Source: an uncultured Eggerthellaceae bacterium
GTDB taxonomy: Bacteria > Actinomycetota > Coriobacteriia > Coriobacteriales > Eggerthellaceae
DNA length: 35,271 bases
NCBI GenBank assembly: GCA_946626265.1
Contig: CAMOUE010000001.1
Span: 1 to 35,271 of the forward strand
Reading direction: 5' to 3'
Below are positions 1 to 35,271 of this stretch, piece after piece. Positions within the stretch are counted from its first letter, which is position 1. The number at the start of each line of letters is the position of its first letter. The translations under genes were made by a program, and so were the position numbers. The notes beneath the pieces are model-generated. The model saw only the letters and a program-made list of their open reading frames with translations, did no database searches and was not told the origin of the DNA.

Positions 1-1
1 G

Positions 2-391
2 CCTGGCAACCTCATCGTCACGTGCCGTATCCAGCCGCACGAGTTCTTCGAGCGCGACGGGGACAGCCTCCATGCCCGCGTGAACATATCGATGGTGCAG
101 GCCGCGCTCGGCGCGGAAGTCGAGATAGACGGAATCATGCCCGACGAGAAGGTGAGCGTGAGAATACCCGAAGGCTGCCAGAACGACCAGGTCATCCGCG
201 TGCGCGGAAAGGGCATGCCGAAGTTCCGCAGCGACATGCGCGGCGACATGTTCGTCCATGCGACGGTCACGATCCCGAAGAAGCTCACGAAGAGCCAGCG
301 CGAGCTACTCGAGAAGCTCGCTTCAGAGCTCGGCGAGGATTACGCGAACGCGCGCTCGCCGTTGCAGAAGCTCCGCGACGTCTTCAACTAG
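2..391 (+). CDS. dnaJ: Chaperone DnaJ, C-terminal fragment (5' end lies outside the window)
   Basis: The frame is open from base 2 and reads PGNLIVTCRIQPHEFFERDGDSLHARVNISMVQAALGAEVEIDG...GKGMP, typical of the DnaJ C-terminal substrate-binding domains. Stop at 389-391. Confidence 0.85.
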   Translation, partial: PGNLIVTCRIQPHEFFERDGDSLHARVNISMVQAALGAEVEIDGIMPDEKVSVRIPEGCQNDQVIRVRGKGMPKFRSDMRGDMFVHATVTIPKKLTKSQRELLEKLASELGEDYANARSPLQKLRDVFN

Positions 392-398
392 AAGCCCG

Positions 399-1607
399 AT
401 GTTCGATACGAACTGCACGACGTTTGCGGTCGTGAACCTCGGATGCAAGGTCAACCGCGTCGAGTCGGACGCAATAGCCGCAGCGCTCGGCGCGCAGGGC
501 GCCCGGCGCGTTGGCGAGGAGGATGCCGACCTCATCGTCGTCAACACGTGCACGGTGACCGGCGAAGCCGACAAAAAGACCCGTAAGGCCGTCAGGCACG
601 CTTGCAACGCGAATCCCGATGCGCGCGTAATCGTCACGGGATGCGCGGTGGCGATAGACTCCGATACATATGGACAGCTCGGCGACAACGTCGAGGTCGT
701 CCAGAGGGCGGCCCTCCTCGAGGCGATCGAAGAAGCAGGACGCCATGCGTTGCGGTTCGGCCCCGAATTCAGGACGCGCGTGAACCTGAAGATCCAGGAC
801 GGCTGCGACCATGCGTGCACCTACTGCATCGTTCACGTCGCGCGCGGGATCGCGCGAAGCGCCCCTTTCGCGGGCGTCGTGGACGAGGCGCGCGGCTACC
901 TGGCGCGCGGCGCGAAGGAGCTCGTGCTTGCAGGCATAGACCTCGGTTCGTATAGCGATAGCGGAAAGGGACTTGCGCAGCTCGTGACCGCGATTCTCGA
1001 AGAGGCCGACAAGGCGAACGCACCGGAAAGCCTGCCCGCGCGCGTGCGCGCGTCGAGCATCGAGCCGCACACGCTCTCGCACGACCTCTTGGACCTGCTC
1101 GCGGAAAGCGATGGGAGGCTTTGCCGCCATCTGCACCTTCCGCTCCAGTCGGGAAGCACGAAGGTGCTACGGGAAATGGCGCGGCCCTACGATGCGGAAT
1201 GGTTCGTCCAGCTCGTCGGCGAAATCAGGAGCAAGGTTCCCTCCATCTCCCTTACGACCGATATCATCGTGGGGTTTCCGGGCGAGACGGAAGACGACTT
1301 CGAGCAGACGCTCGAAGTCGCCGAGAAATGCGGTTTCTCGAAAATCCACGTGTTTCCCTATTCAATGCGGCAAGGGACGCCGGCTGCGATGCGCGCCGAT
1401 CAGGTGGACGCGCAAGTGAAGGCTCAGCGCGCCTCCCGGCTTAGGGAGCTTGCAAGGGAGCTGCGCTCGCGCGATTACGAGGCGAGGCGATTTTCGGACG
1501 AGCTCGTGCTCGTCGAGCCGGAACTGGCGATTACCGAAAGCTATCACGAGATAGCGAAGCCGAAGGGCGTGCAGCCCGGCAGCCTGGTCGAAATGACGTT
1601 ACCTTAA
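399..1607 (+). CDS. mtaB: Radical-SAM methylthiotransferase, MtaB-like (tRNA ms2t6A)
   Basis: N-terminal UPF0004 domain (FAVVNLGCKVNRVESD) and radical-SAM CDHACTYC motif. The track ORF starts at 258, but that part overlaps dnaJ out of frame. ATG 399 gives the canonical N-terminus. The position after dnaJ is typical. Confidence 0.75.
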   Translation: MFDTNCTTFAVVNLGCKVNRVESDAIAAALGAQGARRVGEEDADLIVVNTCTVTGEADKKTRKAVRHACNANPDARVIVTGCAVAIDSDTYGQLGDNVEVVQRAALLEAIEEAGRHALRFGPEFRTRVNLKIQDGCDHACTYCIVHVARGIARSAPFAGVVDEARGYLARGAKELVLAGIDLGSYSDSGKGLAQLVTAILEEADKANAPESLPARVRASSIEPHTLSHDLLDLLAESDGRLCRHLHLPLQSGSTKVLREMARPYDAEWFVQLVGEIRSKVPSISLTTDIIVGFPGETEDDFEQTLEVAEKCGFSKIHVFPYSMRQGTPAAMRADQVDAQVKAQRASRLRELARELRSRDYEARRFSDELVLVEPELAITESYHEIAKPKGVQPGSLVEMTLP

Positions 1608-1622
1608 GGGGCAGATGCTACA

Positions 1623-2576
1623 ATGACCGTCATGGATGATGTTACAACGAAAATAAAGGCGCCCGCGTCGATCGACATGGCGCTTGTCGCAGGGCCTTCC
1701 GACAGCTTGCTTCGGCTGATCGAAGAGGGCTTCTCGGCGCGCATAACGATGCGCGGGGACGAGATCGAGCTGAGTGGAGACGCGATCGAAGTCGATGCGC
1801 TCACGATGCTGTTCAACGACCTCATGGCGAAGGCGAACGACGGCGAGGTACCCGACGAGCATTACGTCAAGCGGCTCATGGCATTGCTCAAGACGGCGGA
1901 GATGTCGCCAAAAGCGCTGAGGGACGATATCGTCATGACGTACCGCGGCAAGGCCATCCGTCCCAAGACGGCGGGGCAGAAGCATTTCGTTGACGCGATC
2001 CGCAACAACACGATAACGTTCGGGCTCGGCCCCGCAGGAACCGGCAAGACGTTCTTGACATGCGCCATGGCCGTCGGAGCGCTTCAGCGACGCGAGATAG
2101 GTCGCATCGTGCTGACGCGGCCCATCGTCGAAGCGGGGGAGAGCCTCGGCTTTTTGCCCGGCACGATGATGGAGAAGGTCGACCCGTACATCAGGCCGCT
2201 GTACGATGCCCTGTTCAACATGATGGACGCGTCAAAGGCCACGAAGCTCATCGAGGACGGCACCATCGAGGTGACGCCGCTCGCGTTCATGCGCGGGCGC
2301 ACGTTCGACGACAGCTTCGTGATCCTCGACGAGGCGCAGAACACGACGCCCGAGCAGATGAAGATGTTCCTCACGAGACTCGGGTTCGGGACGAAAATGG
2401 TCGTGACCGGCGACGAGTCGCAATCCGATTCACCGCGGGGGGCGACGGGGCTCGCGAGCGTGCGCGAGACCCTGATGGGCATCGACGATATTGCATTCGT
2501 CGATTTGTCGGGCGCCGACGTCGTGCGCCATTCGCTCGTGCAGCGCATCGTCGCCGCATACGACAAGAAACGCTAG
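1623..2576 (+). CDS. phoH: PhoH-like ATPase (PhoH/YbeZ family)
   Basis: Walker A GPAGTGKT and Walker B ILDEAQN. Classic phoH-ybeY-dgkA-era synteny. Confidence 0.9.
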   Translation: MTVMDDVTTKIKAPASIDMALVAGPSDSLLRLIEEGFSARITMRGDEIELSGDAIEVDALTMLFNDLMAKANDGEVPDEHYVKRLMALLKTAEMSPKALRDDIVMTYRGKAIRPKTAGQKHFVDAIRNNTITFGLGPAGTGKTFLTCAMAVGALQRREIGRIVLTRPIVEAGESLGFLPGTMMEKVDPYIRPLYDALFNMMDASKATKLIEDGTIEVTPLAFMRGRTFDDSFVILDEAQNTTPEQMKMFLTRLGFGTKMVVTGDESQSDSPRGATGLASVRETLMGIDDIAFVDLSGADVVRHSLVQRIVAAYDKKR

Positions 2577-2585
2577 GGGGCCTAC

Positions 2586-3086
2586 GTGGACATTCTGGTC
2601 AATTACGATTATCGGGCAGACGACGTCAAGGCCGCCATCGACGTCGAACGGTTGGCTGAGCACGTCATTCGCGCCGAGAAGTGCCCCGATTCTACCGAAG
2701 TGTCGATAAACTTCGTCACGAACGAGGCGATTCACGAGCTGAATCGCGACTACCGCGGCGTCGACAGGCCAACGGACGTCCTGTCGTTCGAATGCGACGG
2801 GTACGACGATGAGATAGCCTACGATTCCGAGGTCGACGAGTCGTTCGAGCTCGGCGACATCGTGGTTGCCCCCGATGTGGCGCAAGGCCAGGCTCCGGAG
2901 TACGGCATGACGTTTTCCGACGAGTTGAGCCTGCTCGTCGTACACGGATTGCTGCACCTATGCGGATACGACCATATGGAAGACGACGAGGCCGAAATCA
3001 TGGAGGCGCGCGAGCGCGAGCTGCTATCCGAGTACTACGGGCGGACGTTCAAACGTTGCGCAGGTGAAGACAGAATCCATGCGTAG
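2586..3086 (+). CDS. ybeY: rRNA maturation endoribonuclease YbeY
   Basis: Zinc-binding signature HGLLHLCGYDH. GTG start. Synteny with phoH and era. Confidence 0.9.
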   Translation: MDILVNYDYRADDVKAAIDVERLAEHVIRAEKCPDSTEVSINFVTNEAIHELNRDYRGVDRPTDVLSFECDGYDDEIAYDSEVDESFELGDIVVAPDVAQGQAPEYGMTFSDELSLLVVHGLLHLCGYDHMEDDEAEIMEARERELLSEYYGRTFKRCAGEDRIHA

Positions 3087-3438
3087 CCCGTTTTTGAAAT
3101 CGTTCCTGTACGCGTTCGAGGGCATATTCGCGTCTGCGCGGGGGAGGAACTTCAAGGTTCAGAGCGCCTTCGCGTTGCTCGCGATCGCGCTCGGCCTCGG
3201 GTTTGGTATCGACGCCGCATCGTGGCTCGCGATATTCGTGTGCATCGGATGCGTGCTCGGCGGGGAGTGCTTCAACACGGCGCTCGAATCGGTCGTCGAC
3301 CTCGTCTCTCCCGGATACCACGACCTTGCCAAGCGAGCGAAGGATTGCGCTGCGGGCGCCGTGCTCGTCATGTCGTTCGCGTCGGTCGCCGTGGCGGCCA
3401 TTATATTCGTACCGAAACTGTTCGAGTTGCTCGCGTAG
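3064..3438 (+). CDS. dgkA: Diacylglycerol/undecaprenol kinase, DgkA family
   Basis: Small three-TM protein with FLKSFLYAFEGI and NTALESVVD motifs. The start is GTG 3064 or ATG 3079. Either start overlaps the ybeY 3' end. Confidence 0.85.
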   Translation: MKTESMRSPFLKSFLYAFEGIFASARGRNFKVQSAFALLAIALGLGFGIDAASWLAIFVCIGCVLGGECFNTALESVVDLVSPGYHDLAKRAKDCAAGAVLVMSFASVAVAAIIFVPKLFELLA

Positions 3439-3489
3439 GCGTTCGGTGCCGGTTCGGGCAGCTGTGCAAGCGAAGAGGAGATTGCATAT

Positions 3490-4410
3490 ATGACGACGTT
3501 CGATGGGATGTTCGACGGTTACAAATCGGGTTTCGTGACGTTGGTCGGGCGGCCGAATGCCGGAAAGTCGACGCTGTTGAATGCCGTAATCGGCAAGAAG
3601 ATCGCGATTACGTCGAACACGGCGCAGACGACGCGCCACCGCTTCAGGGCCGTGAAGACGACCGACAGGTTCCAGCTCGTCATGGTCGACACTCCCGGAC
3701 TCCACAAGCCACACGACGCGCTCGGCGAGGAGCTCAACACGTCTGCGTTGAAGGCGCTCGAGGACGTCGACGTCATCGCCATGCTCGTCGATTCCTCGAA
3801 ACCCGTCGGCACGGGCGACGAGTGGGTGGCGAATCAGCTGAAGCGAATCCGCACGAGCAAGATCCTCGTGCTCTCGAAGACGGACCTCGTCGACGAGAAG
3901 ACGCTTGCCGGGCAGCGCGAGGCGGCATCGGCGCTTTGCGAATGGGACGGGATCGTTACATGCTCGTCCGTGACCGAAGAGGGCGTCGGCGCGTTCGTGG
4001 AATCGGTCGTCGAGCTGCTTCCCGAGGGCCCGCAGTGGTTCCCGGCGGATATGGAGACGGACCAACCCGAAGAGGTCGTCGTCGCCGAATTCATACGCGA
4101 GAAGATTCTCAGGAGCTTCCGTGACGAGATTCCGCACGCCATCGGCGTGCAAACGGAGGAGATGCATTACTCGCGCAAGAAGGACCTCCATTCGATCCGC
4201 GCGATCATATACGTGGAGCACGATAGCCAGAAGGGCATGATAATCGGCAAGAAAGGCGCCGCTATCAAGCGAATAGGCAGCGAAGCGCGCGTGGACCTGG
4301 AAAGGATACTCGGCACGCGGGTCTACCTCGACCTGTCGGTAAAGGTGAAGAAGAACTGGCGACGCGACGCGAATCAGATCAGGCGTTTCGGTTACGGGGA
4401 AGGCGCGTAG
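3490..4410 (+). CDS. era: GTPase Era
   Basis: G1 GRPNAGKST, G3 DTPG, G4 SKTD and a C-terminal KH domain. GAGGAG ribosome-binding site upstream. Confidence 0.95.
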   Translation: MTTFDGMFDGYKSGFVTLVGRPNAGKSTLLNAVIGKKIAITSNTAQTTRHRFRAVKTTDRFQLVMVDTPGLHKPHDALGEELNTSALKALEDVDVIAMLVDSSKPVGTGDEWVANQLKRIRTSKILVLSKTDLVDEKTLAGQREAASALCEWDGIVTCSSVTEEGVGAFVESVVELLPEGPQWFPADMETDQPEEVVVAEFIREKILRSFRDEIPHAIGVQTEEMHYSRKKDLHSIRAIIYVEHDSQKGMIIGKKGAAIKRIGSEARVDLERILGTRVYLDLSVKVKKNWRRDANQIRRFGYGEGA

Positions 4411-4519
4411 GCTAAAACTTGGAAACGGCCGGACAACGATTCCGAGGAATCTGCGTGCGCGGCGGCGTTGCGCGACCTTTCGAATAAAATGGAGCTGAAC
4501 CGACGTTAAGGGGCTTCGC

Positions 4520-6106
4520 ATGATATGTCCGAATTGCGATTCCGAAAACAGGGCTGAGGCCAAATACTGCGATCAATGCGGATTCCCGCTTACGGGCGCC
4601 ATTGCGCGTGCCGCCCAATCGCTCGCAGAAAGCGCGGATGCGGTCGAAGAGCCAGAGCTCGTCGAGTTCGAGGAAGATTCAAAGACGCCCGACGTCGCCG
4701 ATTCCGAAGACCCCGCAGAGACGCCCGACGCGCCCGTGTCCGATGAACCGGCGGAGACGCCCGACGCGCCCGGGCCTGACGAACCTACAGAGATGATTGA
4801 CGCCGTCGAGCCCGATGGACCGACGGAGACGATAGACGCCGTAGACCCCCTTGAGGCAACCGGGGCGCTTGACGCGGCCGGGCAATCAAAGGAAGAAGCG
4901 GATGCGGCTGGAATCGACTTCGTTCCCGCCGCCGACGAAGACCCGACCGTCCCCTTGGACGACGGGGCAGATGAACCGGCCGACATGCAAGAGACGTCGA
5001 AGATCGACCTTGCCGGCTTCGACGTCGAAGGCGGAGCGTTCGGGGAGCGCGTCGTTTCTGGCGGTTTCGCGGCACCGGCATTCGAGAGCCGCGACGGGAA
5101 CACGATGCAGATGCCGCGTATCGAGGAGAACGCGGCGCCGAAGGCCAAAGAGTACCTCGCGCGCAACGAGAGGCCGAAAAAACGCAGGCGAACGGCAAAG
5201 ATCGCGGCTATCGTGATTGCATGCGCTGCTGCCTGCGCGGCGATGGCCCTCTTTGCAACGTATCAGTTCGAGCTATGGGGCGGCCGGGCCATCCCGGACG
5301 TCGTGGGAATGACCGAGGCCGACGCGAGCGACATGCTCGCCGAGGATGGGTTCAGCGTGCGCACGACTCACGTGAAGTCAGACGGCACGGAGGGCCTCGT
5401 TCTCGTAATGGATCCGACGGCTGGAACGCGTGCGGACGAGGGGACCGAGGTCGTCATCCACCTCGCCGCAGCGCGGGTCATTCCCGACGTCAAGGGAAAG
5501 AACCAAGACGATGCGGCGGCGATGCTCGAGGAAGAGGGATTCGAGAACGTCGTCATGGAAGACGAGAAATCGGATGAGCCGGAAGACACCGTGCTGTCCG
5601 TCGACCCGGAGGTCGGGGAGCGTGCCAAGAGCACACAGCAAGTCACGGTCAAGATCGCCGACCCCTATGTCGTTCCGGAGATTGCCGGCCTCGATTACGA
5701 CGACGCGGTTGCAGCGGTCGTCAACGCTGGCCTCGCATACGACGTCGCCCGCGTGAATACGGTCGAGTACCAGGAAGGCTACATCATGGGCTCCGAGCCC
5801 GTGGCCGGCTCGAAGGTGCCCGGAGGTTCGCTCGTGGTCATCCAGGTCGCGCATGCGCGCGGAACCGAGCTCGTCGACCTCACGTCGGCGTTGCTCGCAC
5901 CCGGCCAAACGTTCTTCCTGAACGGCCACGACTACGAAATCGAGTCGCTCGATTCGATTGAGTACATCGGAAACGACACGGTGAGCTTCGGGTGTACGGC
6001 ACGCCCGTTCGCGAGCATACTCGGCGAGACGGTGTACGTGAGCGCACGCCACGTGACGGGAACGGTGACGTGGACGTCGGACAACCAAGTGGCGGGCATT
6101 TCGTAG
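4520..6106 (+). CDS. Membrane protein: N-terminal zinc ribbon, acidic Pro-rich repeats, one TM helix, three PASTA domains and an unassigned C-terminal domain
   Basis: CPNC..x12..CDQC zinc ribbon and PAETPDAP-type repeats. TM helix IAAIVIACAAACAAMALFATY. Three PASTA-like units (IPDVVGMTEADA..., IPDVKGKNQDDA..., VPEIAGLDYDDA...). No kinase or transpeptidase motifs seen. Confidence 0.8.
   Translation: MICPNCDSENRAEAKYCDQCGFPLTGAIARAAQSLAESADAVEEPELVEFEEDSKTPDVADSEDPAETPDAPVSDEPAETPDAPGPDEPTEMIDAVEPDGPTETIDAVDPLEATGALDAAGQSKEEADAAGIDFVPAADEDPTVPLDDGADEPADMQETSKIDLAGFDVEGGAFGERVVSGGFAAPAFESRDGNTMQMPRIEENAAPKAKEYLARNERPKKRRRTAKIAAIVIACAAACAAMALFATYQFELWGGRAIPDVVGMTEADASDMLAEDGFSVRTTHVKSDGTEGLVLVMDPTAGTRADEGTEVVIHLAAARVIPDVKGKNQDDAAAMLEEEGFENVVMEDEKSDEPEDTVLSVDPEVGERAKSTQQVTVKIADPYVVPEIAGLDYDDAVAAVVNAGLAYDVARVNTVEYQEGYIMGSEPVAGSKVPGGSLVVIQVAHARGTELVDLTSALLAPGQTFFLNGHDYEIESLDSIEYIGNDTVSFGCTARPFASILGETVYVSARHVTGTVTWTSDNQVAGIS
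4712..4850 (+). repeat. Four degenerate 36-bp in-frame tandem repeats (12-aa units PAETPDAPVSDE / PAETPDAPGPDE / PTEMIDAVEPDG / PTETIDAVDP)
   Basis: Read directly. gcagagacgcccgacgcgccc recurs 36 bp later as gcggagacgcccgacgcgccc, followed by two more diverged units. Confidence 0.8.
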
Positions 6107-6110
6107 ACGC

Positions 6111-6881
6111 ATGGCTGCAAAGACGTCGAAAGCGCGCGCCATCGTCTTGAGGAAGACGAAGCTCGGCGAGAAGGACCTGATAATCACTTTCATAGACGAG
6201 TCGGGCTCGTTGAGGCGCGGCGTTGCGAAGGGCGCCCGGAAGCCGGGGGGCTCGTATGCGTCGCGACTCGAGCTGTTCACGGTCGTGGACGTCATGTTCG
6301 CGGAGGGCCGCACGCTCGACGTCGTCACCGACGCCAAACGCGCTGTCGATGCGCACGATACGCCGAGCGGCCTCGAGCAGACGACATGTGCCGCTCCTAT
6401 TGCCGAGCTCATATGCGCCGTTGCACAGGAGGGCCTCACGCATGAGCGACTGTTCGACATGACGGCGCTCTCGTTCTCGACGCTCTCGAAGTGCGAAAGC
6501 GACGCATGCCCCGCCGTCACCGCGGCAGCACTGCTCAAAGCGCTGTCGATGGCCGGTTTCAGGCCGAGCTTCGACATGTGCGTCGAGTGCGCATCTCCCA
6601 TTGCGTACCCGCTCGGAGCAGGACGCGTTCCCCTCTCGTATGCCGACGGGGGCGTCGTATGCGCATCGTGCGCCAAGCCTGCCGACGCGGTGCTCGTTGA
6701 CGGGCGGACGATCGAATGGGCGAGGGCGCTTCTGTTCTCGACGTTCGCCGACATTGCTGGAATGAACGTCGGCCTGGGAGATTCGTTCGCGGTCCTGCAC
6801 CTCGTGCGGGAGTGGACGCGCGTGCACGTCGGAAGGACGCTGAAGTCGCTCGAGTTCATGTTCGCGAGCGCCATATGGTGA
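6111..6881 (+). CDS. recO: DNA repair protein RecO
   Basis: N-terminal OB-fold sequence (AIVLRKTKLGEKDLIITF) and Cys4 zinc motif CVEC...CASC. Located in the era neighbourhood. Confidence 0.9.
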   Translation: MAAKTSKARAIVLRKTKLGEKDLIITFIDESGSLRRGVAKGARKPGGSYASRLELFTVVDVMFAEGRTLDVVTDAKRAVDAHDTPSGLEQTTCAAPIAELICAVAQEGLTHERLFDMTALSFSTLSKCESDACPAVTAAALLKALSMAGFRPSFDMCVECASPIAYPLGAGRVPLSYADGGVVCASCAKPADAVLVDGRTIEWARALLFSTFADIAGMNVGLGDSFAVLHLVREWTRVHVGRTLKSLEFMFASAIW

Positions 6882-7067
6882 CACCGCATGGCGATGAAGC
6901 CTGTCATGTGCGGAAACTGTGATGCGCTTGTCCGAACGGGCCGTGTTCTCTAGAATAGACGGGCTGCGTAAACGCGCAGCGGCTTCTTTCTTAGCTCGCA
7001 TGGCCACCTCCATGCATGCTCGGATGGAAGGCGAGAAATCCCGTAAGGGCACGAGAAAGGTGAAACA

Positions 7068-7355
7068 ATGGCAGACAAGCTGAGCATCACGAAGGAGCGC
7101 ACGGCCGAGCTCATCGCGGAGTACGGCAAGGGCGCAAACGATTCCGGAAGTGCCGAGGTGCAGGTCGCTATCCTGACCGAGCGCATCCGCAACCTCACCG
7201 AGCATCTCAAGGTTCACAAGAAGGACAACCACACCCGCCGCGGCCTCATGAAGCTGATCGGTCGTCGTCGCGGCCTTCTCAAGTACATCAAGACCCGCGA
7301 CATCGAAGAGTATCGCGCGCTGGTCAAGAAGCTCGGCATCCGCGACAACATCTAG
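7068..7355 (+). CDS. rpsO: 30S ribosomal protein S15
   Basis: Full-length S15 sequence ([33 protein letters not shown]). rpsO-pnp synteny. Confidence 0.95.
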
Positions 7356-7362
7356 TGAAGAC

Positions 7363-7387
7363 GAACCCGCGTCAAGCGGGTTCTTTT
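7363..7387 (+). terminator. Intrinsic terminator or attenuator after rpsO
   Basis: Stem gaacccgc (7363-7370) pairs with gcgggttc (7376-7383). 5-nt loop, then TTTT at 7384-7387. Confidence 0.75.
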
Positions 7388-7388
7388 C

Positions 7389-7422
7389 AAATGAGTCACT
7401 TTGCAGTCAAAGTGACTCATTT
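7389..7422 (+). promoter_or_regulatory. Perfect 14-bp AT-rich hairpin in the pnp leader
   Basis: aaatgagtcacttt (7389-7402), loop gcagtc, aaagtgactcattt (7409-7422). Lies between the rpsO terminator and the purine-rich pnp ribosome-binding site. Confidence 0.6.
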
Positions 7423-7457
7423 CAGTAAAGAGGAAAAAAGAGGAAGTAGAAAAGAAC

Positions 7458-9635
7458 ATGGAAAAGATCGTCGAGAAGTTTGAGCTTTACGGCAAGGAGT
7501 ATCGCCTCGAGACCGGAGAGCTCGCCAAGCAGACGACCGGAGCGGTCCTGGTCGGTCAAGGTGATACGACCGTGCTGGTTACCGCTGTCATCTCGAACCA
7601 GGAGAAGGATTACGACTTCTTCCCGCTGACCGTCGACTACATCGAGAAGATGTACGCGGTCGGACGCATCCCCGGCGGCTACCTCAAGCGCGAGGCCCGT
7701 CCTTCCGAGAAGGGCACGCTGACCGCGCGCATGATCGACCGCCCCATTCGCCCCGGCTTCGCCGACGGCTTCAAGCGCGAGGTCCATATCGTCGCGACGA
7801 CGCTTGTCGCCGACCAGGTGAACCCCATCGACAACATCTGCGTCATGGGCGCTTCGGCCGCCCTCATGATCGGCGATGCGCCTTTCGACGGACCGTGCGC
7901 ATGCGTGCGCGTCGGCCGTGACATGACCACGGGAGACTTCATCTGCAACCCGACGTACGAGGAGCAGGCCAACAGCGACCTCGACCTCATCATCGCGGGA
8001 ACGACCGACTACATCTCCATGATCGAAGCTGGCGCCAAGGAGATCTCCGAGGAGGACATGCTCGCCGCCATGTCGTTCGGCCAGACGGCGATCGCCGCCT
8101 TCTGCGAGGCCCAGCAGCGCTTCCTCGACCGCTGCCAGATCGAGAAGCGCGAGTGGCCCGTCCACGTCGCCGACCCCTCGATTGCGGAGCGCATCGAGCC
8201 GTTCGCCGGCGAGATGTCCGCAGCCTTGAAGGATGCCGACAAGCAAGCCCGCATGGGCAAGGTCGAAGATCTCAAGGAGCGCATCAAGGCCGAGAAGTTC
8301 ACCGAAGATGAGCTCGCAGCCTGGGGTGGCGACATTGCTGCTGAACTCAAGCTGCTCGAGAAGCATGCCATGCGCGCCATGGTCATCGAGACCGGCGAGC
8401 GCGCCGACGGGCGCACTCCCGAGGAGATTCGCCCGCTTCACATCGTCCCCGGCTACCTCCCGCGCGTGCATGGCTCCGGCCTGTTCCAGCGTGGTCAGAC
8501 GCAGGTGCTCTCCATCGCCACGCTCGGCATGCTCAACGAATGGCAGCGCCTCGACACTATCGAGCCCGTCGAGGGCAAGCGCTACATGCACCAGTACAAT
8601 TTCCCGCCCTACTGCACGGGCGAGGTCGGGCGCATGGGCGCTCCCAAACGTCGCGAAGTGGGCCATGGCGCACTCGCCGAGCGCGCGCTTCTGCCCGTTC
8701 TTCCCGACGAAGACGAGTTCCCCTACGCGATTCGCGTGGTCTCCGAGGTCCTCGAGTCTAACGGCTCGTCGTCCATGGCCTCCACGTGCGGTTCCACCCT
8801 CGCGCTCATGGACGCGGGCGTGCCCATCAAGGCCCCGGTTTCCGGCATCGCCATGGGCCTCATCAAGGAAGGGGACGACGTCGTCATCCTCTCCGACATC
8901 CAGGGCATCGAGGACTTCCTCGGCGACATGGACTTCAAGGTGACGGGTACCGAGAACGGCATCACGGCGCTGCAGATGGACAACAAGGCGCGCGGCCTGT
9001 CCGTCGAGATCCTCGCCCGCGCCCTCGAGCAGGCGAAGCGCGGCCGTGCGCATATCCTCAAGGCCATGCTCGACGAGATCGCCGCTCCGCGCGAGCAGCT
9101 CTCCGATTACGCTCCGCGCATCGAGACCATTCACATTCCGGTCGACAAGATCCGCGACGTCATCGGTTCGGGCGGCAAGGTCGTGCGAGGCATCCAGGAG
9201 GAGACCGGCGCAAGCATCGACATCCAGGAAGACGGCACGATCCACATCGCAGCCGTCCAGGGCACGGCTGGCGAGGCTGCCAAGAAGATGATCCTCGGCA
9301 TCGTGAAGGAGCCCGAGGCGGGCGAGGAATACGAAGGCGAGGTCGTCGGCATCAAGGACTTCGGCGCTTTCGTCAAGCTCACGCCTGCCAAGGACGGCCT
9401 GCTGCACATCTCGCGCGTGGCGAACGGCAGGGTCGGTAAAGTCGAGGACGTGCTCAACCTCGGCGACGTCATCAAGGTAAAGGTCATCGAGGTCGACCCC
9501 AAGACCGGCAAGATCTCGCTCGACCGGCTCGACAAGCCGGACGCGCCGGCCGGTTCGGCGCCCAAGCGCAACGACGATGCGAAACCGGGACGCGGCTCCC
9601 GTGAGCGCAAGCCCCGTCGTTCGCACGAAGCATAG
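7458..9635 (+). CDS. pnp: Polyribonucleotide nucleotidyltransferase (PNPase)
   Basis: Two RNase PH domains, a KH domain (IRDVIGSGGKVVRGI) and an S1 domain (GEVVGIKDFGAFVKL). 725 aa. Confidence 0.97.
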   Translation: MEKIVEKFELYGKEYRLETGELAKQTTGAVLVGQGDTTVLVTAVISNQEKDYDFFPLTVDYIEKMYAVGRIPGGYLKREARPSEKGTLTARMIDRPIRPGFADGFKREVHIVATTLVADQVNPIDNICVMGASAALMIGDAPFDGPCACVRVGRDMTTGDFICNPTYEEQANSDLDLIIAGTTDYISMIEAGAKEISEEDMLAAMSFGQTAIAAFCEAQQRFLDRCQIEKREWPVHVADPSIAERIEPFAGEMSAALKDADKQARMGKVEDLKERIKAEKFTEDELAAWGGDIAAELKLLEKHAMRAMVIETGERADGRTPEEIRPLHIVPGYLPRVHGSGLFQRGQTQVLSIATLGMLNEWQRLDTIEPVEGKRYMHQYNFPPYCTGEVGRMGAPKRREVGHGALAERALLPVLPDEDEFPYAIRVVSEVLESNGSSSMASTCGSTLALMDAGVPIKAPVSGIAMGLIKEGDDVVILSDIQGIEDFLGDMDFKVTGTENGITALQMDNKARGLSVEILARALEQAKRGRAHILKAMLDEIAAPREQLSDYAPRIETIHIPVDKIRDVIGSGGKVVRGIQEETGASIDIQEDGTIHIAAVQGTAGEAAKKMILGIVKEPEAGEEYEGEVVGIKDFGAFVKLTPAKDGLLHISRVANGRVGKVEDVLNLGDVIKVKVIEVDPKTGKISLDRLDKPDAPAGSAPKRNDDAKPGRGSRERKPRRSHEA

Positions 9636-9645
9636 GTAACGCATT

Positions 9646-9679
9646 CGAGGCGTTGGGCTTTGATCCGACGCCTCGTTTC
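9646..9679 (+). terminator. Putative terminator hairpin after pnp
   Basis: cgaggcgt (9646-9653) pairs with acgcctcg (9668-9675), followed by TTTC. The 14-nt loop is long, so confidence is moderate. Confidence 0.45.
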
Positions 9680-9695
9680 ATACGAGGAGGAAAAC

Positions 9696-10460
9696 ATGAT
9701 ACGGGTTGGCGTTGCGGGGTACGCGGGCCGGATGGGCTCGGCCGTAGTAGATGCGGTTACAGCTGCCGATGACATGCAAGTTGCCTGCGGAATCGATCCC
9801 TTCGGGAGCGAGCAGGTGTTTCCGACGTTCAAATCCATTGACGAGGCGCTGGCAAACGCCGAGTTCGACGTGCTCGTAGACTTCACGCAGCCTGATGTCG
9901 TAGCCGGAAACGTCGAGAAGGCGCTTTCCGCGGGAAAGGATTGCGTCGTGGGCACGACGGGCCTGTCGAACGACGTACTCGAAGGGCTTGCCGGCAAGGC
10001 GGCGGGCGACGCATGCCTCTTCTACGCACCGAACTTCACGACCGGCGCCGTTCTCATGATGCAGTTCGCAAAGGCCGCAGCGCCGTTCTTCCCCGAGGCG
10101 GAGGTCATCGAGTTCCACCATGCGCGCAAGAAGGATGCTCCTTCGGGCACGGCCGTGCGTACTGCCCAGATGATCGCGCAGTCCCGCGGCTTCGAGAGCG
10201 AAGCGCCCGGCAAGGAGACCGAGATCGAAGGCTGCGAGGGCGCGCGCGGCACGCTCGTCGACGGCGTTCCCGTACATTCCGTGAGGTCGATGGGGTTCGT
10301 CGCGACGCAGGAAGTCATATTCGGCTCCATGGGCCAGACGCTCACCATAAAGCACGATTCATGGGACCGCACGTCATACATGCCCGGCGTGCTTCTCGGA
10401 ATCAGGTCGGTGAAGGAACGCTCGGGCCTTATCGTGGGCCTCGAGCAGTTCATGCTCTAG
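9696..10460 (+). CDS. dapB: 4-hydroxy-tetrahydrodipicolinate reductase
   Basis: GYAGRMG NAD(P)-binding motif and EFHHARKKDAPSGTA signature. ATG 9696 is preceded by GAGGAGG. The track start at 9660 has no ribosome-binding site. Confidence 0.9.
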   Translation: MIRVGVAGYAGRMGSAVVDAVTAADDMQVACGIDPFGSEQVFPTFKSIDEALANAEFDVLVDFTQPDVVAGNVEKALSAGKDCVVGTTGLSNDVLEGLAGKAAGDACLFYAPNFTTGAVLMMQFAKAAAPFFPEAEVIEFHHARKKDAPSGTAVRTAQMIAQSRGFESEAPGKETEIEGCEGARGTLVDGVPVHSVRSMGFVATQEVIFGSMGQTLTIKHDSWDRTSYMPGVLLGIRSVKERSGLIVGLEQFML

Positions 10461-10476
10461 CGTCCCATAGAGGGCC

Positions 10477-10502
10477 CTTCGCGCATGCCGGCATGCGCGA
10501 AG
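10477..10502. repeat. 26-bp perfect GC-rich palindrome 16 nt after the dapB stop
   Basis: cttcgcgcatgcc / ggcatgcgcgaag are exact reverse complements. No T-tract follows. Confidence 0.7.
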
Positions 10503-10654
10503 AGTTCGTGGACAAAACGAATACGCCTGCAGGGCGTGCAATAATTACCTGTGCTGAAAAGCGCGGGCCTGACGCGTCGGCCAAACGCGATGATCGCATG
10601 GCCGAGGCGCGTCGGCATGGCTCAATCGATGATGGAAGTGCAGAGGAGCTGACG

Positions 10655-11545
10655 ATGGGTGATCCACGGTTCGGGCGTCTCGTGACGGCTATGGTCACGC
10701 CGTTCGACGATAACCTGGATGTCGATTTGAATCGCACGGAAGAGCTTTCCGACCGTCTCGTGAAGGGCGGGACCGACTCGATCATCGTCTGCGGCACTAC
10801 GGGCGAAAGCCCCACCGTTTCCGCTCCGGATAAGCTGCGGGTAATCGAGGCCGTTGTCCATGTTGTCGGCGGGCGCATCCCGGTGGTCGCGAACGTCGGG
10901 AGCAATTGCACGCACGACACGATCGATTTCGCTCGCGAGGCGGACAAACTCGGAGTCGACGGCTTCATGTGCGTCGTCCCGTACTATAACAAGCCGCCGC
11001 AGGAGGGGCTGTACCGTCACTTCAAGGCGGTGGCGGAGTCGACCGAGAAGCCGATCATCCTGTACAACATACCGAGTCGCTGCGTCGTCAACATGAAGGC
11101 CGAGACGACTCTGCGCCTTGCCAACGAGTGCCGAAACATCGTTGCCGTGAAGGAGGCTTCGGGCGATATCGAGCAGGTCAAGTGCCTCGTCGAAGGTGCA
11201 CCTGATGGGTTCGGCGTGTATTCGGGCGACGACTCGTTCACGTACGACCTGATGAAAGCAGGCGGTACGGGCGTGGTCTCGACGACGTCGAACGTGGCGC
11301 CGGCGAAGATGAAGGCGCTCGTCGAGGCATGCGCTGAGCGCGAATGGCAGCGGGCGTCGGAGCTCAACGAACAGCTCATGCCGCTCATGAAGGGGCTGTT
11401 CGCAACGACGAACCCCATCCTCGTGAAGGCCGCGCTCGCGCTATGCGGCTTTAAGGTCGGCGGCGTGAGGCTCCCGCTCGTCGATGCGACCGACGAGCAG
11501 GTTCGCTCGCTCGAGGAGACGCTGACCGAAGTCGGCGTTTTGTAA
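10655..11545 (+). CDS. dapA: 4-hydroxy-tetrahydrodipicolinate synthase
   Basis: MVTPF, CGTTGES and YNIPSR motifs, with the catalytic-Lys context VAVKEASGD. ATG 10655 follows GAGGAG. The upstream part of track ORF 9941-11545 is out-of-frame read-through of dapB. Confidence 0.92.
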   Translation: MGDPRFGRLVTAMVTPFDDNLDVDLNRTEELSDRLVKGGTDSIIVCGTTGESPTVSAPDKLRVIEAVVHVVGGRIPVVANVGSNCTHDTIDFAREADKLGVDGFMCVVPYYNKPPQEGLYRHFKAVAESTEKPIILYNIPSRCVVNMKAETTLRLANECRNIVAVKEASGDIEQVKCLVEGAPDGFGVYSGDDSFTYDLMKAGGTGVVSTTSNVAPAKMKALVEACAEREWQRASELNEQLMPLMKGLFATTNPILVKAALALCGFKVGGVRLPLVDATDEQVRSLEETLTEVGVL

Positions 11546-11631
11546 AGACAACGAACGGAACGTCCACAAGGACGACTAGATAGAAAAACAGGCGAAAGCC
11601 TCATACGTGTTTGCTTGGAAACGAGGTATTA

Positions 11632-13527
11632 ATGGCAGAGGCAAACGAAAAGACGCCGAGAAGGCGGCATAGCGGAATCGTCGCAGATAACGGCGAAACG
11701 GAATCTGCTGCGCAAAAGCAGCAGCGCAAGAACGGTAAGCAGACGAAATCGATCAAGTACGTGACGCTCGAGAAGGAACGGCCGTCCCTCACCCGTGACG
11801 GCGCTTCTTCGGAAAAGGGCAGGCAGCGTCAAGGCCAACGCAAGCGCGGTTCCCGGGGCAGGGGCGCATCGAGCGGCGCGAAGATGAACATCATCCCGCT
11901 CGGCGGACTCGACGCAATCGGCAAGAACATGACCGTGCTCGAATGCGGGCAGGACATGGTCCTCGACGATGCGGGGCTCATGTTCCCGGACGACGATCAT
12001 CCGGGCATCGACCTCATCCTGCCCGACTACACGTACGTCCTCGAGCACGCCGACAAGCTGCGCGGCATCGTGATCACCCACGGCCACGAGGACCATACGG
12101 GAAGCCTTCCCTACCTTTACAAGGACCTTGACAAGCCCGTGCCGATATACGGCACGAAAATGACGTTGGGCCTCATCGAGGGGAAGTTCGCGGAACATCG
12201 CATCAAGAATGCACCGCTCGTGGAGATAAAACCGGGCGACAAGATCGACCTCGGCTGCATATCGGCCGAGTTCTTCTCCGTAAACCACTCAATCCCCGGG
12301 TCGGTCGGGATCTTCTTCAGAAGCCCAGCCGGAAACGTGCTGCATACGGGCGACTTCAAGCTCGACCAGACTCCCATCGACGGGGTTCTCACGGACTTCG
12401 GCGCCCTTGCGCGGTTCGGCCAGGAGGGCGTCGACCTCATGATGTCCGATTCGACGAACGCGATGAAGACGTCCTTCACCCCGTCGGAGCGCGAGGTCGG
12501 CAGGAACCTGAGCAGGATCATCGAGCAGGCGAAAGGCCGCGTCATCATCGCGTCGTTCGCGAGCCACATTCACCGCATGCAGCAAATATGCGATGCCGCA
12601 GTTGCCAACGGGCGCAAGGTGGTCGTAACGGGCAGGTCCATGATCCAGAACACCGACATCGCACGTCAGCTGGGTTACCTGAACATCGACGACAAGGACC
12701 TCGTCGACGCATACGAGCTCAAGGGCATACCGCCCGAGAAGATCGTCGTCATGTGCACGGGTTCCCAAGGCGAGCCGCTCTCGGCGCTGTCGCGCATTGC
12801 AGGCGGTCTTCACAAGACGATTAGCATCGACGAAGGCGATACGGTCATCATTTCCGCGACTCCCGTTCCCGGCAACGAGAAGAAGGTGACGCGCGTCATC
12901 AACCTCCTGTCGAAGATCGGGGCGGACGTATACGATAAGTCCCGCGCCATGGTCCACGTGTCTGGCCATGCGGGAGCCGAGGAGCTCAAGCTCGTGCTGT
13001 CGATTGCCCAGCCGCGTTCGTTCATGCCGGTGCATGGCGAGTCCACCCATCTGCGCGCCCATGCGCAGCTTGCCGCCGAGACCGGTGTTCCTGACGAGAA
13101 CATCTTCATATGCGAGAACGGCGAGAGCCTCGTCCTCGACGAGTCGGGCGTGAAGCACGGCGAGCGCGTACAGAGCGGCGTCGTGTTCGTGGACGGCCTG
13201 TCTGTGGGCGACACGTCGCAAGACGTCCTCGACGAGCGCGTGACGCTCGGAGCGCAGGGCTTCGCGGCTTTGGCGGCCGCCGTCGACATGACGCGCAGGC
13301 AGCTCGTCGGGCACGTTGCCATCGAGATGCACGGTATAACGGGCGGCGACGACTACTACGTCGCCGTGGAAGCCCAGGAAGTCGTCGAGAACGCGCTGAA
13401 GAAGCAGCTCGCAAAGGGCGCGACCGAGAAGGAGCTCAAGAAAGTCGGGCGCGATGCGCTGCTCAACTTGCTCTGGGACCGCACGAAGCAGCGGCCGATG
13501 GCCGTCGCCTCGATTCTGGAGGTATAG
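11632..13527 (+). CDS. rnj: Ribonuclease J with a ~84-aa basic N-terminal extension
   Basis: Metallo-beta-lactamase motif THGHEDHTG and beta-CASP region. ATG 11632 follows GAGG. An alternative internal start at ATG 11884 (MNIIPLGG) would remove the extension. Confidence 0.88.
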   Translation: MAEANEKTPRRRHSGIVADNGETESAAQKQQRKNGKQTKSIKYVTLEKERPSLTRDGASSEKGRQRQGQRKRGSRGRGASSGAKMNIIPLGGLDAIGKNMTVLECGQDMVLDDAGLMFPDDDHPGIDLILPDYTYVLEHADKLRGIVITHGHEDHTGSLPYLYKDLDKPVPIYGTKMTLGLIEGKFAEHRIKNAPLVEIKPGDKIDLGCISAEFFSVNHSIPGSVGIFFRSPAGNVLHTGDFKLDQTPIDGVLTDFGALARFGQEGVDLMMSDSTNAMKTSFTPSEREVGRNLSRIIEQAKGRVIIASFASHIHRMQQICDAAVANGRKVVVTGRSMIQNTDIARQLGYLNIDDKDLVDAYELKGIPPEKIVVMCTGSQGEPLSALSRIAGGLHKTISIDEGDTVIISATPVPGNEKKVTRVINLLSKIGADVYDKSRAMVHVSGHAGAEELKLVLSIAQPRSFMPVHGESTHLRAHAQLAAETGVPDENIFICENGESLVLDESGVKHGERVQSGVVFVDGLSVGDTSQDVLDERVTLGAQGFAALAAAVDMTRRQLVGHVAIEMHGITGGDDYYVAVEAQEVVENALKKQLAKGATEKELKKVGRDALLNLLWDRTKQRPMAVASILEV

Positions 13528-13604
13528 GCTTCGCATCCCGTGACGCCGAGGATGCCGCCTGCAGCGAAACGCGTTGCGGCGCACGATGCGCGAATCATTT
13601 CTGT

Positions 13605-13636
13605 TGAAGAGGGGTTGCTTTACAGTAGCCCCTCTT
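13605..13636 (+). terminator. Putative terminator hairpin after rnj
   Basis: gaagagggg (13605-13613) pairs with cccctcttc (13628-13636). 14-nt loop and only a weak T run. An AT-rich stretch follows before ftsK. Confidence 0.45.
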
Positions 13637-13693
13637 CGTTGGTATATACTAATTAGATAAACATTACTTAAACGCAGTAAAAAAGGAGCCAGT

Positions 13694-16153
13694 GTGGCAA
13701 GATCGTCATCTGCGAAGAAGACGAGCGCTCAAAAGGCGAATTCGAAACAAGGACAGCAAAGGAAGAAGGCTGCTTCGCCTGCGGAGAAGAGCGGGCGGAA
13801 AAGGCCGCAGCAAGCATGCGCCGCAACGAGGCAGCCACTGCTCGACGACGACGCGCATCGGACGATCACCGGCATCGTGTGCGCGGTCGTGGCGCTGGCG
13901 CTCGCCCTCATAGTCGCTTGGCCGACGGACGCCGTGCTGGCGTCGTTTCTGTCGCTGGCCCTCAGGCGTGCGCTCGGCATAGGCGCGTACCTGCTCCCGG
14001 TATGCCTCATGGTCGTAGCCGCCACGTTCGTCGTGCGCTTCGAATCCGAACGCGTTCCCACGCGCGTGGTGGTCGGCCTCGCGATTCTCTACGTGGCCGT
14101 GCTCGTCATGACTGCGCTGTTCACGCCCCATCCGCTCTACGTCGATGGGGGTGTCGCGACCGTTTTCGCTGACGACCAGGTCGTCCTTCACGGAGGATAC
14201 CTCGGCGCGGGGCCCGCCTGGCTCGGGTTGACGCTGCTCGGGCTGCCCGTGTCGTGCATCGTGACGATAGGCGTCGGCGCGATCGGCCTCGTGGTCATCG
14301 GGTTTTCCATCAGGAAGCTTCTCGCAGTCGTTGCCGAGAAGAAGGCCAAGCGCGAACAGCACGAGGAAGAAGTTCTCGGCGTCGCGCTCGAGGAGCCGTA
14401 CCGGCCCGTTCAACCTGCGAGGAGCGTACGTCAGCGCAAGCCGAGGGCGGTAGACGCGAGTGCGGCGACGCAGGCAATCGGCGCCAAGCCCGCTGCTGCA
14501 ACGGTTGAGCTCAGTGGCTCCGCGCGTGCGCATTCCGGTCGCATTGACCCTGCTGAGACGGGCAGGGGAAAGACCCAGCAGCTCACGAGGAAGCTTGGAA
14601 AGAAAAAGGACGGGTCCCCTTTGCAGGAACCGACGCAATCAACGGCGTCGCTCGAGCCCGCGCTCGCCGTCGCGCCCGAGGACGGTTTCGAGCTGCCCGA
14701 CATGAAGCTGCTCACGGTCGGGAAGGCTAAGAAGCGCACGAAGGCCGTCGAGAACGAGCTCGAGGAGACCGCGGGACGGCTGCAGCAGACTATGGAAGAC
14801 TTCGGCATCATGGCAACCGTCGTCGATTGGATCGCCGGTCCGACCGTCACCTTGTTCGAGGTCGACCTTCCTCCGGGCGTGCGCGTAAGCAAGCTCGTCG
14901 CGCTCAACGACGACATCGCGCTCGCGCTCGCAGCGCCCGGCGTTCGCATTTTCGCACCGATTCCCGGCACGCACTTCGTCGGAATCGAGGTGCCGAACGC
15001 GACGCGCGAGAACGTGTACCTCGGAGACGTGCTCAAGGACGTCAAGGGCGGCCCCCTCGAGATGGCCATAGGCAAGGACGTCGAGGGCAATTCGATCATC
15101 TGCGACCTCGCAAAAATGCCGCACCTGCTCATCGGCGGCACGACGGGTTCGGGCAAATCGGTCGGCATCAACGCCATGATCATGTCGATGCTCATGCGCG
15201 CGACGCCGTCCCAGGTGCGTTTCATCATGATCGACCCGAAGCGCGTCGAGTTCACGCCCTACAACGGCATTCCTCATCTTTACGTGCCGGTGGTCACCGA
15301 GCCCAAGGAGGCGGCGAGCGCGCTGTCGTGGGGAGTCGCCGAGATGGAGAGAAGGCTCAAGGTGTTCTCGAAGGTCGGCGCGCGGAACATCTCCCAATAC
15401 AACGAGAAGGCGCGCTCGGGCGAGCTCGGCGAGGACGAGACGTCGGAGCTGCCCTACATCGTCATAATCATCGACGAGCTCGCCGACCTCATGATGAACG
15501 TCGGGAAGGAAGTCGAGTTCTCGATCAGCAGGATTGCCCAGCTCGCCCGAGCGGCGGGCATCCATTTGATCGTCGCGACGCAAAGGCCGAGCGCCAACGT
15601 CGTGACCGGCCTCATCAAGGCGAACATCACGAACAGGATGGCGTTCAACGTCGCATCGGGCCTCGACAGCCGCGTTATTCTCGACGTCTCGGGCGCCGAG
15701 AGCCTCATCGGAAACGGCGACCTTCTGCTCTCGAAGCCGGAATTCGCGAAACCCGTGAGGATTCAGGGCTGCTTCGTGTCTCCCGAGGAGATATCGGCCG
15801 TAGTCGAGGCGGTCAAGTCGCAAGGCGAGCCCGAATACCATTCGGAGATTTTGAAGACGAACCTGATAACGCTCGGCGACTCCTCGCCGGACGGTTCGGG
15901 TGGCAGCGTGAGTGCCGATGACCCGCTTCTGTGGGACGCGGCCGATATCGTCGTCGCCAGCGGGCTTGGGTCGACGTCCAACATACAGCGAAAGCTGAAG
16001 GTCGGATACTCGAGGGCTGGCCGTATAATGGACATGCTCGAGGAGAAAGGCGTCGTCGGCCCGCCAAACGGCAGCAAGCCGCGTGACGTGCTTGTCGACG
16101 CGTTGGAGCTCGAGACCCTCAAGGCGTTCGAATCGTCTGACGGGAATGATTAA
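13694..16153 (+). CDS. ftsK: DNA translocase FtsK
   Basis: N-terminal TM helices, Walker A GGTTGSGKS, Walker B IIIDELADL and a C-terminal gamma winged helix (IQRKLKVGYSRAGRIMDMLE). GTG start after AAAGGAG. Confidence 0.95.
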   Translation: MARSSSAKKTSAQKANSKQGQQRKKAASPAEKSGRKRPQQACAATRQPLLDDDAHRTITGIVCAVVALALALIVAWPTDAVLASFLSLALRRALGIGAYLLPVCLMVVAATFVVRFESERVPTRVVVGLAILYVAVLVMTALFTPHPLYVDGGVATVFADDQVVLHGGYLGAGPAWLGLTLLGLPVSCIVTIGVGAIGLVVIGFSIRKLLAVVAEKKAKREQHEEEVLGVALEEPYRPVQPARSVRQRKPRAVDASAATQAIGAKPAAATVELSGSARAHSGRIDPAETGRGKTQQLTRKLGKKKDGSPLQEPTQSTASLEPALAVAPEDGFELPDMKLLTVGKAKKRTKAVENELEETAGRLQQTMEDFGIMATVVDWIAGPTVTLFEVDLPPGVRVSKLVALNDDIALALAAPGVRIFAPIPGTHFVGIEVPNATRENVYLGDVLKDVKGGPLEMAIGKDVEGNSIICDLAKMPHLLIGGTTGSGKSVGINAMIMSMLMRATPSQVRFIMIDPKRVEFTPYNGIPHLYVPVVTEPKEAASALSWGVAEMERRLKVFSKVGARNISQYNEKARSGELGEDETSELPYIVIIIDELADLMMNVGKEVEFSISRIAQLARAAGIHLIVATQRPSANVVTGLIKANITNRMAFNVASGLDSRVILDVSGAESLIGNGDLLLSKPEFAKPVRIQGCFVSPEEISAVVEAVKSQGEPEYHSEILKTNLITLGDSSPDGSGGSVSADDPLLWDAADIVVASGLGSTSNIQRKLKVGYSRAGRIMDMLEEKGVVGPPNGSKPRDVLVDALELETLKAFESSDGND

Positions 16154-16163
16154 AGGAGTAAAC

Positions 16164-17750
16164 GTGGCTCAAATGACTTCAGGGAAGGTTCTCCGCGAAG
16201 CTCGTGAGCGCAAAGGTTACGAGCTGGATACCGTCGCACGGCGGTTGAGGATCAGACCGGATATTCTCCGCGCAATCGAAGCCGGCGATTTCAAGGCGAT
16301 GCCGCCGCGAGGCTACACCCGCAACATGGTGAACGCCTACGCGAAGCTCTTGGGTTTGAATCCTACCGAAATCGTCAACATGTATCTTGACGAGGTCTAT
16401 GCCTATCAGGTCGAGAAGGCGCGTGGCAACGCGCCTTCGAGCGGCTTCAGCATGGACCGCGAGTCTATACGCACGCGCGCGAGGAGCCGTGCGATGCGCT
16501 ACGACGACTGGGAGGAGCCGACGGCCGCCTCCGCGCGTGCGGTGCGCATGCGCGAGGAGGGCGCGGGGTCGAGCTTGCGGCGCGACCTCTACGACGATAG
16601 GACGGAGTTCTCCCGCGACGATTACGGCGTGACGCGCGAGCGCACGCTGCGGACGGACCGTTCCGAACGGGATTTCATGAGCCACCATTCGGGATATTCG
16701 GCCGACGGGTACGGTTACGACGAGTCGCGCCGAATCAGCAGGCGCAATCGCGATATCATGGTCGGCGAGACGCCCATGCACTACAAGGCTTCGCGCGTTC
16801 CGGCTTTCCTGAAGTCCCGCGTTGCGATTGCAATCATCGCGGCCGTGGTCGTGGTCTTGCTGGCTTTGGGCGCATTCGCGCTGTTCGGCAACAAGACGAC
16901 GAGGGCCGACGACGACGTGTCGCAGCTTCCCGTATCGGGGATCAGCGACACGACGAAGACTGACGACGCCGAGGAGGAGTCGTCTCTCGCCTCCGTCGAG
17001 ATCGCGCCGACGAGCTCTCGCGTGACGTATTCGGTCAAGTCTGGCGAGGAATGCTATATCGAGACGTACACGGACGGCGGAAAGGCCGAGGGAGAGCAAC
17101 TCAACGGCCCGGTAGAGAAGAGCATCGAGGTAACGGGAACGTGGACCATCACGACTTGGACGCCGGAGACCATAACGGTCGCCGTGGACGGCGACGTCGT
17201 GAAACTCGAGACGTCGGAGAAATACGGCGGCATGGCTGCCTACACCGTCGATTTCGCAAAGATACTCGAAACGTGGAAAGAGACGCATTCATCGAAGGAG
17301 GAACGCCGCTCGGCAGCCGTGGCCGCCGCCAACGGCACTGCGTCCGACAGCGCCGCGTCCGCGTCGACGAGCACTACGACGACGCAGAGCGAATCGTCCA
17401 CGACGGGCGACGGCACTCAGGGCGCCGAAAGCGAAACCACGCAGCAAAACGACGAGGGTTACGTAGGCGACGGCACGTATACGGACAACGGATACGGGAC
17501 GTACGACAACGGCAACGGTTACTACGAGGGCAACGGCTACCAGGGCTACACCGACTACGGCAACGGCACGTACGACCAGCAATACACGTACTACGACGAC
17601 GGTAGCGGTTACCAGGGCTACACCGATTACGGTGACGGCTCCGGCTACCAGGGCTACACCGATTACGGTGACGGCACGTACTACGAAGAGACGCCCGCCT
17701 ACGATGGCGGAGGCGATTATGTGGCGGAAGGCGATGGAAGCGGCGCGTAA
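16164..17750 (+). CDS. RodZ-like membrane protein: N-terminal XRE-type HTH, one TM helix, DUF4115-like domain, Tyr/Gly/Asp-rich tail
   Basis: HTH GKVLREARERKGYELDTVARRLRIRPDILRAIEAGDF. TM helix VAIAIIAAVVVVLLALGAFALF. GTG 16164 lies 6 nt after AGGAG. ATG 16173 is an alternative start. The track ORF start at 16083 overlaps ftsK. Confidence 0.75.
   Translation: MAQMTSGKVLREARERKGYELDTVARRLRIRPDILRAIEAGDFKAMPPRGYTRNMVNAYAKLLGLNPTEIVNMYLDEVYAYQVEKARGNAPSSGFSMDRESIRTRARSRAMRYDDWEEPTAASARAVRMREEGAGSSLRRDLYDDRTEFSRDDYGVTRERTLRTDRSERDFMSHHSGYSADGYGYDESRRISRRNRDIMVGETPMHYKASRVPAFLKSRVAIAIIAAVVVVLLALGAFALFGNKTTRADDDVSQLPVSGISDTTKTDDAEEESSLASVEIAPTSSRVTYSVKSGEECYIETYTDGGKAEGEQLNGPVEKSIEVTGTWTITTWTPETITVAVDGDVVKLETSEKYGGMAAYTVDFAKILETWKETHSSKEERRSAAVAAANGTASDSAASASTSTTTTQSESSTTGDGTQGAESETTQQNDEGYVGDGTYTDNGYGTYDNGNGYYEGNGYQGYTDYGNGTYDQQYTYYDDGSGYQGYTDYGDGSGYQGYTDYGDGTYYEETPAYDGGGDYVAEGDGSGA
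17535..17679 (+). repeat. Three copies of a 36-bp in-frame repeat encoding GYQGYTDYG(D/N)G(S/T), two of them tandem
   Basis: The core g-ct/tt-accagggctacaccga(c/t)tacgg(c/t)(a/g)acggc occurs at 17535-17570, 17608-17643 and 17644-17679. Confidence 0.85.
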
Positions 17751-17773
17751 GCCGTTAGGGAACAGGAGACACA

Positions 17774-18271
17774 ATGGCGAAGGAATCGAGTTTCGACGTC
17801 GTATCGACGGTCGACATGCAAGAAGTTGACAACGCGTTTCAGCAGGCCAAAAAGGAACTGACCCAGCGCTACGACCTTAAAGGGTCGGGCGCGACGATCG
17901 CTTTGGACAAGTCTGCTAGGAAGTTCACGGTAAAGGCGCCGAGCGATTTCGTGGCAGGTCAGGTTGTCGACATCATCAGCTCCAAGCTCATAAAGAGGAA
18001 AGTCGACATCACTGCGGTGAAATGGGGCGCATCGCAAGCTGCGGCAGGTCAGTCCGTCGTTAAGAACGGCGATATCATCGAAGGGATAGACCGCGACACC
18101 GCCGGTGCTATCAACAAGGACATCAAGGCGTTGAAGTTGAAGGTGAAAGTCCAGATAGAAGGCGACCATTTGCGTGTGAGCTCCTCGTCGATCGATACGC
18201 TTCAGGAGGTAATCGGCTTCCTGAAGGGCCAAGACTACGGCCAGCCCCTCCAGTACGTGAACTACCGCTAG
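17774..18271 (+). CDS. yajQ: YajQ family nucleotide-binding protein (UPF0234)
   Basis: The full-length sequence starts MAKESSFDVVSTVDMQEVDNAFQQAKKELTQRYDLKG, the characteristic YajQ N-terminus. AGGAG ribosome-binding site. Confidence 0.88.
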   Translation: MAKESSFDVVSTVDMQEVDNAFQQAKKELTQRYDLKGSGATIALDKSARKFTVKAPSDFVAGQVVDIISSKLIKRKVDITAVKWGASQAAAGQSVVKNGDIIEGIDRDTAGAINKDIKALKLKVKVQIEGDHLRVSSSSIDTLQEVIGFLKGQDYGQPLQYVNYR

Positions 18272-18278
18272 GAATCAG

Positions 18279-19601
18279 ATGGCAGAGCAAAGCAAAACCG
18301 GGAAGAGCGTCGCGTTCGTCACGCTCGGCTGCGCGAAGAACGAAGTCGATTCGGAAGCGATGCTCTCTCGGCTTCTCGCGGCTGGTTACGAAGAGGCCGT
18401 GAGCGCCGAGGAAGCGGACGTCGTCATCGTGAACACGTGCTCGTTCATTCAGGCTGCTACCGAGGAGAGCATAGACGCGATTCTCGAGGTGGCGGGTTTC
18501 GATTCGGTCGTCTCTGGCGAAGCGCATCTCGTCGTCGCCGGTTGCATGCCTGCGCGCTACGGCGACGATCTTGCCGATGAGCTCGTTGAAGCGAGCGATT
18601 TCGTGCCTTGCGCCGACGAGGGGTCGATCGTAGAAACCGTCGACAACCTCTGCGGTATCGACAGAATCGCAGGAGAGCGTAGGGCGATTCGTTCGAGTCG
18701 CGGTGTCCATTCGGGCGTTTCTGCTTACGTGAAGATATCCGACGGATGTGACAGGTTCTGCGCTTACTGCACGATACCCTATATCAGGGGGCGTTACCAC
18801 TCGTTCACCGAAAACGAAATAGACTCCGAGGTGCAGCAGCTCGTCGATTCCGGAACTCGCGAGATCGTGCTCATCGCTCAGGATACCGGGCGATGGGGGC
18901 AGGATTTCGACGAGCCGTCATCTCTTGCAGACCTTCTAAGCCGTCTTTCCGAGAAGTACCCGGATACGTGGTTCCGCGTCATGTACATTCAGCCCGAAGG
19001 CGTGACCGACGAGCTCATCGAGGCTGTTCGGGTGCACGATAACGTATGCAGCTACTTCGACATACCGTTCCAGCACTGCAATGCGGACATCCTGAAGAGC
19101 ATGAACCGAAAAGGGGACGCGAAGGGCTTCCTCTCGTTGGTCGGCAAGATTCGCGAGAGGATTCCCGATGTGACGCTGAGGACGACGCTCATAGCCGGAT
19201 ACCCGGGCGAGACCGACGAGCAGTTCGAAGAGCTTTGCGATTTCGTCGAAGATGCGGACTTGGATTACGTCGGCGTGTTCGCCTACTCGCGTGAAGAGGG
19301 AACAAGGGCTTTCGGCCTTCCCGATCAGGTGGATGACGACGAGAAGCTGCATCGCGCCCAGGCGATCCGGGACCTTGCTGACTCGCTGAGCACCCAGCGC
19401 GTCTCCAGGCGCGTCGGGCAACGCATCGACGTGCTCGTATGCGGCGAAGAGGAAGACGGCCAGCTGTTCGGCCGCGCCAAATGCCAAGCGCCCGACGTCG
19501 ACGGTGTCACGTATGTGAACGAGGGCTCGATCGGGAACATCGTGACGGTGTTAGTGGAAGACACGCTCGCATACGAGATGGAAGGTTCGGTGCTCTCGTG
19601 A
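18279..19601 (+). CDS. rimO: Ribosomal protein S12 methylthiotransferase RimO
   Basis: VAFVTLGCAKNEVDSE, radical-SAM CDRFCAYCTIP and a C-terminal TRAM-like region. Actinobacterial rimO-pgsA synteny. Confidence 0.88.
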   Translation: MAEQSKTGKSVAFVTLGCAKNEVDSEAMLSRLLAAGYEEAVSAEEADVVIVNTCSFIQAATEESIDAILEVAGFDSVVSGEAHLVVAGCMPARYGDDLADELVEASDFVPCADEGSIVETVDNLCGIDRIAGERRAIRSSRGVHSGVSAYVKISDGCDRFCAYCTIPYIRGRYHSFTENEIDSEVQQLVDSGTREIVLIAQDTGRWGQDFDEPSSLADLLSRLSEKYPDTWFRVMYIQPEGVTDELIEAVRVHDNVCSYFDIPFQHCNADILKSMNRKGDAKGFLSLVGKIRERIPDVTLRTTLIAGYPGETDEQFEELCDFVEDADLDYVGVFAYSREEGTRAFGLPDQVDDDEKLHRAQAIRDLADSLSTQRVSRRVGQRIDVLVCGEEEDGQLFGRAKCQAPDVDGVTYVNEGSIGNIVTVLVEDTLAYEMEGSVLS

Positions 19602-20737
19602 GCGAAGAGGGCAATAAGCAGTCCATCTGGACTATTTCTAACGTCATAACCATAACGCGCATACTTCTCGTGCCGGCTTTCGTCGCCGCGTTGCTGTGCC
19701 CTTGGCCCGATTGGTTCAACATACCCCAGATGGGCGAGGGTATCAGGCGCATTACCGCCGCAGTCATCTTCGTGCTGATATCGTGCACCGACTGGCTCGA
19801 CGGATACCTTGCGAGAAGGCTCGGCCAGGTTACCGATTTCGGCAAGTTCATGGACCCGCTGGCGGACAAGATCCTCGTCGCCGCCGCGCTCATCGCTCTC
19901 GTCGAGCTCGGCTCCCTTCCGACATGGGTCGTTCTGATAATACTCGCACGCGAGTTCATCGTGTCGGGGGTTCGCATGATGGCGGCAACGCAAGGGATCG
20001 TCATCGCCGCAAGCTGGCTCGGCAAGTTCAAGACCGTGTTCCAAATGATCGCGATCGTGCTCTTCACGTTGAAGGTGTCCAGTTTCGTTGAGGGCCTCGC
20101 CCCTGAGGTCGACCGAGCGCTCTACATCTTCAGCTGGATCATCATGGTCATCGCGCTCGGGCTCACCGTCGCCTCTATGATCGATTACCTCGTGAAGGCT
20201 AAAGAAGTTATCGGATTGGGCGATGCGCAAGAACGAATCGTCGAGAATTCAATAGACGCTGCGGCCGAACAGGCCATTGCCAAGGCATTGCGCGCAGGCG
20301 TCACCGTGGCGGCTGCCGAAAGCCTTACGGGCGGCTTGATAGGCTCGTCGCTGTGCGGAGTGCCGGGCGCTTCGGCGGCTTACGTCGGCGGTGCCGTGAC
20401 GTACGTGAATCCCGTCAAGGAGAAGATGCTCGGCGTGGAGGCGCGCGTGCTCGACACCGACGGTGCCGTATCGGAAGCATGCGCATGCCAGATGGCCGCG
20501 GGCATGAGGAAGGCTGTCGGCTGCGATATCGCCGTTTCGGCTACCGGCATCGCCGGCCCGACAGGCGCCGAACCGGGAAAGCCCGTGGGAACGGTGTGGA
20601 TCGGCGTTGCTTCCGAAAGGGGATCGCGTGCCGTCGAGCATCATTTCGACGGCGACCGCGCCATCGTGCGCGAGAAGGCCGCAAGAGCCGCTCTGGAAAT
20701 CATGGCTGAAGAAATCGACAGGTGCTCGCGCATATAG
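19598..20737 (+). CDS. pgsA: Single ORF fusing CDP-diacylglycerol--glycerol-3-phosphate 3-phosphatidyltransferase (PgsA) to a CinA C-terminal (PncC-type) domain
   Basis: CAP motif DWLDGYLARRLGQVTDFGKFMDPLADKILV in the first ~200 aa. The CinA_C signature AAESLTGGLIGSSLCGVPGAS follows in the same frame with no stop. GTG 19598 overlaps the rimO TGA (GTGA). Confidence 0.8.
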   Translation: MSEEGNKQSIWTISNVITITRILLVPAFVAALLCPWPDWFNIPQMGEGIRRITAAVIFVLISCTDWLDGYLARRLGQVTDFGKFMDPLADKILVAAALIALVELGSLPTWVVLIILAREFIVSGVRMMAATQGIVIAASWLGKFKTVFQMIAIVLFTLKVSSFVEGLAPEVDRALYIFSWIIMVIALGLTVASMIDYLVKAKEVIGLGDAQERIVENSIDAAAEQAIAKALRAGVTVAAAESLTGGLIGSSLCGVPGASAAYVGGAVTYVNPVKEKMLGVEARVLDTDGAVSEACACQMAAGMRKAVGCDIAVSATGIAGPTGAEPGKPVGTVWIGVASERGSRAVEHHFDGDRAIVREKAARAALEIMAEEIDRCSRI

Positions 20738-20880
20738 GCAAGCTATTGGAAGGCGATTGGCCAACTGCGCCGTACTGTGTTGCAATCTTGGCAATTTCAA
20801 TGCAATTGCATACTAGGATTGGGAACGATAGCTGCAATATCTGCAAGATATTGTATGCTCTGCAAATTCGTGTATCTATA

Positions 20881-20909
20881 TTGACAGCAAACATATGTTC
20901 GTGAATAAT
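20881..20909 (+). promoter_or_regulatory. recA promoter TTGACA-17-AATAAT
   Basis: -35 TTGACA at 20881-20886, a 17-nt spacer, and -10 AATAAT at 20904-20909. This lies 28 nt upstream of the recA ATG, with a GAGAGAAGG ribosome-binding site between. Confidence 0.7.
20888..20901. promoter_or_regulatory. Putative LexA (SOS) box in the recA promoter spacer
   Basis: CAAACATATGTTCG resembles the Gram-positive/actinobacterial CGAAC-N4-GTTCG consensus. One half-site is exact and the other has a G-to-A change. Confidence 0.6.
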
Positions 20910-20936
20910 GGCCTTAGCTGAAAGAGAGAAGGTAGC

Positions 20937-21995
20937 ATGAACGCAGATAAAGAGACTACGCTCAAACTCACGACCGACCAGATCGAGTCTAAATTCGGAA
21001 AAGGCGCCATCATGAAATTCGGCGATGGCGGCAAGGACCTTACCGTCGAGGCCATTCCCACCGGTTCGCTCGCGCTCGACGCCGCGCTCGGTATAGGAGG
21101 CGTTCCCCGCGGCCGCATCGTGGAGATCTACGGCCCGGAGTCGAGCGGCAAGACGACGCTCGCCCTCCAGATCCTCGCCGAGTCGCAAGCGCTCGGGGGA
21201 ATAGTCGCATTCATCGACGCTGAGCATGCGCTCGACCCCGTCTATGCCGCGCGTCTGGGCGTCGATATCGACGAGGTGCTCATATCGCAGCCCGACACGG
21301 GCGAGCAGGCGCTCGAGATCTGCGACATGCTCGTGAGGTCTGGGGCAATCGACTGCATAGTCATCGACTCGGTTGCCGCGCTCGTCCCTCGGGCGGAAAT
21401 CGAGGGCGAAATCGGTGACACGACGGTCGGTCTGCAAGCGCGACTCATGTCCCAGGCGCTTCGAAAGCTTGCTGGTTCGCTATCGAAATCGAACACGACC
21501 TGCATATTCATCAACCAGCTCCGCGAGAAGATCGGCATCATGTTCGGCAATCCGGAGACGACGACCGGCGGGCGGGCCCTCAAGTTCTTCTCGAGCGTGA
21601 GAATCGACATTCGGCGCATCGATTCGATCAAGGTCAATGGCGAAGTCGTCGGAAACCGCGTCAGGGCCAAGGTCGTCAAGAACAAGGTCGCTCCTCCGTT
21701 CAAGCAAGCGGAATTCGACCTCATGTATGGGCGCGGCATCTCCAAGGAAGGCTGCATCATTGACATGGCGGTCGAGGCCGGCGTCGCGAAGAAGAGCGGT
21801 GCCTGGTACACTTATGGAGAGCAACGGCTCGGTCAAGGGCGCGAGGCTGCGAAGCAGACGCTCGTCGACAACCCGGAGACGCGCGACGAGCTCGAGCGCA
21901 AGGTGCGCGAATTCTACGACATACCGATCATCGAGCGTTCGGAGGAGGACGCCGACAGCGTCACGCCCGTTGCCAAGCCCACGAAGAAGCGGTAG
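20937..21995 (+). CDS. recA: Recombinase RecA
   Basis: [12 protein letters not shown] Walker A and full-length RecA sequence. Confidence 0.98.
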
Positions 21996-22616
21996 ATGGG
22001 CACCTCCGATGCGCTCGCGGAGCTCAGGGCGCGCATTAGGTCGATTGAGAGCGGTGCCTCGAAGGGCCATTCCGAACGCCGCTATGGCGAGACGCTCACC
22101 TTCGAGTCGCATGCAAGCGTAGGCAGCTGCGATGGGCCTGCGGCCCTTGCGAGCGAACCGGAGCCCGACGAAGTCTCGAAGGCGCTGAAGAGGATTCTCG
22201 CACTCGTGAATGTGAGCGAGAAGTCGAGCGTGCAAGTTCGCAGAAAACTCGAATCGCTCGACTTCGAACACGACGTCATCGAGGAGGCGCTTTCGCGGGC
22301 TGTATCCTACGGATACGTGAGCGACGAGCGCTTCGCATGTTCGCTTGTAAGGAGCCGGCTTTCGCAAGGCAGGGGAGAGGACGGCATACGCCGCGAGCTT
22401 CTCGAGCATGGCATCGAAATCGACGACGTCCCGGGTTGGCCGTACGACTTCGATTTCGATTCGTCGGATGAAGCCGCACGGGCATACGATTTCATATGCA
22501 AGCATCCGAGCCGGTCGAAGAACGCACGCGAGGGAGCGTACCGCAAGCTCGTGCAGAAGGGCTACAGCTCGTCGGCGGCATCGGAGGCTGCCCGAAAATG
22601 GGCCGCCGAGCAATGA
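21996..22616 (+). CDS. recX: Regulatory protein RecX
   Basis: The ATG abuts the recA TAG. Helical-repeat sequence (VRRKLESLDFEHDVIEEALSRAVSYGYVSDERFA...) is typical of RecX. Confidence 0.88.
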   Translation: MGTSDALAELRARIRSIESGASKGHSERRYGETLTFESHASVGSCDGPAALASEPEPDEVSKALKRILALVNVSEKSSVQVRRKLESLDFEHDVIEEALSRAVSYGYVSDERFACSLVRSRLSQGRGEDGIRRELLEHGIEIDDVPGWPYDFDFDSSDEAARAYDFICKHPSRSKNAREGAYRKLVQKGYSSSAASEAARKWAAEQ

Positions 22617-22860
22617 TCAAGCTGCGGTCAATGGATCATCGTTGGCGTTATCGTTCGCAGGGCGATGTTTTTATGACGAAATGGCAATAGCTGAAACGAA
22701 TAGGCGCTACAACACCTAATATAGATATGTATGGGAATACGAACCCGCAAGGGTGTTTATATAGCCATCTGAATATTGACACCACTCGTGAGAGAGATTC
22801 TCATGCCGTGACGTATGTGCACGGCTATTTGGCATATTCACGTTAAAGAAAGGGGAAGCG

Positions 22861-24393
22861 ATGTCCGCAGTAGTTTATGCGATCATCGGCGCCATAGTAG
22901 GCATAGCCCTTGGTTTCGTCATCGCTCGTTACGTTGTTAACGCAGCTGCTAAGCGCAAGGAAGCCGAGGCCGAGAACATCGTAGCCGACGCGAAGAGGCA
23001 AGCGGAGACAATCAAGAAGGAAGCCGAGGTCGAGGCCAAGGATGAAGCTCTCAAGCTGAAGGCCGAGATCGAGAGCGAGCGCAAGGAACGCCAGCGCGAG
23101 GTCCGCGAGGCGGAGCACCGCGTACAGCAGAGGGAGGAATCGCTCGACCGCAGGACCGACTCCCTCGACCAGCGCGAACACCAGATTTCATCGCTTCAGG
23201 GCCAGGTCGAGCGTCGCCAGCGCGATCTGAACGAAGCCGAGAAGGAGATGAACCGCCGTCTCGTGAGCGTCGCCGGCATGTCCGCCGAAGAGGCGAAGGC
23301 CGAGCTGCTCGACACGCTCAAAGATGAAGTGACGCGCGAGAGCGCGGCGATAATCCGCGATTCAGAGGCGCGCACGAAGGCCGAGGCCGACAAGACGGCG
23401 CGGTCGATTCTCAGCCAGGCGATGCAGCGCATTGCCTCCGAGCATACGATCGAGAACACGGTGTCTTCGATCCAGATTCCCTCCGACGACTTGAAGGGAA
23501 GGATCATCGGCCGCGAGGGCCGCAACATCCGCTCGTTCGAGCAGATAACCGGCACGAACCTCATCATCGACGACACTCCCGAATGCGTGACCATCTCGTG
23601 CTTCGACCCGGTCCGTCGCGAGATCGGTCGCGTGACCATGGAAAACCTCATCGCCGATGGACGTATCCATCCCGCGCGGATCGAGGAGATGTTCGCGAAG
23701 GCCGAGAAGCTCGTGAACCAGCGCGTCCAGGAGGCGGGCGAGCAAGCTGCCTTCGACACGGGCATCCACGACATGGATCCCGAGCTTGTCAGGACCCTCG
23801 GTCGCTTGCGCTACCGCACATCATACGGCCAGAACGTGCTGAACCACTCCCTCGAAGTCGCTTACCTGTGCGGCGTCATGGCGAGTGAGCTCGGGCTCGA
23901 TCCCGTCCCCGCGAAGCGTGCCGGCCTCCTGCACGACATCGGCAAGGCGATCGACCGAGAGGTCGAAGGCAACCATGCCGTCATCGGCGCAGATCTTGCC
24001 CGCAGGTTCGGCGAGTCCGCGCATATCGTCCACGCTATCGAAGCGCATCACAACGACATCGAGCCAAACAGCGTCATCGACGTGCTCGTCCAAGCGGCCG
24101 ACGCCGTTTCGGCTGCGCGTCCCGGCGCGCGTAAGGAGACGCTCGACGCCTACATCAAGCGTCTCGAGAAACTCGAGGAAATCGCGATGTCCTACGAGGG
24201 CGTCGAGCGCACCTACGCCATTCAAGCCGGGCGCGAGGTCCGCGTCATGGTCGAGCCCGAAAAGGTCGACGAGGCCACGACGGTCGTTCTCGCTCATGAC
24301 ATCGCCAACCGCATCGAGAACGAGCTGCAGTACCCGGGCCAGGTGAAGGTCGTCGTTATCCGCGAGAGCCGCGCTATCGGCATCGCAAAATAG
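22861..24393 (+). CDS. rny: Ribonuclease Y
   Basis: N-terminal TM helix, coiled coil, KH domain ([15 protein letters not shown]) and HD domain (HSLEVAYL...LHDIGK). Confidence 0.95.
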
Positions 24394-24396
24394 CCT

Positions 24397-25476
24397 ATGG
24401 GCGAACGGTCGCTCGCAGAATTCGTCAGCGCGGTCAGAGATTCAAGCCACCTCCGAGTCGAGCAGGACTTCGGGGGTGGCTTCGTTCGCCTGCAAGTATC
24501 GGAAGCCGAGCGCAGGCAAGCGGCGCAGGATATAAAATGCTCGGAGGACATCGTCCTCGAGCTGCTTCGAAACTCCCGTGATGCACATGCCCGCTCGATT
24601 TTCATCGCCTCGTGCAAGGAGGGGACGAACCGCCTCTTCACGGTCCTCGACGACGGCGACGGCATACCTGCCCCCATGCACGACCTCGTTTTCGAGCCGC
24701 GTGTGACATCGAAACTCGACACGTCGCACAAGGATGCATGGGGCATGCACGGGCGTGGCATGGCGCTGTATTCGATCTCCGAGAACGCCACGAGCGCACG
24801 GGTCGTATCTTCGAGCCCGGAGCTCGGCTGCTCTATATCGGTCGTATCGGACGTGGGACGACTCGCGGAGAAGGCGGATCAGTCGAGCTTTCCGACGTTC
24901 ACCATCATCGACGGCGTCGTGCGTGTGCGCGGCCCCAGGAACATCGTCAGGACGGTATGCGAGTTCGCGATTGAGGAGCGCGCTCAGTGCAGCGTCTACA
25001 TCGGCTCGCCGGTTGAGATCGCGTGCTCGATGTACGAGACGGGAAAGAACACGCTCGCCCCGATCGAGCGGGTGTTCTGCGAAGACGCCGAGGCGCTCCC
25101 CGTGACGAAACGCCTCGCCACGGCGGGCGACCCGAAGACGTTCGCCGATATCGCCGAGTCGGTCGGGCTCGACATCTCGGAAAGGTCCGCAAGGCGCATA
25201 CTCGACGGCGAGGTGATCGCCGCTGCGCCGATACTCGAGCGCGTGGAGATAGCCAGCGGCGATGCAGGCTCTTCTCGGAAAGCGAAAAAGGCCCGAGCGC
25301 AGCTCTCGAACGCGATTAGGCTCGACCGTGCCTCCGTGGAGGAGTTCAAGGCCTCAGCCAAACGCGATTTCGCGGGGATTGCCGAAAGCCATTACCTCGA
25401 GCCCGACGTCGACGTCGCAGCGCGCGTCGTCTCGGGGAGGCTCGTCGTGTCGATACCGCTCGTTCCGAAAGAGTGA
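24397..25476 (+). CDS. GHKL (Bergerat-fold) ATPase-like protein with MutL-flavoured motifs and a C-terminal HTH-like segment. Function unknown
   Basis: Motif I ELLRNSRDAHA, motif II VLDDGDGIP, PRVTSKL, and GMHGRGMALYSIS. HTH-like TFADIAESVGLDISERSARRILDG. The ATG is 3 nt after the rny stop, with no visible Shine-Dalgarno sequence. Confidence 0.75.
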   Translation: MGERSLAEFVSAVRDSSHLRVEQDFGGGFVRLQVSEAERRQAAQDIKCSEDIVLELLRNSRDAHARSIFIASCKEGTNRLFTVLDDGDGIPAPMHDLVFEPRVTSKLDTSHKDAWGMHGRGMALYSISENATSARVVSSSPELGCSISVVSDVGRLAEKADQSSFPTFTIIDGVVRVRGPRNIVRTVCEFAIEERAQCSVYIGSPVEIACSMYETGKNTLAPIERVFCEDAEALPVTKRLATAGDPKTFADIAESVGLDISERSARRILDGEVIAAAPILERVEIASGDAGSSRKAKKARAQLSNAIRLDRASVEEFKASAKRDFAGIAESHYLEPDVDVAARVVSGRLVVSIPLVPKE

Positions 25477-25531
25477 TCTTGTGGTGCATGTGTGGCTTTC
25501 GACGCTCGACGGGCGGCGAAGTGTCAAAAAG

Positions 25532-25560
25532 TTGAAGTAATAGGACTATTACCTTAAAAT
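25532..25560 (+). promoter_or_regulatory. spoVS-homologue promoter TTGAAG-17-TAAAAT with a 16-bp palindrome in the spacer
   Basis: -35 at 25532-25537 and -10 at 25555-25560. Palindrome gtaatag-ga-ctattac at 25537-25552. Flanked by AAGTGTCAAA direct repeats at 25519-25528 and 25562-25571. Confidence 0.6.
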
Positions 25561-25639
25561 TAAGTGTCAAATAATCCAACGAATAGCATATCGAACGTAA
25601 TACGATCGAGCTTGAAACGCAAACGGAAAAGGGAATGGT

Positions 25640-25975
25640 ATGCAGAACAGCGAGCAGTACCAAAACGTCAATTGCCTGAAGGTGTCATCGAAGTCGTCAC
25701 CCGCTTCGGTGGCGGGCGCAATCGCGGGCATGGTCAAGGACGGCGTGCCCGTCGAGATGCAGGCAGTAGGCGCAGGCGCTGTGAATCAGGCCATAAAGGC
25801 AATTGCCATCTCCCGCGGTTTTCTTTCGCCGGTAGGCATCGAAATCGCATGCATCCCCTCGTTTGCCGACATCATCATCGACGGCGAGTATCGCACCGCC
25901 ATCCATTTCGCCATAAAGGCGCAGTACCTCAAGGGCACGACGGGCGTAGACGAATACGACTCCGCGCTTGGCTAG
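25640..25975 (+). CDS. spoVS: SpoVS family protein (stage V sporulation protein S homologue)
   Basis: LKVSSKSSPASVAGAIAGMV...MQAVGAGAVNQAIKAIAISRGFLSPVGIEIACIPSFADIIIDGEYRTAI aligns along its length with my recollection of Bacillus SpoVS. It has extra N- and C-terminal residues. Confidence 0.85.
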   Translation: MQNSEQYQNVNCLKVSSKSSPASVAGAIAGMVKDGVPVEMQAVGAGAVNQAIKAIAISRGFLSPVGIEIACIPSFADIIIDGEYRTAIHFAIKAQYLKGTTGVDEYDSALG

Positions 25976-25984
25976 TGGTCACTG

Positions 25985-27352
25985 ATGATTGGAGCACCCC
26001 ATTCCCTCATGGGTCTGACGTTCTTCGTGCAGACGTACGGATGTCAGATGAACAAGCACGACTCCGAGCGTGTCGTCGGAATGCTCGAGAATCTCGGAGC
26101 CGTATCGGTCGAGAGCATGGAAGAGGCGGACATCGTCGTCTTCATGACGTGCTGCGTCAGGGAAGCGGCGGATATCCGCTTGCTCGGGCAGGCGTCTTCG
26201 ATTAAAAACATGCGCTTGAGGAGCGGGTCGCCCCTCGACAAGCGCATGATAGCGATAGGCGGGTGCATAGGGCAACGTGACGGCGAGAAGCTGTTCGACG
26301 AGCTTCCACATCTCGACGTCGTGTTCGGAACGAACAACCTTTCCTCGTTGCCGGGGCTGCTCGAGGACGTGCTCGAGAACGGAAGGCACCGTATCGAGAC
26401 GGTCGAGGAATCGACGTTGTTCCCGAACGACTTGCCGACGGTCCGCGAACACGCATGGGCCGCCTGGCTTCCCATCGCCATCGGCTGCAACAATTTCTGC
26501 ACGTACTGCATCGTCCCGTATGTCCGCGGGCGCGAGAAGTCCCGCTCTTTCGACGATATCGTTGCAGAGGCGCGGCGATATGTCGAAAGCGGCGTGAAGG
26601 AGATCACGCTGCTCGGGCAGAACGTGAACTCGTACGGCAGGGACCTGTACGGGAAACCCCGCTTCGGGGACGTCATCGAGGCGGTCGCGCAGACGGGCGT
26701 CGAGCGCCTGCGGTTCGCAACAAGCCACCCGAAAGACCTGACCGACGAGGTAATCGCTAAATTCGCCACTGTCGATTGCCTCATGCCGGCCCTTCACCTG
26801 CCTGCCCAATCGGGGTCGAACAGGATCCTGAAGGAAATGCACCGCGTGTACACGATCGAGCATTACCGTGCGCTCATCGACAAGCTCAGGGATGCCAGGC
26901 CCGGCATTTCGCTATCGACCGACATCATCGTCGGCTTCCCCGGCGAGACGGAGGACGATTTCGAGCAGACTTACAAGCTCATCGAGGAAGTGGGCTACTC
27001 GCAGGTTTTCACGTTCATATACTCGAAGCGCGAGGGAACGCCGGCTGCAAAGCTCGTCGACGACACGCCGCGCGTGGTCATTCAGGAGCGCTTCGACCGG
27101 TTGCGCACGGTCGTCGAGCGCGGCGCATACGAATACAACCAGCTCTCGCTCGGAAAGACCGTTCCCGTGCTATTCGAGGGGTCCTCGAAGAAGCAATCCG
27201 GAATCGCGACGGGCAGGAGCCCCGAGAACATAACGGTGCATGCGCCGCTTCCGGAGGGCATGCGTATAGACGATCTGATCGGAACGACGCGTAACGTGAC
27301 GGTTGACCGCGCTCGTACCTGGTATCTGAGCGGGACGATCGCCGGCGCATGA
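25985..27352 (+). CDS. miaB: tRNA-2-methylthio-N6-dimethylallyladenosine synthase MiaB
   Basis: FFVQTYGCQMNKHDSE, radical-SAM CNNFCTYCIVP and a TRAM C-terminus. miaB-miaA synteny. ATG 26009 is an alternative start. Confidence 0.92.
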   Translation: MIGAPHSLMGLTFFVQTYGCQMNKHDSERVVGMLENLGAVSVESMEEADIVVFMTCCVREAADIRLLGQASSIKNMRLRSGSPLDKRMIAIGGCIGQRDGEKLFDELPHLDVVFGTNNLSSLPGLLEDVLENGRHRIETVEESTLFPNDLPTVREHAWAAWLPIAIGCNNFCTYCIVPYVRGREKSRSFDDIVAEARRYVESGVKEITLLGQNVNSYGRDLYGKPRFGDVIEAVAQTGVERLRFATSHPKDLTDEVIAKFATVDCLMPALHLPAQSGSNRILKEMHRVYTIEHYRALIDKLRDARPGISLSTDIIVGFPGETEDDFEQTYKLIEEVGYSQVFTFIYSKREGTPAAKLVDDTPRVVIQERFDRLRTVVERGAYEYNQLSLGKTVPVLFEGSSKKQSGIATGRSPENITVHAPLPEGMRIDDLIGTTRNVTVDRARTWYLSGTIAGA

Positions 27353-27362
27353 TGGTGGGACC

Positions 27363-28352
27363 ATGCCCCTCGAGCTCTCGAAACCCGTCATTGCGATTGT
27401 CGGCCCGACGGCATCGGGCAAGTCAGACGTTGCCCAGCTCGTCGCGCAATCCGTAGGCGGAGCCGTCGTCAGCGCCGACTCCATGCAGATTTACCGCGGC
27501 ATGGACATCGGAACGGGCAAGGTGTTGCCCGGGGAGCGTCTCGTGCAACATTACGGAATAGACCTCGTCGACCCGGGTGAGCCGTACTCTGCAGCGCTCT
27601 TCCAGGAATACGCGCGTACGTGCTTCGCGATGCTCGACGACCTGGGCGAGGTTTCAGTTCTGTGCGGAGGTACCGGATTCTACGTGCGCGCCGCCATCGA
27701 CGAATATGATTTCCCACGTGGCGAGCAGGTGGGAAACAAGCTGCGCGACGAGTTGAACGCCTTCGCGCGGGACCGGGGCGCCCACGCGCTTTGGGCGCGG
27801 CTTAGGGATGTCGACCCTGCGAGTGCGTCGATAATTCCCGAAAACGACGTCAAGCGCGTCGTGCGCGCATTCGAGCTCATTGAGGAAGGTACGACGTACG
27901 CCTCCCAGAAAGAACGGCTCGCATCGATTCCGCAGGCGGTTCCCTGCCTGCTATTCGGACTGGCCGTCGATCCCGATATCCTACGCGAGCGCATCGACGC
28001 GCGCGTCGACCGCATGGTGGAGAACGGCCTCGTGCAAGAAGTCGAAGGGCTCCTCGAGGCCGGCTTCAGGCGGGGCGTAACCGCGCCGCAGGCTATCGGG
28101 TACAAGGAGATCGTGTCTTACCTCGACGGGGAACGCTCTCTCGACGACGCCGTGTCGTGCATCAAGACGGCGACGCATCGCTATGCGAAACGCCAACGGA
28201 CGTGGTTTCGGAAAGACAAGAGGATCGCGTGGATCGATGCAGACGATTTCGATGCGGATGCTATAGCGGGACGCGTCGTCGACCTCGCGCGCGCAAGCCT
28301 TCGGCAGCAGGGTACGAGCTCCGCGAAATGCCAGGCAAAGCCTGCAAGATAG
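27363..28352 (+). CDS. miaA: tRNA dimethylallyltransferase MiaA
   Basis: P-loop GPTASGKS, SADSMQIYRGMDIGTGK and the HRYAKRQRTWFR motif. Confidence 0.93.
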   Translation: MPLELSKPVIAIVGPTASGKSDVAQLVAQSVGGAVVSADSMQIYRGMDIGTGKVLPGERLVQHYGIDLVDPGEPYSAALFQEYARTCFAMLDDLGEVSVLCGGTGFYVRAAIDEYDFPRGEQVGNKLRDELNAFARDRGAHALWARLRDVDPASASIIPENDVKRVVRAFELIEEGTTYASQKERLASIPQAVPCLLFGLAVDPDILRERIDARVDRMVENGLVQEVEGLLEAGFRRGVTAPQAIGYKEIVSYLDGERSLDDAVSCIKTATHRYAKRQRTWFRKDKRIAWIDADDFDADAIAGRVVDLARASLRQQGTSSAKCQAKPAR

Positions 28353-28366
28353 CATATGCCGTGTAA

Positions 28367-28394
28367 ACCGACATGCTGGCATATCGGTGTTTTT
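28367..28394 (+). terminator. Putative intrinsic terminator after miaA
   Basis: accgacatg (28367-28375) pairs with catatcggt (28380-28388) with one mismatch, followed by GTTTTT. Confidence 0.55.
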
Positions 28395-28516
28395 GACGAA
28401 ATGATGCCGAGGGTGAAGTGTTTGCATGGAATGGGCATGACGGCACGAGCGTCATTCGAATGTCAGATAAAATTAAGGTTCAATGACTACGAGCTTTTTG
28501 AGGACGGATTGGATAC

Positions 28517-29167
28517 GTGTCGGACTCGCGGGAGAACATAACGACGCAGAGCGCGGGAGACGAACAGGTGCTCGACCGCGTGTTGACCGTCCCCAACGTA
28601 ATATCGACGATACGGCTCATCATGGCCCCGATAGCGCTTGTCGTGTTCCTCTCGGGAAACGACGTCGCGGGCGCCATCCTCTTCGGGATCGTTGCTGCGA
28701 CGGATTGCCTCGATGGGCAAATCGCGCGGCGCACGAATACGGTATCGCGGCTCGGCCGGCTGCTCGACCCGACGGTCGACCGCGTGCTTATGGTGTGCGC
28801 CGTCGTGGGCTTGCTCGTCGTCGGCAGATTGCCGCTCTGGATCGTCGTGCTCGTCATCGCGCGCGATATCTTGCTCGTCGTGGGCGGCTCGTTCCTGTTG
28901 AGACGGTATTCGATACGAATTCCTGTCATATATCCGGGGAAAGTCGCTACGACGTTCTTGTTCGTCGGGATGGCCGGCCTCATGCTCAACATGCCCCAGC
29001 TGGCTGGTCTCGGGCTCTGCGACTTCGCCTGGCTGCCAGGCTTCAACGGCGAAGCTTGTTCATGGGGTATCTGGGCAATTTACATTGGAATGTGCATTGG
29101 GCTGTTCACGACTGTTTATTATGTTCGAAAAGGCTTTTCTGAGCTGAAGAGCGCTCTCGGAAGATAG
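28517..29167 (+). CDS. Second CDP-alcohol phosphatidyltransferase family protein (substrate not assignable from sequence)
   Basis: CAP motif DCLDGQIARRTNTVSRLGRLLDPTVDRVLM and multiple TM helices. GTG start. Confidence 0.8.
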   Translation: MSDSRENITTQSAGDEQVLDRVLTVPNVISTIRLIMAPIALVVFLSGNDVAGAILFGIVAATDCLDGQIARRTNTVSRLGRLLDPTVDRVLMVCAVVGLLVVGRLPLWIVVLVIARDILLVVGGSFLLRRYSIRIPVIYPGKVATTFLFVGMAGLMLNMPQLAGLGLCDFAWLPGFNGEACSWGIWAIYIGMCIGLFTTVYYVRKGFSELKSALGR

Positions 29168-29172
29168 AGGAC

Positions 29173-31758
29173 ATGGCGAATAACAACAACAACGAATCCC
29201 GCCGCTCGGGGGGTACGGTCAACCGCGGGAAATCGGGTAGACGTTCCATGGGGGCCCATGGGAAGACTCCCGCAAAGAACGAGGGCGCCTCAATTGCCGA
29301 GAAGATTTCCGGCATCGTAGAAAACTTCAAACCCCACGAGAAGTCCGCGAAGGCTTCTCACGGCAAAAGCCGTAAGGTGTCGGAAGACCCGAAGTCCGCC
29401 GGCGATGCGATTGCCGGCGTTGGGAACTTCTTCACCGAAGCAGGCATCTGGATTCTGTCGAACCGCGTGGCCACGATCGTTGCCGGAGCGCTCATCGTCA
29501 TAGCGCTCGGAGGAATAGTCGACGGAATTGCGCACTGGGGCAGGGCATACGACAACGTCACGGTAAACGGCGTGAGCGTCGGCGGGATGACGAAAGAGGA
29601 AATCGTCTCGTCCATCCAGGAATCAACGGGTAACACCGCGTCGAACACGAAGATCACGATCACGCTGCCGGCCGAGTATCGCTCGAGCTCCGCGGCCGAG
29701 GAGGCGCCGGAAGAAGAAACGGCGCAAGCGAGCGACGAGGCCGCCGAACCCGAATCATCCGAGGAGGGCGAGGCCGAATCCTCCGACGAAGCGTCTCAAG
29801 ACGGCGAGGGCGAGGGCAACGCGAATGCGGAAGAGGACAACTACAATCGCACCTCTTGGGACACGAGCATGCAGCAGCTCGGAGCGACGATTCCCGCCGA
29901 GACGATAGCAGACGAGGCGCTGAGCGTCGGGCGCCGCGCCGACGGCGGGCCGCTGCAGCGTTTCGGCCTGTTCTTCGTCGGCGAGGACGTCCCGGTGTCG
30001 ATCGACGTTCCCGAAGACGCCGTCGAGAAGCTGTCGACGAAGATCGACAAGTCGATCGGCCAGGACCGGGTCGACGCAAACGTCTACGTCAACAACGGCA
30101 AAGCCGAGATTGTCCCCGGCAAGGACGGCAAGGCCGTCGACAGGCAGCAGCTCACTGAAGCCTTGAGCAGTGCCCTTATGTCGGGGGAGAGCACGACGAC
30201 GTTCGACGCGCCCGTGACCGACGCGCATTCGAGGATCACGACCGAGCAGGCGCAGCAGGCCTGCGAGCAGATCAACAGGGCGATTGCCGCTGGCGCGACG
30301 TTCACCTACGACGGCAAATCCTGGACCGCGAAGCCGGCGGAGCTCGGTGATTGGACCTACCTCGAGACCGTCGAGGACGAGGGCGGTTACAAGCTGCATA
30401 TCTATATCGACGAGGACATCGCGACGAAGGCGATCGTCAAGGGCGTGAACGCCACGATCAAGTCGGACAAGATAAAGGTAACGTTCGAGGGGTCGGGCGA
30501 GGACATCACGGTCCATACGCAGGGCGACACGTCCATTCCCGAAGTGCCGCAAACCGTGGCTGAGCTCGACGAAGCGCTTTACGGCGAGAACGGCCGCGCA
30601 TGGGCGGCGACGGAGGAGAAAGAGCCGATCAAGCTCGACGTGAACGCATCGACGGCGCCCGAGACCCTGTCCGTCGAGCAGGCGGAGGACCTCGGCATCA
30701 TCACGGTCATCGGCGAGTACACGACCGAGTTCTCGAACTACGAGGGAACCGAGAACCGTAACCACAACATCAAGCTCGTGGCGGACATCATCGACGGTTC
30801 GGTTGCGCGGGCCGACGGCGGCGTCTGGTCGTTCAACGAGCAGACGGGCGACACGACGAAAGACCCCCCGTTCGCCTCGGCGGGCTCGATCATCGACGGC
30901 AGGCACGTCGACTCGATCGGCGGGGGCATCTGCCAGGTCGCGACCACGGTATTCAACGCCGTGTACGAGGCTGGACTCGACATCGTCGAACGGCACAACC
31001 ATTCGTACTACATCGCGAATTACCCGACCGGTCGAGACGTCGGCGTGAGTTACGGCGAAATGGAGTTCAAGTGGAAGAACAGCCTGCCTAACGATGTGCT
31101 GTTGAAGACGTCGTACACGGACACGTCCGTGACGGCGAAGCTCTACAGCGTCGCGACGGGATACCAGGTGACGTCCGAGACCGGTGAATGGGAAAAAGGC
31201 GCGAAGTACGGCGTCGAGTTCGTAGAGGACAGCTCGCTCGCCCCGGGCTCGTCGTATGTCGAGACGGCCGGTGAGGATGGGAGCAGCATCACGGTCAAGA
31301 GGACCGTGAAGGACTCGAGCGGCAAGATAATATCCGAGCAGCAGTTCGACTCGGTGTACTGGGCCCAGAACGAGGTGATCGCCATCGGTCCGGGTACCGA
31401 CACGTCCGGAATGGGTCGGACCGATTCCGGATCCACGGTCGAAGTCCGACCGGAAGAGGAGACGTACACGACCGTGCAGACCGATGTGACGGGCGAACAG
31501 GCGACGACGTACGTCGAGGACACCGGGACGTATTACGAGGATACGAGCGCCTACGGTTACGATGACGCGAGCGGTTTGTACGACGACGGCGCGTACGGGG
31601 ATGCGTATGGCGGTTACGAGAGCTATGGCGACCCATATGGGCTCGATGACTCGACGTACGGAAACGCGGATTCGGCCATGTACGACGACTCGTACGGCGT
31701 CGGGGAGTCGTATGGCGACGGGTACTCGTCCGATTACGATTCTTCGGACACGATGTAG
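29173..31758 (+). CDS. VanW/YoaR-like envelope protein: basic N-terminus, TM helix, long extracytoplasmic region, VanW domain, G5-like domain, Tyr/Asp/Gly-rich tail
   Basis: TM helix IWILSNRVATIVAGALIVIALGGIV. VanW core GGICQVATTVFNAVYEAGLDIVERHNHSYYI. G5-like GSSYVETAGEDGSSITVKRTV. Confidence 0.85.
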   Translation: MANNNNNESRRSGGTVNRGKSGRRSMGAHGKTPAKNEGASIAEKISGIVENFKPHEKSAKASHGKSRKVSEDPKSAGDAIAGVGNFFTEAGIWILSNRVATIVAGALIVIALGGIVDGIAHWGRAYDNVTVNGVSVGGMTKEEIVSSIQESTGNTASNTKITITLPAEYRSSSAAEEAPEEETAQASDEAAEPESSEEGEAESSDEASQDGEGEGNANAEEDNYNRTSWDTSMQQLGATIPAETIADEALSVGRRADGGPLQRFGLFFVGEDVPVSIDVPEDAVEKLSTKIDKSIGQDRVDANVYVNNGKAEIVPGKDGKAVDRQQLTEALSSALMSGESTTTFDAPVTDAHSRITTEQAQQACEQINRAIAAGATFTYDGKSWTAKPAELGDWTYLETVEDEGGYKLHIYIDEDIATKAIVKGVNATIKSDKIKVTFEGSGEDITVHTQGDTSIPEVPQTVAELDEALYGENGRAWAATEEKEPIKLDVNASTAPETLSVEQAEDLGIITVIGEYTTEFSNYEGTENRNHNIKLVADIIDGSVARADGGVWSFNEQTGDTTKDPPFASAGSIIDGRHVDSIGGGICQVATTVFNAVYEAGLDIVERHNHSYYIANYPTGRDVGVSYGEMEFKWKNSLPNDVLLKTSYTDTSVTAKLYSVATGYQVTSETGEWEKGAKYGVEFVEDSSLAPGSSYVETAGEDGSSITVKRTVKDSSGKIISEQQFDSVYWAQNEVIAIGPGTDTSGMGRTDSGSTVEVRPEEETYTTVQTDVTGEQATTYVEDTGTYYEDTSAYGYDDASGLYDDGAYGDAYGGYESYGDPYGLDDSTYGNADSAMYDDSYGVGESYGDGYSSDYDSSDTM

Positions 31759-31763
31759 GCTGA

Positions 31764-33179
31764 GTGGTCGCTTTGCATGAAACATCGACTATTCGCCGCA
31801 AGCGGGGATTGGAGGCGTTGGCCGCCTTCCTCGTCATATGTCTCTTCACATCGTTTATGCTCGCATACGAAGATACAGCGTATGCCGATGTGAGGAAAGC
31901 CGACGTCATCGCAGGTTCGACAGTCGAGGAGCGGGGGCTGTCCGTCGCGGCATGCCCGTCGGTCGAGGCCGAACATGCGGTGCTCGTCGACGAGAACGGT
32001 GCCGTGTACTTCGAGCGCGACGCATCGTCTCCCGCTCAGATCGCCTCGATCACGAAGGTCATGACGGCGATCGTCGCCCTCGAGAACGCTCCTGACGGGA
32101 TGTACGTCGTCGTGAGCGAGAACGCGGCAACCATCGGAGAGTCGAGCGCGAACCTGCACGAGGGCGATACCATGGACTTCGACACAGCCCTCAAGGCGCT
32201 TCTCATCCCTTCCGGCAACGATGCGGCAGTCGCGCTGTCCGAGTCCGTCGGCGCGGCCATGATAGCGGCCGACCCGAGCTTGGGCAACAACCCGGTCCAG
32301 GCGTTCGTCGACGCCATGAACGCCAAGGCCCAGGAGCTCGGGTGCACGGACACGGTCTACGAGAACCCGCACGGCCTCGACGACGAGCAGTACGCCGGGA
32401 ACCTGCATAGCACTGCAGCCGACCAGGCCAAGGTCGCTAAATGCGCCATGTCGTACCCGAAGATAAAGGAGATCGTGTCGGGCGGCACCGACACGGTCAC
32501 GGTGACGCGCGACGGGGCGCCCGTGTCCATTGAACTCCAGACAACCGACGAGTTGCTCGAGATGTACGAGTACACGATTGGCGTGAAGACGGGCGTGACG
32601 CTGCTCGCGGGCCCCTCGTTCATGGGCGCCGCGGAGAAGGACGGCCGACAGCTCTACTCCGTCGTGCTCAACTCGACTGACGAATACCAGCGCTTCGCCG
32701 ACACGCAGAACCTCTTCGAGTGGGGTTACCAGCACATCATCCAGGTGAAGCTCTCGAACTCAGACAAGTCGGCTTCCATGACGCTCAACGGCACGAGGCG
32801 CGACGTGCCCGTGTTCGCTCAGGTCGACCATCTCGATTGGCCCGATAAAGCCGTTATGGCTACGCTTTCCGACCCCGATGCGGCCATAACCGTTTTCGAC
32901 CTCGAGGGCAACGTCACTCAGACGGTTACGTTCGACGAGCTCCACGGAAACGTCCTTGCAGGCGACAAGGTCGGCAAGGTCGTGTTCAAACAGAGGAACC
33001 AGGTCGTCGCCGAGCAAGACCTCATCGCATGCGAAGACGTGCCTGCCCCGAATCCGTTCGAGGCCGTCGCGATATGGTGGCAAGGGCTGTTCGGCGGTGC
33101 CGAAAACGCCCAAGAATACGCTTCGCAGGTATACAATGTTATGCCCGTCATAAACAATCACGTTGCAAATGCAGCTTAG
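31764..33179 (+). CDS. Serine-type D-Ala-D-Ala carboxypeptidase (PBP5/DacB-like)
   Basis: Signal peptide ending AYA. SxxK (SITK), SxN (SGND) and KTG (VKTGVT) motifs, plus a C-terminal PBP5_C-like domain. The GTG start is 6 nt after the upstream stop. Confidence 0.85.
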   Translation: MVALHETSTIRRKRGLEALAAFLVICLFTSFMLAYEDTAYADVRKADVIAGSTVEERGLSVAACPSVEAEHAVLVDENGAVYFERDASSPAQIASITKVMTAIVALENAPDGMYVVVSENAATIGESSANLHEGDTMDFDTALKALLIPSGNDAAVALSESVGAAMIAADPSLGNNPVQAFVDAMNAKAQELGCTDTVYENPHGLDDEQYAGNLHSTAADQAKVAKCAMSYPKIKEIVSGGTDTVTVTRDGAPVSIELQTTDELLEMYEYTIGVKTGVTLLAGPSFMGAAEKDGRQLYSVVLNSTDEYQRFADTQNLFEWGYQHIIQVKLSNSDKSASMTLNGTRRDVPVFAQVDHLDWPDKAVMATLSDPDAAITVFDLEGNVTQTVTFDELHGNVLAGDKVGKVVFKQRNQVVAEQDLIACEDVPAPNPFEAVAIWWQGLFGGAENAQEYASQVYNVMPVINNHVANAA

Positions 33180-33194
33180 GGAAAAGGACGAGAG

Positions 33195-33638
33195 ATGACG
33201 CAGGTTTGCCCAATTTGCAGTGCTGAATTCGATGAAAACCTCGCGACGTGCCCGATGTGCGGGTACCATGTGCTCGGGTCCACTCAGAGCTTCACGCCGG
33301 TTCCGTTCGGCGCCGGCGCTGATGAGGGGCGTGGGCAGAAGGCGCAGAAGTACGAATTGCGGGTCGTGCGCGGCCCGAAGACCGGCATCGACATCGAGCT
33401 GTCCGAAGGCGAGATGACGGTCGGTCGCGACCCTCAATGCTCGATATTCCTCAACGACATGACCGTGTCTCGGTCGCATGCGACGATCGAGGTGACGAAG
33501 AGCAGCTGCATCATCCGAGACCAAAACTCGTTCAACGGCGTTTGGGTCAACGACCGGATGGTCGACGCATGTCTGCTAAAAGCAGGCGATTTGATACAAA
33601 TCGGCGCGTTCTGCCTGCTATTTCGAGAGCGGCCGTAA
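33195..33638 (+). CDS. Small zinc-ribbon + FHA domain protein
   Basis: CPIC..x12..CPMC at the N-terminus. FHA core GRDPQCSIFLNDMTVSRSHATI...SFNGVWVN...GDLIQIG. Confidence 0.88.
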   Translation: MTQVCPICSAEFDENLATCPMCGYHVLGSTQSFTPVPFGAGADEGRGQKAQKYELRVVRGPKTGIDIELSEGEMTVGRDPQCSIFLNDMTVSRSHATIEVTKSSCIIRDQNSFNGVWVNDRMVDACLLKAGDLIQIGAFCLLFRERP

Positions 33639-33674
33639 GAGTCGATCCTACCGACAGCGAAGACGGGAGCATAT

Positions 33675-35271
33675 ATGGAACTGATGTCAGGAAACGAGGC
33701 GATCGCGCGCGGGGCGTGGGAAGCAGGCGCGACAATCGGCGTCGCATATCCGGGAACGCCCTCGACCGAGACCATGGAATCTTTCGCCCGCTACGATGGC
33801 GTGTACGCCGAGTGGTGCACGAACGAGAAGGTCGCAGTCGAGGTCGGCGTCGGCGCCTCCGCGGCAGGAGCGCGCGTGCTCGCCACGATGAAGCACGTAG
33901 GCGTGAACGTGGCAGCCGACCCGCTGTTCACGGCCGCATACACGGGCGTGAAAGGCGGGTTCGTCATACTGGCCGCCGACGATCCGGGGATGTATTCGTC
34001 GCAGAACGAGCAGGACTCGCATTTCTACGCGCGCGCAGCCCACATACCCGTCCTCGACCCATCGGATTCGAGCGAGGCCCTCGTTTTCGCGCGGGACGCA
34101 TATGCCCTGTCCGAAAAGTTCGACGTCCCGTTCATGATCAGGTCGACGGTGCGCGTATCGCACACGAAGACGCCCGTCGAGGTCGGCGAGCGCGTCGAGC
34201 ATGTCATAGGCGACTACGAGAAGGACGCTGCGAAGTGGGTCATGATGCCCGCGTTCGCGAAGCCCCGCCGCAAGGTGCAGCTCGACCGTATCGAGGCGCT
34301 CGAGAACTGGGTGGAGGATTGCCCGTACAACAGAGTCGAGGAGAAGGGCTGCGAGGTTGGCGTCGTATGCGCAGGTGCCGTGTACCAGCACGTCGTGAAC
34401 GCGCTGCCCGATGCATCGGTGTTCAAGCTCGGCGTGACCTGGCCGTTGCCGAAACAGGCGCTCGCTGATTTCGCCGCCTCGGTCGAGTCGCTCTACGTCA
34501 TCGAGGAAGGCTCGGATTACCTTCTCGAGCAAGTCCGGGCCTGCGGCATCTCCGTCTCGGATTTCCCATGCGCATTGCCGAAGGACGGCGAGCTCAGCCC
34601 CGGCCTCATACGAATCGCCTTCGGGTTCGGGGAGCCCGAGCACGCACAAGTGCCCGAGGACGTGCCCGGCAGGCCTCCCGCCCTTTGCGCCGGATGCCCG
34701 CATCGCCTCGTCTTCAAGGAGCTCTCGCGCATCCGCGCGATCGTGACCGGCGACATCGGGTGCTACACGCTCGGGGCGCTTCCGCCGCTTGCCGCCATGG
34801 ACACGTGCGTCGACATGGGCGCTTCGGTCTCGATGTCCCACGGGTTCGAACTCGCGCTCGCGGGTACCGAGCACAGGCCGGTCGTGGCCGTCATCGGCGA
34901 TTCGACCTTCGGCCATTCGGGCTTGTCTTCACTCATCTCGACCGTGTACAACAAGGGTGCGGGCACGGTCTGCATCCTCGACAACCGCACGACGGCCATG
35001 ACGGGAAGGCAGGGCAATCCGTTCAACGGCGTTACCTTGCAGAATCGCGAAAGCCGCGAGCTCGACCTCGTAGGCGTCCTGAACGCGCTCGGCATCGAGT
35101 CGGTGTCGGTCGTCGACCCCCACGATGCGAAGGCCGTCCGAAACGCGTTGAAGGTCGCCACGAAGGACGAGGCGGACGATCTGAGCGTCATCGTCTTCAA
35201 GGCGCCGTGCGTGTTGTTGCACAGGACGCGCAAGGCCCCCTATTTCGTCAACGGGGAGTGTCGTTCATGCG
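33675..35271 (+). CDS. iorA: Indolepyruvate:ferredoxin oxidoreductase alpha subunit, 3'-truncated by the window end
   Basis: Not in the ORF track because no stop is reached. My translation reads MELMSGNEAIARGAWEAGATIGVAYPGTPSTE...GMYSSQNEQDSHFYA...GDIGCYTLG...GDSTFGHSG...NGECRSC. These are the TPP-binding motifs and the beginning of the ferredoxin-type Cys cluster. Confidence 0.85.
   Translation, partial: MELMSGNEAIARGAWEAGATIGVAYPGTPSTETMESFARYDGVYAEWCTNEKVAVEVGVGASAAGARVLATMKHVGVNVAADPLFTAAYTGVKGGFVILAADDPGMYSSQNEQDSHFYARAAHIPVLDPSDSSEALVFARDAYALSEKFDVPFMIRSTVRVSHTKTPVEVGERVEHVIGDYEKDAAKWVMMPAFAKPRRKVQLDRIEALENWVEDCPYNRVEEKGCEVGVVCAGAVYQHVVNALPDASVFKLGVTWPLPKQALADFAASVESLYVIEEGSDYLLEQVRACGISVSDFPCALPKDGELSPGLIRIAFGFGEPEHAQVPEDVPGRPPALCAGCPHRLVFKELSRIRAIVTGDIGCYTLGALPPLAAMDTCVDMGASVSMSHGFELALAGTEHRPVVAVIGDSTFGHSGLSSLISTVYNKGAGTVCILDNRTTAMTGRQGNPFNGVTLQNRESRELDLVGVLNALGIESVSVVDPHDAKAVRNALKVATKDEADDLSVIVFKAPCVLLHRTRKAPYFVNGECRSC

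Follow-up and report, generated by a model that had tools for sequence, protein, structure and literature searches.

The stretch of DNA analysed here (the window, 35,271 nucleotides) carries three consecutive genes on its forward strand: rny (22861..24393), an open reading frame that starts with ATG and encodes a protein of 359 aa (24397..25476), and spoVS (25640..25975). The first encodes an RNase Y of 510 aa with RNase_Y_N, KH and HD domains (TIGR03319, E 4.8e-212), and the last a protein of the Alba superfamily (PF04232, E 4.9e-34), in keeping with the Alba fold described for SpoVS (PMC11621453). The middle gene, which encodes a MutL-like ATPase of an unnamed family, follows the rny stop codon (TAG, 24391-24393) after the three nucleotides cct, giving a junction TAG-cct-ATG (24391..24399). 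No purine-rich Shine-Dalgarno sequence was found in the 25 nt 5' of its ATG (cgctatcggcatcgcaaaatagcct), unlike the situation ahead of rny, recA and spoVS in the same window. The junction sequence thus agrees with the preliminary description of this DNA, in which the open reading frame started 3 nt after rny without a ribosome binding site. The two genes share a reading frame here, the stop codon being followed by a single codon before the ATG. Read-through of the rny stop codon was rejected as significant, since gaps of 1, 2, 4, 5, 8, -11 and -17 nt are common in other loci. The GC3 of the ATPase gene (0.78) is comparable to that of the adjoining genes, indicating that the gene is native. Between it and spoVS lies an AT-rich intergenic region (25477..25639, 42% GC), in which a promoter-like site occupies 25532..25560. 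A scan of the entire window against Rfam returned zero matches.

The ATPase open reading frame belongs to the GHKL (Bergerat-fold) superfamily. The ATPase domain spans residues 46-155 (24532..24861), and its motifs follow one another in the GHKL order: motif I (E55/N59/D62, with R58 at the position of the second acidic residue of MutL), motif II (D85-G87-G89), a glycine-rich lid (R102-V-T-S-K106 and G116..G119-R-G-M-A-L124) and motif IV (G144). The residues proposed earlier for the Bergerat motifs proved exact, and the domain scored above the Pfam cutoffs with both HATPase_c_3 (32.6 bits against a cutoff of 25, E 9.5e-8) and HATPase_c (30.1 bits against 26.4, E 7e-7). Both models also matched all 44 diverse family members that were scanned. 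Across 124 cluster representatives, for which identity otherwise falls to about 33%, residues E55, N59, D62, D85, G87, G89, T104, G119-L124 and G144 are at least 95% identical.

In both sequence and predicted fold, this domain is closest to the N-terminal domains of MutL, MLH1 and PMS2, and MutL came first in every search. The top NCBIfam match was mutL (TIGR00585, 5.4e-11), confined to residues 46-162 and, at 42.1 bits, not reaching the curated cutoff of 180. The top matches among PDB sequences were Aquifex MutL (1.9e-5) and then MLH1, and profile searches against PDB sequences matched the ATPase head alone. The AF2 monomer model (pLDDT 81.5, with 87-95 over the domain core at residues 41-100 and 121-160, lid excluded) retrieved MutL N-terminal domains as its top Foldseek matches (5.8e-6) and histidine-kinase CA domains as a second tier (ZraS, 7e-5); the Foldseek probability was 1.00 for both of these groups as well as for Topo VI-B. 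The MutL flavour that had been read from the motifs, in preference to a histidine kinase, is therefore what the searches returned. Histidine kinases usually substitute the glutamate equivalent to E55 (PMC13614785), and this residue is retained in the ATPase family. The role of the second catalytic acidic residue, beside the Mg-binding Asn, has been described in the same work (PMC13614785). R58, which is invariant across the family, aligns with E32 of Aquifex MutL. MutL and GyrB have a second catalytic acid where this family has an arginine, so the ATPase may hydrolyse ATP only very slowly, or its turnover may serve chiefly for regulation. We read the gene as coding for a functional representative of an undescribed family that resembles a 'mini-MutL'.

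Outside the ATPase head the protein has its own conserved features. The N-terminal extension (residues 1-45, 24397..24531) is modelled as a beta-hairpin and a helix, with low pLDDT (55) in the monomer model; G28, L32, E36, R40, Q41, A42 and D45 are invariant, and residues 42-46 align with the 'IAAGEV' region of MutL. The family-specific middle region (residues 156-285, 24862..25251) is predicted to form a beta-beta-alpha-beta-alpha unit followed by a helical bundle. It contains the invariant residues E158, Q162, S163, P166, G179, N182 and G203, and returned no Pfam, PDB or BFVD match. A fold search with residues 156-359 alone gave best E values of 0.35 (PDB) and 0.17 (BFVD) and hence no assignment, so that the C-terminal 200 or so residues matched no Pfam family, solved fold or viral fold. 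Within the middle region, residues 246-271 (25132..25209) resemble a helix-turn-helix: the predicted helices 246-255 and 262-269 are parted by a conserved G-L-x turn, and S261, R263 and R267 are invariant. The preliminary description had taken residues 248-270 or thereabouts for such a motif, and this reading was not confirmed. A helix-turn-helix Pfam model matched one of the 44 members (E 0.018), and in the scan of these members at E<=1 no weak match to a helix-turn-helix, transducer or MutL_C model recurred. The region found no fold match either, and it is neutral to acidic, with a median net charge of 0 across the family. The basic patch SSRKAKKARAQ, also pointed out earlier, is present; it falls in a disordered linker (residues 286-310, 25252..25326; pLDDT <50 for residues 289-305) that varies from 13 to 68 aa in length and carries a net positive charge in 79% of members. 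The whole protein is acidic (pI 5.5) and the linker is its sole basic part, and nucleic-acid binding is therefore unproven. The protein ends in a small alpha-beta-beta module (residues 311-359, 25327..25473) with a helix at 311-331 and strands at 341-345 and 348-352 (pLDDT 87-90). This module is kept in family members just 33% identical, and is a candidate for a constitutive dimerisation element.

The family comprises about 215 clusters at 50% identity, found in Coriobacteriia, Aquicultoria and Humimicrobiia; the source lineages are anaerobic Actinomycetota. Named members come from Atopobium, Olsenella, Ca. Aquicultor and Ca. Hydromicrobium/Humimicrobiaceae, among others, and database entries call them 'ATP-binding protein', 'sensor histidine kinase' or 'anti-sigma regulatory factor'. 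Literature searches linking GHKL proteins, or MutL in Actinobacteria, with RNase Y, or RNase Y with Coriobacteriia, found no papers. As had been supposed, this short MutL-flavoured GHKL ATPase is an undescribed architecture.

Gene neighbourhoods were compared in 80 genome loci, all from Eggerthellaceae, and in another 88 loci found by querying named proteins and by scanning metagenome data. In every locus with enough upstream DNA to judge the position of rny (162/162, from at least three classes), rny lies directly upstream of the ATPase gene on the same strand, although the RNase Y proteins of these loci fall to 50% identity with that of the window. The junctions are tight: 132 of the 162 are overlaps or have gaps of at most 30 nt, with 36 overlaps, 57 gaps of 0-5 nt and 3 nt as the commonest gap, and two separate classes have loci in which the rny stop codon overlaps the ATPase start codon. 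Downstream, spoVS follows directly in about 132 of 150 evaluable loci (~88%). The homologues are thus not scattered, and the conserved RNase Y-linked gene set suggested from the window alone is borne out. The suggestion of translational coupling fared less evenly. Gene spacing in Coriobacteriia and Humimicrobiia is compatible with it. In Aquicultor-like loci, by contrast, a terminator-like hairpin follows rny and the ATPase gene is preceded by a conserved promoter-like element (TTGACA), indicating that co-expression of the two genes is not obligatory.

The wider neighbourhood is RNA-centred. Besides SpoVS it includes MiaB and MiaA, and the basal classes add an RNA 2',3'-cyclic phosphodiesterase (ThpR) and a PHP protein related to RNase RNM. 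A pgsA-cinA-recA-recX-rny-...-miaB-miaA block is syntenic across the taxa of the family and resembles the Firmicutes order, with recA-recX just upstream in most loci. Each of recA, recX and spoVS is missing or displaced in some clades. In one locus (L087) the order is rimM-trmD-lepB-rny-ATPase-miaB, the link to rny being kept without recA and spoVS, and in Humimicrobiia loci recA is not found within ~2.4 kb, while the ATPase gene still stands beside rny. In Firmicutes, mutL sits between miaB and miaA. In-situ descent of the ATPase gene from a Firmicutes mutL was set aside, because the gene is located upstream of spoVS and miaB and not at the mutL position.

How does this protein compare with characterized systems? 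With MutL, MLH1 and PMS2 it has in common the Bergerat fold, a motif I of the form E-x3-N-x2-D-A, DxGxG, the T-S-K lid, R-G-x-A-L-Y-S-I and the glycine of motif IV. Its N-terminal segment also aligns with the MutL strap region, and its layout is likewise a head, a disordered linker and a small C-terminal module. It is nevertheless not a MutL. It has only 359 aa, a conserved extension of 45 residues at the N-terminus, the invariant R58 where Aquifex MutL has E32, and rny instead of mutS as genomic partner; no mutS was found among the large open reading frames of the 35-kb window. The DNA_mis_repair transducer domain (PF01119), which carries the gamma-phosphate lysine, gave no match at E<=1 in either the protein from the window or the 44 members, although the beta-beta-alpha-beta-alpha unit of the middle region may be a reduced remnant of it. 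The MutL_C dimerisation/endonuclease domain (PF08676) was found in none of these proteins, the C-terminal module having only about 50 residues, and neither was a HisKA-type domain, as the preliminary description had stated. Where a sensor histidine kinase would have HisKA/DHp, the N-terminal 45 residues form the predicted beta-hairpin and single helix.

With Hsp90, MORC and Topo VI-B the protein may share the paradigm of ATP-driven N-terminal dimerisation, and like Hsp90 the family has lost the second acidic residue beside the Mg-binding Asn. In the comparison that had been recommended with MutL, MORC and Topo VI-B, MORC2 and Topo VI-B gave weak profile and fold matches (profile E 0.024-0.026 for the MORC2 and MORC4 heads), behind the N-terminal domains of MutL. 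The ATPase is much smaller than these proteins, and no S5-fold transducer, CW, coiled-coil or H2TH domain was detected in it. A MORC-type defence system was rejected, with no PADLOC model matching; the context here is one of housekeeping genes, in contrast to the restriction-modification and defence contexts usual for MORC/paraMORC.

RNase Y initiates most mRNA decay in Gram-positive bacteria, and its regulation and specificity are still being worked out. Because the link between the ATPase gene and rny holds in all lineages of the family, and in most of them the ATPase gene abuts or overlaps the rny stop codon, we propose that the ATPase is an ATP-dependent accessory or regulatory partner of the membrane-bound RNase Y, a proposal that we regard as evenly balanced between true and false. 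Judging by MutL, GyrB, MORC and Hsp90, the protein would bind ATP, close or dimerise via its N-terminal domains and hydrolyse slowly, and would thus act as a conformational switch or clamp and not as a kinase. Co-translated with RNase Y and in physical contact with it, such a switch might gate the assembly, the activity or the choice of RNA substrate of the nuclease, much as MutL licenses MutH and UvrD, with the Alba-like SpoVS perhaps as a third component. In this role it would be comparable to the RicA/RicF/RicT Y-complex, for which an Rny-RicT complex has been described (PMC10470536), as a non-nuclease modulator of RNase Y cleavage, the partnership being drawn here from gene linkage only. 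The Y-complex, however, shows no homology to the ATPase, contains no ATPase and is not encoded beside rny.

Several observations bear on this partnership. Speaking for it are the GHKL domain above Pfam cutoffs with its invariant catalytic residues, the linkage to rny together with the tight junctions and the RNA-centred surroundings, and the fact that in Firmicutes ymdB fills the slot after rny (PMC3542257). Speaking against it are the separate promoter-like element of the Aquicultor-like loci, the acidic character of the protein, R58, and the result that no RNase Y-ATPase fusion was found among homologues of at least 405 aa. The regional gene order is also ancient and widely conserved, and part of the linkage could reflect inheritance and not function. 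Taken to its end, this last argument would make the linkage inherited gene order only and give the ATPase a housekeeping task with no relation to RNase Y or SpoVS, as the syntenic, Firmicutes-like block would permit. We consider this improbable, since recA, recX and spoVS vary by clade while the rny-ATPase pair is unseparated in 162 loci despite the divergence of RNase Y, and since stop and start codons overlap in two separate classes. From the slot itself comes the interchangeable middle component of the preliminary description: the ATPase might stand in for the B. subtilis 2',3'-cyclic-nucleotide phosphodiesterase YmdB, as a different enzyme taking over its RNase Y-linked regulatory role where it is lacking. 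No YmdB-type gene was seen in the neighbourhoods whose genes were inspected, and ymdB of B. subtilis, which also lies upstream of spoVS, occupies the same place between the two genes. Apart from the position next to rny (PMC3542257), however, the two proteins have nothing in common: the ATPase has no calcineurin-like phosphoesterase match in Pfam or NCBIfam and no sequence similarity to YmdB, and an ATPase switch and a metallophosphoesterase differ in fold and chemistry. The tie of YmdB itself to RNase Y function is unresolved (PMC6123443), and the ThpR and PHP phosphoesterases near the ATPase in basal lineages would be better analogues of YmdB, so that a replacement of this kind seems to us a doubtful prospect.

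Somewhat less improbable, but still unlikely, is that the protein is a MutL-derived DNA-repair or recombination factor, a truncated clamp whose substrate would be DNA and whose hosts have lost canonical mismatch repair, with its position at rny incidental. The kinship of its head with MutL, MLH1 and PMS2, the MutL-like layout and the proximity of recA-recX in most loci are consistent with this, and all Coriobacteriia analysed were without NucS and without MutS-MutL (PMC5290159). Yet there is no MutS partner and neither an endonuclease/MutL_C nor a transducer domain, the protein is only distantly similar to MutL and lacks its second catalytic acid; moreover, the gene adjoins rny and not recA, and does so even where recA is absent (L087) or not within ~2.4 kb (Humimicrobiia). 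The public labels, the near-equal scores of HATPase_c, the histidine-kinase-type model, and HATPase_c_3, and the second place of CA domains in Foldseek point to a different option, in which a GHKL protein kinase, either of the anti-sigma/SpoIIAB type or an orphan histidine-kinase catalytic domain, would phosphorylate RNase Y, SpoVS or another target. The absence of HisKA/DHp or any other phospho-acceptor domain from the protein argues against it, as do the MutL-type lid motifs (R-V-T-S-K and R-G-x-A-L-Y-S-I), the first rank of MutL models in every search and the invariant catalytic glutamate, a residue usual in hydrolysing GHKL ATPases but not in histidine kinases. We therefore hold out little expectation of a kinase.

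The proposed RNase Y partner can be extended into a bolder picture, to which we attach only a slight probability. The ATPase, RNase Y (an HD-domain endonuclease) and SpoVS would form one ATP-gated nucleic-acid surveillance machine, with a clamp of MutL descent licensing the endonuclease in the way MutL licenses MutH. RNA-DNA hybrids or mismatches might be its targets, and it might partly fill the MutS-MutL and NucS gap of Coriobacteriia; failing that, the ATPase might be the first ATP-dependent, non-helicase regulator of an RNase Y degradosome.

Our findings make this protein a concrete candidate for an energy-dependent partner of RNase Y, given the unbroken linkage of the two genes in the 162 evaluable loci. 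The classes that host it include common genera of the human gut, namely Eggerthella, Gordonibacter, Adlercreutzia, Atopobium and Olsenella. Its C-terminal half, which has no recognisable fold, would define a new domain family. Finally, it is the sole MutL-like protein turned up by the analysis in a class reported to be without any known mismatch-repair system.

The ATPase gene (24397..25476, +; 359 aa) directly follows rny (22861..24393, +; TIGR03319, E 4.8e-212): the rny stop codon TAG (24391-24393) is succeeded by cct and then by the ATPase ATG. The 25 nt 5' of this ATG contain no purine-rich ribosome-binding site, while such a site is present for rny, recA and spoVS. The open reading frame lacking a Shine-Dalgarno (SD) sequence that was reported in the preliminary description is thus real, and the motif residue numbers given there are exact. 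Its GC3 of 0.78 is similar to that of the adjacent genes, indicating that it is native. At 21993..21998, the recX ATG abuts the recA stop codon TAG, also without an SD sequence, in the same kind of arrangement.

A Pfam search with the window protein returned HATPase_c_3 at residues 50-128 (32.6 bits; cutoff 25) and HATPase_c at residues 51-148 (30.1 bits; cutoff 26.4), with no further significant match. The top NCBIfam match was mutL TIGR00585 (5.4e-11), which at 42 bits is far under the 180-bit cutoff. When PDB sequences were searched, with either the single protein or family profiles as query, Aquifex MutL, MLH1, B. subtilis MutL and PMS2 came out on top, and histidine-kinase CA domains and MORC2 next. 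When the AlphaFold2 model (pLDDT 81.5) was compared by Foldseek, MutL N-terminal domains ranked first (1nhj, 5.8e-6; 9n2k; 4p7a), followed by histidine-kinase CA domains and Topo VI-B. In the alignment, the R-V-T-S-K and R-G-M-A-L-Y-S-I motifs of the lid match MutL A-T-S-K-I and R-G-E-A-L-Y-S-I residue for residue. The profile scores, the PDB ranking and the fold comparison all bear out the proposal of a MutL-flavoured GHKL ATPase.

The protein is nevertheless distinct from MutL. Its layout of head, linker and small C-terminal module is that of a MutL in miniature, but the transducer (PF01119) and MutL_C (PF08676) of MutL had zero matches in the window protein and 44 diverse members. The same was true of HisKA, so the predicted lack of a MutL C-terminal region and of HisKA holds. 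R58, invariant across the family, is aligned to aqMutL E32, the second catalytic acid, which recent work showed to act jointly with the general-base glutamate of MutL and GyrB (PMC13614785). That canonical glutamate, usually missing from histidine kinases (PMC13614785), is the invariant E55 in this family, which speaks for an ATPase that hydrolyses ATP rather than for a kinase.

In the AlphaFold2 model, residues 1-45 form a conserved N-terminal beta-hairpin and helix, predicted with low confidence in the monomer, and residues 46-155 form the head, whose lid at 104-110 is also of low confidence. A beta-beta-alpha-beta-alpha unit and a helical bundle follow (together residues 156-285), then a linker that is disordered at residues 289-305, and finally a C-terminal helix and beta-hairpin. 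Residues 156-359 modelled alone (pLDDT 80) had no significant match in PDB or BFVD. The proposed helix-turn-helix (HTH), residues 246-271, consists of two helices flanking a conserved G-L-x turn, with S261, R263 and R267 invariant. It was not confirmed, since no HTH profile recurred among the scanned family members, the median net charge of the region is 0 across members, and basic character is confined to the linker. The basic patch noted previously is borne out there: the linker, 13-68 residues long, is the sole basic region, with a net positive charge in 79% of members.

A word-indexed search with the ATPase protein gave 1803 matches, an exhaustive profile search (E<=1e-30) gave 215 clusters at 50% identity, and a pattern scan found matches in 437 species-level genomes. 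The whole architecture is kept in members of just 33-36% identity. Residues at least 95% identical in 124 representatives comprise E55, R58, N59, R61, D62, D85, G87, G89, R102, V103, T104, G116, H118-L124 and G144 in the head, and the family-specific G28, L32, E36, R40, Q41, A42, D45, E50, E158, Q162, S163, P166, G179, N182, G203, S261, R263 and R267. Database names are limited to "ATP-binding protein", "sensor histidine kinase", "anti-sigma regulatory factor" and "hypothetical", and our literature search found no publication mentioning the family. Named sources are Eggerthella, Gordonibacter, Adlercreutzia, Ellagibacter, Raoultibacter and Rubneribacter among the Eggerthellaceae, and Atopobium, Olsenella, Coprousia, Ca. 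Aquicultor and Ca. Hydromicrobium/Humimicrobiaceae, all from anaerobic, RNase Y-bearing classes of Actinomycetota. Protein P0282 (locus L083), from a MAG labelled "Firmicutes/Bacillota bacterium" (GCA_023511485.1), is 74% identical to the Ca. Aquicultor ATPase, and the gene order of the two loci is the same; the label probably reflects a wrong taxonomic assignment rather than an occurrence of the family in Firmicutes. The ATPase evolves faster than the neighbouring genes, with 47-59% identity in Eggerthellaceae versus 71-95% for RNase Y.

The gene order pgsA/cinA-recA-recX-rny-ATPase-spoVS-miaB-miaA was found in 80/80 genome loci, without exception from Eggerthellaceae. A further 88 loci were added by looking up selected proteins and by scanning metagenomes with the most divergent members as seeds. 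In all 162 loci with sufficient upstream DNA, rny is the immediate upstream neighbour and has the same orientation; seven loci that start no more than 323 nt from a contig end were left out of this count. One locus (L087) reads rimM-trmD-lepB-rny-ATPase-miaB, without recA and spoVS, and in Humimicrobiia recA is absent within ~2.4 kb; the rny-ATPase pair persists despite these changed surroundings. Its junctions include 36 overlaps and 57 gaps of 0-5 nt; the spacing does not exceed 30 nt in 132/162. With start codons as called here, 31 of the 36 overlaps measure 11 nt, a spacing present in the Humimicrobiia loci checked (L097 and L104); longer gaps contain purine runs resembling SD sequences. 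Directly downstream, spoVS is found in ~132 of 150 evaluable loci, and in certain clades it is replaced by miaB or a membrane protein. In a clade without spoVS (L153, 5044..6406), the ATPase gene is followed by genes for two proteins of 306 and 128 aa, in that order, each starting with a hydrophobic segment, and then by miaB. The core of the preliminary description, that the MutL-flavoured ATPase is conserved, linked to RNase Y and uncharacterised, is supported.

Aquicultor-like loci have a GC-rich terminator-like hairpin and T-run 3' of rny (L081, 5679..6000; also L083, L127, L128 and L130). The ATPase gene is preceded there by a conserved promoter-like element, TTGACA...ACAATAT (TTGACAAA...ACAATAT), and in the same five loci this element and a GCTAGGT motif lie ~10-70 nt ahead of its start. 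These features suggest that the ATPase-spoVS pair has a promoter of its own; rny and the ATPase gene, though still neighbours, are probably separate transcription units in these loci. In the window, the intergenic region before spoVS (25477..25639) is AT-rich (42% GC versus 61% overall) and matched no Rfam family; a promoter-like TTGAAG-17-TAAAAT at 25532..25560 suggests that spoVS has a promoter of its own in this lineage.

Several features of the surroundings deserve mention. At 19439..20737 (+), one 432-aa open reading frame joins a PgsA-like CDP-alcohol phosphatidyltransferase (residues 64-244) to a CinA C-terminal domain (residues 276-424); tblastn coverage suggests that this fusion is common in Eggerthellaceae, and in Atopobium fossor (L085) the two parts are separate genes. 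In the window miaA directly follows miaB (25985..28352), and mutS-mutL, which separate the two in B. subtilis-type arrangements, are absent there. This absence fits the reported lack of MutS-MutL in Coriobacteriia (PMC5290159). Further upstream, the segment 11611..19601 encodes RNase J, FtsK, a 555-aa HTH_25 (RodZ-like) protein, a DUF520/YajQ protein and a RimO-like MiaB paralogue, so that RNase J and RNase Y, both nucleases of RNA decay, lie at most 13 kb apart. Neighbourhoods of the basal classes carry three extra genes (L081 1025..1537, 7461..8294 and 9697..11121): an RNA 2',3'-cyclic phosphodiesterase (ThpR/LigT; TIGR02258, above cutoff) between cinA and recA, a PHP-domain protein after spoVS, related to RNase RNM and pAp phosphatase/3',5'-bisphosphate nucleotidase (3e-54, below the equivalog cutoff), and a LigB-AMMECR1 fusion between miaB and miaA. 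The RNA theme of the neighbourhood is reinforced by the ThpR/LigT and PHP genes.

In GHKL ATPases of the MutL/GyrB/MORC/Hsp90 type, ATP binding dimerises the N-terminal domains and slow hydrolysis resets them; in MutL, this cycle licenses partner nucleases and helicases. We are highly confident that the family is a functional MutL-like ATPase linked specifically to rny. By analogy, it may act as an ATP-gated dimeric switch or clamp that works together with RNase Y and tunes how this enzyme assembles, how active it is or which substrates it selects, a model to which we give roughly even chances. The proposal rests on the invariant nucleotide-binding and general-base residues, the conserved strap-like N-terminal segment, the flexible linker, the small C-terminal module and the fact that the gene is never found apart from rny. 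The basic linker could contact RNA, and SpoVS, which belongs to the Alba superfamily (PMC11621453), might be a third component.

A role in DNA repair is attractive, given that NucS and MutS-MutL are missing from all analysed Coriobacteriia (PMC5290159) and that recA-recX are usually close by; however, the linkage is to rny rather than recA, and neither a nuclease nor a MutS-type partner is evident. A protein kinase is disfavoured, because the lid is of the MutL type, the catalytic glutamate does not vary and no acceptor domain is present. YmdB holds the same slot in B. subtilis (PMC3542257), but position is all the two proteins have in common, and neither functional replacement of YmdB nor the suggested interchangeable middle component is supported. 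Inherited synteny without functional meaning is disfavoured as well, since the pair never splits although other neighbours vary. Partnership with RNase Y is a function that we infer, and the family constitutes a well-supported comparative-genomics lead, directly testable by RNase Y and GHKL specialists.
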